Positions 1 through 41,492 of a stretch of DNA of 41,492 nucleotides are shown here, in pieces. Made by a program: the position numbers and the translations under genes. The stretch lies in the NCBI GenBank assembly GCA_017694175.1, contig JADINE010000028.1:1-41492 (forward strand), written 5' to 3'. The DNA comes from Candidatus Enterousia excrementavium. GTDB taxonomy: Bacteria > Pseudomonadota > Alphaproteobacteria > Rs-D84. The first letter of the stretch is position 1. Each line of letters starts with the position of its first letter. The notes beneath the pieces were generated by a model. The model was given only the letters and a program-made list of their open reading frames with translations. It ran no database searches and had not been told where the DNA came from.

Positions 1-127
1 GGATGATAAAAATCGCAGATTCCTGCTATTTTTTAATAAAAAGTTCGAGGTTTTCTCAAAAACGGCAAATAATAAAACTGTTGACCTCGAATTGTTTAGT
101 TGATGGAAAAAATGTAGTAATAACAAT

Positions 128-164
128 GAAAAAATCCCTTTGCTCAAATACTTGAAACAAAGGG
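128..164 (-). terminator. Rho-independent terminator downstream of tRNA-Asn
   Basis: Stem CCCTTTG (136-142) pairs with CAAAGGG (158-164), with an inner TCAA/TTGA extension. Read on the minus strand it is followed by a T-run (plus-strand A-run 129-134). Confidence 0.6.
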
Positions 165-174
165 TTGTCTATCT

Positions 175-250
175 TGGCTCGGGCTACTGGACTCGAACCA
201 GTGACATACGGATTAACAGTCCGTTGTTCTACCGACTGAACTAAGCCCGA
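175..250 (-). tRNA. tRNA-Asn (anticodon GTT)
   Basis: The reverse complement folds as a cloverleaf. Acceptor TCGGGCT/AGCCCGA, D arm GTTC..GAAC, anticodon stem ACGGA/TCCGT with loop CTGTTAA, T arm ACTGG-TTCGAGT-CCAGT, discriminator G, encoded CCA. Confidence 0.93.
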
Positions 251-370
251 ACAGCCCGCATATCATATAACCTTTTTAATCCCATTTCAAGTACTTTTTT
301 TATCCATTGCGATTTATCTTTTTTGGTGCTATATTTCACCACGTCCAATAAAAAACATAGAGGAAGCAAA

Positions 371-1198
371 ATGTTATTAAAAGGAAAAAAGATTTTAATC
401 ACAGGTGTTGCAAACGATTGGTCTATGGCGTGGGCTATTGCCCGCCGCGCGCACGACGAAGGCGCAGAAATCGCCATGCCTTATGCAATGCCAAATTTGG
501 AAAAGCGTGTGCGCCCGTTGGCTGAATCCATTGGCGCAAAATTTGTCCAGGAATGCAATGTTCAAAACGATGAACAAATGGATGATTTATTCAATAAAAT
601 CGAAAGCGAATGGGGCAAATTGGATGGCATGCTGCACGCGATTGCGTTTTCAGACAAAAATGAATTAACAGGCCGTTATGCAGACACCACACGTGCGAAT
701 TTCAAAAACACCATGGACGTGTCTGTGTATTCGTTGGTTGATTTGACACGCCGTGCGTCCAAATTAATGACCGACGGCGGCAGCATTGTCACATTAACAT
801 ACTATGGCGGCGAAAAATCTGTACCGAATTATAACGTTATGGGCGTTGCGAAATCTGCCCTGGACAGCAGTGTTCGCTATCTGGCATCTGACCTGGGGCG
901 TGATAAAATTCGCATCAACGCAATCAGCGCAGGCCCGATTATGACCCTGGCGTCGTCTGGCGTAGGCGGCATGAAATCCATGCTGCGCCTGAATGCGGAA
1001 CAAACCCCGCTGCGTCGCAATATGACGTTGGACGATGTGTCCGGTGCGGCCGTGTATTTGTTCAGTGATTTGTCCAGTGCAGTGACAGGCGAAGTTCATC
1101 ATGTTGATTGCGGGTATTCCACAACAGGCATGATACCAAACGATTTGAAAGAAGTTTTGTTGCGCGGTTTGGACGAACAAAACGAACAAAATAAATAG
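371..1198 (+). CDS. fabI: Enoyl-[acyl-carrier-protein] reductase (NADH), FabI
   Basis: N-terminus MLLKGKKILITGVAND.SMAWAIA gives a Rossmann glycine motif. The Y-x6-K catalytic pattern is present (YNVMGVAKSAL). AGGAAG lies upstream of the ATG at 371. The ORF track extends it to 323. Confidence 0.9.
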   Translation: MLLKGKKILITGVANDWSMAWAIARRAHDEGAEIAMPYAMPNLEKRVRPLAESIGAKFVQECNVQNDEQMDDLFNKIESEWGKLDGMLHAIAFSDKNELTGRYADTTRANFKNTMDVSVYSLVDLTRRASKLMTDGGSIVTLTYYGGEKSVPNYNVMGVAKSALDSSVRYLASDLGRDKIRINAISAGPIMTLASSGVGGMKSMLRLNAEQTPLRRNMTLDDVSGAAVYLFSDLSSAVTGEVHHVDCGYSTTGMIPNDLKEVLLRGLDEQNEQNK

Positions 1199-1216
1199 TA
1201 TCGTGTTAAGTCAAAA

Positions 1217-1240
1217 ATCCCGTCATTTGGCGGGATTTTT
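1217..1240 (+). terminator. Intrinsic terminator after fabI
   Basis: ATCCCG (1217-1222) pairs with CGGGAT (1231-1236), followed by a T-run. Confidence 0.65.
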
Positions 1241-1356
1241 ATTTATGAATATTTTCCTGTAATTTTTGGTTGATTTTTTATAAGAATACAATCATAATTA
1301 GAATACAGTCAAAGAAATACAGCATATTTAACAGAAATACAATGGAGGGGTGTGAT

Positions 1357-3663
<2,307 letters not shown>

Positions 3664-3664
<1 letters not shown>

Positions 3665-3681
3665 CCGCCCAAATGGGCGGT
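3664..3681. terminator. Hairpin terminator between convergent ligA and the OMP gene
   Basis: ACCGCCC-AAAT-GGGCGGT, a 7-bp GC-rich stem, sits directly after the ligA stop and directly after the stop of the minus-strand gene. Confidence 0.6.
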
Positions 3682-3685
3682 GTCT

Positions 3686-4288
3686 TTATAACCCAAACTT
3701 ATATGCAGCACTTATGTAAAGTTCAGTTCCGTCAACCTCGACAGAAGCGCTGTTGCCGTTACCCTGCAAATTTAAATCGCCATAGTTCTGATATTTAACC
3801 CCAAGGCTTAAATCAACACGTTCATTCAGTGCGAAATTCACGCCGGCCATCGCGCCCCACGACATATCTGCGGTGGCGTCATCCATGCCGTTATCTGCAT
3901 CGCCCCACAGCCCAGATACACCAACCCCCAGGCCAACAAATGGTTCCACAGCGCCGCCGAACTGTTGATACAAATATACATTCAGCATATTTGCCCAAAC
4001 ATTAAAATTATATCCAGATTGTTTTGCATACGTGTATTCTGTTTCGAATTCTATTTTTATATGGTCTGTCAACCGATTGCCAACCATAGCGCCGAAACCA
4101 AAGCTGTCCTCGCGCAGGGTCCAACCATCGCCAACCCCAGGTTCAATTCCAAACGCAATATTTTCATTTTTGTGAATACGAATTCCGACATAGTTGTCGC
4201 GTTTTGGCGTGGAATCATATCCATATTCGTTGGCCAACGCAGGCACAGTTAACACACACATCATTAAAATTGGAAATATTTTTTTCAT
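3686..4288 (-). CDS. Small outer-membrane beta-barrel protein (OmpA-like/Opa-like 8-strand family)
   Basis: Signal peptide MKKIFPILMMCVLTVPALA-NE. Alternating hydrophobic and aromatic strands. Gly- and aromatic-rich, with an aromatic residue near the C-terminus (AAYKFGL). Confidence 0.6.
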   Translation of the reverse strand: MKKIFPILMMCVLTVPALANEYGYDSTPKRDNYVGIRIHKNENIAFGIEPGVGDGWTLREDSFGFGAMVGNRLTDHIKIEFETEYTYAKQSGYNFNVWANMLNVYLYQQFGGAVEPFVGLGVGVSGLWGDADNGMDDATADMSWGAMAGVNFALNERVDLSLGVKYQNYGDLNLQGNGNSASVEVDGTELYISAAYKFGL

Positions 4289-4389
4289 CTGGCTTCCTTT
4301 CTTTTGCGTATGCGACAATTATAGTTTTAATTTATGGAAAAACGCAAGCCGTTTGTGATATAATTCCACCAAACAGGAATTAACAATCG

Positions 4390-6153
4390 ATGCGCAACAC
4401 CACAGACAATACAAAACAAAAAAAATCCAAGCCATCACGTTGGTGGCGTGTTGTTGTATGGTGTGTGAATTTGTTTTTGTTGGCATTGGTGGGTGTGGCT
4501 ATATACGTTGTGATAATATTTTTGCAAATGCCGTCATTGGATGCCATTTTGCATGAAACCCGCCCGGCGGCTGTGATATTTATGGACAAAGATGGGCGTG
4601 AAATTCGCGCATCAAATCGCATAATGGGCACGCCTGTATCGGTGGAAACTTTGCCTCCATATGTGTGGCAATCAATTGTTGCGATCGAAGATAAAAGATT
4701 TTTTGAGCACGGCCCAATTGATATTCGTGGTATTACGCGGGCAATGTTGTCTAATTTAATACACGGGCGATTTGCAGCGGGCGGTTCGTCCATTACTCAA
4801 CAGACTGCTAAAAACATATTTTTATCGCGTGAAAAAAAGATTTCGCGCAAAGTCCAGGAATTAATTTTATCGTACTGGTTGGAAAACAGATTTACTAAAA
4901 ATCAAATTTTGGATTTGTACATGAACCGCGTATCACTGGTTGGCGGCATGCGCGGCATAGATGCGGCATCACGCGTAATGTTTCAAAAATCTGCGAATGA
5001 ATTATCCATTGCCCAGGCTGCACAAATCGCCGCTATGTTAAAGGCGCCAACAACATACAGCCCATTGGTAAATCCAGATAAAAATATTGCCCGTGCGCGC
5101 ATAATATTACAGGAAATGGTGCGCCAGGGATATATCACATTAAATCAGGCCCGTATTGCTGCGCGCGAATTGGCGCCGGCTGTGCCTGCACCGAACACGA
5201 ATATATATCGTTATTGGACGGATTTTGTATTGGACGAAGCACGTTCAACAATTGGCACATTCGAAACCGATGTGTACGTGTACACCACGCTGGATATGGA
5301 TTTACAGGAACGAATTGCACATATTTTGCCCGAGCATGTTGGTGAAAACCAGGGGGCGGTTATTGCAATGAATACAGATGGTGCATTGCGTGCGATGGTT
5401 GGCGGCACAGATTATCAGGAAAGCCAATTTAATCGCACATTGGCTTTGCGTCAACCGGGCAGTTCATTCAAGCCAGTGGTATATTTGGTTGCGCTGGAAA
5501 ACGGTATGACACCCGATACATACGTAAACGATTCACCGTTTACAATTGGTGATTATTCGCCACAAAATTACAATAATCGCTACTATGGCGATATCACATT
5601 GGCCACAGCATTTGCAAAATCTGTGAATTCAGTGCCATTAAAATTAACCCAGGAATTTGGCATAGATGCAGTTCTGGATATGGCGGCGCGTTTGGGCGTT
5701 GGTAATAAATTACGACGTGAATATTCAACTGTGTTGGGCGCGTCTGAAATGTCGTTGCTGGACTTAACAAATATTTATGCGGTTATTTGGAATAATGGTC
5801 AATCCGTGCGTCCGTATTCGATTACTAAAATCACAGACCCATATGGAAATATAATTTATGAACGCAATCCATCAGATGCGCTTCAAATTCTTATGCCACA
5901 AACTGTTGAATACATGAATCATTTGCTGGCCGATGTTGTTGCCGTTGGTGGCACCGGTCACAGGGCAATGGCACCGGGCGTTTTGGGCGGGAAAACAGGA
6001 ACCAGTAACGATAACCGCGATGCATGGTTTATTGGTGCATGGAATGATTTGGTTTTGGGTGTTTGGATGGGGCGTGATGATAATACGTCTATGTCTTCGA
6101 AAATCACGGGCGGCACTGTTCCAGCCACGATTTTCCACGAAATCGTGAAATAA
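4390..6153 (+). CDS. Class A penicillin-binding protein (GT51 transglycosylase plus transpeptidase), PBP1A family
   Basis: N-terminal TM helix. GT51 motifs EDKRFFEHGPID and GGSSITQQ. Transpeptidase motifs SSFK (SxxK), SVN and KTGTS. Confidence 0.9.
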   Translation: MRNTTDNTKQKKSKPSRWWRVVVWCVNLFLLALVGVAIYVVIIFLQMPSLDAILHETRPAAVIFMDKDGREIRASNRIMGTPVSVETLPPYVWQSIVAIEDKRFFEHGPIDIRGITRAMLSNLIHGRFAAGGSSITQQTAKNIFLSREKKISRKVQELILSYWLENRFTKNQILDLYMNRVSLVGGMRGIDAASRVMFQKSANELSIAQAAQIAAMLKAPTTYSPLVNPDKNIARARIILQEMVRQGYITLNQARIAARELAPAVPAPNTNIYRYWTDFVLDEARSTIGTFETDVYVYTTLDMDLQERIAHILPEHVGENQGAVIAMNTDGALRAMVGGTDYQESQFNRTLALRQPGSSFKPVVYLVALENGMTPDTYVNDSPFTIGDYSPQNYNNRYYGDITLATAFAKSVNSVPLKLTQEFGIDAVLDMAARLGVGNKLRREYSTVLGASEMSLLDLTNIYAVIWNNGQSVRPYSITKITDPYGNIIYERNPSDALQILMPQTVEYMNHLLADVVAVGGTGHRAMAPGVLGGKTGTSNDNRDAWFIGAWNDLVLGVWMGRDDNTSMSSKITGGTVPATIFHEIVK

Positions 6154-6196
6154 ATCACTTGAACGAATTTTGGTATTTTTGTACAGTTGGTGCGTT

Positions 6197-7969
6197 ATGT
6201 CGTACGATTACAATAAAAAATTACCAAAATCTTTATGGAAATTTTACTTTAAATACGCAATGCGTGGCCATTGGCCTTTGATGATTGTGTATGCGATATT
6301 GTTCATGTGCGTTATGTCAGACGCTGTGTTGTTCCCAAATTATCAGCGTTGGTTTATCGCATTGTTTGAACAAACGCCACCGGCGGGGGTTGGTTTTGTT
6401 GAATTTGCATTGCCTACAATACTGTTGATTACGGGGTTGTTCATATTGTGGGACACTTGTTTACTGTTGCGGGCCATGTTGCACGGCCGTTGGCAACCGA
6501 TAATATCAAATCAAATATCTGATGTGTTAAATGATTTTGTACAGCATCAATCCATGTCGTTTTGGACGGGGCGCATGGCGGGCAAAATAAATTCCCAGAT
6601 AAACTATGTGTCAACTGGATTCACGGTTATTACGAATTTCTTGGAGATAATTGGATCCATCGTGATGATTTTGATAAACGTAGGATTGATATTGGAAATA
6701 AATTCATACGTTGCGTTAATTTTTGCAGTCGTTTTTGTATTCAGATTGGTATACGGATTGGCACTGATGAAACCAATGAGTAATTCAGCCAAAAACGCCA
6801 GCGAAGAAAACAGTTCATTGTCGGGCAAAATTGTCGACAGTATTTCGAATTATTCGGTTGTAAAATTATTTGCCGCCGCAGATGCTGAGCGCGAATATTT
6901 GAAGCCTGCACGTAAAAAGACCATTACCACACGTATTTATTCATTTTTTATTCAACGTTGGTTTTGGGGATTGCCGAATTATGTGTGGGATATCGCGTTT
7001 GGGCTGACTATGTTGCTGTGCGTGATATTGTTTGCTAATGGCAACATATTGGTGTCTGAAATAGTATTCACAATGTCTGTGTTCTTTAACGTTATGGGAA
7101 TGATATCGCGTATCATCGGTCAAATCCCGGACGTAGTGGAAAAATTGGGCAGTGCGAAAAAATCGTATGATGAATTAAATATAGATTTGGCTGTGCGTGA
7201 TGCGGAAAATGCGCCTGATTTAATCGTTACACATGGCAAAATAGAATTTAAAAACGTGTGGTTCAAATATAAACGTAAATGGGTTTTGCGTGATTTTAAT
7301 TTGACTATCCAAGCCGGCGAACGTGTGGGATTGGTTGGGCCGTCGGGCGCGGGTAAATCAACACTGGTGCATTTGTTGATGCGGTTTTACGACCCAACGC
7401 GTGGCGAAATTTTAATCGACGGGCAAGATATAAAAACAGTAACCCAGGATTCTTTGCGTCGCAGTATTGCCTTTATCCCCCAGGAACCAACCTTGTTCAA
7501 TCGCACAATTCGTGAAAATATTGAATACGGTAAACCGGGCGCCACAGATAAACAAATTCGTGATGCGTCGCATCGTGCGGCCGCGCATGATTTCATTATG
7601 GGCACGGAAAAGAAATATGATTCCATGGTTGGAGATCGCGGCATAAAATTATCAGGCGGCCAAAAACAGCGTATTGCGATTGCACGCGCATTTTTGAAAA
7701 ATGCCCCAATCCTAGTATTGGACGAGGCTACATCCGCCCTGGACAGCGAAACAGAAATAGCAATTCAAAAATCTTTTGATGATTTGGCACACGGCCGCAC
7801 AACTTTGGCAATTGCGCACAGATTATCAACTTTGCGTAATATGGACAAAATCGTTGTGCTGGATAATGGGGAAATAGTGGAACAGGGCACACACAACCAA
7901 TTGCTGCGCCGCCGCGGCGAATATGCGCGTTTGTGGAAAATGCAATCTGGCGGATTTATCCAGGAATAA
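6197..7969 (+). CDS. ABC exporter, fused permease/ATPase (MsbA-like half transporter)
   Basis: Six predicted TM helices at the N-terminus. Walker A GPSGAGKST, signature LSGGQKQR, Walker B ILVLDEATSALD. Confidence 0.88.
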   Translation: MSYDYNKKLPKSLWKFYFKYAMRGHWPLMIVYAILFMCVMSDAVLFPNYQRWFIALFEQTPPAGVGFVEFALPTILLITGLFILWDTCLLLRAMLHGRWQPIISNQISDVLNDFVQHQSMSFWTGRMAGKINSQINYVSTGFTVITNFLEIIGSIVMILINVGLILEINSYVALIFAVVFVFRLVYGLALMKPMSNSAKNASEENSSLSGKIVDSISNYSVVKLFAAADAEREYLKPARKKTITTRIYSFFIQRWFWGLPNYVWDIAFGLTMLLCVILFANGNILVSEIVFTMSVFFNVMGMISRIIGQIPDVVEKLGSAKKSYDELNIDLAVRDAENAPDLIVTHGKIEFKNVWFKYKRKWVLRDFNLTIQAGERVGLVGPSGAGKSTLVHLLMRFYDPTRGEILIDGQDIKTVTQDSLRRSIAFIPQEPTLFNRTIRENIEYGKPGATDKQIRDASHRAAAHDFIMGTEKKYDSMVGDRGIKLSGGQKQRIAIARAFLKNAPILVLDEATSALDSETEIAIQKSFDDLAHGRTTLAIAHRLSTLRNMDKIVVLDNGEIVEQGTHNQLLRRRGEYARLWKMQSGGFIQE

Positions 7970-8018
7970 AATTATTGATAAAATCTGTTTTTATTGCGGG
8001 TAAATTTATGATATAATA

Positions 8019-8999
8019 ATGGGCATGAAGAAGTGCAGGAATCTGTTATTGCTGTCCGTTTTATCGTGCCTGGTGTGTGCGCCGGCGCGGGCGGATTGGG
8101 AATATCCGGGCTATTATGTTGGTGACGGTGCATACGTTGACGATGGCGGGCGTTTTGTTGTGTCTGTTCGTGGTGGTGCATCTTTTGGATTTGGTTCCAT
8201 AAAAAACGAAATTGGTGAATTAACGCCGCGCTATTACAGTGATGGTGTATCGATTTTGTCGGAATTGGCATATTTGCAGGGCGTGGAACAGGGTCTGTAC
8301 GAAGATTATTCTTTTGTTGGATACATAAATTTGGGTGATTTGCCTGCGTCCAAGGATTACGAGGCGTTTACATTTGCCGCCGGGGCCAGTGTTGGATGGA
8401 CAATTCCAAACAGTTCCCAATGGCGCATTGAACTGGGCTGGGATCATATATCCGAAACAGAATATAACGCATCCCCATTTTTAGAGGGCGAGGCTGAATT
8501 GCTCGGCACGACCGAGGGCGGAATTGCACTTATATCCAGTGGCGCGGTGCAGTCCAGTGTTACGACCGATATCATCAGCGTAATGGCATTTTATGATTTT
8601 TACGATGGCGTGCAAAAGCCGGCGCGTAAAATGATACCGTATGTTGGTTTTGGTGTTGGCTATGCCGATATCACGACCGTGTTGAACATGACAGATTTGT
8701 ATGGTGATTTATCATTAATTGCGGAATTATTACCATATGGTGACAAAGCGGGCGATTTGGAACCTATACAGTTTTACCGTTCTGAACGTACAACTGCGAA
8801 CATAGCTGGCCTGGTTGCATTGGGATTTTCATACGGCATTAATGAAAACATATATTTTGATTTTGGGGCGCGTGTTGCATATATTCCGCGAATTCGCTGT
8901 TCGTTAAGCAACAAAGATGGCACATTGTATCGCGATTGGTTCAGTTCTGAAAACACGATTTATGCAAACATAATGCTTGGGTTGCGTTTTGAATTCTGA
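8019..8999 (+). CDS. Outer-membrane beta-barrel protein (porin-like), unknown specificity
   Basis: Signal peptide ...LVCAPARA-DW. Amphipathic strand pattern. Terminal LGLRFEF with C-terminal Phe, typical of a BAM substrate. An alternative start is at 8025. Confidence 0.55.
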   Translation: MGMKKCRNLLLLSVLSCLVCAPARADWEYPGYYVGDGAYVDDGGRFVVSVRGGASFGFGSIKNEIGELTPRYYSDGVSILSELAYLQGVEQGLYEDYSFVGYINLGDLPASKDYEAFTFAAGASVGWTIPNSSQWRIELGWDHISETEYNASPFLEGEAELLGTTEGGIALISSGAVQSSVTTDIISVMAFYDFYDGVQKPARKMIPYVGFGVGYADITTVLNMTDLYGDLSLIAELLPYGDKAGDLEPIQFYRSERTTANIAGLVALGFSYGINENIYFDFGARVAYIPRIRCSLSNKDGTLYRDWFSSENTIYANIMLGLRFEF

Positions 9000-9000
9000 T

Positions 9001-9027
9001 ATCCGCCGCACGGCGGATTTTTATTTT
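9001..9027 (+). terminator. Intrinsic terminator after the OMP gene
   Basis: ATCCGCCG/CGGCGGAT hairpin followed by TTTTTATTTT. Confidence 0.7.
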
Positions 9028-10541
9028 ATGCCATATTTCCCGCGGTTAATTGGGCGATAAGATAAAGCCTCGGCCAGGTCAGCCATTTCAATGTTATCCG
9101 CCCCGCGCAGGTCTGCAATTGTGCGTGCAATGCGGCGAATTCGGTTATAACCACGTGCAGACATTCCCATTTTTTCGGCGGCATCGTTCAGAAATTCGGT
9201 TAATTCGTGTGATAATGGCGCGGCTGCATCCAGTGCTGCACCATCCAGTTGCGCATTAGGCACGCCCTGGCGGGCGATTTGGCGATTGCGTGCGGCAACA
9301 ACACGCACACGAATTTGGGCAGATGTTTCCGCCGGTGTGTCGTCGTTTTTGTTCATATCCCACGGATTAACCGGGTCAACATCAACGTGTAAATCAATTC
9401 TGTCCAGCAACGGGCCAGAAATCTTGTTTTGATACGCTTCGGCGCATCTGGGCGCGCGGGAACAGGACAGCGCGGCATTTCCCAAATGCCCGCATGGACA
9501 TGGATTCATGGCGGCAATTAATTGAAATCGTGCAGGATATGTTGCAGTGCGTCGCGCGCGTGCAACCATGATTTTGCCGGCCTCCATCGGTTGGCGTAAA
9601 ATTTCCAAAGTGGCGCGATTAAATTCAGGCAGTTCGTCCAAGAATAAAACACCATTGTGTGCCAATGATATTTCGCCCGGGCGTGCATCTGCGCCGCCAC
9701 CCGCCAGTGATACCGCGCTGGATGTGTGATGCACACTGCGAAACGGGCGATTTGTAATCAAAGATTTTCCGTTTAATTGTCCGGCTATGGAATAAATAAT
9801 GGAAGTTTCCAAAATTTCGTCGGGCGTCATTTCTGGTAAAATCGTTGGCAATCGCGACGCCAGCATAGTTTTCCCAGACCCCGGCGGCCCAACCATAAGC
9901 ATCGCATGCCCGCCCGCTGCGGCAATTTCCAATGCGCGTTTTGCAGCGGCCTGGCCGTGAACTTCGGACATATCAATATGATTGTCGGGCTCGGGGGTAA
10001 AATGGTTCTGTTCCGGCACAGGCAAAATCTGAGTGCCTTTGAAATGATTAATTAATTCCAGCACGTGAAACGGCGCCAAAATATTTGTATGCCCGGCCCA
10101 GCGTGCCTCAGCCCCTTGGGCACCGGGACAGATTATTCCACGTTCATGTGCGTTTGCCCAAACACTGGCGGGTAAAACGCCATCCGTTTGCAGTATTGCG
10201 CCATTCAAACTGACCTCGCCGATAATGATGTATTTTTCCAATTCTGATTCAGGCAACACACCCATAGCGCAAAGAATGCCGCACAAAATCGGCAAATCAA
10301 AATGAGAACCTGATTTTTCAACGTCCGCCGGCGACAAGTTCACAGTCAATCGTTTTGGTGGCAACGATATATTTAATGCAGACAAAACATTTCTGATTCT
10401 TTCCGCAGATTCTTTGACCGCGCGATCCGCCAGTCCAATAATATTAAACTCTGGTTTGGCCAATCCTGCCGACAATTGAACCTGGACATCAATAGGTGTC
10501 GCATCCATTCCATTAAATATGATTGAATTCAAAGAAATCAT
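9021..10541 (-). CDS. comM: YifB/ComM family Mg-chelatase-like AAA+ ATPase
   Basis: Lon-protease-like N-terminal domain. Walker A GPPGSGKT, Walker B VLFLDELPEF. The C-terminal ChlI-like region ends ...YRPINRG. Confidence 0.88.
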   Translation of the reverse strand: MISLNSIIFNGMDATPIDVQVQLSAGLAKPEFNIIGLADRAVKESAERIRNVLSALNISLPPKRLTVNLSPADVEKSGSHFDLPILCGILCAMGVLPESELEKYIIIGEVSLNGAILQTDGVLPASVWANAHERGIICPGAQGAEARWAGHTNILAPFHVLELINHFKGTQILPVPEQNHFTPEPDNHIDMSEVHGQAAAKRALEIAAAGGHAMLMVGPPGSGKTMLASRLPTILPEMTPDEILETSIIYSIAGQLNGKSLITNRPFRSVHHTSSAVSLAGGGADARPGEISLAHNGVLFLDELPEFNRATLEILRQPMEAGKIMVARARRTATYPARFQLIAAMNPCPCGHLGNAALSCSRAPRCAEAYQNKISGPLLDRIDLHVDVDPVNPWDMNKNDDTPAETSAQIRVRVVAARNRQIARQGVPNAQLDGAALDAAAPLSHELTEFLNDAAEKMGMSARGYNRIRRIARTIADLRGADNIEMADLAEALSYRPINRGKYGIK

Positions 10542-10601
10542 ATCAGCATATTAAAACTTGCGCTTAATCAATTCAAGTTATAAAATGGTGCGGACAAAGG
10601 A

Positions 10602-11561
10602 ATGAAAAATATGCCATTGAACAAGAAAAAAAATGTTGCACGCGATTGGTTTAACACCATTTTTTACGGTGTTTTAATTGCTATTTTATTTCGCAGTTTT
10701 TTACTGGAACCGTTTAATATTCCATCGGGTTCTATGATACCAACATTGCATGTTGGCGATCATATTTTTGTTCAAAAATGGCCATACGGATATTCGCGAT
10801 ATTCATTCCCGTTTGGGTCTTGGAATTTGTGGAATGGGCGTTTTTGGGGACATGAACCCGAGGTTGGCGATGTGATTGTTTTTCGTGGTCCCGATGGGGA
10901 TAATAATGATTATATAAAGCGACTGATTGGCAAACCGGGCGACACGATTCAAATGAAACAAGGGCGCCTGTATATCAATGGTGAAATTGTGCCACGCGAC
11001 AATCCGCGTCCGTACGTGTTGGCCGTTTTGCCCAAGGAACCCAAACGCGGGCATTTTCAGCGCGGAAATTTTGAAATTGACGGGAACAAGATTTATGTTG
11101 ATAACAAACCGGCTGAATTTAATTACACAATACAGTACGACGACAGGTGCAAAAATTGGTCTAAACAATTTATAAATCTGTCTGAATTCAAAGATGGTTT
11201 CCCAGAAAGTGACGCAAATTGGCGCCCGTATGAAAATCAATGCGGCATCTTTTTGCTTACTGAATACACAGAAACATTGCCAAACGGTGTTACACACAGC
11301 ATAGTCGAAGTAACTGACGAAGGCCCAATGGACAACGACGACAGGGTGTTCACTGTGCCGGAAAACAGTTATTTCTTTATGGGTGATAATCGCGACAACA
11401 GTGCTGACAGTCGTGCTGGATTGGGATTTATTCCGCGTGATAATGTGCTGGGGCCGGCATGGTTTATATGGTATTCCCACAATTATTATTCGCCGATGAT
11501 GGCGGTATGGAATTGGGGTAATAAAATGCGCTGGGACAGATTTGGTATGGGGGTGGATTAA
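10602..11561 (+). CDS. lepB: Signal peptidase I
   Basis: Catalytic Ser box PSGSMIPTL, Lys box YIKRLIGKPGD and box E GDNRDNSADSR. Confidence 0.92.
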   Translation: MKNMPLNKKKNVARDWFNTIFYGVLIAILFRSFLLEPFNIPSGSMIPTLHVGDHIFVQKWPYGYSRYSFPFGSWNLWNGRFWGHEPEVGDVIVFRGPDGDNNDYIKRLIGKPGDTIQMKQGRLYINGEIVPRDNPRPYVLAVLPKEPKRGHFQRGNFEIDGNKIYVDNKPAEFNYTIQYDDRCKNWSKQFINLSEFKDGFPESDANWRPYENQCGIFLLTEYTETLPNGVTHSIVEVTDEGPMDNDDRVFTVPENSYFFMGDNRDNSADSRAGLGFIPRDNVLGPAWFIWYSHNYYSPMMAVWNWGNKMRWDRFGMGVD

Positions 11562-11562
11562 C

Positions 11563-12195
11563 GTGAAGAAACTGAATTACAATTTCAAAAATCCACAGTT
11601 ATTGGAATTGGCATTAACCCAAAGTGGCGCAAACGCAGAACACAATAACGAGCGTTTGGAATTTATCGGCGATCGTGTTTTGGGGCTGTCGGTTGCGGCA
11701 TTACTGTACGAAATGTTTCCCAACGAACACGAAGGCGAATTGGCGCGGCGGCATGCGGTACTGGTGTCCACGGAAACTTTGGCATATGTTGCGTCTGAAT
11801 TGGGCTTGAACAAAAAAATTCATCATGGTCACATGACGGCGGGGCGCATTCAACACATTTGTGCCAACGCGATGGAGGCTGTATTCGGTGCGATTTTTAT
11901 CGATGGCGGATTCGAAATGGCTCAGAAAATAATTGTGTCCATTTGGCGTGATTTGGCCGCAGCTGATGTAACTGCACCAAAAGATGCGAAAACAGCGTTG
12001 CAAGAATTGGTTCAAAAAATGGATAATGGCGCATTGCCTGAATACGAATATTTGGCGCAAACCGGCGCATCGCACAAACCGACATTTAACGTGCGTGTAA
12101 CGGCCATGGGGCAAAGTGCGGACGGGTGCGGTGCATCCAAAAAGGCGGCCAGTATCGCTGCGGCTGATGCGTTGCTGAAAAAACTTGCAATTTAG
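11563..12195 (+). CDS. rnc: Ribonuclease III
   Basis: Signature ERLEFIGDRVL and a C-terminal dsRBD (...GASKKAASIAAADALLKKL). A GTG start at 11563, right after the lepB stop, is preferred. The ORF track gives a TTG start at 11542. Confidence 0.9.
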   Translation: MKKLNYNFKNPQLLELALTQSGANAEHNNERLEFIGDRVLGLSVAALLYEMFPNEHEGELARRHAVLVSTETLAYVASELGLNKKIHHGHMTAGRIQHICANAMEAVFGAIFIDGGFEMAQKIIVSIWRDLAAADVTAPKDAKTALQELVQKMDNGALPEYEYLAQTGASHKPTFNVRVTAMGQSADGCGASKKAASIAAADALLKKLAI

Positions 12196-12231
12196 TGTTT
12201 TGCCATATAAAATTATCGCAAATTAAAGGGT

Positions 12232-12597
12232 TTGTATATGTTTACAATTTTACTGGTTTTGTTAATCATTGTTGCTATTTTAATGACTGGCATAATTTTG
12301 CTCCAAAAATCCGAGGGCAGCGGTATGTCCGGTTCTTCGGCTGCTTCTATGTTTGGCGGCGCGCTGACTGGTGCGGCGGCGGGTAATTTTTTAACCCGTG
12401 CGACGGCGTGGTTGGCAACAATCTTTTTCGTTTTGTGCGCGTTATTGGCATTTATTTCTGCCAAAACAGATATCGCACGTCCGGAAAATTCATTACGTGA
12501 CGAAATTATACAACAGGAAAATGCGGCGGCGGCAATGCCTGCGGCTGAAACAACAACTGATACAGTCCCTGCGCCGTCAGTGCCGGAAAATCAGTAA
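12232..12597 (+). CDS. secG: Preprotein translocase subunit SecG
   Basis: Two TM helices, with the typical ILLQKSEGSGMSG...FGG motif after TM1. Confidence 0.85.
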   Translation: MYMFTILLVLLIIVAILMTGIILLQKSEGSGMSGSSAASMFGGALTGAAAGNFLTRATAWLATIFFVLCALLAFISAKTDIARPENSLRDEIIQQENAAAAMPAAETTTDTVPAPSVPENQ

Positions 12598-12628
12598 TAA
12601 AAAAATCCGTCATTTGACGGATTTTTTA
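12598..12628. terminator. Bidirectional terminator between secG and the convergent glycosyltransferase gene
   Basis: ATCCGTCA/TGACGGAT hairpin flanked by an A-run on the 5' side and a T-run on the 3' side. Confidence 0.75.
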
Positions 12629-13414
12629 TTTTGCACGCACATGATTTTTCAAAAAGTTTTCCCGGTTTGCACGCTTTGGAATAAACAAACTTATAAATTT
12701 GCCCACCATATATGGCCATTCAAAATGCTTTTTGCCATGGTTATGGTTGCTGTTGTGCACTAATGAAAAATCGCCGTTGTGAAAATGTATGCACGGGGTG
12801 TCGTATAAATACGTTATTGGCACATGGTGCAACCAACATGCATAGTTAAACGATAATTGATCGCGACGTGAATAATTTTCAATCATATTCCACCAAGTAC
12901 GCAAAGCATCTGACATACGATTATGTTGGCGGAACATGATATTATTTTCTGTCAACCCGAAATGTTGCGGATATTTTTCTTGTTTTAACAAATTCATTTC
13001 AGCATCAACCAGTTCCGGATTATCATATCCCAGAATTTTAATTGCTTCTGCTTCGTCGTATGCACAGTCCCGCTGGGGATGTTTTGGCGCAGCCAGCACA
13101 ACATCTTTGGTCATATATGAATCCGCCATTTGAAAAATATGATTATTGTTTATGGTAATGTTGCCATCAACCCACAAACTGGCATCGTAATCAGGAAACA
13201 ATAAATCTGCATTTACCTTGTGCCAACGCGAATTACGAATATTATCCAATTTATCAAACGCCAGCGGGCGAATTTGCCAATGCCCAACACGACCCTGGGC
13301 AATTAATTCGGGATTGTCTGTAAAATAAACATAATCCCATCCCTCGGCGATATATTTGTGCAAGTTAATGTTATCATACCCACCTGTAACACAAGAATAT
13401 ACAACGCGTTTCAT
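12626..13414 (-). CDS. Glycosyltransferase-like protein (DUF616 / TOD1-MUCI70-like)
   Basis: N-terminus MKRVVYSCVTGGYDNI and ...YFTDNPE resemble the DUF616 family signature, from memory. There is no signal peptide. Confidence 0.5.
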   Translation of the reverse strand: MKRVVYSCVTGGYDNINLHKYIAEGWDYVYFTDNPELIAQGRVGHWQIRPLAFDKLDNIRNSRWHKVNADLLFPDYDASLWVDGNITINNNHIFQMADSYMTKDVVLAAPKHPQRDCAYDEAEAIKILGYDNPELVDAEMNLLKQEKYPQHFGLTENNIMFRQHNRMSDALRTWWNMIENYSRRDQLSFNYACWLHHVPITYLYDTPCIHFHNGDFSLVHNSNHNHGKKHFEWPYMVGKFISLFIPKRANRENFLKNHVRAK

Positions 13415-13490
13415 TGTCGACCTTTGTTATTTGATTATTATGATAATAATCATATCATGGTCGCAAGTGGGTGCAACATGTTTTTTGGAA

Positions 13491-13524
13491 AATAAAAAGC
13501 GCCCCTTTTGGGGCACTTTTTTTA
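13491..13524 (-). terminator. Intrinsic terminator downstream of the small membrane protein gene
   Basis: GCCCC-TTTT-GGGGC hairpin flanked by A- and T-runs on both sides. Confidence 0.6.
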
Positions 13525-13537
13525 TATTACACCAAAG

Positions 13538-13813
13538 TTATTTTTTAGATGACTTTTTGGTGGCTGTTTTTTTCACAGATGTCTTTTTTGCAGTAACCGT
13601 TGCAACAGACTTTTTGCCTGAAAAAGCCTTTTTAAATTCATAATACAACGCCATAATGCATATAAACGCAATCAGCGCGCTAAGGGCGGCCACGATGCCA
13701 TTTATAACCCCATCTGAAAAATATACAAAAAAGATAATGGCAATAATTAAAATAATGGTATATGCCAAATTTTTCCCAAAAACAGCCATAATTTTATCAA
13801 AAGTTTTGCTCAT
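13538..13813 (-). CDS. Small two-TM membrane protein with a lysine-rich C-terminal tail
   Basis: Starts MSKTFDKIMAVFG. Two hydrophobic helices. The tail is KKSVATVTAKKTSVKKTATKKSSKK. I recognise no family. Confidence 0.45.
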   Translation of the reverse strand: MSKTFDKIMAVFGKNLAYTIILIIAIIFFVYFSDGVINGIVAALSALIAFICIMALYYEFKKAFSGKKSVATVTAKKTSVKKTATKKSSKK

Positions 13814-13869
13814 GTAATCCCCCCACGTTTGGATGAACATATTATATCATATTTTTAATAAAAAATCCA

Positions 13870-13899
13870 CAAAAAACGGTTGCGTAAAAACGCAACCGT
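13870..13899 (-). terminator. Intrinsic terminator downstream of the 13921-14691 gene
   Basis: 9-bp stem ACGGTTGCG/CGCAACCGT, followed on the minus strand by a T-run. Confidence 0.75.
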
Positions 13900-13920
13900 A
13901 CACAGGGGAAACTGTAAGTT

Positions 13921-14691
13921 TTATAAAATCACTTGGCCACCGATACGTGCATTGCTTGGAATTGGGCCAAACGAAGAATTCGGCGTTACATAGATGTTGC
14001 CTGTAACGGTGAATTCGCCTGCAAATTCCAACAGCCCCATATCGCGCAGGAACAAATTACCTTCGATTTGAATTCCGCGTGGTAAAACATATTTGCGCAT
14101 ATGTTGGATATACAGGTTCCCGCGCACTGTATCACCAGATTTTAACATGCTTGCAGCGCCACGACTGTCGATGATAACATCGCCGTACATAATGTTGCCA
14201 CTGCGCGCAGTTTGTTTTACGGCCACAACATCCACCTGAGGTTTTCCAACCTCGATTGGTGCGCCGATTAATTGACGGTTTTCGTCGCGTTTTAAAGGCA
14301 AAGGTTTTGCATGTGTCACGGTGCGACTGCGTACAACGCGATGTGAATTTTGTGCAGCATTATCAACGCGTGTAATTTCAGATTGATTATTTTTCGCGAT
14401 AATAACGACGGGCTTTTTATTGCAACCTATGAAATCCATAATCAACATAGAAAACAAAACAATAATTGCACACAGCAAAGTGATATTTACCAAGCCAATT
14501 AAATCGATGCTGCAAACCCAGCGCCAAAATGCGCGGGCACCACGTGCGATTGCACGAAATGGCACACAAATGGCGTTCCATACACGCGCCCAAAACGAAG
14601 TGCTGTTTGATTGTTTGCGGGCAGTGCGTTTTTTGTTATTGTGTCGATTTATACGACGTGCCGCTGTTTTCATTTTCAATGCCTTGAACAT
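13921..14691 (-). CDS. Hypothetical membrane-anchored protein with C-terminal beta-helix-like repeats
   Basis: Very basic N-terminus and one TM helix (LIGLVNITLLCAIIVLFSMLIM). The C-terminus has repeated GN[LI][YF][IL] units (GNLYIQ, GNLFLR, GNIYVT) that faintly recall bactofilin or polymer-forming repeats. Confidence 0.4.
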   Translation of the reverse strand: MFKALKMKTAARRINRHNNKKRTARKQSNSTSFWARVWNAICVPFRAIARGARAFWRWVCSIDLIGLVNITLLCAIIVLFSMLIMDFIGCNKKPVVIIAKNNQSEITRVDNAAQNSHRVVRSRTVTHAKPLPLKRDENRQLIGAPIEVGKPQVDVVAVKQTARSGNIMYGDVIIDSRGAASMLKSGDTVRGNLYIQHMRKYVLPRGIQIEGNLFLRDMGLLEFAGEFTVTGNIYVTPNSSFGPIPSNARIGGQVIL

Positions 14692-14740
14692 ATGGTCACC
14701 TTTTGTTAATTTCTAATACTATTATGAGCCTAAAAATATA

Positions 14741-14772
14741 TTTGTCAAGTGTTTTGTCAATATTTTTGTCAA
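14741..14772. repeat. Three direct TTTGTCAA repeats with 12-bp phasing in a divergent intergenic region
   Basis: TTTGTCAA occurs at 14741-48, 14753-60 and 14765-72. Confidence 0.8.
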
Positions 14773-14786
14773 TAATCAAGCGCTGT

Positions 14787-14815
14787 TTGACGTGTGTTTG
14801 CAAAAGCGATATGAT
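14787..14815 (+). promoter_or_regulatory. Candidate sigma70 promoter, possibly giving a leaderless mRNA for the hydrolase gene
   Basis: TTGACG (14787-92), a 17-nt spacer, then TATGAT (14810-15). The ATG at 14822 lies 6 nt after the -10 and has no Shine-Dalgarno sequence. Confidence 0.35.
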
Positions 14816-14821
14816 AAACAC

Positions 14822-15550
14822 ATGTTTCGGTTCAGGCTGCTTTTATTGCTTTTGTTAACAGGATGCGTATCAAATTGGCATGCGCCGGATGATTTTATTT
14901 ATATTCCGATACAAACTGATGCTTTTGAAATTGCGACATGGCAAAAAATATTGATGCCTGGCGCACCAACGCATATTTATATCGAAGGCGACGGTCATGC
15001 ATTTGACGGTCGTGGTGCACCGACGCGCAATCCAACGCCGCATGGTACATTTCTGCGTGATTTGGCAACCGCCGATGATGCGCCAAATGTGGTGTATATG
15101 GCACGCCCGTGCCAGTACATAAAGTCGCCAACATGTGACCAGGCAGATTGGACACATGGGCGCTTTTCGCCACGTGTGATTGATTCCATGGCCACGGCAA
15201 TTGAAAAAATCGTTGGGGCGGGGCCGGTTGTGCTGATTGGGTATTCGGGTGGGGCGTTGGTATCGGGACTGATAATTCAAAATCATCCGGAAATAAATGC
15301 GGAAAAATGGGTAACAATTGCCGGGGTTTTAAATCATCATGATTGGACGCAATATTTCGGCGACAGCCCGCTGAAAACCTCAATGAACTTGAACGAATTG
15401 CCGAACATTCCGCAAACTCATTATGTGGCAGAAAACGATAAAATCGTGCCATTATCTCTTTCCAAGCAGTGGACAGACGGTGAAAAACTTGTAATTATCC
15501 CGAATGCCACTCACGACGACTTTGGCCACTGGATTCCAGAATTTGACTAG
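14822..15550 (+). CDS. Alpha/beta-hydrolase-fold lipoprotein
   Basis: Lipobox LLLTGC after MFRFRLLLLLL. Nucleophile elbow GYSGG. A His lies near the C-terminus (NATHDDFGH). Confidence 0.6.
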   Translation: MFRFRLLLLLLLTGCVSNWHAPDDFIYIPIQTDAFEIATWQKILMPGAPTHIYIEGDGHAFDGRGAPTRNPTPHGTFLRDLATADDAPNVVYMARPCQYIKSPTCDQADWTHGRFSPRVIDSMATAIEKIVGAGPVVLIGYSGGALVSGLIIQNHPEINAEKWVTIAGVLNHHDWTQYFGDSPLKTSMNLNELPNIPQTHYVAENDKIVPLSLSKQWTDGEKLVIIPNATHDDFGHWIPEFD

Positions 15551-15619
15551 GGCGCCATTGACAAACTTTGCTTTCTGTACTATATAGCCTGGGGTATGAA
15601 AACAAAGGAATTTAATCGA

Positions 15620-16174
15620 ATGTCAGAAAAAGTAACAGAAGAACAGATAAAGCAAAGAATCGAGCAATTGGCAACCTTGGACGATGCGCAATGGGAATCG
15701 TTGTGCAAGGGGTGCGGTGTATGTTGTTTGTTGAAACATACGCGTCGCCAGGGAATATATTACGCATCGGTTGCGTGTAATCATTTGAACCTGGACACAA
15801 GGAAATGTGACACATATGAAACGCGCTTGAAACATCGTATGACTTGTAACAAAGTAAATGTGCCGGTGGTGTTGCGTTCTGGGTTGTTACCGAATTCGTG
15901 TGGCTATGTGGAGTATATTTATGGACCTGCGGACAAGCAGATAAAACCAGATTTCAAAAAAATCATACATGAACACGCGATGGTTGATACCAAAACCGAA
16001 CCGTCCGACGCATCTGTGGAACCGCGCCGCGCCAAAACATTGCCAGGCCCATGGGATTTTCTGATACCAGAATCGTTACAGTGGTGCACGCGTGCGGTTG
16101 AGTTGCGTGATAAATACGACAGATTTTGTAACGACGTGATTACACGTTGGGCAAAAAAACAAAATAACCGTTAA
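15620..16174 (+). CDS. YcgN-like (UPF0260) cysteine-cluster protein
   Basis: QWESLCKGCGVCCLLK ... VACNHLNLDTRKCDTYETR parallels E. coli YcgN (EWESLCDGCGQCCLHK...). Confidence 0.65.
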   Translation: MSEKVTEEQIKQRIEQLATLDDAQWESLCKGCGVCCLLKHTRRQGIYYASVACNHLNLDTRKCDTYETRLKHRMTCNKVNVPVVLRSGLLPNSCGYVEYIYGPADKQIKPDFKKIIHEHAMVDTKTEPSDASVEPRRAKTLPGPWDFLIPESLQWCTRAVELRDKYDRFCNDVITRWAKKQNNR

Positions 16175-16192
16175 TAAACATACAGGTTCTTT

Positions 16193-16222
16193 AAAAAAAA
16201 CGGGGCAAACGCCCCGTTTTTT
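16193..16222. terminator. Bidirectional terminator between the ycgN-like gene and groEL
   Basis: A-run, then hairpin CGGGGC-AAAC-GCCCCG, then T-run. Confidence 0.8.
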
Positions 16223-17837
16223 ACATCATTCCCGGCATACCACCGCCCATTGGCTGGGCAGGTTTTTCTTCTGGGATTTCAGACATCACTGCGCCCGTGG
16301 TAAGCAATACACCAGCTGTGCTGGCCGCCGCCTGGATAGCAGTTTTCACAACCTTGGCAGGGTCGATAATTCCAGATTTCATCATATCAACATATTCGCC
16401 GGTTTGCGCGTTGTAACCAAAATTGTAATCTTTGGATTCCATAATTTTGCCAACAACAATTTCGCCCGACACACCTGCGTTTTCAGCAATTTGTGCACAT
16501 GGCGCAACCAAGGCGCGCCGCACGATATCAATGCCGACATTTTGGTCAGTATTTGCACCGGTCAATTTTTCCAACGCAGCCGTTGCCCGAACCAACGCGA
16601 TTCCGCCGCCGGCCACAATTCCATCGGCCACAGCCGCACGTGTTGCCGCCAAAGCGTCATCTACGCGATCTTTCTTTTCTTTTACTTCCACTTCGGTCAT
16701 GCCGCCAACTTTGATAACAGCAACGCCGCCAACCAATTTAGCCAAACGTTCAGCCAATTTTTCGCGATCATAATCGCTTGTGCTGGTCGACATCAATTTA
16801 CGAATTTCATCAGCGCGGGCTTCTATGGCTTTTTTATCACCGGCGCCCTGGGCCAATAAAGTTGAATCTTTGCTTACAACAACTTTCTTTGCCGTGCCCA
16901 AAACATCAGGCGTAACATTTTCAAAAGTCATACCCATATCGTCAGAAATCACAGTCGCACCTGTGACAGCGGCGATATCTTTCAGCATTTCTTTGCGTCT
17001 GTCGCCGAATCCTGGGGCTTTTACTGCGCAAACTTTCAGTCCGCCACGCAGCTTGTTCAACACCAACGTTGCCAATGCTTCGGATTCAACATCTTCGGCA
17101 ATAATCAACAGCGGGCGCCCAGATTGCGCCACAGGTTCCAATATTGGTAACAAAGCTTGTAATCCTGTGATTTTCTTTTCAGAAACCAAAACCTGGGCAC
17201 CGTCCAACTCGGCCAACATTTTTTCGCTGTTGGTCACGAAATATGGCGACATGAAACCCTGGTCGAATTGCATACCTTCGACAACATCGATTTCTGTTTC
17301 CAAGCCTTTGGCTTCTTCAACAGTGATAACGCCTTCTTTGCCAACTTTTTCCATAGCACCGGCGATTTTTTCGCCGATTTCCGCGTCTGAATTAGCAGAA
17401 ATTGTTGCCACCTGGGCAATTTCAGCGCTGTCTTTTACCGGGCGGGCGTGTTTATCAATATCGGCCACAACTGCGGCTGTTGCCATATCAATTCCGCGTT
17501 TAATATCCATAGGATTCATCCCGGCTGCAATCACACGGCGGCCTTCGCGAATAATTTTTTGTGCCAACACGGTTGCAGTTGTTGTTCCATCGCCCGCATC
17601 ATCACCGGCTTTTTTTGCAACTTCTTGCACCATGCGTGCACCGATATTTTCCTGGGGATCCTTTAACGACACTGCTTTTGCAACAGTAACGCCGTCTTTT
17701 GTTGCAACGGGTGCACCATATGATTTATCGATTACAACGGTGCGCCCCTTTGGTCCCATAGTAATTTTAACGGCATTGGCCAATTTATCGACCCCAGCCG
17801 CCAATTTATCTGTATCAAAAACGATTTCTTTTGCCAT
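16221..17837 (-). CDS. groL: Chaperonin GroEL
   Basis: MAKEIVFD..., ATP site [10 protein letters not shown], and the C-terminal GGM-type tail ([10 protein letters not shown]). Confidence 0.98.
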
Positions 17838-17857
17838 GATTTATATCCTTTCGCTTT

Positions 17858-18151
17858 TTATTCCAAAATACCCAGAATATCTGTTTCTTTTACCAATACA
17901 TAATCTTTGCCATCAATTTTAACTTCGTTCGCAGACGCGGCCCATTTTGCAAACAATACCACATCGCCAACTTTCACAGTCAAAGGAACCCTGTCATCGC
18001 CATCAAATGCGCCATCGCCAACGGCAATAACCCGCCCGTGCGACGGTTTTTCTTTTGCATTATCAGGAATGATGATTCCACCAGCTGTTTTATTTTCTTC
18101 TTCGATACGTTCCAACAGAACATAGTTATGTAAAGGTTTGAATTTAACCAT
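17858..18151 (-). CDS. groS: Co-chaperonin GroES
   Basis: 97 aa. [26 protein letters not shown] is the mobile loop. It sits directly upstream of groEL. Confidence 0.97.
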
Positions 18152-18194
18152 AATTTAATTCTCCTTGTTATCTGTCGTCTTGCTTCTGGGGGTG

Positions 18195-18223
18195 AATATA
18201 GTGCGGCATTTTACGATTTCAAG
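18195..18223 (-). promoter_or_regulatory. Candidate sigma32 (RpoH)-type heat-shock promoter of groESL
   Basis: The minus strand reads CTTGAA, a 16-nt spacer, then CTATAT. This is close to the proteobacterial RpoH pattern CTTGAA / C(C/T)TATnT. An AAGGAG Shine-Dalgarno sequence follows, and there is no CIRCE inverted repeat. Confidence 0.45.
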
Positions 18224-18280
18224 TGCTTGATTTTGTTTCCCAAATGTAATACGCTGACCATAAAACCCAGGGGGTAAAAG

Positions 18281-18628
18281 ATGTATGATACCAGCAATAT
18301 ATTTGCAAAAATAATTCGTGGCGAGGCACCATCGACCAAAATTTACGAAGATGATTTCGCATTGTCATTTCAAAACATTGCGCCACGCGCAAAAACGCAC
18401 GTTTTGGTTGTGCCAAAGGGCGAATATACAGACATTTATGATTTCACTGCCCATGCACCGGCTGAATTACAGGCGGGTTTCTGGGCGGCTGTGCGTAAAA
18501 CGGTGGATATATTGGGACTGGGCGACAATTTTCGCGCTGTTGCAAATACGGGCCCGGGCGCCGGTCAAAGTGTATTCCATTTCCACATACATATTATGAG
18601 TGATGAACGATTCAAAACGGATTTTTAA
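18281..18628 (+). CDS. HIT-family (histidine triad) nucleotide hydrolase
   Basis: Histidine triad HFHIHIM. N-terminal IFAKIIRGE.P. Confidence 0.88.
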   Translation: MYDTSNIFAKIIRGEAPSTKIYEDDFALSFQNIAPRAKTHVLVVPKGEYTDIYDFTAHAPAELQAGFWAAVRKTVDILGLGDNFRAVANTGPGAGQSVFHFHIHIMSDERFKTDF

Positions 18629-18833
18629 CGTTCGTGTAATACCGCGCGCCCGCCGAAATGAAATAACGGTTGATGAAAATGGTACTTTGCGGGTGCATAC
18701 AACCGCGGCCCCGGCTGATGGGGCCGCGAACGTGGCGGTAATAAAAATGCTGGCTGAATACTTTCATGTACCCAAAACCAGCCTGGAAATCATACGTGGT
18801 GCCACATCCCGTGACAAAGTTATTCGGATTTAA
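18600..18833 (+). CDS. DUF167 (YggU) family protein
   Basis: RVIPRARRNEI...AAPADGAANVAVIKMLAEYF...LEIIRGATSRDKVIRI matches the YggU pattern. It overlaps the HIT gene end by 29 nt. Confidence 0.75.
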   Translation: MMNDSKRIFNVRVIPRARRNEITVDENGTLRVHTTAAPADGAANVAVIKMLAEYFHVPKTSLEIIRGATSRDKVIRI

Positions 18834-19387
18834 TTTTCGTATTTCAAAATACGTTTAATCAAATCGTCAACAGTATTTGCGCCATGAATGTTATAATCGT
18901 GAATAGTTTCTATAAAGCCTGATTTTTGCATATGAATAAACAGACGTACAAACGGAATCCAAAAACCAGCAGTATTCAGAAAAAACAAAGGCTTTTTCGA
19001 TTCCCCAATCTGTTGCATGGTCATAATATCGGTCAGCTCGTTCAATGTGCCAATACCCCCAGGCAAAATAATGAAAGCGTCTGACAACTCAAACATTTTC
19101 TGTTTGCGTTCATTAACCCCATCGACAACAGTCACTTCAACACCACTGTGCACAGGTTCCTGTTTTTCAATCACATTATTGGTGGAAACGCCAATAACGT
19201 GCCCGCCTGCATCCAACGCCGCCGTTGCAACAGTGCCCATCAGCCCAACGTTTCCGCCGCCAAAAACCATACGAATTTTATTTCTTCCCAAAAACTCGCC
19301 AATTGCCGCAGCGTCCACGGCAAACCGAGAATCAGTACCAAATTGATGCCCACAATATACAGCAATAGATTTTAATTTCCCTGACAT
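18830..19387 (-). CDS. LOG-family (TIGR00730) nucleotide phosphoribohydrolase
   Basis: GGGNVGLMG and PGGIGTLNE motifs. Confidence 0.85.
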   Translation of the reverse strand: MSGKLKSIAVYCGHQFGTDSRFAVDAAAIGEFLGRNKIRMVFGGGNVGLMGTVATAALDAGGHVIGVSTNNVIEKQEPVHSGVEVTVVDGVNERKQKMFELSDAFIILPGGIGTLNELTDIMTMQQIGESKKPLFFLNTAGFWIPFVRLFIHMQKSGFIETIHDYNIHGANTVDDLIKRILKYEN

Positions 19388-19437
19388 AACTTAATTTTCC
19401 TTTATTTTTGCAAATTATATCATAAAATGCCGATGTT

Positions 19438-20442
19438 ATGAATCAAAAGTTTTTGGATTTTATGCAAGATTACAAAGATTCGCGCCTTGCGGTGGCGGTA
19501 AGTGGTGGCGTGGATTCTGTGTGTTTATTGCATTGGTTGGCGTCGATTGGTGCTAATGTTACGTGTTTGCACGTAAACCACGGATTGCGCGCGAATGCAG
19601 AAACAGAAACACAATACGTGCGTGATTTATGTAAAAAATTATCTGTGAAATGCGAAATTTTTTATTGGACTGGTGACAAGCCCTCCAATGGTATAGAGGC
19701 AGCCGCCCGCACCGCCCGATATAAATTTATGACAGATTTTTGTCGTAAAAATAACCTGGATGCATTATTGACTGCGCATCAGTCTGATGATCAAATCGAA
19801 ACATTTTTGATGAACTTGGCGCGGGGCAGTGGGCTGTATGGTTTGGCGGCAATGCGGCGTGTTACATGGCGCGATGGGGTAAAGATAGTGCGCCCATTAC
19901 TGGATGTGCCGCGTGCCGAGTTAAAAAAATATTGCGATGATAACGGAATTAAATATTTTATGGATGAAATGAACGAAGACAGCCATTATACCCGTGTGCG
20001 TATTCGACAAAACAGGCATTTGTTATCTGAAAAATTGGGCATAAGTGATACACGAATTTTATTGGCGATTGAAAACCTGGGGCGGGTACGCGATGCGTTG
20101 GATGAAAAAATCGCGGATATGGTGGCATTTGTTACCGATGGCGCGCGCGCAACATTTGACGCATCTTTTCTGTTTGACCTGGCCCCGGATATTAGGTTAA
20201 AGTTTCTGGGAACATCAATTCAAAAAATCGGGGGGAAAGAATATCAGCCGCGCTTGAATTCGTTATCAAATGCACTACGTAATCTGCAACACGATTGTAA
20301 ATTCACGTTGGGGCGTTGCACAATTCGGCGACTGGGACAGCGGATTTTAATCGTACCCGAAGGACAAAAAACAAGTTTCAGGACAAGACATGGAAAACAG
20401 AAATCAAATTCAAACCTTAGCAAATCGAACACAGAAAAATAA
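19438..20442 (+). CDS. tilS: tRNA(Ile)-lysidine synthase
   Basis: PP-loop VAVSGGVDS, and HQSDDQIETFLMNLARG. Confidence 0.88.
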   Translation: MNQKFLDFMQDYKDSRLAVAVSGGVDSVCLLHWLASIGANVTCLHVNHGLRANAETETQYVRDLCKKLSVKCEIFYWTGDKPSNGIEAAARTARYKFMTDFCRKNNLDALLTAHQSDDQIETFLMNLARGSGLYGLAAMRRVTWRDGVKIVRPLLDVPRAELKKYCDDNGIKYFMDEMNEDSHYTRVRIRQNRHLLSEKLGISDTRILLAIENLGRVRDALDEKIADMVAFVTDGARATFDASFLFDLAPDIRLKFLGTSIQKIGGKEYQPRLNSLSNALRNLQHDCKFTLGRCTIRRLGQRILIVPEGQKTSFRTRHGKQKSNSNLSKSNTEK

Positions 20443-22312
20443 AACCTCGCGTCGTGGTGGCGGGAATATTTTCCTTGTAATATTTTTGGCGCTGTTTGCT
20501 GCATTGATTGCGCGTTCATTTACGGGATCAATTTGGGCGCCCAAAACATTAGTAAATGGCCAACCTGCGCCCGCGCCAATTGAACTGACTTTTTCTGATG
20601 TTTTAAATCGTGCGTCTGAAATAAAGACAATGAACGTCCGTGAAACAAATGCCACGGGCACATTGACTGATGGCACACCGTTTACAGCAACGATAACCTA
20701 TGATCCTGAATTATTAAGCCAAATTGCTGAAAACGGCGCAGAAATATCAATTGACGCATCAAAAACGTGGGTTGATTATTTGGGAACATGGGTTCCGATT
20801 TTGATGGGGCTGTTCTTTATCTGGTGGATTTTCCGTGGATTCAAAGGTGGCGCCGCGGGTCTAAGCCGCAGTTTAGCACAACAAAACCCAACCAAAATTA
20901 CAACTGGGAAAACGAAAACAACATTCAAAGATGTCGCCGGCATAGATTCTGAAAAACAGGAATTAATGGAAATAGTAGATTTCTTGAAAGACGGCAAAAA
21001 ATTCCGTGATGTTGGCGCACGTGTGCCGCGCGGCATATTGCTGTCGGGTGAACCCGGTACAGGTAAAACATTATTGGCGCGTGCAATCGCAGGCGAAGCG
21101 AACGTGCCGTTCTTTGCCGCATCGGGCAGTGATTTTTCCGGCATTATTGTTGGGCTGGGCGTGGCCAAGATAAAAGAAATATTTGATATGGCAAAGCGCA
21201 ACGCGCCGTGCATATTGTTTATTGATGAAATTGACGCAATCGGCCAACGCCGCAGCACAAGTTCATATAATGACCAGGATCGCGAGCAAACATTAAATCA
21301 ATTACTGATTGAAATGGACGGGTTCGCAAACGATACAGGCATCATAGTTATCGGTGCAACCAATCGTGCCGATATGCTGGATCCTGCGCTGTTGCGCCCG
21401 GGGCGTTTCGATCGCCAGGTGTATATTGAATTACCTGATTTGTCCGGTCGCCGTGAAATTCTGGATTTATACGCAAAGAAAGTAAAAGTTTCCGACGATG
21501 TGAATTTGCAAGATTTAGCTCGTGGTACGACTGGTTTTTCCGGCGCAGATTTGGAAAATTTGTTGAACGAAGCCGCGTTGCACGCTGTTCGCAACGGCCG
21601 CAAAGAAATTTCGGCTGTTGACGTAGAAGAAGCGCGCGACAAAATCCTTATGGGGCCGCGTAAAGTTCGTAAAATGCGTCCCGAAGATATCAAACTGACC
21701 GCCTATCACGAGGCCGGCCATGCTTTCGTAAGCATGATGTATTCTGATATTACCGACCCAATTCACAAAGCCACCATTATCCCTCGTGGGCGTGCGCTGG
21801 GTATGGTGCAACATTTGCCGATCGACGACAAAGTTTCAATGACAATTGCCGAAGTGCGCGCAAATCTGGCGATTGCGTTGGCGGGGCGCAGTGCCGAAGA
21901 AGTGTTTTTTGGTGCTGATAAAATCACCACTGGCGCAGAAAGCGATATCGCAATGGCCACGCGTTTGGCGCGCTATTCGATTACTACGGCGGGGCTGTCG
22001 GATAAAGTTGGTTTGGCGGCCATTAACCAGGTTAATACTTTGGGAACACGCAGCGCATTGGAAAATGCGTCTGAAAAAACGGCCCAGATTGTTGACGCAG
22101 AAGTAAAAGAATGGTTGGATGCGGCGCATGCAGACGCAACACGCTTGTTGTCAAAAAACAAAGACACGGTTCAAAAATTGGCCGAAGAATTGTTGGCGCG
22201 CGAAACATTGACTGGCGATGAAATTCGCAAAATTGTGAATGGCAAAGCGCCCGCAAAAAAATCTGCAAAAAAATCAACCGGCAAAAAGGTCAAACAAGAT
22301 GCCGCAAAATAA
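20390..22312 (+). CDS. ftsH: ATP-dependent zinc metalloprotease FtsH
   Basis: Two TM helices. Walker A GEPGTGKT, Walker B ILFIDEIDA, SRH region. Zinc site HEAGHA. The annotated start overlaps the tilS end, so the true start is uncertain. Confidence 0.95.
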   Translation: MENRNQIQTLANRTQKNKTSRRGGGNIFLVIFLALFAALIARSFTGSIWAPKTLVNGQPAPAPIELTFSDVLNRASEIKTMNVRETNATGTLTDGTPFTATITYDPELLSQIAENGAEISIDASKTWVDYLGTWVPILMGLFFIWWIFRGFKGGAAGLSRSLAQQNPTKITTGKTKTTFKDVAGIDSEKQELMEIVDFLKDGKKFRDVGARVPRGILLSGEPGTGKTLLARAIAGEANVPFFAASGSDFSGIIVGLGVAKIKEIFDMAKRNAPCILFIDEIDAIGQRRSTSSYNDQDREQTLNQLLIEMDGFANDTGIIVIGATNRADMLDPALLRPGRFDRQVYIELPDLSGRREILDLYAKKVKVSDDVNLQDLARGTTGFSGADLENLLNEAALHAVRNGRKEISAVDVEEARDKILMGPRKVRKMRPEDIKLTAYHEAGHAFVSMMYSDITDPIHKATIIPRGRALGMVQHLPIDDKVSMTIAEVRANLAIALAGRSAEEVFFGADKITTGAESDIAMATRLARYSITTAGLSDKVGLAAINQVNTLGTRSALENASEKTAQIVDAEVKEWLDAAHADATRLLSKNKDTVQKLAEELLARETLTGDEIRKIVNGKAPAKKSAKKSTGKKVKQDAAK

Positions 22313-22946
22313 CATGACACCAAACTTTGAAATTTTGCACATGCCACCGGAAAACACTAATTCCGTATTGGTGACATATGGAAACGAAGCAGTTATTTTT
22401 GACGCATGGGGCAATGCGGCGGATTGGGAAAAACTGTTGTCTTCGCGTGGATTAAAATTGCGCGCCATATATTCAACACATGGCCATGGCGATCACATTG
22501 CGGCGGCGCCCGGTTTGGCGGAAAAATATAATGTTCCATGGTATTTGAATAACGAAGACGAAATTTTGATTCCGTGGTCTAATAATTTATTGGCCGGGTT
22601 TGGGTTGCCGCAAATTGAACCGGGCTATTGTCCCGCCACAGATATTAATGCAGGCACCATAAAGATATTTCCAGACGTTGTGATGGAAGTAATCGAATCA
22701 CCCGGGCATACACCTGGGGGCGTTATGTATTATTTCCCAGATTTTGGAATTTTAATTACAGGCGACACATTGTTTCGTGACGGATTTGGGCGCTATGATT
22801 TGCCGGGCGGCGATGCAAATGCGTTGTGGCAATCGATTTCAAAATTGTACGAAATGAATTTGCCTGATGAAACTTATGTTGTGCATGGTCACGGCGTGGA
22901 TTCAACCATAGAAATTCTTAAACGCACCAACCCATATTTTAAATAA
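22299..22946 (+). CDS. MBL-fold metallo-hydrolase (glyoxalase II-like)
   Basis: HxHxDH motif STHGHGDHIAA, and a later SPGHTPG. Alternative starts are at 22314 and at 22239 (ORF track). Confidence 0.8.
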   Translation: MPQNNMTPNFEILHMPPENTNSVLVTYGNEAVIFDAWGNAADWEKLLSSRGLKLRAIYSTHGHGDHIAAAPGLAEKYNVPWYLNNEDEILIPWSNNLLAGFGLPQIEPGYCPATDINAGTIKIFPDVVMEVIESPGHTPGGVMYYFPDFGILITGDTLFRDGFGRYDLPGGDANALWQSISKLYEMNLPDETYVVHGHGVDSTIEILKRTNPYFK

Positions 22947-23706
22947 ACACCAACACACGTTCTGTGGCGGATAAATCGTTTTCGCTGCGAACGAATTTCC
23001 ATCCATGTTGTGCAAAGATTTTTCGCACTTGTTCGCCCATTCCTGCGCCAATTTCCAGATATATTTTACCGCCGTCACCCAGCCATCCGCGTGCATTTTT
23101 CGCAATCGATTCATATGCAGCATACCCACCATTTTTTGCATACAGTGCGCGCCGTGGGTCGTGTTTGGCGCCAACATTCACACGCTTATCGCCATTGGCT
23201 ATATAAGGCGGATTGGACACAATCAAATCAAATTTTTCAGTCACACATCGTGGATTATTAAAATCGCCACGCATAACGCGCACAACGTCGGCCATCTGTA
23301 AATTGCGCATATTTCGCCGTGCAACGCGCAGCGCCCCGCGCGATTTATCAATTGCAACGCCCCGCGCACCATGAATGTTTTTCACCAACGCCGCGATTAT
23401 GCATCCTGTGCCGGTGCCCACGTCCAGTATATTTGGCATAACCCCGGTGCCGCAATCTGCAATAACGGCCGCAACAAGTGTTTCTGTATCAGGTCGCGGA
23501 TCCAAAGTATGCCGATTAGTATAAAATTTTAATCCATAAAACCATTTTTGGTGAATAATTTTTGCCACAGGCACCCCACGCCGTAACGCCCGCGCCATGC
23601 GCCGAATTTTCCAAGCAGATTTTTTTTCAGTATTTTCAATAATCACCCGTGCATCATGGGCATTACCGGCACGTGCCAATATTTCAAATGCTTGATTTAT
23701 GTTCAT
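22939..23706 (-). CDS. prmC: HemK/PrmC-family N5-glutamine methyltransferase
   Basis: SAM motif LDVGTGTGCI and catalytic NPPY (VSNPPYI). Confidence 0.8.
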   Translation of the reverse strand: MNINQAFEILARAGNAHDARVIIENTEKKSAWKIRRMARALRRGVPVAKIIHQKWFYGLKFYTNRHTLDPRPDTETLVAAVIADCGTGVMPNILDVGTGTGCIIAALVKNIHGARGVAIDKSRGALRVARRNMRNLQMADVVRVMRGDFNNPRCVTEKFDLIVSNPPYIANGDKRVNVGAKHDPRRALYAKNGGYAAYESIAKNARGWLGDGGKIYLEIGAGMGEQVRKIFAQHGWKFVRSENDLSATERVLVFI

Positions 23707-23727
23707 GAAGCCATTATAATCGCCATT

Positions 23728-24993
23728 ATGAAAAAAGCAAAAGATATTCTTAGTTTAACCAACATAACATGGGCGGTTGTGGGCCTGGCGTTGATACTGG
23801 TTATTGTTGCTGTTGTGTTGGCGTTCACGCATCGCGATGGTGGTGTTGTGGGTGATATGGTGGCGGACGATGGCACACATCGTTCGATTGTTGTGGTTTC
23901 ATCTGGCGATACTTTATCAAAGTTATTAACAGACCAGGGATTCACCAATGCCCAGGTTTTGGAAATTGCCGATGTTTTAAAATCGGGCGCAAATGTAACA
24001 AGTCTGCGTGCCGACAGTGATAAAATCGAATTTGTTCGTGATAACGAAAGCGCACCTGTGTCAAGAATAGTTATTATCCCGTCCCCCTGGCGACAGATTG
24101 AAATTTCGTCTGCTGATGATGGTGGGTGGAAATGTGAAACGGTCGAGATTCAGCCCGACAAACGTGCAGTGTACCGTGCGGGTGAAATTCTGGATGGCGA
24201 CAGTTTTTATCTTGCTGGTGCGCGCGCTGGTATTCCCGAAGGCATTCTGGCCCAGGTATACGATTTATTGGCTTTTGAAATGGACTTTGAACGTGACGTT
24301 CGCGCCGGTCAAAAGTTTTTTGTATTGTACGAAGAAAATTTTGCCAACGGTAAAAAGGTTGATAATGGCAACGTTTTGGCCGTGCAGTTTCAGGCTTTGC
24401 GTGGCGATGTTCGCATGTATCGTTTTCAAAAATCCGACGGCAAAATCGGATATTATGATGAAAACGGCAATGGGGCGATAAAATCGTTAAAACGTACGCC
24501 AATTAATAATGCTCGTGTTACAAGCAGCTTTTCCACAAGTCGTAAACATCCTGTGTTGGGGTATACCCGTGCGCACAAAGGCATTGATTTCCGTGCGTCC
24601 ACAGGCACACCAATTCCGGCCGCCGGTGCGGGGCGCGTGGTTGCGCGTGGCTATAACAGTGGGCATGGCAATTATATAAAATTGCGTCACAACGCTTCGT
24701 TTGAAACGCTGTATGCGCATATGTCAAAATTTGCCAAGGGTGTTGTTGTCGGCACCACGGTAAAGCAGGGGCAAACTATCGGCTATGTTGGTTCAACTGG
24801 GCTTTCCACCGGGCCACATTTGCATTATGAAATTATCAAGGATGGCAAACACGTAAATCCAATGACGGTAAAATTGCCCGCTATAAGTAATCTGGGTAAA
24901 GAAGATAAAGAAAACTTTATTGAATATCGCAAGAATTTGGATGCGGGCATAGAACGCTTATCCGAACATCCTGATTGGTTTATCCAGTTGTAA
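23728..24993 (+). CDS. M23-family peptidoglycan DD-metalloendopeptidase (MepM-like, with OapA/LysM-like N-domain)
   Basis: TM anchor. VSSGDTLSKLLTDQG (LysM/OapA-like). M23 motifs HKGIDF, GHGNYIKLRH and GSTGLSTGPHLHYE. Confidence 0.88.
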   Translation: MKKAKDILSLTNITWAVVGLALILVIVAVVLAFTHRDGGVVGDMVADDGTHRSIVVVSSGDTLSKLLTDQGFTNAQVLEIADVLKSGANVTSLRADSDKIEFVRDNESAPVSRIVIIPSPWRQIEISSADDGGWKCETVEIQPDKRAVYRAGEILDGDSFYLAGARAGIPEGILAQVYDLLAFEMDFERDVRAGQKFFVLYEENFANGKKVDNGNVLAVQFQALRGDVRMYRFQKSDGKIGYYDENGNGAIKSLKRTPINNARVTSSFSTSRKHPVLGYTRAHKGIDFRASTGTPIPAAGAGRVVARGYNSGHGNYIKLRHNASFETLYAHMSKFAKGVVVGTTVKQGQTIGYVGSTGLSTGPHLHYEIIKDGKHVNPMTVKLPAISNLGKEDKENFIEYRKNLDAGIERLSEHPDWFIQL

Positions 24994-24997
24994 AAAC

Positions 24998-25018
24998 GGG
25001 GCATTTGCCCCATTTTTT
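24998..25018 (+). terminator. Intrinsic terminator after the M23 gene
   Basis: GGGGC-ATTT-GCCCC followed by ATTTTTT. Confidence 0.75.
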
Positions 25019-25056
25019 ATGTCGTAATTTCCCGGAATATAATAAAAAAAGACCAC

Positions 25057-25085
25057 TTGACCTGAACTTTAAAATCGCTTAGAAT
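25057..25085 (+). promoter_or_regulatory. Candidate sigma70 promoter of the 25242 cysteine-rich protein gene
   Basis: TTGACC (25057-62), a 17-nt spacer, then TAGAAT (25080-85). Confidence 0.55.
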
Positions 25086-25107
25086 ACACAAGGTAAAGAA
25101 AACATTC

Positions 25108-25141
25108 ATGCCGAATACAAACGTACGTTTTTATTCGGCAT
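25108..25141. repeat. 34-nt near-perfect palindrome centred on AAACGTACGTTT
   Basis: ATGCCGAATA-C-AAACGTACGTTT-T-TATTCGGCAT, with one mismatch. It lies between the promoter and the start codon. Confidence 0.85.
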
Positions 25142-25200
25142 AATCAGGGGTTAAAAAAACGCGAAAAATTGGGACAAACGATAAATAAAAAAACGCCGAC

Positions 25201-25214
25201 AAAACGTACGTTTT
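25201..25214. repeat. Second AAAACGTACGTTTT palindrome (14 nt)
   Basis: GCCGAC-AAAACGTACGTTTTTTAT resembles the left half plus core of the first site (GCCGAATAC-AAACGTACGTTTTTAT). A third AACGTACGTT lies at 25471-25480 inside the CDS. Confidence 0.8.
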
Positions 25215-25241
25215 TTATCAACACGATAATCGGGGGGACAA

Positions 25242-25880
25242 ATGAACAAATATATGAATAAGTTTTTCTGTATGATTGCGGCCACAGTCGCATCATATGC
25301 GGTAAATATAGTATACAACCTGCACAGCGCATTCGCAGTCATATGGGAAACAGGCCAGGGCTGCGACGTATTTTATGTTACACGAACAAATACTATGTAC
25401 CTATCCACCACATGTACCAGGAGTTGTTCAACAGCACATTTCTATCTTAACATAATAACCCACTCTATGGAACGTACGTTACCGTCTGGGTATTCCAGAC
25501 TTGGATGCACATCGTACAACAGTGAATATTATTATGGCGGATGGTCATCTGCGGGTGCCACATGTTCATATGGTTCAACAGAGTTAATGTATTCACGCCC
25601 CAATGCCGTTTTTAAAACATTTGATTGCGGTACAGCAAAATGGTGCGATGGTGCCGGCTGGGTGGAAGTTCGTTGTAACACCGCCGGTAATGCCGGGTAT
25701 ATTTCTGGACCGTCTGGGTGTAATTGCTGCCCGGGTGCAATGTTGGGCGACGGCAGTTACAATGTATATGCGGACTATGATGCCAGAGCCGCGGCTGATT
25801 GCTATATAGTTGGGGAAATTAGAGACGAAACAGGTCTGTTTCAATACACAGACGATAACAGATGTTATTACGCTTCCTGA
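25242..25880 (+). CDS. Secreted cysteine-, tyrosine- and glycine-rich protein (family member 1), unknown function
   Basis: Signal-like N-terminus ending SAFA. 18 Cys. The C-terminal module CxxCPG...DCYI...DETGLFQYT...CYYAS-stop is shared with the fragment at 35552-35764. GGGGGG lies upstream of the ATG. Confidence 0.6.
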   Translation: MNKYMNKFFCMIAATVASYAVNIVYNLHSAFAVIWETGQGCDVFYVTRTNTMYLSTTCTRSCSTAHFYLNIITHSMERTLPSGYSRLGCTSYNSEYYYGGWSSAGATCSYGSTELMYSRPNAVFKTFDCGTAKWCDGAGWVEVRCNTAGNAGYISGPSGCNCCPGAMLGDGSYNVYADYDARAAADCYIVGEIRDETGLFQYTDDNRCYYAS

Positions 25881-25932
25881 TGCCACAAGGGGCGTGGTTA
25901 ACAATGAATAGCTCCTGGATTATAATCTTGCC

Positions 25933-27975
25933 ATGGTATTGCAATCTGTAAAAAAATTACTGGTTCTATATTATAAAACACGTAATGCAATTGGTCGTTG
26001 GCGGCTTGTGCGATACATAAGTTTTTGGCGGCACTTTTACCGCATACGTAAATTGGGGGTGCCGGTTATGACCTTGCGCATGGCGGCCAAGCACGGCATT
26101 CACGATATTTACCATTTGAACAAGGGGGTTGGCGACGGATTGGTTTTTGCCGGTGTCGCGCGCGAGTATTATAAAAAAACAGGCGTGCGTCCGTTGCTGT
26201 ATGTGCCACAGTGGAACGTATTTCGTAATTGTGATTTTTGCTGGTATTTGTTCGATTGGCGTTTGTTGCCTGAAAATGTAAAGGGCGCCCAACATACCAT
26301 GGATGTTTTTTACATATTTTATAACTTGCAATTAAGTGGCCACCGGTTAAAAGCGCGCAAAAATTTCGAATTTAATTTAAAGCCTTTGGAATACCTTAAA
26401 AACGCATATGTTTGTGGGAACATATTCACAAAATTGTTCGGCGGTTTTCCTATGCGCGGGCAAATGATGCAGTGGGTTGCAAATCGCATGGATTTAACCG
26501 GGGAAATAAATGTAAAACCAGAAATACGGCTTACACAATATGAAAAGGATTTCGGTAAATTTGCCAAAGGAAAAATAGTTATCAAATGTGGTGGCAATGG
26601 CCCATATAAATACCTTTTGCCTAAAATCGCCCAGGGCATTATTGATGAATTAAAGGGCGAATATGAATTTTTACAAATTGGTGATTTTGATGATCCTGTA
26701 TTAAATGGTGCGGAACAGTTGTTTAAATTAAACCTGCGCGAATTTGCCGGTGTTTTAACTCATGCGCGCATGTTCGTTGGCGCGATTGGTGGAATGATGC
26801 ATCTGGCGCGTGCGGTTGATTGCCCGGCTGTAATTTTGCACGGATGTGAACACGATGATTTTTATTATCCATCGCAACGCAAAGTTTTTTCCGAAAACAG
26901 ATGCATGTTATGTGTGCATCGCTGTTGGTGGCCCGACAAAGATGATGAACGTCGTTGCCCAAACCGTTATCGTTGCATAGTTGACTTTGATGTTAAACGC
27001 GTTGCAAAAATTATTCGTGAAGAAATGAAAAAGCCGCGCGAAATGGCGGCTGCGCCTGATTTGTTCAAATGTGTTGGCCATATTGTTGATTGCAACAGTT
27101 CGATGAATTGGTGGATGAATTTGGATGATTTTATCACTGATTTTGCGTGGCCGACCCAGGCGGACGAATGCCGCACTGATGGGTTGTATTCACAATCTTT
27201 TGATTATACTGCCGTCCGTCCGGATTACAGCAAATACGCCATTACACAAATGTTGGACGAGCCTGTAAATGTTGGTGCGATGATTGATGGCATGGAATAT
27301 GTAAATAAATTCGCATCTGATAATCCATTTGTAATTCGTTTACAACCGCGCCCATCTTATTTCGCATACGTTGCCAAAATTGCAGACATGCAAAAACAAT
27401 GGACGGCCGAGTGGCATAAATTGGAACCTGTGGATGATATTAAATATTGGCGTAATGAAACCAAACCGAAACCAGAATATGCCACACTGGAAGGTTACGC
27501 CCGTGCAAACCACATGATGAATTTTTTCTTGTGGCATACCGAAGATACAGCGCGTCGCCGTGATGTGCCGGATTCTGTGATTGCAGACGCCAAACATAAA
27601 ATTGATAATTACAATCAATTGCGCAATGATTTTGCAGAAAAAATGGATGAAACAATGATTCAAATTTTGGGGCCTGCGTTGCCCGGCGCGTTCAAAGCGC
27701 CACTGAACACAGAATCATTGGGCATGGTTTTGGACAGATTATCGATTTTGGCGCTTAAAATGTATCATATGGAAGAACAATCTCGTAAACGTGAAAATCG
27801 TCAAAAATGTTTGGAAAAATTAAAGGTGTTACAACAGCAGCGTTTGGAATTGCTGGAAGCGACAAAATATCTTTTGGTTGATTTTATGAATGGTTCGCGT
27901 CAACCACGTGCGTATTACCAACATAAAATGTACAACGATCCAAAATTGAATCCGGAATTATCCGGCCGAAAATAA
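25933..27975 (+). CDS. GT9-like (heptosyltransferase-fold) glycosyltransferase fused to a C-terminal DUF4254-like domain
   Basis: GT-B C-lobe-like region GGNGPYKYL...GAIGGMMHLARAVDCPAVILHG, followed by the GT9-typical Cys cluster CMLCVHRC...C.....C. The C-terminus FFLWHTEDTARRRD...KHKIDNYNQLRND...TESLGMVLDRLSILALKMYHMEEQ resembles DUF4254, from memory. Confidence 0.6.
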   Translation: MVLQSVKKLLVLYYKTRNAIGRWRLVRYISFWRHFYRIRKLGVPVMTLRMAAKHGIHDIYHLNKGVGDGLVFAGVAREYYKKTGVRPLLYVPQWNVFRNCDFCWYLFDWRLLPENVKGAQHTMDVFYIFYNLQLSGHRLKARKNFEFNLKPLEYLKNAYVCGNIFTKLFGGFPMRGQMMQWVANRMDLTGEINVKPEIRLTQYEKDFGKFAKGKIVIKCGGNGPYKYLLPKIAQGIIDELKGEYEFLQIGDFDDPVLNGAEQLFKLNLREFAGVLTHARMFVGAIGGMMHLARAVDCPAVILHGCEHDDFYYPSQRKVFSENRCMLCVHRCWWPDKDDERRCPNRYRCIVDFDVKRVAKIIREEMKKPREMAAAPDLFKCVGHIVDCNSSMNWWMNLDDFITDFAWPTQADECRTDGLYSQSFDYTAVRPDYSKYAITQMLDEPVNVGAMIDGMEYVNKFASDNPFVIRLQPRPSYFAYVAKIADMQKQWTAEWHKLEPVDDIKYWRNETKPKPEYATLEGYARANHMMNFFLWHTEDTARRRDVPDSVIADAKHKIDNYNQLRNDFAEKMDETMIQILGPALPGAFKAPLNTESLGMVLDRLSILALKMYHMEEQSRKRENRQKCLEKLKVLQQQRLELLEATKYLLVDFMNGSRQPRAYYQHKMYNDPKLNPELSGRK

Positions 27976-27977
27976 AA

Positions 27978-27997
27978 AATCCCCCACACGGGGGATT
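27978..27997 (+). terminator. Stem-loop after the glycosyltransferase gene (weak terminator, no T-run)
   Basis: AATCCCCC-ACAC-GGGGGATT lies 3 nt after the stop codon. Confidence 0.4.
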
Positions 27998-28054
27998 CCA
28001 GACACCCAAAACAACAGTTGTACTTTGGTTAATTTTGGGTATAAAATATTCCGT

Positions 28055-28426
28055 ATGAAGCAATTAACAGATTCTGATTTGGCGGATATGCTGGGGCGCG
28101 ATTTCGTGCCTGACGATGATGATGTGCGGCGTCGCGTGCGCACAGAATTACAATTGTCGCGCCGCATGCCGCCACGCCCGGCCGAAATCCCCAGGCACGC
28201 AGTTTTGGATTTGCACCAACATACGGTGGAACAGGCCTGGGATAAAATTATGCATTTGGCAACATCCGGCACGCGCGATGCAACAATCATAACCGGCGCC
28301 AGTGGGGTACTGCATAAATTGTTTCCGCAATGGGTGGCGGAAAGCGTTTTATCGCCATACATAGTATCTGCTACACCAATTAATAACGGCAGTTTCAAGG
28401 TGAAATTCAAACGGATTAAAAATTAA
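28055..28426 (+). CDS. Smr (MutS2 C-terminal-like) domain protein
   Basis: LDLHQHTVEQAW...IITGASG is the Smr signature. ATG at 28055. Confidence 0.75.
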   Translation: MKQLTDSDLADMLGRDFVPDDDDVRRRVRTELQLSRRMPPRPAEIPRHAVLDLHQHTVEQAWDKIMHLATSGTRDATIITGASGVLHKLFPQWVAESVLSPYIVSATPINNGSFKVKFKRIKN

Positions 28427-29259
28427 TCCTTGCGCCCCAGCAACCCCGCAGGATTTGTATATATTCCATTGTACTTTATGCCATAGTGCAAATGGGGCCC
28501 AGTACTGCGCCCGGTGTTGCCTGTTTCGGCAACGGCGCACCCGGCCTCGACCTGGTCGCCTTTGGATACGGTAACCCGTGACAGGTGGCAATACACAGTT
28601 TCATATCCGTCTGTGTGCGTGATGCGTAATCCATTGCCACACGTGGCATCCGTCCACACGGCCGCCACAGTTCCGTTTGCAGGGGTAAAAACAGTTGTGC
28701 CAACTGGGGCTGAAAAATCAATTCCATTGTGCCCGGAAAGTTCGCCTGTTATCGGATGAATGCGTGATCCAAATGGCGAAGTTATGCGCGGCGTTCCAAT
28801 TAAAGGCTCGCCCACAGGTATGCGTTGCCCGGCCGGAATCGCAGGATTGTTGGGGCTGCAACGTGCGGGTTGTGGCGATGGCGCCCATTGTGCCGCGGCG
28901 GCATTATCGCCGGGTGTTAGTATATTTTGAATTGCCTGAAATTGGGCGGGCGTTAATTCGTTTTGGTGTGTTTGTGCATATTGCGCCAAATGCTGATACA
29001 TAGCATTGGTGTTTTCGTTAATAATGCGGTTTTGTTCCTGGACAGTAATTCCCGCATACGTGCACCCGGATACACATCGTCCGCTGTTATCATAAATAGT
29101 TTCCCACGGCTCGTACCCAGCCGTCTGCAATTGCAGATTTTGTGTAAAAGTTAAATCGTTGGCTGTTTTTGGAAAAGCAGTTGGCCTCAACAGCGACGCC
29201 GCATTCGCGCCCCCACACATTAAACTGGCCAACAAAAACGCCGCAATACCAAAATTCAT
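28423..29259 (-). CDS. Secreted M23-family metallopeptidase
   Basis: Signal peptide MNFGIAAFLLASLMCGGANA. HNGIDF, GNGLRITH and GNTGRSTGPHLHYG motifs. Confidence 0.88.
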   Translation of the reverse strand: MNFGIAAFLLASLMCGGANAASLLRPTAFPKTANDLTFTQNLQLQTAGYEPWETIYDNSGRCVSGCTYAGITVQEQNRIINENTNAMYQHLAQYAQTHQNELTPAQFQAIQNILTPGDNAAAAQWAPSPQPARCSPNNPAIPAGQRIPVGEPLIGTPRITSPFGSRIHPITGELSGHNGIDFSAPVGTTVFTPANGTVAAVWTDATCGNGLRITHTDGYETVYCHLSRVTVSKGDQVEAGCAVAETGNTGRSTGPHLHYGIKYNGIYTNPAGLLGRKD

Positions 29260-29361
29260 ATCGTCCCATTATATCAAAAATCAGACAAAATCTGAATTTA
29301 TATTTTAATAATGACGCGGCGAAAAATTTGATTATAATAACCGTGCAAAGGAAAATTTACC

Positions 29362-30294
29362 ATGAAAAACAAAACGGTTTATGATCATATTCGCAGCAAC
29401 AATATTAAAACATTGTTGTTGGTAATTTGCTTTCCGTTGATTTTTATAGCACTTGTGTTTTTGTTTACATGGATTGTTGTGCCGGCTGACGCTGCGTTTG
29501 ACACAGCAATTCGTGTGGCGGTGCCAACATTTATTGCGTGTGCGGTTTGGTTACTTATATCGTGGGCGTTTGGGGATTCTATGATGCTTCATTCTGCGCA
29601 TGCGCACGAAATTTTCGATGACGACAAACAAAATCGTGAAATATTCCATGCGGTTGAAAACGTTGCTATTGCGGCCGGGCTGCCGCGGCCACGTGTGTAT
29701 ATTATCGACGACGATTCCATGAATGCTTTTGCCACAGGTCGCAGCCCACGTGATGCGTCTGTGGCGCTTACCCGCGGTTTGATTAAAAAATTGGATAAAT
29801 TGGAATTACAGGGTGTTATTGCGCACGAAATGGCACACATAGGCAACCGCGATATCCGCCTGGATATGATGCTTATTACCGGGGTGGGGGTGACAGTGTT
29901 TGCCGCCGATATGATTTTGCGCCTGGCAATGGTCAGTGGTGATGGCAACAATGATAATAAAAACAGTGGTGCACTGGTGTTGTTAATGGTGTGGTTGGCA
30001 TTTATGGTATTTAATTGGATTATTACGCCAATATTGCGCATGGCGGTTTCGCGTAATCGTGAATATGCGGCCGACGCCACAGGTGCACAAATTACTCATA
30101 ACCCGATGGCATTGGCAAATGCATTGCGCAAAATCACAACGGATTCGCGTGTGGAATGTTTGGACAAAGTAAAATCGATGGCGGCCGTGTGCATTGCTTA
30201 TCCGGGTGGGCCGCGTGAATTTATAAGTTCGTTAATGGCAACACATCCGCCTGTGGAAAAACGAATTGAACGATTGGAATCTATGGCATCATAA
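29362..30294 (+). CDS. htpX: M48-family membrane metalloprotease HtpX
   Basis: TM helices. Zinc site HEMAHIGNRD, and a distal EYAADATGA. Confidence 0.88.
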   Translation: MKNKTVYDHIRSNNIKTLLLVICFPLIFIALVFLFTWIVVPADAAFDTAIRVAVPTFIACAVWLLISWAFGDSMMLHSAHAHEIFDDDKQNREIFHAVENVAIAAGLPRPRVYIIDDDSMNAFATGRSPRDASVALTRGLIKKLDKLELQGVIAHEMAHIGNRDIRLDMMLITGVGVTVFAADMILRLAMVSGDGNNDNKNSGALVLLMVWLAFMVFNWIITPILRMAVSRNREYAADATGAQITHNPMALANALRKITTDSRVECLDKVKSMAAVCIAYPGGPREFISSLMATHPPVEKRIERLESMAS

Positions 30295-30308
30295 GTGGGG
30301 TATATCAA

Positions 30309-30896
30309 ATGGCAAATTTGCATTTTCATTATGGAACGATGGGGTGTTCTAAATCTGCGCAGTTGGTTATCAACGCGTACAATCAAAATAAAAACGGCAA
30401 TAAAACTGAAATCATAAAACCGCAATTGGACAACAGGTTCAGCGAAAATAAAGTAAATTCACGCATAGGTATATCAGCCGATGCCACAGTGCTGAAAACT
30501 TTGCGCGGATGGGCACCGGCCCCGGATACGAAAATGGTGTTGATTGACGAAATTCAGTTCTTTGCCCCAGAAGACATAGATGTACTGGTTCGAATTGCCG
30601 ACAGTCGTCCTGTGATAATTATGTGCTATGGGTTAATGGTGGACAGCAACGAACATATTTTTCCGGCCTCGCGCAGGTTAATCGAAGTTGGCGCAAAATT
30701 ACATCGCATGGAATCCACGTGTCAAATTCCTGGGTGCATGCATTTGGCAACGCATCATTTGCGGTATGATGCGTCTGGTCGTGTTGTGCACGATGGCGAT
30801 CAAATTTCAGTTGGTGACAGCAATTATAAATCGGTGTGCAGAAAGCATTTTAACATGCTTTATCATGGTGTTGGGTACAGTAATCGACAAAAATAA
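30309..30896 (+). CDS. tdk: Thymidine kinase
   Basis: P-loop YGTMGCSKSAQL, VLIDEIQFF, and C-terminal Cys pairs (CQIPGC ... SVCRKH). Confidence 0.9.
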   Translation: MANLHFHYGTMGCSKSAQLVINAYNQNKNGNKTEIIKPQLDNRFSENKVNSRIGISADATVLKTLRGWAPAPDTKMVLIDEIQFFAPEDIDVLVRIADSRPVIIMCYGLMVDSNEHIFPASRRLIEVGAKLHRMESTCQIPGCMHLATHHLRYDASGRVVHDGDQISVGDSNYKSVCRKHFNMLYHGVGYSNRQK

Positions 30897-30944
30897 ACAT
30901 TTTTCTTGCAATCACGATAAAAACATATAAAATATACGAACGTT

Positions 30945-31021
30945 GCGCCCATGGCTCAATTGGATAGAGCATCTGACTACGGATCAGAAGGTTGAGGGTT
31001 CGAATCCTTCTGGGCGCGCCA
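30945..31021 (+). tRNA. tRNA-Arg (anticodon ACG)
   Basis: Acceptor GCGCCCA/TGGGCGC. Anticodon stem TCTGA/TCAGA with loop CTACGGA. T arm GAGGG-TTCGAAT-CCTTC. Encoded CCA. Confidence 0.93.
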
Positions 31022-31028
31022 GGAATTT

Positions 31029-31056
31029 AACCGCCGGGAACGGCGGTTTAATTTTT
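31029..31056 (+). terminator. Intrinsic terminator after tRNA-Arg
   Basis: AACCGCCG-GGAA-CGGCGGTT followed by TAATTTTT. Confidence 0.8.
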
Positions 31057-31081
31057 GTGTCGTGCCCCAGGATTTGAAAGA

Positions 31082-31120
31082 ATGCGCCACCACAAAGTGC
31101 GGCGCATGTTTGTTATGTTT
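31082..31120 (+). terminator. Second hairpin with T-rich tail downstream of tRNA-Arg
   Basis: ATGCGCC (31082-88) pairs with GGCGCAT (31101-07), followed by GTTTGTTATGTTT. Confidence 0.4.
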
Positions 31121-31135
31121 CCCCGTAACTTATTC

Positions 31136-31164
31136 TTGCATTAAATTCGATAACAGGGTAACAT
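31136..31164 (+). promoter_or_regulatory. Weak candidate sigma70 promoter for leader A
   Basis: TTGCAT, a 17-nt spacer, then TAACAT. Confidence 0.3.
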
Positions 31165-31281
31165 AAATACGTCAATGGGTGTTCCATTGATGGGGTGTGA
31201 CTACCCGAATATCAGCGTCGGAATACGCGCCTGTGGTGCGCCTTGGCGTGCTGCTGTGCCGCGGATTAAGACGATAAACGG

Positions 31282-31387
31282 CTCCTGGCATTTGGTCAGG
31301 AGGGTCGTGAATATCCAATAAGCGGCACAATTTCTGATAGTTGTAGTCAACCTCCTGACCACCAAAATTTTTTGGTGGCTCTTTTTT
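31282..31387 (+). promoter_or_regulatory. Candidate cis-regulatory leader RNA, copy A (switch helix, 67-nt stem-loop, intrinsic terminator)
   Basis: CTCCTG (31282-87) can pair with CAGGAG (31297-302). Alternatively GGTCAGGAGG (31294-303) pairs with CCTCCTGACC (31351-360). The terminator CCACCAAA/TTTGGTGG plus CTCTTTTTT spans 31359-31387 and ends 23 nt before the ATG. It is homologous to 35935-36037. Confidence 0.6.
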
Positions 31388-31410
31388 GCAAAAAACAACA
31401 GGGGGCCTTG

Positions 31411-32223
31411 ATGAATAAAATTTTGTGTATACTTATGATGATACTGCTTGTACCAACACCATCGTTTGCACGGATAAAGTTGCGTGCCGGGGATAATAAT
31501 CGATGTTTTGTTAATGTAAAAGACACAAACCAGTTTTGGTATTGTGGCACCCAGGATTCAACGTGTGCCGGTAAAAAATTGCGTAAATATCATAAAAGAT
31601 GGTGGCAATACCATGGTGAAGGCTTTGACTCAGGGGAGGGGCGACATTTTTGGTGCTGTGGCGGGTCCACCACGGCCCAGGGGCATTATGTTGAAACCTG
31701 GGACCCCTTTTACAGTCGCGAAACTGTAACGGTTGATTTGCCAAATGGCACATGCACATATGAAAGAATCACAAATGTTTGTGGCGAAGTTATCGACGAG
31801 CCTTGCACAGAACCAACTGAATGTGATGCCGGCCTGATTTTGCGAAACGGCCAGTGCGTTGCCCCGTGCGATGGCACAACCGCATTTGCCAGCAAAACTT
31901 CGAACGAATGTGTGGAATGTGCAACAACAGCATACCAGGGAATTGACGACAAAACAAACGAATGTGTACGCTGTGATTCAGGCACTCAATTTTTCGACAA
32001 GGAAACAAAAACCTGTGTGTCAAAAACATCCCCGTCGCTTAAAAAAGTGACTGCTGCCACCATGAAAAAGTGTTACGGGTGTCCAAACAGTGATGTGTTC
32101 AAAGAATGTACAACGTTGTTCAGCAAATCTGACACGGAACGACGCGCGGCGGAAAATTACGAACGAATTATTTCGGAATGCTACATAGACGACAGACCAA
32201 CCACCGCCGCATCAGACGAATAA
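31411..32223 (+). CDS. Secreted cysteine-rich protein (family member 2), unknown function
   Basis: Signal peptide MNKILCILMMILLVPTPSFA. 29 Cys, including FWCCGG and EGF/furin-like spacing (CTEPTECDAGLILRNGQCVAPC..., CVECATTAYQG...CVRCDSGTQF...C). AGGGGG lies upstream of the ATG. Confidence 0.6.
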   Translation: MNKILCILMMILLVPTPSFARIKLRAGDNNRCFVNVKDTNQFWYCGTQDSTCAGKKLRKYHKRWWQYHGEGFDSGEGRHFWCCGGSTTAQGHYVETWDPFYSRETVTVDLPNGTCTYERITNVCGEVIDEPCTEPTECDAGLILRNGQCVAPCDGTTAFASKTSNECVECATTAYQGIDDKTNECVRCDSGTQFFDKETKTCVSKTSPSLKKVTAATMKKCYGCPNSDVFKECTTLFSKSDTERRAAENYERIISECYIDDRPTTAASDE

Positions 32224-32227
32224 ATAA

Positions 32228-32249
32228 ATGGGGCGTTTGCCCCATTTTT
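32228..32249. terminator. Terminator between the convergent cysteine-rich gene and bamD
   Basis: ATGGGGC-GTTT-GCCCCAT followed by TTTT. Confidence 0.75.
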
Positions 32250-33009
32250 ATTTTGCCCCGGATTCAAAATCCGCCGGCCTTTTATCCAATTTCTTTGTCC
32301 ATTCATTGTCTGGAAAATTCAGCCGCAACATTTCTGCATATCCATATGCCTGTTCAGGCAACCCAATCGCGGTATAGCATTCAGTTAAACGATATAAAGC
32401 CTCGGGCGTCATAACGGTTTCCTGGGCAGTTTGCACAACGGCCTGCAACCGTGAAATTGCGCTGGGCCAATTTTTGCGCGCCATATCACCACGTGCGGAA
32501 TACATTGCTTTGCCGGCCACATAGTTTTTAAGGATGTTTATTTTATTTTCAGCATTTTTTGCATATTGTGATTTTGGGAATCTGTCCACCAGTTGTTGGA
32601 ACTGTTGCAATGCATACGCAGACATCCCCGGTTCGCGCCGCACATCACTTACCTGGCGGTAATAGCACATTCCGCGCAGATACAACATATATGGCACATC
32701 GCGATGGCCCGGGTGAAAACGCATAAAGCGATCGATTGTCATGATTGCACCGGCAAAATCGTCGTCCATATATTGGGAATATGCCGCCATAACCAATGCG
32801 TCGGCAGCCCATTGGCTGGACGGGTATTGTGTCTCGGCCTGTAAAAATTCAGTTGCCGCAACATCAAAATCTTCGTCGTTTAATTCTGCGTATGCAGATT
32901 TATAAATTTCAGGCAAACTGCGTTCAACCATAATATCATTATCAGTCCCGGCACAGCCCGCCAACATTGCCGCCGTTCCTATAACAGCAAAAAATTTTTT
33001 TGTGTACAT
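32248..33009 (-). CDS. bamD: Outer-membrane protein assembly factor BamD (TPR lipoprotein)
   Basis: Lipobox MLAGC. TPR-like repeats with the typical ...ELNDEDFDVAATEFLQAETQYPSSQWAADALVMAAYSQY. Confidence 0.85.
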   Translation of the reverse strand: MYTKKFFAVIGTAAMLAGCAGTDNDIMVERSLPEIYKSAYAELNDEDFDVAATEFLQAETQYPSSQWAADALVMAAYSQYMDDDFAGAIMTIDRFMRFHPGHRDVPYMLYLRGMCYYRQVSDVRREPGMSAYALQQFQQLVDRFPKSQYAKNAENKINILKNYVAGKAMYSARGDMARKNWPSAISRLQAVVQTAQETVMTPEALYRLTECYTAIGLPEQAYGYAEMLRLNFPDNEWTKKLDKRPADFESGAK

Positions 33010-33055
33010 ATTCCTGCCTTGATTTTGTTTATTTTATGGCAGTATAATCGAAACT

Positions 33056-34522
33056 ATGAAACTAGGCAAACATATTTTCGGGGTAAGTGTAATGACCGGC
33101 GTAAGCCGCGTATTCGGGTTTGTGCGCGATTTACTTGTGGCGCATGTGTTTGGGGCAGGTCGGTTGTCGGATATATTTTTAGCGGCGTTCAAATTGCCGA
33201 ATCTGTTTCGTGATTTATTGGGCGAAGGTGCATTGTCATCTATATTCATTCCGATGTATACGGATAAAAACAAAGATGAAAATTTCGCCAAAAACGTATT
33301 TTCATGGCTTATGGTGATATTGCTGTTTATTGCAATATTGTTTGAAATATTCATGCCGTTGGTTGTGTGGATTTTGGCGCCTGGTTTCGCAGACGAGCCG
33401 GGCAAAATGGATTTAACGATTGTTATTTCCAGAATAATGTTCGGGTATGTTGTGTTCATTTGTGCAGCTGCATTTTTGTCGGCAATTTTGAACGCGTTTT
33501 CGAAATTTCTGCTGGTTGCGTTCATGCCGGTTTTGCTGAATATAATGTTAATAGGGGCGTTGTTAACGGCGGCTTGGTTTGCACCGGAAACAGTTTTGTA
33601 TATCATGGCGTTTACGGTTGTTTTGGCGGGCGTTATTCAATTCGCCATATTGTGGGCGCGTATACGCAGGCATCATTTTGGATTGCGTCTTGTCCGGCCA
33701 CGTTGGACCCCGGCAATTAAAAGCATGTTCAAACGCCTGGGGATAAGTATTATTGGCAATGGTTTTTATCAAATCACGATAATAGTCGGCACACTGGTGG
33801 CCAGTTTCGAAAGCGGGGCCGTTTCGTGGTTGTATTATTCTGATCGCATGATTCAATTACCGTTTGCGCTGATTGGGTTGGCTGTGGGCACTGTGTTGAT
33901 ATCGTCTATGTCAAACGCCATGGCGGAAAAAAATATGCACAGCGTATATTTACAGCAAAATGCATCTATGCGGCAATCGATGATGTTCATTATTCCGTGC
34001 GTGGTTGGGCTGTTTGTATTGGCCGAGCCGATTATAAAATATCTGTTTGAATATGGTGAATGGACGCCTGAATCAACCCATGCAGTGGCCATGGCGATAA
34101 TGATTCAGGTGCTTGTCTTGCCGGCAATGATGATAAGCCAAATTTACAGCAAAACATTGTACGCGTCCCAGGATGTACGCACACCCGTTAAAACAAGCAT
34201 TATTTCATTGGTTGTTGCGGCCATCATCTATGTTGCAGCATTCAAATTTGTTGGATATCTGTCTGTGCCAATTGGCATAGTGGCAAGTGGATATCTGAAA
34301 AATTATTTATTGCGACGTGCGTGTCGTGCCAAAGGTTTGATTCACACGTTGCCGCGCACGCGTTGGGCAATATTGGCGTTTGCTGCGTTGGCGTGCATTA
34401 TGGGGGCAGGATTGTCGTTTGTACCAATACCAAACATATGGATGCTGTTTGTGGCCATTGGTGGTTTTGGGATTGTGTATTTACCAATCGCGTATTTTAT
34501 CGATAAAAAGATAGTAAAATAA
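33056..34522 (+). CDS. murJ: Lipid II flippase MurJ (MviN)
   Basis: N-terminal signature SRVFGFVRDLLVAHVFGAG. About 14 TM helices. Confidence 0.9.
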   Translation: MKLGKHIFGVSVMTGVSRVFGFVRDLLVAHVFGAGRLSDIFLAAFKLPNLFRDLLGEGALSSIFIPMYTDKNKDENFAKNVFSWLMVILLFIAILFEIFMPLVVWILAPGFADEPGKMDLTIVISRIMFGYVVFICAAAFLSAILNAFSKFLLVAFMPVLLNIMLIGALLTAAWFAPETVLYIMAFTVVLAGVIQFAILWARIRRHHFGLRLVRPRWTPAIKSMFKRLGISIIGNGFYQITIIVGTLVASFESGAVSWLYYSDRMIQLPFALIGLAVGTVLISSMSNAMAEKNMHSVYLQQNASMRQSMMFIIPCVVGLFVLAEPIIKYLFEYGEWTPESTHAVAMAIMIQVLVLPAMMISQIYSKTLYASQDVRTPVKTSIISLVVAAIIYVAAFKFVGYLSVPIGIVASGYLKNYLLRRACRAKGLIHTLPRTRWAILAFAALACIMGAGLSFVPIPNIWMLFVAIGGFGIVYLPIAYFIDKKIVK

Positions 34523-34586
34523 AGTTGAAAGTGGGTCTTTTATATGATAAAATCATGATAAATAAAGGAATGTAAGGAGTCCCACA

Positions 34587-35516
34587 ATGAAAAAAGTACT
34601 GTCTTTGGCTGTGTTGACAGCGGTGCTGGCCGGATGCACGGATTTAAGCACCACCAGTAACACCAGCGGCATGAACGGCTATGCGGCCGATGGTTTTGGT
34701 GAAGAAACATTAATCACCACAGATGAATCGTTAAATAATACATATTTGCTTGCGCCTGCGCCAAAATATTATGTTGGCAGCGCGTACAAGGTAGAAGATG
34801 TTCAATACATCCCAGTCGAAGATTTAACATACAATCAAACTGGCATTGCGGGAATTATTCCAGCTGAATTGAACGGCACAAAAACAAGCAATGGCGAAGT
34901 GTTCGACATGAATCAAATGGTTGCAACAAGCAAAACATTACCATTGCCAACAATTGCACGCGTAACTAATTTGGACAACGGACAATCTGTTGTTGTTCGT
35001 GTGAATAATCGTGGTCCATTTGTGAATACTCGTATTATGGACTTGTCGCCGGCCGCGGCCGCGAAAATTGGCATGAATGGCCAGACCAAGGTTCAAGTTC
35101 AGGTTATGGCAAATGAATCAATTGCGGTTAAAAATGCAACTGTTGGTGCAACAACACCGGCGCAACCGGTCGTGCAACAGCCTGTTGTTCAGCAGCAACC
35201 TGCCCAGGTTGTGGAAACAACAGTTGTAACAACAACAACTGCACCGGGCGCAACGGTTACGCCGGCGGCGACATATGGCGAATACAGTGTCCAGGTTGCG
35301 GCATTCTATGCCCAGGACAGTGCGGATTCATTGGCGGCCCGTATGGCGCGCTATGGTAACACCACCGTTGTCCAGGAAGGCGACATGTACAAAGTGCGTA
35401 TCGTTAATCTGGATGCGTCCCAGGCACGCAGTGTAATTGACGCCCTGCGTAATAACGAAGGCTTGGCGCCGGGGTTGCTGCGTAACGGTCGTTGGATAAA
35501 TGCAGACAGTATTTAA
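34587..35516 (+). CDS. rlpA: Septal-ring lytic transglycosylase RlpA with C-terminal SPOR domain
   Basis: Lipobox LAGC. DPBB core TSNGEVFD...ATSKTLPLPTIARVTNLDNGQSVVVRVNNRGPF. A Q/P/V/T-rich linker. SPOR-like region YSVQVAAF...YKVRIVNL. Confidence 0.88.
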   Translation: MKKVLSLAVLTAVLAGCTDLSTTSNTSGMNGYAADGFGEETLITTDESLNNTYLLAPAPKYYVGSAYKVEDVQYIPVEDLTYNQTGIAGIIPAELNGTKTSNGEVFDMNQMVATSKTLPLPTIARVTNLDNGQSVVVRVNNRGPFVNTRIMDLSPAAAAKIGMNGQTKVQVQVMANESIAVKNATVGATTPAQPVVQQPVVQQQPAQVVETTVVTTTTAPGATVTPAATYGEYSVQVAAFYAQDSADSLAARMARYGNTTVVQEGDMYKVRIVNLDASQARSVIDALRNNEGLAPGLLRNGRWINADSI

Positions 35517-35526
35517 TTAAAAAAAT

Positions 35527-35548
35527 GGGGCTTCGGCCCCGTTTTTTA
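35527..35548 (+). terminator. Intrinsic terminator after rlpA
   Basis: GGGGC-TTCG-GCCCC followed by GTTTTTTATTTT. Confidence 0.85.
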
Positions 35549-35551
35549 TTT

Positions 35552-35764
35552 TGTGCCATTGCTACTTTTAGTGTTGATTTACCGCGCGCTGGGTATTATG
35601 GCGATGCAGGGAACTATGGGCGGAATTGCACAAAATGCCCCGGAAGTGGTACATCCGCAGCAGGTTCAACCAGTATTACAGACTGCTATATGCCATCTGG
35701 TTCCACCGGCAGTGATTCCAGCGGCACGTTTATATATACGTCAACTTGTTATTATTCTAATTAA
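35552..35764 (+). pseudogene. Start-less C-terminal fragment of a cysteine-rich family gene
   Basis: This frame reads ...LPRAGYYGDAGNYGRNCTKCPGSGTSAAGSTSITDCYMPSGSTGSDSSGTFIYTSTCYYSN-stop. That is one GYY..C..CP repeat plus the C-terminal module shared with 25242-25880. There is no in-frame ATG, GTG or TTG between the rlpA terminator and the internal Met. Confidence 0.55.
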
Positions 35765-35767
35765 ATA

Positions 35768-35790
35768 CACCGCCCGTTTGGGCGGTGATT
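35768..35790 (+). terminator. Intrinsic terminator after the fragment
   Basis: CACCGCCC-GTTT-GGGCGGTG, followed by a T-rich tail. Confidence 0.7.
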
Positions 35791-35851
35791 CTTGATATTT
35801 TTTGACCGCCACAAATAATTCATATTTTTGTGGCGCGGCGTTTCATAATTG

Positions 35852-35860
35852 TGATATAAT
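35852..35860 (+). promoter_or_regulatory. Candidate extended -10 promoter for leader B
   Basis: TGATATAAT (TGn plus TATAAT) with no convincing -35. An 8-bp inverted repeat GCCACAAA/TTTGTGGC lies just upstream at 35808-35834. Confidence 0.45.
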
Positions 35861-35934
35861 ACACATAACCCGATACAAAAGCATTGGGCCGGGGCGTCGA
35901 AACCCCATCTAACGTGTTCGCAAAGAACAAAAAA

Positions 35935-36037
35935 CTCCAAACCAGGGTTGGAGGGGGTGAATATATTGAATAAGCCCGCTATCTCGTTAGATGTAGTTTC
36001 GAACCTCCAGCCGCTTGAATGTTTCAGCGGTTTTTTT
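35935..36037 (+). promoter_or_regulatory. Candidate cis-regulatory leader RNA, copy B (switch helix, 67-nt stem-loop, intrinsic terminator)
   Basis: CTCCAA (35935-40) can pair with TTGGAG (35948-53). Alternatively GGTTGGAGG (35946-54) pairs with CCTCCAGCC (36004-12). The terminator CCGCT...AGCGG plus TTTTTTT spans 36011-36037 and ends 14 nt before the ATG. It shares the blocks GTGAATAT, AATAAGC, TAGnTGTAGT and AACCTCC with copy A. Confidence 0.6.
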
Positions 36038-36051
36038 AGGGGGATTTTTAC

Positions 36052-38013
36052 ATGTTCTTGCGACGGGCTGTCATTATGTCGTGCGTATTTTTGTTGGTTG
36101 GCTATGTTCAAATTGCCCACGCGGTTACATGTGACGCCAACCAGTATATTGACGGCGATTTTTGCTATACATGCCCGGCAAACGCAACATGCGACGGAAT
36201 AAATTTTACATGTAACGATGGTTGGTTCAAAGACGGAACCGCTTGTGTTCAGTGCTCGGTGACGAATGCGACATGCAGCGGCCCTGACGATTACAGTTGT
36301 TTGCCTGGATACTATGATAACAATGGTGCGTGCAACGTATGCCCCGAAAATGCGTCGTGCGTCGGCGGACACGAAACCTTCCATTGCAATTCTGGGTGGT
36401 ATAAATTCAAACAAACTTGTTATTCATGCACCGGCCATGTTTGCGATGGCGAAACGGTGATAAGTTGCGGCCCAGGTTTTTGGAAATATGGAGATTACTG
36501 TTATCCGTGTAATATGGACATGGAATATTGCCCGGGTGGCACTGATCACAGAATTTGTAATGTTGGCTGGTACAGAGATGGCCAAGGAAATTGCAGGGAG
36601 TGTCCAGCTGGTTATTATTGTCCGCTTGATACAAACTATAATACGATGCACGACCATTGTGCCGCTGGATATTACCGTTCAGGCAACAGTTGCACTAAAT
36701 GTGCCGATGGCGTTGTTTGTCCCGGTGGTATATTGGATGAAATGACGTGCCCCAACGGATTATTTAAACATGATAATGGTCAATGCTTGCCTTATGCACA
36801 GGGCGATTGTGGCATTGCCCCAAATTGTAATCCGGGCTGTTGGGATAACGGCGGCGAATGCGTTAAATGTTCGGTTGAAAATGCAACATGTACAAACGGG
36901 GATGATTTTACATGTAATGCCGGATATTATAACAGTGGCGCGACGTGCGAAATATGCCCCCCAAATTCAGATTGCCCGACCGGCAGTACGCAAATATCCT
37001 GTTTACCGGGATATTATTTGGACGGAAACGAATGCCCGCAATGCGGCAGGGGACCTGTTTATTGCATTGACAATGCAAAATACGATTGCCCTGAATATGT
37101 CCCCGGCAGTTTAACCCCATATTTACCCAGTGGCCATGAAGTAATATACACATCAGGATATCAAGCTATTGACGGCCCAACACAATCTTTGCCTGACAGG
37201 TGTACCATTTCAACCATACAAATTTCCGCACCCCAGGGATTATACGAGAAAAAATGGACTTATTGGCGCAGCACTACAAACGCATACAGTGGTTTTGGGG
37301 CGACGTATTGGTATGCCGCAAAGGCGGGATATTATTTATCGGGCAGTAACTTGGTTAATAATGTGCAATATTATAAGCAAGTCAATCCCTGTACCAACGG
37401 TGCCGATAATTCGTATTACACTGGCCCCGGTTCCCCAGACGGCAATGATTGCCCGTGGGTCTGCAACGATGGATTTTATCGCGATGGCAATGAATGTCTG
37501 ACTTGCCCGCCTGGCATGGAATGTGTTGGCGGGGGTGTTGTATGCCCAATTGGAATGTACGCAGACAAAAATCAATGCTTGCCATGCCCAAATGGGTACA
37601 CAGATGCTCAAAACGACGGGGCACAATCAATTGAATTTTGTTTTAAAAAGTGCGATGGCGGTTCTTATATTGCCGCCGCTGAATCAAATGTGTGTGAAAA
37701 TGTAGGCCCAGGATACTGGATTGGCGAAAATTACACAGGATATGGCGCTGTTGGTACGCGCAATATGTGTGATGGCGGAATGACTACGCTGGGGTATGGT
37801 ATTGGTGCCGATGAACCCACTGATTGTGGCCGCACTTTGCATGTTGGTGACACATCCGTGCATTTACGCAGCGGTCGCCAAACTACGCCTGCGCTGATTG
37901 TGCAATATGAAAACCAAAAATTTTATGGCAATATGGCACAAAACGCCCAGGGACACGTAAAAATTCGGGTTGGCGATGTCACATATTCTGTGTACGACGA
38001 TTCAATGCAATAA
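36052..38013 (+). CDS. Large secreted cysteine-rich repeat protein (family member 3) with eukaryote-like furin/ephrin-receptor/VSP-like repeats
   Basis: Signal peptide MFLRRAVIMSCVFLLVGYVQIAHA. It has more than 70 Cys. The unit C-x2-C-[PS]-x-N-[AS]-x-C-x-G....C..G[WY][YF]..G..C recurs (CYTCPANATC, CVQCSVTNATC, CNVCPENASC, CVKCSVENATC, CEICPPNSDC). The last ~60 aa contain no Cys. Confidence 0.7.
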   Translation: MFLRRAVIMSCVFLLVGYVQIAHAVTCDANQYIDGDFCYTCPANATCDGINFTCNDGWFKDGTACVQCSVTNATCSGPDDYSCLPGYYDNNGACNVCPENASCVGGHETFHCNSGWYKFKQTCYSCTGHVCDGETVISCGPGFWKYGDYCYPCNMDMEYCPGGTDHRICNVGWYRDGQGNCRECPAGYYCPLDTNYNTMHDHCAAGYYRSGNSCTKCADGVVCPGGILDEMTCPNGLFKHDNGQCLPYAQGDCGIAPNCNPGCWDNGGECVKCSVENATCTNGDDFTCNAGYYNSGATCEICPPNSDCPTGSTQISCLPGYYLDGNECPQCGRGPVYCIDNAKYDCPEYVPGSLTPYLPSGHEVIYTSGYQAIDGPTQSLPDRCTISTIQISAPQGLYEKKWTYWRSTTNAYSGFGATYWYAAKAGYYLSGSNLVNNVQYYKQVNPCTNGADNSYYTGPGSPDGNDCPWVCNDGFYRDGNECLTCPPGMECVGGGVVCPIGMYADKNQCLPCPNGYTDAQNDGAQSIEFCFKKCDGGSYIAAAESNVCENVGPGYWIGENYTGYGAVGTRNMCDGGMTTLGYGIGADEPTDCGRTLHVGDTSVHLRSGRQTTPALIVQYENQKFYGNMAQNAQGHVKIRVGDVTYSVYDDSMQ

Positions 38014-38017
38014 ATAT

Positions 38018-38737
38018 TTATCGCTGTTTTTGAATAATGTTTTCAATTGGTATTACCGCCGCAGGCGTAGGGCCAGTTTGGCCGTTGTAATGGCTGTTGG
38101 TGTTTTCATTATATGGTTTGCGTTCACCAACGAATTCTTCGTAATAAATTTGGCCTATGCGCATATTGGGATACACAACTGTTGGGTATAATACGCGAAT
38201 TTCCAATGTCCATTGACCGCAAAAACCATCGTCGCCACGCCCAGCAGTGTGGTGATTTAATATAAAATTCCGGCCCACAGACGATTTTCCATCTATATAC
38301 GGGAACAAATTGTATGTTTCGGTATATTCCACTGTGTGCCCCAAATATCCAATGCTGGGGGATAAAATTAATCCATGCGCTGGGATTTCCAAGTCAACAG
38401 TTTCGTGCGATTGTGCATTGCATGGATCCAATAAATATTGCGGATTACGAAAATCGAATAGTTCCGGATTTTTATAATAATTCAGATAATCGTTGTAAGT
38501 TTTGAACCAATCCCGCATGGAATATTTTTGCCCACCATGATATTCAATGGCTGGTTTCATGCCTGTGGGCAAAGTGTGTTTGTAAACTTTTAATTTATCG
38601 CCCAAATGCAGATCATAACTGTTACTGCCCAAACATTTTTCGTCAAACGGGGTAATGATGATATCTGGTTTATACCCAGGATTGTTTTTGTTGTACGTGT
38701 GCATACGGCGTAAAATTTCAGGTCCGGTCAACTGCAT
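38018..38737 (-). CDS. dcd: dCTP deaminase / dUTPase-superfamily protein (long form)
   Basis: N-terminus LTGPEILRRM...ITPFDEKCLGSNSYDLHLGDKLKVY. Core YIDGKSSVGRNFILNHHTAGRGDDGFCGQWTLEI...MRIGQIYY parallels E. coli Dcd (GRSSLARLGL.VH.TA..IDPGW.G...LE). Confidence 0.7.
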   Translation of the reverse strand: MQLTGPEILRRMHTYNKNNPGYKPDIIITPFDEKCLGSNSYDLHLGDKLKVYKHTLPTGMKPAIEYHGGQKYSMRDWFKTYNDYLNYYKNPELFDFRNPQYLLDPCNAQSHETVDLEIPAHGLILSPSIGYLGHTVEYTETYNLFPYIDGKSSVGRNFILNHHTAGRGDDGFCGQWTLEIRVLYPTVVYPNMRIGQIYYEEFVGERKPYNENTNSHYNGQTGPTPAAVIPIENIIQKQR

Positions 38738-38839
38738 AAAAATACCTTTTGTGTTATTTCTTTGGCCAAATTCTACACGTCAATGGCGCGTTTGCAAGAT
38801 TTTTGTTCACTTTTGTGTTTAGTGTGCTATTCTGGGGGC

Positions 38840-39733
38840 ATGGACAAAACATATTCAGGATTTATTGCAATTGTTGGCCCAACAAATGCGGGCAAAAGTA
38901 CACTGTTAAACCAAATCATGGGACGTAAAGTTTCCATCGTTTCGCACAAAGTGCAAACGACGCGTACAAACCTGCGGGCGGTAAAAATGGTGGGCAATCG
39001 GCAATTGATTTTTGTCGATACGCCGGGCATTTTCCGCCCAGCACGCCGATTGGACAGGGCTATGGTTGGTGCTGCAATGGATGCAACGGGTGATGCAGAT
39101 GCAATTTTATTGGTGATTGATGCGCAAAAGGGCATAACCGGCACCGTGCGCGGATTGGTTGAAAAAATCCGCAACCATAAAAATTTGTTTGTTGCCTTGA
39201 ACAAGGTTGACGCCGTATCAAAGCCTGATTTATTGCCAATTACTGCGGAAATAAATGAAATTGCACATCCGCGCGATATTTTTATGATTTCGGCGTTAAA
39301 AAACGATGGCGTGGATGAAATGCTGGGCGCGTTGGCGGCCGTTATGCCGGCCGGGCCTTATTTATTTGAAGCGCACGACGCAACGGATGTGCCGGATAAT
39401 TTATATTTGGCGGAATTGACGCGCGAAAAGATTTATAAATATATTCACCAGGAATTGCCATATCATATCAATGTGGTGACTGAACGGGTTGAAGTTGCAG
39501 ATGATGGTGTTTTGGATATATATCAAAAAATCGCAGTGCGCAGCGATGCACATAAAAAAATAGTTATCGGACGTGGTGGCGCACAATTAAAGAAAATTGG
39601 CACCGCCGCCCGACATGATATTCAAGACCAATGGGGCGTAAATGCGCGCCTGCATTTGTTCGTGCGCGTTGAACCAAATTGGGAAGATATGGCCGAAAAT
39701 TACACGGACCAGGGTTTGGAATTTAAGAAATAA
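38840..39733 (+). CDS. era: GTPase Era
   Basis: G1 GPTNAGKSTLLN, G3 DTPG, G4 NKVD and a C-terminal KH domain (VIGRGGAQLKKIG). The start is at MDKTYSGF, preceded by GGGGG. Confidence 0.92.
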   Translation: MDKTYSGFIAIVGPTNAGKSTLLNQIMGRKVSIVSHKVQTTRTNLRAVKMVGNRQLIFVDTPGIFRPARRLDRAMVGAAMDATGDADAILLVIDAQKGITGTVRGLVEKIRNHKNLFVALNKVDAVSKPDLLPITAEINEIAHPRDIFMISALKNDGVDEMLGALAAVMPAGPYLFEAHDATDVPDNLYLAELTREKIYKYIHQELPYHINVVTERVEVADDGVLDIYQKIAVRSDAHKKIVIGRGGAQLKKIGTAARHDIQDQWGVNARLHLFVRVEPNWEDMAENYTDQGLEFKK

Positions 39734-41283
39734 TGTTACATACTTCTGATTTTGATTTTGAATTACCACCCGAATTAATCGCGTCGCACCCACTGCAACA
39801 ACGCGACGCCTCGCGCATGTTGGTGGTAATGCCGTCGCATTCTGGCACATGGGACAATGCGGTCAGAGATACCGCCAATTATAAAACATTGCCATTTAAT
39901 CCAAAGCTGTTGAACCGTGCCCGCGAATTGCGCAAGGCAGGCAGTTTGCCAGAAGCGTTATTATGGCGCGAAATCAGTGGCAAGAAATTAAACGGATTGG
40001 ATTTTGAGCGTCAAAAAATAATTGGAAATTATATTGTCGATTTTTTTTGTGCGTCAAATTTAATTGTTGTTGAAATAGATGATAAATCCACACACGACAA
40101 TAAATGGAAATATGATGAAAAGCGTGACGAATACTTGCGCGGATTGGGATTGACAGTAATACATATTGCCGCATCAGACGTGTTAAAAAATCCTCACGAC
40201 GTCTTTGTCGGGCTCTCTAACCACCCCGCCTTTCAGGCACCCCTCCAACGGAGGAGAACTGGGCCCGCGACCGATGATACCAAGTTCCCCTCTGCGGAGG
40301 GGTGGCCGCAGGCCGGGGTGGTCAGTGGCGATAATGTCACACTGGCGGACAAGCATATCCGCAATTTTGTGGATTATCTGCAACCGGGCGATGTGGTTGT
40401 GTTTAATAATTCACGTGTAATTCCGGCGCGTTTTGATGCTGCGGATTCCCGTGGCGCGTCGCATGAAATAACATTGCACACGGCCGAAAATAATCGTGTT
40501 TGGTGGGGGCTGTGCAAAAAATTTAATAAAATTCCGTTGGGCGAAATTCTGACGCTGGACGATGGCACAACCGTGCGCGTGTTGGATAAAAACGACGACA
40601 GCGGATTAAAATTGGAATTTCTGTGCGATAATATTTTCGCAGTGTTGGACGCAGTGGGTAAAATGCCGTTGCCACCGTATATGAAGCGCGAAGCGGAAAC
40701 ATCCGACCGCGAACGTTATCAAACGGTGTATGCAGACCCCATCGGTTCGATGGCGGCACCCACGGCCGGATTGCATTTTACGCCTGAATTAATGGATGAA
40801 ATTGAACGCCGTGGCGCAAAAATAGTAAAAATAACCCTGCACGTTGGCGCGGGCACATGGATGCCGGTAAAAACAGAAAATTTGAACGAACATAAAATGC
40901 ACAGTGAATGGTGCTGTATCACACCCGCCCAGGCTGATATAATTAACAACGCAAAACGTGTAATCGCGGTTGGAACAACGTCTATGCGCACGCTGGAAAG
41001 TGCGGCAATGGATAACTGTAATTTGCCGGAATTTGCGCGTTGCAAACGCGTTTCGCCAATTTGTCGCAGCACCGATATTTTTATCACGCCGGGATATAAG
41101 TTTCGTGCAGTTGATGTACTGCTGACGAATTTTCATTTACCAAAATCAACATTGTTTATGTTGGTGTCGGCGTTCAGTGGCCTGGACGAAATGAAGACTG
41201 CGTATGCGCATGCGGTCGCCGAAAAATATCGCTTTTTTTCATACGGCGATTGCTGTTTGTTATTCAAAAAGGAAAATGCGTAA
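39733..41283 (+). CDS. queA: S-adenosylmethionine:tRNA ribosyltransferase-isomerase QueA, carrying an in-frame DUF559 insertion
   Basis: QueA blocks are present: DFDFELPPELIA, PGDVVVFNNSRVIPAR, PLPPYM, YQTVYA, AAPTAGLHFT, VGTTSMRTLES, TNFHLPKSTL and YRFFSYGD. It is 516 aa against about 350 aa for typical QueA. The ATG overlaps the era stop (TAATG). Confidence 0.9.
   Translation: MLHTSDFDFELPPELIASHPLQQRDASRMLVVMPSHSGTWDNAVRDTANYKTLPFNPKLLNRARELRKAGSLPEALLWREISGKKLNGLDFERQKIIGNYIVDFFCASNLIVVEIDDKSTHDNKWKYDEKRDEYLRGLGLTVIHIAASDVLKNPHDVFVGLSNHPAFQAPLQRRRTGPATDDTKFPSAEGWPQAGVVSGDNVTLADKHIRNFVDYLQPGDVVVFNNSRVIPARFDAADSRGASHEITLHTAENNRVWWGLCKKFNKIPLGEILTLDDGTTVRVLDKNDDSGLKLEFLCDNIFAVLDAVGKMPLPPYMKREAETSDRERYQTVYADPIGSMAAPTAGLHFTPELMDEIERRGAKIVKITLHVGAGTWMPVKTENLNEHKMHSEWCCITPAQADIINNAKRVIAVGTTSMRTLESAAMDNCNLPEFARCKRVSPICRSTDIFITPGYKFRAVDVLLTNFHLPKSTLFMLVSAFSGLDEMKTAYAHAVAEKYRFFSYGDCCLLFKKENA
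39865..40323 (+). other. In-frame DUF559 (Vsr-like very-short-patch endonuclease fold) domain insertion within queA
   Basis: LNRARELRKAGSLPEALLWREI...LDFERQKIIGNYIVDFFCASNLIVVEIDD..H......YDEKRDEYLRGLGLTVIHIAASDVL matches the DUF559 pattern. It is followed by a locally GC-rich tail with hairpins (CCTCC-AAC-GGAGG, CCCCTC-TGCG-GAGGGG) of the kind seen at DUF559 gene ends. Confidence 0.7.
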
Positions 41284-41492
41284 TGAAGTTTGAACCACAA
41301 TTACATAAATTGCCAAATGGATTAACGGTCATTCTGGACCCGATGGATTTAGAAACAGTACATTTCAAAGTGTTGTTCTGTACGGGTTCGCGCGATGAAA
41401 AACCAAATGAATACGGCCTGACACACTTTTGCGAACATATGCTGTGCAAAGGCACGCCGCGTTTCCCAGACAGAAAATCAGCAGAAGAATAC
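41283..41492 (+). CDS. M16-family (pitrilysin-like) zinc peptidase, 5' partial that runs off the window
   Basis: MKFEPQLHKLPNGLTVILDP... with the inverted zinc motif HFCEH (HxxEH). The ATG overlaps the queA stop (TAATG). It is absent from the ORF track because there is no stop codon in the window. Confidence 0.8.
   Translation, partial: MKFEPQLHKLPNGLTVILDPMDLETVHFKVLFCTGSRDEKPNEYGLTHFCEHMLCKGTPRFPDRKSAEEY

What the first reader, a model, noticed from the sequence alone, without database searches (positions are those of the whole stretch)
31282..31387. Conserved switch-like leader RNA shared by two cysteine-rich secreted-protein genes (copy A): candidate undescribed riboswitch or attenuator
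The leader before the 31411 CDS and the leader before the 36052 CDS (35935-36037) have the same architecture, while their flanks and the downstream coding sequences are not obviously alignable at the nucleotide level. (i) A closing helix P1 spans exactly 67 nt in both copies. In A it is GGTCAGGAGG 31294-303 / CCTCCTGACC 31351-360. In B it is GGTTGGAGG 35946-54 / CCTCCAGCC 36004-12. (ii) Inside the loop, the blocks GTGAATAT, AATAAGC, TAG(T/A)TGTAGT and AACCTCC occur in the same order, and AATAAGC sits at the identical offset. (iii) An upstream segment can pair with the 5' strand of P1 instead. In A this is CTCCTG : CAGGAG, and in B it is CTCCAA : TTGGAG. (iv) The three interacting segments change together between copies, for example the P1 pair C-G in A becomes T-A in B. 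This is the signature of selected, mutually exclusive RNA helices. (v) A GC stem plus T-run terminator starts 2 nt inside the 3' strand of P1 and ends only 23 nt (A) or 14 nt (B) before the ATG. That leaves room only for an AGGGGG Shine-Dalgarno sequence, so the downstream gene should depend on regulated read-through. I do not recognise the conserved blocks as any riboswitch, T-box or leader class I know.
Basis: partly seen in the sequence, partly recalled or inferred. Interest (0 to 1): 0.86.

Follow-up and report, generated by a model that had tools for sequence, protein, structure and literature searches.

The report
Multi-copy structured leader RNA family
The flagged stretch is the 3' half of one of two copies in this window of an uncatalogued, roughly 170-220-nucleotide folded RNA that has its own promoter and stop signal and sits in front of many surface-protein, secreted-protein and small-regulator genes of tiny-genome gut bacteria, where it most likely gates their expression.

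Summary
Both copies, the 67-nt P1 span, the shared blocks, the upstream anti-P1 segment and the terminators are at the stated coordinates.

Each copy is a full transcription unit:
- its own promoter;
- a 5' domain of three hairpins (H1-H3);
- an anti-P1 hairpin (P0);
- a three-way junction (P1-P2-P3);
- an intrinsic terminator, followed by the Shine-Dalgarno sequence (SD) of the next gene.

A covariance model found 43 copies on 28 contigs from Candidatus Enterousia-like gut Alphaproteobacteria. All helices covary. P0 covaries with P1. A new long-range pseudoknot pairs the H2 loop with the junction strand J3/1. It is kept through about 30 different sequences (0 of 20,000 permutations reach the observed value).

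Rfam has no family for it. The only sub-threshold matches are to sRNA-Xcc1 (best 33.5 bits, cut-off 53).

The riboswitch reading is weak:
- no conserved antiterminator;
- no conserved ligand core;
- heterogeneous downstream genes.

Best reading: a promoter-proximal gate. Transcription mostly terminates, and in read-through mRNA the C-rich strand that P1 releases masks the SD. The signal that controls it is unknown.

The parts
31136..31164 (+). Copy A promoter: TTGCAT (31136-31141), 17-nt spacer, TAACAT (31159-31164)
   Evidence: Read from the sequence. The layout TTGCA(A/T)-17/18-TAnnAT lies at the same distance upstream of H1 in most other copies. The transcription start site (TSS) is inferred, not mapped.
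31172..31190 (+). Copy A H1 hairpin: TCAATGG / CCATTGA with pentaloop GTGTT
   Evidence: There is a compensatory A-T to G-C change in the ortholog L011 (TCGATGG / CCATCGA). H1 with a G-R-G-W-U-like pentaloop is present in most copies.
31192..31206 (+). Copy A H2 hairpin (GGGG...CCC). Its loop TGACTAC (31198-31204) is the 5' strand of the pseudoknot.
   Evidence: The H2 stem covaries between copies (GGGG:CCCC, GAGG:CCTC, GGAC:GTCC; read).
31216..31273 (+). Copy A H3: a long variable hairpin closed by CGTC / GACG
   Evidence: The closing pairs are kept while the apex differs completely in L011, L020 and L026:5724. H3 is shortened to a 4-5 bp hairpin in L011:4117 and L024.
31282..31287 (+). Copy A P0 5' strand (anti-P1; C-rich, resembles an anti-Shine-Dalgarno sequence). 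CTCCTG pairs with CAGGAG at 31297-31302.
   Evidence: Complementarity to the P1 5' strand is present in all 22 copies of alignment A9 and covaries with it (cognate 7.3 against 6.1, 0 of 20,000 permutations).
31294..31360 (+). Copy A three-way junction: P1 31294-31303 / 31351-31360; P2 31304-31308 / 31322-31326 with loop GAATATCCAATAA; P3 31327-31332 / 31339-31344
   Evidence: Covariation: P1 96.8%, P2 87.9% and P3 74.8% of cells paired.
31343..31349 (+). Copy A J3/1 strand GTAGTCA, the 3' strand of the pseudoknot. It pairs with the H2 loop at 31198-31204.
   Evidence: There is a 7-nt Watson-Crick match. The same loop-to-junction pairing occurs in nearly all copies, with about 30 different sequences.
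31359..31387 (+). Copy A intrinsic terminator: CCACCAAA / TTTGGTGG (31359-31378), then CTC and T6 (31382-31387). It shares CC with the P1 3' strand.
   Evidence: The terminator helix is 93% paired and all 6 of its pairs covary.
31400..31413 (+). Copy A Shine-Dalgarno sequence AGGGGG (31400-31405) and the ATG (31411) of a 270-aa cysteine-rich secreted-protein gene (31411-32223)
35850..35860 (+). Copy B promoter: extended -10 element TGTGATATAAT
   Evidence: Inferred from the sequence and from its position just upstream of H1.
35869..35929 (+). Copy B 5' domain: H1 35869-35888 (CCCGAT / ATTGGG); H2 35891-35906 with loop TCGAAAC (35897-35903), the 5' strand of the pseudoknot; H3 35915-35929 (TGTTC / GAACA)
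   Evidence: Conserved in the orthologous leaders L022 and L023.
35935..35940 (+). Copy B P0 5' strand CTCCAA, which pairs with TTGGAG at 35948-35953
35946..36012 (+). Copy B three-way junction: P1 35946-35954 / 36004-36012; P2 35955-35958 / 35974-35977; P3 35978-35982 / 35993-35997; J3/1 pseudoknot strand GTTTCGA 35996-36002
   Evidence: This copy gives a sub-threshold match to Rfam RF02221 at 35946-36020 (24.4 bits).
36011..36037 (+). Copy B intrinsic terminator: CCGCT / AGCGG (36011-36030) plus T7 (36031-36037)
36038..36054 (+). Copy B Shine-Dalgarno sequence AGGGGGA and the ATG (36052) of a 653-aa cysteine-rich secreted-protein gene (36052-38013)

Best explanation
Copy A (about 31172-31387) and copy B (about 35869-36037) are members of a multi-copy family of self-contained leader RNA units found in Candidatus Enterousia-like gut Alphaproteobacteria.

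Each unit has:
- its own promoter;
- a 5' domain of three hairpins (H1, H2, H3);
- a C-rich strand that can form hairpin P0 with the G-rich 5' strand of P1;
- a three-way junction (P1-P2-P3) whose J3/1 strand pairs with the H2 loop to form a pseudoknot;
- an intrinsic terminator that abuts P1.

The Shine-Dalgarno sequence (SD) and start codon of the next gene follow 10-35 nt later, with no room for a promoter.

Proposed mechanism (inferred):
1. The unit acts as a promoter-proximal gate.
2. Most transcripts stop at the terminator and yield a stable RNA of about 170-220 nt.
3. The downstream gene is expressed only from read-through transcripts.
4. In those transcripts, the native fold (H2 + pseudoknot + P1) leaves the C-rich P0 strand free to mask the G-rich SD.
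5. The alternative fold (P0 formed, P1 open) leaves the SD more accessible.
6. An unknown signal would shift this near-isoenergetic balance, and possibly the efficiency of termination. The signal could be a protein, another RNA or the ribosome. A small ligand is less likely.

Shown: the anatomy, the covariation of every helix, the mutual exclusivity of P0 and P1, the pseudoknot, and the gene linkage.
Inferred: the transcript ends, the direction of the switch, and any regulation.
For: Family and structure:
- 43 copies on 28 contigs were found with model R1.
- In alignment A9 (22 copies), 89.6% of cells are paired, 26 of 28 pairs change on both sides, 0 of 500 shuffles reach the observed value, and partners slid by 1-3 columns reach only 32-56% paired.
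- Reverse-strand scores are far lower (76.5 against 23.8 bits for L020), and many G-U pairs are present. Both point to an RNA read from this strand.

P0/P1 switch:
- The strand upstream of P1 tracks the P1 5' strand: CTCCTGAC/GTCAGGAG, CTCCAACC/GGTTGGAG, CCCCGAC/GTCGGGG, TTCTCGAT/GTCGGGAA.
- Cognate complementarity exceeds non-cognate in 0 of 20,000 permutations.

Pseudoknot:
- The H2 loop is complementary to J3/1. Cognate matches average 6.5 nt against 4.4 nt for non-cognate pairs, with 0 of 20,000 permutations reaching this, across 33 distinct strand sequences (further copies read).

Linkage to the downstream gene:
- 33 of 43 copies are followed by a same-strand ORF with an SD within about 10-35 nt of the T-run.
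- 5 are followed by another copy in a tandem array that ends at a gene.
- 2 are followed by nothing recognisable, and 3 are undetermined because the contig ends.
- No promoter-like site lies between the terminator and the ATG in the window.

SD masking:
- The duplex between the P0 strand and the SD region is stronger for cognate pairs (-10.3 against -8.9 kcal/mol, permutation p = 0.003).
- The modelled probability that the SD is unpaired is 0.11 in the P1+pseudoknot state and 0.26 in the P0 state. It is lower in 15 of 18 copies (Wilcoxon p = 4e-4).

Bistability:
- Full-length minimum-free-energy folds choose P0. The P1 state lies 9-30 kcal/mol higher (about 10-14 in most copies) before the unscored pseudoknot of 5-8 bp is added.
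Against: - No conserved antiterminator exists. Neither terminator strand has cognate-specific complementarity upstream (4.2 against 4.2 and 4.0 against 4.2). P1 overlaps the terminator by only 1-2 nt. Regulated termination is therefore not visible in the sequence, and the terminator may be constitutive.
- The SD is predicted to be largely masked in both states.
- The cognate tests for SD pairing are confounded by orthology.
- Tandem arrays without intervening genes (L057, L063, L026) and two copies with no downstream gene (L018:335, L024:13593) fit a free-standing RNA as well.
- No expression data were available. The TSS, the 3' end and read-through are all inferred.
- Alignments A9 and A10 were fitted to the model, which favours the modelled helices.
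Confidence: 0.45

Rival explanations
1. It is an autonomous small-RNA gene family. The terminated RNA of about 170-220 nt would be the functional product, for example a trans-acting anti-Shine-Dalgarno regulator that uses the C-rich strand as its seed, or a protein-binding RNA. Its position upstream of genes would reflect a cassette-like organisation rather than cis control.
For: - Every copy has its own promoter and a strong terminator.
- Tandem arrays occur with no ORFs between copies (L057 at 218/476/681/887, L063 at 675/899, L026 at 9533/9854), and two copies are stand-alone.
- It resembles sRNA-Xcc1, which was detected as a discrete RNA of about 88 nt by Northern blot (PMC2996969). In Xylella, sRNA-Xcc1 also occurs in tandem arrays (supplement of PMC12189769).
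- An A-rich linker, a C-rich single strand and a U-tailed terminator resemble Hfq-type sRNAs (my own knowledge; not tested here).
Against: - 38 of 43 copies lead into a co-oriented gene, either directly or through another copy. The gap is too short for a promoter.
- The arrays end at a gene.
- The presence of Hfq or ProQ in this lineage was not examined.
Confidence: 0.25
2. It is a metabolite- or second-messenger-sensing riboswitch. Ligand binding to the junction/pseudoknot core would stabilise P1 and change termination or translation.
For: - It has a large, compact, pseudoknotted fold with a competing helix, placed in 5' leaders before a terminator and an SD.
- It is multi-copy and precedes surface or secreted proteins. 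This recalls c-di-GMP-I riboswitches (my own knowledge).
Against: - No invariant core exists. The P2 and P3 loops differ between subgroups, and the whole J3/1 strand varies freely because it is base-paired.
- No terminator/antiterminator competition is present.
- The downstream genes share no metabolic theme and include small HTH regulators.
- Tandem arrays occur.
Confidence: 0.12
3. It is a cis-acting processive-antitermination RNA, similar to the put RNA of phage HK022 or to EAR. The folded nascent RNA, alone or with a NusG-like factor, would make the RNA polymerase that transcribed it resistant to the terminator that follows. Only transcription from the element's own promoter would then reach the gene.
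For: - The order promoter, structured RNA, terminator, gene is invariant. P1 abuts the terminator with no linker in all copies.
- The controlled genes (surface, secreted, polysaccharide and mobile-element-like HTH genes) resemble RfaH, LoaP or put regulons (my own knowledge; gene identities).
- There is no RNA-level antiterminator.
Against: - There is no sequence or structural similarity to put or EAR. No such Rfam hit was found.
- No associated factor was identified.
- It does not explain the conserved P0 alternative.
Confidence: 0.1
4. It is a DNA-level element rather than an RNA: an attC-like recombination site, a miniature mobile element, or a protein operator built from inverted repeats.
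For: - Presence varies upstream of orthologous genes. L001, L002, L008, L016 and L024 lack it.
- The closest Rfam family lies in integron cassettes (bioRxiv 10.1101/2025.06.18.660453).
Against: - The structure is strand-specific, with many G-U pairs, and reverse-strand scores are much lower.
- The promoter and terminator bracket the element exactly.
- The long-range loop-to-junction pairing makes sense only in a single-stranded transcript.
- No target-site duplications or terminal repeats were noted, but they were not searched for systematically.
Confidence: 0.03
5. It is a leader-peptide attenuator. The 48-codon ORF at 31175-31321 would be translated and would couple ribosome position to the choice between P0 and P1.
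For: Copy A and its ortholog L011 both carry a 48-codon ORF that ends at the same TAA in the P2 loop.
Against: - There is no SD before the ORF.
- The middle of the peptide is not conserved.
- Copy B and at least five other copies have no ATG ORF of 8 or more codons.
- The remaining copies have unrelated ORFs in other frames.
Confidence: 0.02

Closest known systems
sRNA-Xcc1 (Rfam RF02221)
   Same: - It is a three-way junction closed by a 9-10-bp G-rich/C-rich P1 (consensus GgCcGGggG), with an A/U-rich P2 loop and an A-rich J3/1.
- It is the top sub-threshold Rfam hit, at exactly the junction boundaries, for copy B, L012, L018 and L019.
- Like this family, it is multi-copy, occurs in tandem arrays, and lies upstream of co-oriented small genes on mobile DNA: symE, and ORF6N or antirepressor genes (bioRxiv 10.1101/2025.06.18.660453; 10.1101/2020.03.17.996009).
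   Different: - Scores are 24-33.5 bits against a gathering score of 53. Copy A gives no hit, and none of 19 metagenome copies reaches E <= 5.
- The Xanthomonas RNA is 88 nt and starts at P1 (PMC2996969). This family has a 5' domain of about 75-120 nt, a pseudoknot to J3/1, an anti-P1 strand and a separate terminator hairpin.
- The function of sRNA-Xcc1 is itself unknown.
Transcription-terminating riboswitches with a pseudoknot joining two subdomains (for example ZTP/pfl, THF-I)
   Same: - It lies in a 5' leader.
- It has a multi-helix junction plus a long-range pseudoknot.
- It is followed by an intrinsic terminator and an SD.
- It has a competing alternative helix.
   Different: - There is no conserved ligand pocket.
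- The terminator's 5' strand is not shared with the sensor, apart from 1-2 nt.
- The competing helix lies upstream of the sensor (anti-P1), not downstream.
- The gene contexts are heterogeneous.
Classical attenuators with overlapping helices 1:2 / 2:3 / 3:4 (for example the trp leader)
   Same: - Three consecutive strands (P0 5' strand, P1 5' strand, P1 3' strand) can pair in two mutually exclusive ways.
- A terminator follows immediately.
   Different: - Strand 3 is not the 5' strand of the terminator.
- There is no conserved leader peptide.
- The weak Rfam leader hits lie elsewhere and are noise.
HK022 put RNA / EAR processive-antitermination RNAs
   Same: It has the same layout: promoter, then a structured nascent RNA, then a terminator, then the genes. 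The genes are surface or mobile-element types.
   Different: - There is no sequence or structure match.
- The activity was not tested.
- The comparison rests on my own knowledge.

Membership tests
sRNA-Xcc1 (RF02221) | Covariance-model score at or above Rfam's gathering score (53 bits) | tested here: not met
   The best score is 33.5 bits (L012). Others are 31.1 and 28.5 bits (L018 and L019) and 24.4 bits (copy B). Copy A gives no hit at E <= 10. None of 19 further copies reaches E <= 5. Nothing is found at the gathering threshold in the window.
sRNA-Xcc1 (RF02221) | Three-way junction: a P1 of about 9 bp closing two hairpins, with a short J1/2 and an A-rich J3/1 | tested here: met
   The cmscan alignments place P1, P2, P3 and J3/1 on the family consensus. 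An independent covariation analysis supports the same helices.
sRNA-Xcc1 (RF02221) | A discrete transcript of about 88 nt that starts at P1 | tested here: not met
   The conserved promoter lies about 75-125 nt upstream of P1. The intervening hairpins H1-H3 covary, and the H2 loop pairs with J3/1. The TSS is inferred, not mapped.
Riboswitch (ligand-sensing leader) | Highly conserved unpaired nucleotides that form a ligand pocket across all members | tested here: not met
   The P2 and P3 loops differ between the two subgroups. J3/1 varies freely because it is base-paired. The invariant columns lie mostly in the P1 and terminator stems.
Riboswitch (ligand-sensing leader) | An expression platform in which the sensor helix and the terminator (or SD-masking helix) are mutually exclusive | tested here: inconclusive
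   The overlap with the terminator is only 1-2 nt, and there is no antiterminator. SD masking by the strand that P1 releases is supported modestly.
Riboswitch (ligand-sensing leader) | Direct, specific ligand binding | not testable with these tools
   This needs in-line probing, ITC or SHAPE with candidate ligands.
Leader-peptide attenuator | A conserved translated short ORF within the leader | tested here: not met
   Only copy A and L011 share an ORF. Copy B and several other copies have none.
Intrinsic (Rho-independent) terminator | A GC-rich hairpin followed directly by a U-run | tested here: met
   The scan finds copy A's terminator at 31359-31378 plus its T-run. Copy B's terminator was read directly and folded. 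The helix is 93% paired and covaries in 22 copies.
Processive-antitermination RNA (put/EAR-like) | The RNA makes the transcribing polymerase terminator-resistant in cis | not testable with these tools
   This needs in vitro or in vivo termination assays. No Rfam similarity was found.

The most novel reading that the evidence does not exclude
This could be a new class of large cis-acting riboregulator that defines a regulon for cell-surface, secreted and small-regulator genes in bacteria with genomes under 1 Mb and few protein regulators.

It would work as a natural toehold-type switch:
- The H2 loop captures the nascent J3/1 strand through a pseudoknot whose sequence is private to each paralog.
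- That capture decides whether P1 replaces P0.
- This in turn sets termination and SD masking in response to a shared cellular signal.

sRNA-Xcc1, whose function has been unknown since 2010, would then be a minimal relative of the same device.
Probability: 0.25. Interest if true: 0.85.

Novelty: new variant of a known kind. Interest (0 to 1): 0.72.

Why it matters
If this reading is right, a roughly 200-nt pseudoknotted RNA with its own promoter and terminator gates dozens of envelope, secreted and regulator genes in an uncultured, host-associated lineage with a reduced genome.

- A rough extrapolation gives about one copy per 30 kb (10 extra copies in 299 kb). The genomes are under 1 Mb (PMC12306168).
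- It would add a well-supported new family to the catalogue of large structured bacterial RNAs. It shows exceptional covariation, including a long-range pseudoknot and a conserved alternative helix.
- It gives a concrete structural hypothesis for the long-unexplained sRNA-Xcc1 family.
- It provides a natural example of paralog-specific, mutually non-cross-reacting RNA-RNA 'addresses', which could be useful for synthetic riboregulators.

Tried and rejected
- **Rfam.** Nothing but tRNAs was found in the window at gathering thresholds. E-value scans gave only sub-threshold sRNA-Xcc1 hits plus noise.
- **Conserved leader peptide.** Rejected.
- **Antiterminator search.** No cognate-specific complementarity to either terminator strand was found.
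- **Extension of P1 into the terminator.** It is not conserved (reading).
- **CsrA-type control.** The H1 loop of the second subgroup reads ACAGGGATGT, which resembles the CsrA SELEX consensus as I recall it. Loops of the first subgroup (GTGTT) lack GGA, so I dropped this idea.
- **Hammerhead-like or other ribozyme cores.** I saw no matching junction sequence and there was no Rfam hit.
- **Retrieving true sRNA-Xcc1 sequences.** BLAST of the Rfam consensus against plasmids found nothing. Chen et al. 2011 is not held. The upstream regions of true sRNA-Xcc1 loci therefore could not be compared.
- **Metagenome pattern scan.** It was swamped by an unrelated repeat from ORF-poor (probably termite host) contigs, which the covariance model does not recognise.
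- **MAFFT alignment of the two window copies alone.** It was misleading. Relatives were needed.
- **Extended helix (H2 5' strand with P1 3' strand) seen in minimum-free-energy folds.** It could not be separated from the H2 stem, because the C-rich strands are alike. The independent covariation of the H2 stem argues that the closed hairpin is the selected form.
Full report
**1. The observation**

I read both regions.

- P1 is GGTCAGGAGG 31294-31303 / CCTCCTGACC 31351-31360 in copy A. It is GGTTGGAGG 35946-35954 / CCTCCAGCC 36004-36012 in copy B. Both span 67 nt.
- TGAATAT..AATAAGC occurs only at these two places in the window, with none expected in shuffles.
- The upstream strands CTCCTG and CTCCAA complement the P1 5' strand.
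- The terminators end 23 nt (copy A) and 14 nt (copy B) before the start codons.
- The two downstream proteins are cysteine-rich with signal peptides, but they are not detectably related to each other.

**2. Relatives**

Protein A has 11 homologs and protein B more than 40. I fetched their contigs. Record titles place the lineage in uncultured gut Alphaproteobacteria, 'Candidatus Enterousia'. This is an order (Rs-D84) with genomes under 1 Mb (PMC12306168).

Upstream of many homologs there is a leader with the same architecture.
- A first subgroup keeps the GAATAT / AATAAG loop of the window copies.
- A second subgroup has P1 = GTCGGGGAG / CTCCCCGAC and different loops.
- Some orthologs lack the junction altogether and keep only a promoter and a short hairpin (L001, L002, L008, L016, L024).

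**3. Family size and helices**

I built covariance model R1 from 12 leaders, with 28 base pairs covering P1, P2, P3 and the terminator.

- R1 recovered the 12 training leaders plus 10 new copies in 299 kb of fetched loci. Only the two known copies were found in the window.
- Two more copies came from IMG/VR contigs.
- Nineteen more came from bacterial metagenome contigs.
- The total is 43 copies on 28 contigs.

On the clean 22-copy alignment, 89.6% of cells are paired and 26 of 28 pairs change on both sides. None of 500 shuffles reaches the observed values, and partners slid by 1-3 columns reach only 32-56% paired. By helix, paired cells are P1 96.8%, P2 87.9%, P3 74.8% and terminator 93%. This alignment was fitted to the model, which favours these helices. 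The training alignment, however, came from MAFFT plus my hand annotation, and the new copies were not used to build the model.

**4. The anti-P1 strand**

In every copy of the 22-copy alignment, a C-rich strand 3-16 nt upstream of P1 can pair with the P1 5' strand. It changes with that strand: CTCCTGAC with GTCAGGAG, CTCCAACC with GGTTGGAG, CCCCGAC with GTCGGGG, and TTCTCGAT with GTCGGGAA. Cognate complementarity exceeds every one of 20,000 permutations. Using one representative per distinct junction sequence gives p = 0.002.

**5.

The RNA begins about 75-125 nt further upstream. Each copy has a sigma-70-like promoter (TTGCA-17/18-TAnnAT, or an extended -10 element in copy B). Three hairpins follow directly:
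- H1, with 6-9 bp and a G-R-G-W-U-like pentaloop;
- H2, with a GGGG...CCC stem;
- H3, which is variable.

Comparing copies showed that the H2 loop is Watson-Crick complementary to the J3/1 strand just 5' of the P1 3' strand. This holds in essentially every copy, with many different sequences:
- copy A: TGACTAC (31198-31204) with GTAGTCA (31343-31349);
- copy B: TCGAAAC (35897-35903) with GTTTCGA (35996-36002);
- other copies: TGAGAAC, TGATGAC, TTCTAAC, TTGAGACC, TAAGAC, TTCACA, TTGCAA, TTAGAAA, CTAGAAAC, TTAAGCAC and more.

Over 38 copies that have a 5' domain, cognate matches average 6.5 nt against 4.4 nt for non-cognate pairs. None of 20,000 permutations reaches this, and there are 33 distinct strand sequences. 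Orthologs keep the same pseudoknot sequence, while paralogs in one genome differ. Two copies inside tandem arrays are exceptions (L057:476 and L063:899).

**6. Alternative folds**

Full-length minimum-free-energy folds choose P0, together with an extended helix between the H2 5' half and J3/1 plus the P1 3' strand. When P1 is enforced, the energy is 9-30 kcal/mol higher (about 10-14 in most copies). That figure omits the unscored pseudoknot of 5-8 bp, so in most copies the two states are plausibly close in energy.

The H2 stem covaries on its own (GGGG:CCCC, GAGG:CCTC, GGAC:GTCC). I therefore take H2 + pseudoknot + P1 as the selected native fold, and P0 as a conserved alternative or co-transcriptional intermediate.

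**7. Is the terminator regulated?**

I found no evidence for this in the sequence.
- P1 and the terminator share only 1-2 nt.
- Neither terminator strand has cognate-specific complementarity anywhere upstream.
- No conserved leader ORF exists.

By contrast, the SD regions are G-rich (GGGGG, AGGAG) and resemble the P1 5' strand.
- The duplex between the P0 strand and the SD region is stronger for cognate pairs (-10.3 against -8.9 kcal/mol, p = 0.003).
- In modelled read-through transcripts, the SD is less accessible in the P1+pseudoknot state than in the P0 state (0.11 against 0.26; lower in 15 of 18 copies; p = 4e-4).

These last two tests are modelling, and they are partly confounded by orthology.

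**8. Gene context**

Of the 43 copies:
- 33 are followed within about 10-35 nt of the T-run by a co-oriented ORF with an SD;
- 5 are followed by another copy in tandem, and these arrays end at a gene;
- 2 are followed by nothing recognisable;
- 3 are undetermined because the contig ends.

The downstream genes include several unrelated cysteine-rich secreted proteins, autotransporters, an OMP beta-barrel protein, a Listeria-Bacteroides-repeat surface protein, a family-2 glycosyltransferase (judged from its N-terminal motif, not Pfam-tested) and small XRE-type HTH proteins. The linkage to a downstream gene is strong, but there is no metabolic theme.

**9. Comparison with known families**

Rfam 15 has no family that reaches threshold. 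The only recurring sub-threshold hit is sRNA-Xcc1 (RF02221), at exactly the junction boundaries:
- copy B, 24.4 bits;
- L012, 33.5 bits;
- L018 and L019, 31.1 and 28.5 bits.

Copy A gives no hit, and 19 metagenome copies give none. The cut-off is 53 bits.

sRNA-Xcc1 is an 88-nt RNA of unknown function (PMC2996969). It lies upstream of symE in Xanthomonas integron cassettes, upstream of an ORF6N gene in APSE phage, and in five tandem copies in a Xylella island. I therefore treat it as the closest known relative in shape and genomic behaviour. This family fails the membership test and has extra parts: a 5' domain, a pseudoknot, the P0 hairpin and a separate terminator.

Full-text searches found no description of such an RNA in this lineage.

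**10. Verdict**

The feature is real, strongly supported by covariation, much larger than flagged, and not catalogued.

The best-supported mechanism is a promoter-proximal gate. A self-contained leader unit ends at its own terminator, so the downstream gene depends on read-through. A P0/P1 switch, stabilised by a paralog-specific pseudoknot, then sets how strongly the released C-rich strand masks the SD. I give this a confidence of about 0.45.

The main rivals are:
- an autonomous small RNA (0.25);
- a ligand riboswitch (0.12);
- a put-like antitermination RNA (0.10).

The controlling signal, the transcript ends and any regulation remain untested.

Noticed in passing
L030-L149 (metagenome contigs, e.g. 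L100, L062, L035): About 100 of the 120 or more metagenome pattern hits are a high-copy repeat in ORF-poor contigs (0-36% ORF coverage), probably termite host DNA and SINE-like. The repeat contains GGAGG-aacgg-CCTCC-aatat-GGAGGGtagctGTGAATATATTGAATAAG...CCTCCAGC. This shares an 18-mer with copy B and also a GGAGG/CCTCC arrangement. Model R1 gives no hit even at E <= 10, so I treated these as false positives. The extent of the resemblance is still odd.
   Followed up: partly
window 39733-41283 (+): The QueA gene (516 aa) carries a DUF559 / restriction-endonuclease-like domain inserted at residues 59-158. Relatives have QueA proteins of about 345 aa without the insert.
   Followed up: partly
L057 218-1004; L063 675-1012; L026 9533-9987: There are tandem arrays of 2-4 complete RNA units, each with its own promoter and terminator, placed before a single gene. 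In two arrays, the H2 loop of a downstream copy matches the J3/1 strand of the preceding copy rather than its own (L057:476 against L057:218; L063:899 against L063:675).
   Followed up: partly
L008 2270-2560: tRNA-Arg(ACG) is followed about 200 nt later by a duplicated tRNA 3' end plus a copy of its terminator, which resembles attL/attR scars of an integrated element. A reverse-transcriptase-like gene (RVT_1, weak hit) lies just beyond the protein-A homolog. In the window, the same tRNA-Arg gene (30945-31021) lies immediately upstream of copy A.
   Followed up: no
L024 9880-9982: In this protein-B ortholog the RNA is absent. In its place, an 18-bp perfect inverted repeat (TTAAACGGTGGTTTTTTT / AAAAAAACCACCGTTTAA) flanks about 63 bp that contain TTGCAT. 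The two arms look like the two halves of the family's terminator in swapped order. This may be an inversion or an invertible promoter.
   Followed up: no
window 35492-35764 (+): A 90-codon ORF with a cysteine-rich, Gly/Ser-rich tail lies between the RlpA-like gene and copy B. It has no Pfam hit and its own bidirectional terminator at 35768-35787. It may be a remnant of another secreted-protein gene.
   Followed up: no
H1 loops of second-subgroup copies, e.g. L003 9757-9766, L013 ~415-424, L021 ~183-192: The apex of H1 reads ACAGGGATGT. As I recall, this equals the high-affinity CsrA SELEX hairpin (RUACARGGAUGU). First-subgroup copies, including both window copies, lack GGA there. I did not check whether the lineage encodes CsrA.
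   Followed up: no
window 31350-31357 and 31297-31303; 36003-36008 and 35949-35954: The P1 3' strand, ACCTCCT in copy A and ACCTCC in copy B, matches the anti-Shine-Dalgarno tail of 16S rRNA as I recall it. The P1 5' strand is a near-perfect Shine-Dalgarno sequence (AGGAGG / TGGAGG). The RNA therefore carries an internal SD:anti-SD mimic.
   Followed up: no
L002 9620-9760: Two direct repeats of about 70-90 nt (…CTCGTACTTGTTCAAACTGCGCTGTCGCTTGTTTTCACATACTC…) lie upstream of the protein-A homolog, in a genome where the three-way junction is missing.
   Followed up: no
L018 4072-4449; L019 6341-6716: An alphaproteobacterial two-piece (permuted) tmRNA gene lies a few kb from the leader copies. It confirms the alphaproteobacterial origin of these contigs.
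   Followed up: no

What the first reader, a model, noticed from the sequence alone, without database searches (positions are those of the whole stretch)
35852..36051. Copy B of the leader element: promoter, switch, terminator and Shine-Dalgarno sequence packed directly before the 653-aa cysteine-rich gene
An extended -10 (TGATATAAT, 35852-60) would give a leader of about 185 nt. The leader ends in the hairpin CCGCT...AGCGG plus T7 (36011-36037), which is followed by TAGGGGGATTTTTAC-ATG. As in copy A, extending P1 by a few pairs would consume the 5' strand of the terminator (GCT in B, ACCAAA in A). On that reading P1 acts as an antiterminator and the upstream CTCCAA:TTGGAG hairpin acts as an anti-antiterminator. 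An additional 8-bp inverted repeat, GCCACAAA/TTTGTGGC (35808-35834), sits just upstream of the promoter and could be an operator. The same logic rebuilt with different primary sequence argues for function rather than a passively duplicated UTR.
Basis: inference. Interest (0 to 1): 0.7.

Follow-up and report, generated by a model that had tools for sequence, protein, structure and literature searches.

The report
New structured leader RNA switch family
The stretch before the 653-aa cysteine-rich gene is a real, strongly conserved folded RNA leader with a built-in stop/go switch, one of at least 75 copies of an RNA family absent from Rfam 15 that sits mainly before secreted or surface protein genes in uncultured gut Alphaproteobacteria.

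Summary

Copy B (35852-36051) and copy A (about 31136-31410) are the only two copies in the window. They belong to a conserved leader RNA family of about 170 nt. I found 75 instances (E<1e-6) in orthologous loci and metagenome contigs. No Rfam 15 family matches.

It has:
- a 5' hairpin (P0);
- a double-pseudoknot core (Pa/P1a and P5/P1b);
- hairpin P2;
- hairpin P4, whose 17-nt loop UGAAUAUAUUGAAUAAG is nearly invariant;
- three mutually complementary strands: X'1 CUCCAA, X GGUUGGAGG and X'2 CCUCCAGCC.

All helices covary. X'1 and X'2 both covary with X, so both pairings are under selection. X'2 overlaps the 5' strand of an intrinsic terminator (present in 71 of 74 copies). It is also predicted to mask the Shine-Dalgarno sequence.

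The best reading is a default-OFF conditional terminator that is switched ON when X pairs with X'2. The effector is unknown. The regulated genes are mostly signal-peptide, often cysteine-rich or adhesin-like proteins, plus small XRE-type regulators, with no recognisable enzymes or transporters. That favours a signalling molecule or a dedicated factor over a metabolite.

The operator idea for the upstream inverted repeat is not supported, because orthologues lack the repeat.

The parts
35852..35860 (+). Extended -10 promoter element TGATATAAT of copy B. The inferred transcription start is about 35866-35868.
   Evidence: Sequence. A >=5/6 TATAAT match lies 25-50 nt (mode 25-26) upstream of Pa in 48 of 72 family members, 22 of them with TGn.
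35869..35888 (+). P0, the 5' hairpin (CCCGAU...AUUGGG).
   Evidence: A hairpin occupies this position in nearly all members with differing sequence. It was not in the covariance model.
35891..35906 (+). Pa hairpin (GGGG 35891-94 with CCCC 35903-06). Its loop carries the P1a 5' strand UCGAAA (35897-35902).
   Evidence: Pa is 90% paired with double changes at all 4 pairs.
35907..35914 (+). P1b 5' strand AUCUAACG, which pairs with 35985-35992.
   Evidence: Per-sequence test: cognate duplex of >=6 bp in 83% of leaders against 1.7% of non-cognate pairs. Inverted repeat I1.
35915..35929 (+). P2 hairpin (UGUUC...GAACA), followed by the A-rich linker 35930-35934.
   Evidence: P2 is 93% paired and all 5 pairs show double changes. 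The linker is conserved as aaa.
35935..35940 (+). X'1 (CUCCAA), the competitor strand that pairs with X to form hairpin P3.
   Evidence: P3 is 95% paired. AU->UA occurs 14 times and AU->GC 14 times at columns 118:140 and 119:139.
35946..35954 (+). X (GGUUGGAGG), the central strand of the switch. It pairs with either X'1 or X'2.
   Evidence: The same X columns covary with both partners.
35955..35977 (+). P4 (GGG:CCC) with the near-invariant 17-nt loop UGAAUAUAUUGAAUAAG (35958-35974).
   Evidence: Stem pair 151:203 is GC 39, UA 24, CG 9. The loop holds most of the 29 positions that are >=97% conserved.
35978..35997 (+). P5 (GCUAU 35978-82 with GUAGU 35993-97). Its loop holds the P1b 3' strand CGUUAGAU (35985-35992).
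   Evidence: P5 is 98% paired; pair 208:226 is UA 43 and AU 28. P1b test.
35997..36002 (+). P1a 3' strand UUUCGA, which pairs with the Pa loop (35897-35902) to form a pseudoknot.
   Evidence: This helix was not part of the covariance-model structure, yet it is 97% paired with 24-38 double changes at 4 of 5 pairs.
36004..36012 (+). X'2 (CCUCCAGCC). It is the 3' strand of the antiterminator helix X:X'2. Its CCUCC resembles an anti-Shine-Dalgarno sequence and its last 4 nt start the terminator.
   Evidence: X:X'2 is 97% paired, with UA->AU 13 times and UA->CG 10 times. Terminator overlap.
36009..36037 (+). Intrinsic terminator: AGCCGCU...AGCGGUU followed by U7.
   Evidence: 71 of 74 distinct leaders have a hairpin plus U-run at this position.
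36038..36054 (+). Shine-Dalgarno AGGGGGA (36038-44) and the start codon (36052) of the 653-aa secreted cysteine-rich protein (36052-38013).
   Evidence: In the minimum-free-energy fold CCUCC pairs with GGGGG. The same prediction holds in 44 of 59 family members.
31136..31410 (+). Copy A of the same family, of the long subtype: promoter 31136-64; P0 31171-91; Pa and P1a 31192-31207; X'1 31282-87; X 31294-31303; P4 loop 31308-22; X'2 31351-60; terminator 31359-87; Shine-Dalgarno 31400-05. It precedes the 270-aa cysteine-rich ORF 31411-32223.
   Evidence: Covariance-model hit 31190-31362 at 60.8 bits. Coordinates. Fold z = -4.2.
35807..35835 (.). Inverted repeat CGCCACAAA/TTTGTGGCG just upstream of the -10 box. 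It is probably not part of the conserved element.
   Evidence: Perfect 9-bp inverted repeat. It is absent from the orthologous upstream regions.

Best explanation
Copy B is a cis-acting 5' leader RNA of a conserved family that is not in Rfam 15. It most likely works as a conditional terminator that is OFF by default.

Transcription starts about 7 nt after the extended -10 box. The nascent RNA folds into P0, Pa, P2 and the hairpin X'1:X (P3). It then forms P4 and P5. Two long-range helices lock these into a double pseudoknot: P1a joins the Pa loop to the strand after P5, and P1b joins the strand after Pa to the P5 loop.

If P3 persists, X'2 stays free. Its last four bases then seed the terminator and its CCUCC can pair with the Shine-Dalgarno sequence. 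Transcription stops at the U-run (36031-36037), and any read-through message is poorly translated.

If X instead pairs with X'2 (9 bp, stacked next to P1a), the terminator loses its base and the Shine-Dalgarno sequence is freed. The 653-aa secreted cysteine-rich protein is then made.

Shown by computation: the fold, the covariation of every helix, the three-way covariation of X'1, X and X'2, the terminator overlap, and the fixed promoter distance.

Inferred: the direction of the switch (ON when X:X'2 forms) and the existence of an effector that acts through the pseudoknotted core and the invariant P4 loop.

My committed guess is an ON-type riboswitch for a signalling small molecule, such as a nucleotide second messenger. 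About 0.45 of my belief sits on a small-molecule effector. The overall cis-regulatory switch reading carries about 0.8.
For: - Family size: 75 hits at E<1e-6, and exactly two in the window.
- Covariation: on 75 sequences 95% of cells are paired against 37-50% when partners are slid; 24 of 30 pairs show double changes, and 0 of 500 shuffles reach the observed values.
- The P1a pseudoknot was not in the model, yet it is 97% paired with 24-38 double changes per pair. P1b cognate duplexes far exceed non-cognate ones.
- X'1:X and X:X'2 both covary at the same X positions.
- A terminator is present in 71 of 74 copies and overlaps X'2 by 3-4 nt in 61.
- A -10 box lies at a fixed distance.
- A Shine-Dalgarno sequence and an ORF begin 34-127 nt after the model hit in most copies.
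- The ON and OFF folds are close in energy: -30.7 vs -26.8 kcal/mol for copy B and -33.2 vs -32.9 for copy A.
- The leader is 89-91% identical between orthologues while the coding sequence is 67-76% identical and the sequence further upstream about 50%. An orthologue at 45% protein identity keeps the same leader.
- Four tandem double leaders occur, as is known for riboswitches.
- Downstream genes: 46 of 64 look like signal-peptide proteins and many are cysteine-rich. Pfam hits are adhesin-type repeats, a YadA anchor and XRE-type HTH domains.
Against: - There is no experimental datum.
- The regulated genes give no coherent clue to a ligand.
- The energies ignore the pseudoknots and co-transcriptional kinetics.
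- X, X'1 and X'2 are unusually conserved for a mere switching helix. This may reflect Shine-Dalgarno/anti-Shine-Dalgarno constraints or a trans factor.
- The invariant P4 loop contains a direct repeat (GAAUAU..GAAUAA), which would also suit a dimeric RNA-binding protein.
- A divergent 'C-type' leader (L007, L008) keeps the core and the switch but replaces P4.
- A few copies have no co-oriented ORF close behind: L008 9490-9620 has none, and L004 2986-3113 has none within about 240 nt.
- Shine-Dalgarno masking by CCUCC is expected from sequence alone and cannot be tested by covariation.
Confidence: 0.6

Rival explanations
1. The architecture is the same, but the effector is a dedicated RNA-binding protein or a trans-acting RNA and not a small molecule. 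It would recognise the invariant P4 loop (two GAAUAW half-sites) or the A-rich linker plus X'1. That would tip the X'1:X versus X:X'2 balance, as with Bgl/Sac RAT-binding antiterminators, PyrR or T-box/tRNA.
For: - The P4 loop is a contiguous 17-nt near-invariant stretch with a direct repeat whose middle 3 nt vary.
- X, X'1 and X'2 are much more conserved than P1a and P1b.
- The regulon consists of accessory genes (surface proteins, XRE regulators, HsdM) and not a pathway.
- P4 is swapped as a module in the C-type leaders.
Against: - Protein-binding leaders are usually one or two simple hairpins. This RNA has seven covarying helices, including two pseudoknots.
- No candidate protein gene is linked to the leaders in the loci read.
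- No complementary trans site was found in 680 kb of held sequence.
Confidence: 0.27
2. The terminated transcript of about 170 nt is itself the product. It would be a multi-copy small RNA whose CCUCC motifs act in trans on Shine-Dalgarno sequences, as reported for alphaproteobacterial anti-Shine-Dalgarno small RNAs (from memory). Read-through into the ORF would be incidental.
For: - The unit has its own promoter and a strong terminator.
- Some copies have no ORF close behind them (L008 9490-9620; L004 2986-3113).
- There are two CCUCC-type motifs per RNA.
Against: - About 85% of copies are followed by a co-oriented ORF, nearly always within about 130 nt of the model hit.
- The CCUCC motifs are base-paired within the RNA.
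- Three-way covariation with terminator overlap is what a cis switch predicts.
- The leader stays with its gene across orthologues down to 45% protein identity.
Confidence: 0.08
3. The leader is a constitutive attenuator or insulator with no effector. It would simply set a low, fixed read-through level, or respond only to global transcription parameters such as RNA polymerase speed, NusA/NusG or temperature.
For: - The ON and OFF folds are nearly iso-energetic, so a fixed partition is conceivable.
- No ligand clue comes from the gene content.
Against: - A fixed attenuator needs neither a double-pseudoknot core with 29 near-invariant positions nor tandem duplication.
- Selection keeps both alternative helices.
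Confidence: 0.05

Closest known systems
ON-type transcriptional riboswitches, e.g. the pbuE (ydhL) adenine riboswitch (from established knowledge)
   Same: The 3' strand of the closing helix of a structured domain is shared with the 5' strand of an intrinsic terminator. Forming that helix prevents termination.
   Different: The fold is unrelated: a double pseudoknot plus a P4 loop, with no Rfam purine hit. The ligand is unknown. An extra upstream competitor strand (X'1) pre-sequesters the helix. The shared strand also looks like an anti-Shine-Dalgarno sequence.
c-di-GMP-I and c-di-GMP-II riboswitches (GEMM motifs)
   Same: Both occur in many copies per genome, sometimes in tandem, upstream of poorly characterised secreted, surface or adhesin genes and not metabolic genes.
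   Different: There is no sequence or structure match: no Rfam hit even at E<=10 on copies A and B or at E<=1 on 20 other leaders. Ligand binding was not tested.
Classical attenuators with alternative hairpins 1:2, 2:3 and 3:4 (trp or his leaders)
   Same: Successive mutually complementary segments: X'1:X together with the terminator (and X'2:SD), versus X:X'2.
   Different: There is no conserved leader peptide. AUG, GUG and stop positions are not conserved. A large conserved tertiary domain is present.
sRNA-Xcc1 (Rfam RF02221)
   Same: This is the only Rfam model with a weak hit on copy B (24.4 bits, E = 0.049). It shares an outer 9-bp helix enclosing two hairpins.
   Different: The score is far below the gathering score of 53. 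There is no hit on copy A or on 20 other family members. I treat the match as chance.
H-type pseudoknot riboswitch aptamers (SAM-II, preQ1-II, fluoride; from established knowledge)
   Same: A hairpin loop pairs with a distal strand, and an A-rich strand is available for groove contacts.
   Different: Here two such pseudoknots are interlocked (Pa/P1a and P5/P1b) across about 100 nt, and the switching helix is separate from them.

Membership tests
Any Rfam 15 family | A covariance-model score at or above the family's gathering score | tested here: not met
   The whole window at gathering thresholds gives only two tRNAs. E-value mode on copy B, copy A and 20 other leaders gives nothing relevant.
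Riboswitch (as a kind) | A conserved structured domain supported by covariation | tested here: met
   Seven helices, including two pseudoknots, are 90-98% paired with many compensatory changes.
Riboswitch (as a kind) | An expression platform whose structures are mutually exclusive with the sensing domain | tested here: met
   X'1:X and X:X'2 both covary. X'2 overlaps the terminator in 61 of 74 copies, and a terminator is present in 71 of 74.
Riboswitch (as a kind) | Direct binding of a small molecule without a protein | not testable with these tools
   This needs in-line probing, ITC or in vitro transcription.
Riboswitch (as a kind) | Downstream genes that point to one ligand or pathway | tested here: not met
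   The 52 downstream proteins scanned have no Pfam match to any enzyme family except one DNA methylase (HsdM/N6_Mtase) and none to any transporter family. Those that do match are surface or cysteine-rich proteins, XRE-type HTH proteins and that one HsdM.
Intrinsic (Rho-independent) terminator | A G+C-rich hairpin immediately followed by a U-run | tested here: met
   36009-36032 is a 7-bp stem plus 3 inner pairs, followed by U7 at 36031-36037. The family-wide count is 71 of 74.
Leader-peptide attenuator | A conserved short ORF with regulatory codons in the leader | tested here: not met
   AUG at the P0/Pa junction is present in fewer than half of the copies. Reading frames through P4 hit stops at variable places.
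T-box leader | A specifier loop and a T-box bulge, upstream of aminoacyl-tRNA synthetase or amino-acid genes | tested here: not met
   There is no Rfam T-box hit, and the downstream genes are unrelated.
sRNA-Xcc1 (RF02221) | A score of at least 53 bits against the model | tested here: not met
   Copy B scores 24.4 bits only. Other members give no hit.

The most novel reading that the evidence does not exclude
This is a new riboswitch class. Its double-pseudoknot aptamer would sense a signalling molecule, for example a cyclic di- or oligonucleotide or an alarmone. Through many copies per genome it would switch on the secreted and adhesin-like surface proteome and small XRE regulators of an uncultured, host-associated alphaproteobacterial lineage. 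The C-type variant, which has a different P4, would sense a second signal.
Probability: 0.3. Interest if true: 0.85.

Novelty: new variant of a known kind. Interest (0 to 1): 0.72.

Why it matters
If the reading holds, this is a widespread structured regulatory RNA family absent from Rfam 15, found in a bacterial lineage known only from metagenomes of human gut and other sources.

It appears to control, copy by copy, most of the organism's secreted, cysteine-rich and adhesin-like proteins. These are the molecules most likely to touch the host.

It offers a defined RNA of about 130-170 nt, with clear mutational predictions, with which to search for the signal these uncultured bacteria use to remodel their surface.

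It also shows an unusual design. One strand (CCUCCAACC) serves at once as antiterminator partner, terminator base and Shine-Dalgarno mask, and a second identical strand upstream acts as a built-in competitor.

Tried and rejected
- **Rfam.** Gathering thresholds on the window and E-value mode on both copies and 20 other leaders gave no family. The weak sRNA-Xcc1 hit on copy B is not reproduced elsewhere.
- **BLASTN of copy B against the window.** It did not find copy A. I found copy A by eye and confirmed it with the covariance model.
- **Leader peptide.** Rejected, because start and stop positions are not conserved.
- **Trans partner for the P4 loop.** No site complementary to the loop was found outside the leaders in 680 kb of held sequence.
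- **Phage association.** One pattern hit in viral contigs is a false positive inside a capsid gene.
- **Operator role for the 35807-35835 inverted repeat.** It is not conserved in orthologues.
- **RNAalifold on a plain MAFFT alignment.** It recovered only Pa, P3, P5 and the terminator. The other helices needed a hand-annotated structure and covariance-model realignment.
- **Literature.** One search (RF32 + Alphaproteobacteria + riboswitch) returned no paper. Five other searches timed out. Absence from the literature is therefore not established.
- **Pfam on the 653-aa protein.** Only a sub-threshold TNFR/ELAPOR1-like hit.

Full report
**1. Observation**

- TGATATAAT at 35852-35860.
- CTCCAA (35935-40) pairing with TTGGAG (35948-53).
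- GGTTGGAGG (35946-54) pairing with CCTCCAGCC (36004-12).
- A terminator hairpin that extends to AGCCGCT (36009-15) with AGCGGTT (36026-32), followed by T7 (36031-37).
- AGGGGGA (36038-44) and ATG at 36052.
- A perfect 9-bp inverted repeat at 35807-35835.

The 186-nt leader folds better than its shuffles (z = -2.9).

**2. Copy A and the first homologues**

BLASTN did not find copy A. By eye it lies upstream of the cysteine-rich ORF at 31411-32223, after a tRNA-Arg gene and its terminator. It shares the motifs CUCC..GGAGG..GUGAAUAU..AAUAAGC..UGUAGU..AACCUCC and has its own terminator and GGGGG Shine-Dalgarno sequence.

The 653-aa protein has about 40 full-length homologue clusters. All are unnamed or hypothetical, and they come from uncultured Alphaproteobacteria genomes.

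The upstream regions of orthologues fall into four groups:
- Several keep the copy-B leader almost unchanged (L001, L002, L005, L009-L011, L089).
- One has a copy-A-like leader (L015).
- Two have a divergent 'C-type' leader (L007, L008).
- Several have none (L004, L006, L012, L013, L016-18, L088, L090).

The leader is 89-91% identical between genomes whose coding sequences are 67-76% identical and whose further-upstream DNA is about 50% identical.

**3. A large family**

A pattern built from the shared motifs found 68 metagenome stretches, about 60 of them genuine. One contig name states human gut.

I aligned 42 leaders, annotated the helices by hand and built covariance model R1. A search of 681 kb of held sequence returned 75 hits at E<1e-6. 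These include copies the pattern had missed, four tandem pairs and three divergent pairs.

In the window only 35889-36014 (105.7 bits) and 31190-31362 (60.8 bits) match, even with the search filters off.

Rfam 15 has no matching family. The 24-bit sRNA-Xcc1 hit on copy B is not reproduced on any other member.

**4. Anatomy, 5' to 3'**

- A -10 box lies at a fixed distance: 48 of 72 copies have a good match, with a mode of 25-26 nt before Pa.
- P0 is a 5' hairpin.
- Pa (GGGG:CCCC) is a hairpin whose 8-nt loop carries the 5' strand of P1a.
- The 5' strand of P1b follows.
- P2 is a hairpin, followed by an A-rich linker.
- X'1, a variable loop and X together form hairpin P3.
- P4 is a short stem closing the loop UGAAUAUAUUGAAUAAG.
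- P5 is a hairpin whose loop is the 3' strand of P1b.
- The 3' strand of P1a follows, then a single A.
- X'2 follows, then the terminator, the Shine-Dalgarno sequence and the start codon.

Pa/P1a and P5/P1b are two interlocked hairpin-type pseudoknots.

**5. Covariation**

On the 75-sequence alignment 95% of cells form standard pairs, against 37-50% when partners are slid by 1-3 columns. Twenty-four of 30 pairs show changes on both sides, and 0 of 500 shuffles reach any observed measure.

The P1a pseudoknot was not in the model structure, so the alignment is not biased towards it. It is nevertheless 97% paired, with 24-38 double changes at four of five pairs.

P1b varies in register, so I tested it sequence by sequence. 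The best contiguous duplex between a leader's own strands averages 6.6 bp, against 3.3 bp for non-cognate pairs. It reaches 6 bp or more in 83% against 1.7% of cases.

Twenty-nine of 132 model positions are at least 97% conserved. Most are in the P4 loop and in X and X'.

**6. The switch**

X pairs with X'1 (P3) or with X'2, and both pairings are kept by compensatory changes at the same X positions. For P3 these are AU->UA 14 times and AU->GC 14 times. For X:X'2 they are UA->AU 13 times and UA->CG 10 times. Selection therefore maintains two mutually exclusive helices.

Seventy-one of 74 distinct leaders have a hairpin plus U-run directly after X'2, and in 61 its 5' strand overlaps the last 3-4 nt of X'2. 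In copy B the overlap is AGCC (36009-12).

With X:X'2 enforced, only a GCU/AGC plus GAA/UUC remnant of the terminator can form, and it is no longer adjacent to the U-run. The two states are close in energy locally: -30.7 vs -26.8 kcal/mol for copy B and -33.2 vs -32.9 for copy A. These energies ignore the pseudoknots.

In the minimum-free-energy folds of both copies the free CCUCC of X'2 pairs with the GGGGG Shine-Dalgarno sequence. The same is predicted for 44 of 59 family members. This is expected from sequence and is an inference.

The dual role of X'2 (CCUCC as Shine-Dalgarno mask and AACC as terminator base) would explain why X, X'1 and X'2 are far more conserved than P1a and P1b.

**7. 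What is regulated**

Of 64 distinct downstream ORFs, 46 have a signal-peptide-like N-terminus and many are 5-14% cysteine.

Pfam finds Listeria-Bacteroides repeats (3), a YadA anchor, EGF-like domains, XRE-type HTH domains (4-5) and one HsdM. It finds no transporters and no enzyme family other than that methylase.

The pattern search gave no genuine phage hit. Several contigs carry two or three copies.

**8. Mechanism and its rivals**

The best-supported reading is a cis-acting conditional terminator that is OFF by default. P3 forms first, so the terminator forms and the Shine-Dalgarno sequence is masked. When X'2 captures X, the gene is switched ON.

The elaborate, conserved, pseudoknotted core, the expression platform and the tandem arrangements resemble riboswitches. 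The accessory-gene regulon resembles that of second-messenger riboswitches.

The main rival is a dedicated protein or RNA effector that recognises the P4 loop. That loop contains two GAAUAW half-sites separated by three variable bases, and it is replaced as a module in the C-type leaders.

A trans-acting small-RNA role and a fixed attenuator are less likely, for the reasons given under the rival explanations. The effector cannot be named from these data.

**9. The upstream inverted repeat**

It is real and overlaps the -35 region. It is absent from the orthologous promoters, so there is no comparative support for an operator.

**10. Novelty and limits**

The mode of action is a known kind: terminator/antiterminator leader, riboswitch-like. 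The RNA family, its interlocked double pseudoknot and its three-strand switch with an anti-Shine-Dalgarno-like shared strand are not in Rfam 15.

I could not check the literature properly. One search returned nothing and five timed out.

All evidence is computational.

Noticed in passing
window 35553-35787: A short reading frame ends ...GTFIYTSTCYYSN* at 35764. This resembles the C-terminus of the 212-aa cysteine-rich ORF 25242-25880 (...CYYAS*). It has no signal peptide or credible start, and it is followed by its own terminator-like hairpin at 35768-35787. It is probably the remnant of another cysteine-rich gene lying between rlpA and copy B.
   Followed up: partly
L007 2800-3050; L008 9750-10000: Two orthologues carry 'C-type' leaders. 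They keep P0, Pa, P1a, P1b, P5, the three-strand switch (CCCCGA / UCGGGG / CCCCGAC) and the terminator. P4 is replaced by a longer hairpin with conserved UAUAAAACACGG..CCGAAAGAC, and extra hairpins are added upstream. Model R1 does not detect them.
   Followed up: partly
L008 9460-9650; L004 2986-3113 (-): Two standard-type leaders are not closely followed by a co-oriented ORF. The L008 copy has a promoter and terminator and sits about 100 nt upstream of the separately promoted C-type leader. The L004 copy lacks a recognisable terminator and points towards the 3' end of an HU gene; the nearest candidate ORF starts about 244 nt away and overlaps that gene antisense.
   Followed up: partly
L083 4712-5023; L041 6057-6395; L031 431-780; L012 2193-2519; L060, L020, L074: Complete leaders occur in tandem before one ORF (four cases) or back-to-back in divergent orientation (three cases).
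   Followed up: no
L006, L016, L017, L018, L090 (about 170 nt upstream of the orthologous gene): Orthologues that lack the leader share an upstream block. In it a 17-18-bp inverted repeat (TTAAACGGTGGTTTTTTT ... AAAAAAACCACCGTTTAA) flanks about 70 bp containing a -35-like TTGAAT. One genome has three paralogues with the identical block. It could be an invertible promoter or a long RNA hairpin.
   Followed up: no
window 39733-41283: The QueA (S-adenosylmethionine:tRNA ribosyltransferase-isomerase) gene is 516 aa long and carries a DUF559 endonuclease-like domain at residues 59-158, ahead of the bulk of the Queuosine_synth match (best stretch residues 200-510).
   Followed up: partly
window 25024-25241: The third cysteine-rich ORF (25242-25880) has no copy of the leader. 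Its upstream region holds a hairpin (GCCGAATA...TATTCGGC) and a repeated AACGTACGTTTTT segment, followed by a GGGGGG Shine-Dalgarno sequence.
   Followed up: no
L022/L051/L057 and L048/L080: These sequences matched the search pattern, including a P4-like hairpin with the GAAUAU..GAAUA loop, but in a different context. L022 and its near-identical relatives have a 14-bp outer helix. L048 and L080 have a different 3' half. R1 gives E = 0.01-0.3. They may be distant relatives or chance matches.
   Followed up: no
window 25933-27975: This 680-aa protein combines a glycosyltransferase family 9 (heptosyltransferase-like) region with a C-terminal DUF4254.
   Followed up: no

What the first reader, a model, noticed from the sequence alone, without database searches (positions are those of the whole stretch)
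36052..38013. 653-aa secreted protein built from eukaryote-like cysteine-rich repeats with a fixed N-A-[ST] sequon position
After a clear signal peptide, the protein is almost entirely CxxC-containing repeats. Examples are CYTCPANATCDG, CVQCSVTNATCSG, CNVCPENASCVGG, CVKCSVENATCTNG, CEICPPNSDCPTG, and many C..G[WY]Y..G..C units. This spacing resembles furin-like, ephrin-receptor-like (GCC2_GCC3) and protist surface-antigen (Giardia VSP, ciliate immobilisation-antigen-like) repeats more than any common bacterial domain. The repeated NAT/NAS at the same position is an N-glycosylation-type sequon. The C-terminal ~60 aa (TLHVGDTSVHLRSGRQTTPALIVQYENQKFYG...VGDVTYSVYDDSMQ) contain no Cys and look like a separate domain. 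In a bacterium this suggests host mimicry, an adhesin function, or horizontal acquisition from a eukaryote.
Basis: partly seen in the sequence, partly recalled or inferred. Interest (0 to 1): 0.72.

Follow-up and report, generated by a model that had tools for sequence, protein, structure and literature searches.

The report
Variable cysteine-rich surface protein of Enterousia
This is a real, exported, disulfide-rich rod-shaped protein from a tiny-genome gut bacterium (Candidatus Enterousia); it uses repeats otherwise typical of eukaryotic receptors but belongs to a large native bacterial family of probable cell-surface proteins with swappable variable segments.

Summary
ORF 36052-38013 (+) encodes 653 aa: a Sec-type signal peptide, 61 Cys, about 13 four-Cys repeats of 27-29 aa, N-A-[ST] at one fixed repeat position, and a Cys-free C-terminal domain.

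The "eukaryote-like" reading is half right. The repeats are of the Ephrin_rec_like / ELAPOR1-TNFR / furin-like kind and also occur in protist-type receptor kinases. Recent transfer from a eukaryote is not supported: codon usage is native, and about 40 full-length orthologues exist in uncultured Alphaproteobacteria.

The host is Candidatus Enterousia (order Rs-D84), a gut bacterium with a genome under 1 Mb that probably depends on a partner organism.

- A 100-aa Cys-poor beta-sandwich (aa 347-446) is hypervariable.
- The last ~143 aa form a module found in at least 775 protein clusters (146-5452 aa), mostly at the extreme C-terminus.
- In related genome bins, copies at different loci share identical 5' ends but have divergent internal cassettes.

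The N-A-[ST] motif looks structural rather than a proven glycosylation site.

Best reading, inferred and not shown: a disulfide-stabilised variable surface or contact protein, anchored or sorted by its C-terminal module.

A structured 155-nt leader RNA precedes the gene. It shows covariation, ends in a terminator, and matches no Rfam family.

The parts
35852..35860 (+). Extended -10 promoter element TGATATAAT. It is conserved as TG(A/T)TA(T/C)AAT upstream of orthologues. The transcription start is inferred about 5-8 nt downstream.
   Evidence: Sequence; alignment of upstream regions of the window and L001-L004. Inferred from consensus, with no expression data.
35889..36043 (+). Structured 5' leader RNA. 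A long closing helix P1 encloses a multi-stem junction. The loop GGUGAAUAUAUUGAAUAA is invariant. It ends in a terminator hairpin (36011-36030) with a U7 run (36031-36037), followed by the Shine-Dalgarno sequence AGGGGG (36038-36043).
   Evidence: Covariance model R1 and its hits. Covariation: 92% of cells paired against 76% in shuffles and 36-46% in slid controls; 35/49 pairs changed on both sides; 0/500 shuffles reached the observed values (own count). No Rfam family.
36052..36123 (+). Sec signal peptide, aa 1-24, cleavage predicted after A-H-A.
   Evidence: Sequence features; helix 2-16 in the AF2 model. The sequence is variable across orthologues but always hydrophobic.
36124..37089 (+). 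Eleven tandem 27-29-aa four-Cys repeats (aa 25-346), predicted to form a disulfide-laddered rod. The N-A-[ST] motif lies before the third Cys in repeats 1, 2, 3 and 9. Repeats 4-6 (aa ~120-200) are a variable cassette.
   Evidence: Cys spacing; invariant Cys; AF2 pLDDT 72-92; fold matches to cysteine-rich domain proteins; mosaic identity profiles.
37090..37389 (+). Hypervariable beta-sandwich domain (aa 347-446) with seven long strands and one Cys. This is the candidate ligand-binding or antigenic head.
   Evidence: AF2 pLDDT above 90. Mean pairwise identity is 27%, against 53-63% in the repeats. No PDB neighbour.
37390..37581 (+). Conserved linker CTNG..NSYYTGPGSP.GNDCPW plus two further four-Cys repeats (aa 447-510).
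   Evidence: Alignment; 74% mean pairwise identity in the linker.
37582..38010 (+). Shared C-terminal module (aa 511-653). It comprises one ~70-aa Cys-rich unit (CP.GY..C..C.GG.Y..C..VG.GYW..YG..G.R..C), the motif GYG.GADE..DCGR, and a terminal Cys-free six-strand beta domain (aa 593-653; nt 37828-38010).
   Evidence: The profile search found 775 clusters at E <= 1e-3 and 188 at E <= 1e-30. Among listed hits that reach the end of the profile, the module lies within 20 aa of the C-terminus in 120/140. AF2 pLDDT is 87-92. No Pfam or NCBIfam model matches.
35553..35764 (+). Decaying 3' remnant of another secreted Cys-rich gene (...CTKCPGSGTSAAGSTSITDCY...CYYSN*), lying between two terminators. 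It is not part of the protein but belongs to the same gene neighbourhood.
   Evidence: Sequence; terminators; intact relatives in L016 2863-3537 and window 25242-25880; a further 163-bp deletion in the 96% relative L139.
31243..31391 (+). Second, divergent copy of the leader RNA motif. It lies directly upstream of another secreted Cys-rich ORF (start ~31411, end 32223).
   Evidence: nhmmer E = 4.8e-6; R1 18 bits, E = 0.009; concerted CUCCUG / CAGGAGG / CCUCCUG changes; ORF translation.

Best explanation
The gene encodes a Sec-exported rod-shaped protein held together by about 30 disulfides. It most likely sits on or extends from the cell surface of Candidatus Enterousia and mediates contact with a partner or host cell, or shields the bacterium in the gut.

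Proposed anatomy:
- Eleven TNFR/furin/Ephrin-CRD-like repeats form a stiff, protease-resistant stalk.
- A hypervariable beta-sandwich is the exposed binding or antigenic head.
- The conserved last ~143 aa are a family-wide sorting or anchoring module that ties very different passengers to the same cellular destination.

Variation arises by recombination or gene conversion of two internal cassettes between copies that keep identical ends.

Transcription starts at an extended -10 promoter and must read through a structured leader ending in an intrinsic terminator, so expression is probably switched by attenuation.

Shown: the ORF, the repeats, Cys invariance, domain boundaries, family size, the mosaic pattern and the RNA covariation. 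Inferred: export route, disulfides, surface location, binding role, the module's function and regulation.
For: Export and disulfides:
- Signal peptide and 58/61 invariant Cys, with paired loss of C253/C263.
- AF2 rod and sandwich models.
- Cysteine-rich-domain fold matches.

Shared C-terminal module:
- It occurs in 775 clusters of 146-5452 aa, at the C-terminal end in 86% of the listed hits that reach the end of the profile.
- Passengers are typical surface or adhesin domains: Flg_new / InlB B-repeat, BspA-like LRR, and Ephrin_rec_like above Pfam threshold.

Variability:
- The sandwich has 27% mean identity against 53-74% elsewhere.
- Allele pairs are about 100% identical at the ends but 17-50% identical in two cassettes.
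- Three copies in one MAG have unrelated flanks beyond 200 bp. Their first ~90 codons are 100% identical at nucleotide level, while the cassettes are 46-67% identical.
- The protein is 60-64% identical between genomes whose neighbouring genes are 85-90% identical.

Lifestyle:
- GroEL is 96% identical to Ca. Enterousia.
- Rs-D84 genomes are under 1 Mb, lack biosynthesis and respiration, and are inferred to be partner-dependent (PMC12306168).

Regulation:
- Leader RNA with covariation and a terminator.
Against: - No outer-membrane translocation or anchoring mechanism is identified, and no conserved neighbouring gene exists.
- The C-terminal module and the sandwich have no PDB or Pfam relative, so their roles are guesses.
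- There are no expression, localisation or binding data.
- MAG bins can mix strains, so "paralogues" could in part be alleles at rearranged loci.
- Only one copy is seen in this 41-kb window.
- An organism without a respiratory chain has no obvious oxidant for 30 disulfides.
Confidence: 0.5

Rival explanations
1. It is a periplasmic or cell-envelope structural protein that never reaches the surface, for example a spacer or scaffold working with the peptidoglycan machinery.
For: - It has a signal peptide but no recognisable outer-membrane export signal.
- Envelope genes lie next to it in several contexts: murJ-rlpA (window, L003, L139), a PBP5-type carboxypeptidase (L015), a SurA-like protein (L016) and an M23 peptidase (L001/L002/L141).
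Against: - Synteny is not conserved between species.
- Hypervariable cassettes and multiple copies are unusual for a housekeeping envelope part.
- The same C-terminal module ends giant proteins carrying InlB-repeat or BspA-LRR adhesin-type domains.
Confidence: 0.15
2. It is a host-mimicking soluble decoy or effector. On this reading, a TNFR/Eph-receptor-like ectodomain acquired from a eukaryote binds host or protist ligands.
For: - The fold and weak sequence similarity point to EphA2 CRD, TNFR1/4-1BB and ELAPOR1.
- Homologous repeats occur in the transmembrane proteins P0043 and P0054, which are interpreted as eukaryotic.
Against: - All matches are generic to disulfide-ladder repeats (E >= 2.6e-5, TM <= 0.33) and none involves a ligand-binding domain.
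- Codon usage is native.
- The family is large, old and lineage-wide in bacteria.
- The direction of any ancient transfer is unknown.
Confidence: 0.1
3. The fixed N-A-[ST] positions are N-glycosylation sites, so the mature protein is a bacterial N-glycoprotein.
For: - N-x-[ST] is kept in 16-23 of 23 orthologues at four repeat positions, and NYT at aa 560 in 21/23.
- The window carries glycosyltransferase-like genes: GT9 with DUF4254, and TOD1/MUCI70-like.
Against: - The S/T position is replaced by V, L, I, N or Y in orthologues. It is L or V in the same motif of P0042 and P0043.
- None of the sites has D/E at -2, as PglB-type transferases need.
- An Asn followed by a small residue just before a disulfide Cys is equally explained as a turn-forming structural motif.
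Confidence: 0.1
4. The cysteines coordinate metal ions (Zn/Fe), as proposed for CXXC motifs of Giardia VSPs, rather than forming disulfides.
For: - There are twelve CxxC motifs.
- The organism is an anaerobe without a respiratory chain.
- No Dsb gene lies in the window.
Against: - The four-Cys spacing and the AF2 model fit TNFR/furin-type disulfide ladders.
- C253 and C263 are lost together, as expected for a bonded pair.
- The mature protein has an even number of Cys (60).
Confidence: 0.08

Closest known systems
Ephrin_rec_like / GCC2_GCC3 repeats (Pfam PF07699) and ELAPOR1 TNFR-like repeats (PF23091); structurally the cysteine-rich domains of Eph receptors, TNFR and furin-like repeats
   Same: - Short beta-hairpin units of 4 Cys with C-x2-C and G-[YFW]-[YF] signatures, stacked into a rod.
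- These are the only Pfam, PDB and Foldseek similarities found.
- Relatives carrying the same C-terminal module pass the Pfam thresholds: P0102 at 65.9 bits and P0092 at 46.6/46.5 bits.
   Different: - This protein scores below both thresholds: 15.1 against 23.1 bits, and 18.4 against 33.2 bits.
- It is bacterial.
- It lacks the ligand-binding, FN3, transmembrane and kinase parts of Eph receptors.
- Its unit carries a C-P-x-N-A-[TS]-C signature.
Giardia variant-specific surface proteins (VSP, PF03302)
   Same: - A gut-dwelling, partner-dependent organism.
- A CXXC-rich exported protein with about 9-12% Cys.
- A multigene family with variable Cys-rich regions and a conserved C-terminal end.
- A presumed protease-resistant coat.
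   Different: - The VSP model scores 9.5 bits against a threshold of 31.4.
- There is no C-terminal transmembrane helix or CRGKA tail; a 143-aa soluble beta-rich module takes that place.
- A central beta-sandwich is present.
- One-at-a-time expression is not shown.
Anaplasma Msp2/P44 and similar bacterial surface proteins varied by gene conversion
   Same: - The host is alphaproteobacterial.
- The 5' and 3' ends are conserved, identical even at synonymous sites, and flank hypervariable internal segments.
- Several copies are found per genome bin.
   Different: - Msp2 is an outer-membrane beta-barrel, not a Cys-rich rod.
- No silent truncated cassettes were found here.
- The recombination mechanism is inferred only from mosaic patterns in MAGs.
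C-terminal sorting or anchor domains of diderm surface proteins (T9SS CTD, autotransporter and trimeric-autotransporter anchors, Slam-dependent C-terminal barrels)
   Same: A conserved module at the extreme C-terminus of many otherwise unrelated, often giant, signal-peptide-bearing proteins.
   Different: - There is no sequence or fold match to any of these.
- It is too short for a monomeric barrel.
- It does not end in an aromatic beta-signal (it ends ...YSVYDDSMQ).
- T9SS is not known in Alphaproteobacteria (background knowledge).
Transcription-attenuating riboswitches and leader RNAs
   Same: - A promoter-proximal multi-stem structure with covariation.
- An invariant loop.
- A mutually exclusive helix.
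- An intrinsic terminator immediately before the ribosome-binding site.
   Different: - It matches none of the 4227 Rfam families.
- The ligand or partner is unknown.
- The downstream genes are surface proteins and small HTH proteins rather than metabolic genes.

Membership tests
Pfam Ephrin_rec_like (PF07699, formerly GCC2_GCC3) | HMM score at or above the gathering cut-off of 23.1 bits | tested here: not met
   15.1 bits, E = 0.021, one stretch at aa 498-530. Relatives sharing the C-terminal module do pass: P0102 65.9 bits, P0092 46.6, P0082 25.0.
Pfam TNFR_ELAPOR1_6th (PF23091) | HMM score at or above 33.2 bits | tested here: not met
   18.4 bits, 4 stretches. Precomputed hits are listed for orthologues P0004-P0011. 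P0092 passes with 46.5 bits.
Giardia VSP (PF03302) | HMM score at or above 31.4 bits | tested here: not met
   9.5 bits, E = 0.56.
Giardia VSP (PF03302) | Conserved C-terminal transmembrane helix followed by a CRGKA cytoplasmic tail | tested here: not met
   The C-terminus is ...RVGDVTYSVYDDSMQ. It is polar and modelled as beta-strands, with no hydrophobic helix.
TNFR / Eph receptor cysteine-rich domain fold | Structural superposition with significant score | tested here: inconclusive
   - The PDB profile hit is the EphA2 cysteine-rich domain, E = 0.0028.
- Foldseek to EphA2 CRD, TNFR1 and 4-1BB gives E = 0.02-0.3 and TM to target 0.2-0.33.
- The best Foldseek match is mastigoneme 8wa2_E, E = 2.6e-5, but global TM is low because the rods bend differently.
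PglB-type bacterial N-glycoproteins | Extended sequon D/E-X-N-X-S/T | tested here: not met
   The sites read PANAT, VTNAT, PENAS and VENAT. The residue at -2 is P or V.
PglB-type bacterial N-glycoproteins | An oligosaccharyltransferase encoded in the genome and glycan detected on Asn | not testable with these tools
   Only 41 kb of the genome is available and no STT3-like gene lies in it. Glycoproteomics is needed.
Recombination-varied surface protein families (Msp2/P44-like logic) | Several copies per genome with conserved ends and hypervariable internal segments | tested here: met
   Met in related MAGs, not in this window. L008/L009/L010 (one bin) and L005/L006 (another bin) have unrelated flanks, 100% nucleotide identity over the first ~90 codons, and 46-67% nucleotide identity in the cassettes. 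Caveat: bins may mix strains.
Recombination-varied surface protein families (Msp2/P44-like logic) | Silent donor cassettes and demonstrated switching | tested here: not met
   tblastn of the protein against the window finds no partial copies. Switching cannot be tested.
Riboswitch / attenuator leader (for the 5' RNA) | Conserved secondary structure supported by covariation, on the gene's strand and upstream of it | tested here: met
   - 35/49 pairs changed on both sides, 92% of cells paired, 0/500 shuffles reached the observed values, and slid controls gave 36-46%.
- All 12 forward instances lie upstream on the same strand as a gene.
- G-U pairs fit only this strand.
Riboswitch / attenuator leader (for the 5' RNA) | Ligand- or factor-dependent switching of the terminator | not testable with these tools
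   Only the alternative helix is seen: CCUCC(AA/AG/UG) against UUGGAGG / CAGGAGG.

The most novel reading that the evidence does not exclude
Genome-reduced gut Alphaproteobacteria (Rs-D84 / Enterousia) wear a Giardia-VSP-like coat of interchangeable cysteine-rich proteins.
- The coat proteins are delivered or anchored by a previously undescribed C-terminal sorting domain, shared by hundreds of surface proteins up to 5452 aa, which implies a new secretion or attachment route in diderms.
- They are switched on and off by a new class of structured leader RNA.
- The repeat itself would mark ancient gene exchange between these bacteria and gut protists that may be their hosts.
Probability: 0.2. Interest if true: 0.8.

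Novelty: new variant of a known kind. Interest (0 to 1): 0.58.

Why it matters
Rs-D84 / Enterousia bacteria are common in animal and human guts. They have genomes under 1 Mb and are thought to live off other cells, yet nothing is known about how they make contact. A genome that small still spends 2 kb on this gene, and related MAGs encode proteins of up to 5452 aa (about 16 kb of coding sequence) that end in the same module. This family is therefore a prime candidate for the contact and coat machinery.

The finding makes several things testable:
- a candidate binding head (the hypervariable sandwich);
- a candidate new C-terminal sorting signal in diderm bacteria;
- a bacterial case of eukaryote-type cysteine-rich repeats maintained natively;
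- an unclassified structured RNA that could report what controls surface-protein expression.

Tried and rejected
- **NCBIfam:** no model for the protein or the upstream relic.
- **Pfam on the C-terminal module:** scanned member by member, only weak Ephrin_rec_like hits.
- **Foldseek of the confident C-terminal-half model:**
  - Nothing better than E = 0.06 against PDB, and those hits were to the Cys-rich part.
  - Against viral structures there were only ~66-70-residue local matches to uncharacterised gut-phage proteins (prob 0.77-0.99, E 0.1-2.3), and the region matched is unknown.
- **Metagenome scan with a 15-nt piece of the leader:** it returned 120 loci from soils, lakes and oceans, and the covariance-model and nhmmer searches found the motif in none of them. 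The pattern was too short and the single scan was wasted.
- **Rfam:** nothing at gathering or permissive thresholds. The best hit was sRNA-Xcc1 at 24 bits against a threshold of 53.
- **A 2026 preprint on "cysteine-rich repeats" as HGT markers:** it concerns a different repeat that lacks prokaryotic homologues.
- **Tat export:** rejected because the RR is not conserved.
- **A coding leader peptide in the 5' RNA:** rejected because the frame is not conserved in L012.
- **A MITE-like repeat as explanation for the leader:** considered unlikely. Copies in one genome differ by compensatory changes, have G-U pairs on one strand, and always face a downstream gene.
- **A diversity-generating retroelement:** not pursued, because the cassettes differ throughout (46-67% nucleotide identity) and no template copy is present.
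Full report
**1. The observation**

The ORF is at 36052-38013 (+) and encodes 653 aa. The N-terminus MFLRRAVIMSCVFLLVGYVQIAHA|VTCD has the three regions of a Sec signal peptide with an A-x-A cleavage site. The twin arginine is not kept in orthologues, so Tat export is unlikely.

The protein has 61 Cys (9.3%) and 12 CxxC motifs. Cys-to-Cys distances cycle as 3, 5-7, 7-9, 11 from aa 27 to 346 and again from 467 to 534.

In an alignment of 23 full-length orthologues down to 43% identity, 58 of 61 Cys are invariant. The exceptions are C11, in the signal peptide, and the pair C253/C263. That pair is replaced together in six sequences, which is the behaviour of a bonded pair.

N-A-[ST] sits just before the third Cys in four repeats (aa 44, 72, 100, 277).

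The last Cys is C592. Residues 593-653 are modelled as six beta-strands with pLDDT about 88-92.

Residues 347-446 are not repeats but a confident seven-strand beta-sandwich with a single Cys.

**2. What the repeats are**

- Pfam gives only sub-threshold matches: TNFR_ELAPOR1_6th 18.4 bits (cut-off 33.2), Ephrin_rec_like 15.1 (23.1) and VSP 9.5 (31.4).
- NCBIfam gives nothing.
- A profile of the family against all PDB sequences finds only the EphA2 cysteine-rich domain, E = 0.0028.
- The full-length AF2 model (pLDDT 77.6) matches Chlamydomonas mastigoneme (E = 2.6e-5), ELAPOR1, Eph ectodomains, TNFR1/4-1BB and R-spondin furin repeats. Global TM-scores are low, as expected for bendable rods.
- More distant sequence relatives carry the same C-x2-C-P-x-N-A-T-C...C-x2-G-[FY]-[FY] unit. 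Some are bacterial (P0042/46/52, on a contig with ordinary bacterial genes).
- One (P0043) is a transmembrane receptor kinase on a contig that also carries kelch- and kinase-domain genes. Another (P0054) is a single-pass membrane protein that passes Ephrin_rec_like at 55 bits.

**3. Whose gene it is**

The window is a housekeeping stretch of a diderm bacterium. It carries LigA, PBP1, LepB, RNase III, GroEL, TilS, FtsH, M23 peptidases, BamD, MurJ, RlpA, dCTP deaminase, Era and QueA.

Its GroEL is 96% identical to proteins named Candidatus Enterousia, a genus of Alphaproteobacteria. According to PMC12306168:
- Enterousia belongs to order Rs-D84.
- Its genomes are under 1 Mb.
- It lacks amino-acid, nucleotide and lipid biosynthesis, the TCA cycle and respiratory chains.
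- It probably lives as an obligate symbiont or parasite of other cells in animal guts.

**4. Is it foreign?**

- GC (0.467), GC3 (0.424) and synonymous codon choice are indistinguishable from neighbouring genes. The correlation with neighbours is 0.92, and neighbours among themselves give 0.80-0.95.
- About 40 full-length orthologues span 96% to 43% identity, all unnamed or labelled Alphaproteobacteria.
- The species-representative genome scan finds ten loci, all in uncultured Alphaproteobacteria/Rickettsiales MAGs.

Ancient exchange of the repeat with protists, in either direction, remains open.

**5. Architecture beyond the repeats**

Searching with the C-terminal half found shorter and differently built relatives:
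- P0061 and P0062 (249-264 aa) have a signal peptide, one repeat, the sandwich and the terminal beta domain.
- P0048 and P0060 have two sandwiches.
- P0059 has a Listeria-Bacteroides (Flg_new) repeat N-terminus but the same last 143 aa at 47% identity.

A profile of those 143 aa (alignment A5) was searched against 1.84 billion representative proteins. It found 775 clusters at E <= 1e-3, 455 at <= 1e-10 and 188 at <= 1e-30, in proteins of 146 to 5452 aa.

Among the 140 listed hits that include the terminal beta domain:
- In 120 the domain ends within 20 aa of the C-terminus.
- Fifteen have a constant extension of about 130 aa.

Passenger regions include Flg_new / InlB B-repeats, BspA-like leucine-rich repeats, and Ephrin_rec_like repeats above threshold. 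The one named member is an [quoted passage not shown].

The module has no Pfam model and no PDB structural neighbour.

A conserved module at the very end of many unrelated, often giant, signal-peptide proteins is the pattern of a sorting or anchoring domain. That function is inferred, not shown.

**6. Variation**

- Neighbouring housekeeping proteins are 85-90% identical between the window and L001-L003, but this protein is only 60-64% identical. Its position is also not fixed. The 96% relative keeps the window's context, and the 75% relative sits beside the M23 peptidase.
- Mean pairwise identity is 27% in the sandwich, against 53-63% in the repeat blocks and 74% in the linker.
- Pairs such as P0004/P0008, P0013/P0017 and P0019/20/23 are about 100% identical over the first ~110 and last ~200 residues. 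They are 17-50% identical in two cassettes, aa ~120-200 and ~340-450.
- In one MAG, three copies (L008-L010) have upstream flanks that are unrelated beyond about 200 bp. Their first ~90 codons are identical at every synonymous site (0/60 differences), while the cassettes are 46-67% identical in DNA. A second MAG shows the same for two copies.

This is the mosaic expected from recombination or gene conversion between copies under diversifying selection, as in variable surface proteins. Two caveats apply. Bins can mix strains, and the window itself holds one copy with no partial copies.

**7. The N-A-[ST] motif**

N-x-[ST] is kept in 23/23, 19/23, 18/23 and 16/23 orthologues at the four sites, and NYT at aa 560 in 21/23.

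However, the third residue is also V, L, I, N or Y, and the same motif reads NAL or NAV in P0042 and P0043. None of the sites has the D/E at -2 that PglB-type transferases require.

A structural Asn turn ahead of a disulfide explains the data at least as well as glycosylation. Glycosylation is neither shown nor excluded.

**8. Regulation (found in passing)**

The 190 nt upstream of the gene are about 90% identical in the window and L001-L004, although the proteins are only 59-64% identical and the genomic context differs. The region contains:
- an extended -10 element (35852-35860);
- a multi-stem RNA (35889-36043);
- a terminator hairpin with U7 (36011-36037);
- a Shine-Dalgarno sequence 8 nt before the ATG.

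nhmmer and a covariance model found further copies:
- upstream of the P0036 orthologue;
- upstream of a 224-aa Cys-rich secreted protein;
- upstream of a small secreted protein followed by a BspA-like protein;
- upstream of three ~72-aa ORFs in L012, L005 and L018. The L012 one carries a Pfam HTH_31 hit; the L018 one looks helix-turn-helix-like by eye.
- in the window itself at 31243-31391, upstream of another Cys-rich ORF.

On the model-guided alignment, 92% of cells pair, against 76% in shuffles and 36-46% when partners are slid. 35 of 49 pairs change on both sides, and 0 of 500 shuffles reach the observed values (own count on 12 forward instances: 27/49).

The segment CCUCC(AA/AG/UG) before the terminator is complementary to the 3' strand of helix P3 (UUGGAGG/CAGGAGG) and changes in concert with it. 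This implies mutually exclusive helices. No Rfam family matches.

This looks like an unclassified attenuator or riboswitch-like leader. The signal it responds to is unknown.

**9. Most likely function**

Putting these together, the best-supported reading is a disulfide-stabilised, protease-resistant stalk that displays a hypervariable beta-sandwich. It is directed to the cell surface, or retained there, by the family-wide C-terminal module, and it is used by a partner-dependent bacterium for contact, or as a variable coat.

I put this at about 0.5. The rivals are a purely periplasmic envelope protein (0.15), a soluble host-mimicking decoy (0.1) and metal-binding rather than disulfide cysteines (0.08). 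Glycosylation (0.1) is an add-on rather than an alternative.

Open problems are the oxidant for 30 disulfides in an organism without respiration, and the route across the outer membrane.

**10. Comparison and novelty**

- The repeat kind is known (Ephrin_rec_like / TNFR-like), but this protein fails both Pfam thresholds and is not a VSP.
- The logic resembles Giardia VSPs and gene-conversion-varied proteins such as Anaplasma Msp2. Membership in either is excluded or untested.
- The beta-sandwich, the C-terminal module and the leader RNA have no described counterpart in the libraries searched.

I rate it a new variant of a known kind (bacterial variable surface protein built from eukaryote-type cysteine-rich repeats), with interest about 0.58.

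Noticed in passing
window 35889-36043 (+); also window 31243-31391 (+); L012 15969-16130 (-) and 2829-2982 (-); L005 2165-2317 (-); L016 6491-6651 (+) and 2683-2843 (+); L018 1563-1702 (+): An unclassified structured RNA of about 155 nt precedes genes for secreted or Cys-rich proteins and three ~72-aa ORFs (one with a Pfam HTH_31 hit). It has a long closing helix, a three-way junction, the invariant loop GGUGAAUAUAUUGAAUAA, an alternative helix and a terminator. Covariation is strong (35/49 pairs, 0/500 shuffles), and there is no Rfam match.
   Followed up: partly
window 35553-35764 (+): A 3' remnant of another secreted Cys-rich gene family (tail ...CTKCPGSGTSAAGSTSITDCY...CYYSN*) is stranded between the rlpA terminator and its own terminator. 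In the 96% relative (L139) a further 163 bp are deleted, so it is a decaying pseudogene.
   Followed up: yes
window 25242-25880 (+) and 31411-32223 (+): Two more signal-peptide ORFs rich in Cys (6.6% and 7.8%) have no Pfam family. The first ends in the same ...CYYAS-type tail as the remnant. Counting the main gene and the remnant, that makes four Cys-rich secreted genes or remnants in 41 kb of a genome under 1 Mb.
   Followed up: partly
window 39733-41283 (+): QueA (tRNA ribosyltransferase-isomerase) carries an in-frame DUF559 / Vsr-like endonuclease domain at aa ~59-158, between profile positions ~31 and 32. The insertion is present in the 96% relative (L139) but absent from the L003 orthologue (344 aa). 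It may be a mobile endonuclease domain insertion.
   Followed up: no
L008, L009, L010 (MAG BRZ_R bin77), about 200 bp upstream of each copy: The three copies in this MAG share a different 200-bp upstream region, 97-98% identical among themselves, that does not match the R1 leader model. The promoter-leader unit travels with the gene but is not the same in all lineages.
   Followed up: partly
representative proteins P0072, P0101, P0129, P0144, P0147, P0167, P0174, P0178, P0186, P0188: A subset of module-bearing proteins has a constant extension of about 130-135 aa after the shared C-terminal module. This extension has no detected family and could be a further sorting or anchor element.
   Followed up: no
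window 25933-27975 (+): A 680-aa protein combines a heptosyltransferase-like (GT9) region with a C-terminal DUF4254 domain. A TOD1/MUCI70-like glycosyltransferase lies at 12626-13414 (-). These may be relevant to surface glycans but were not examined.
   Followed up: no
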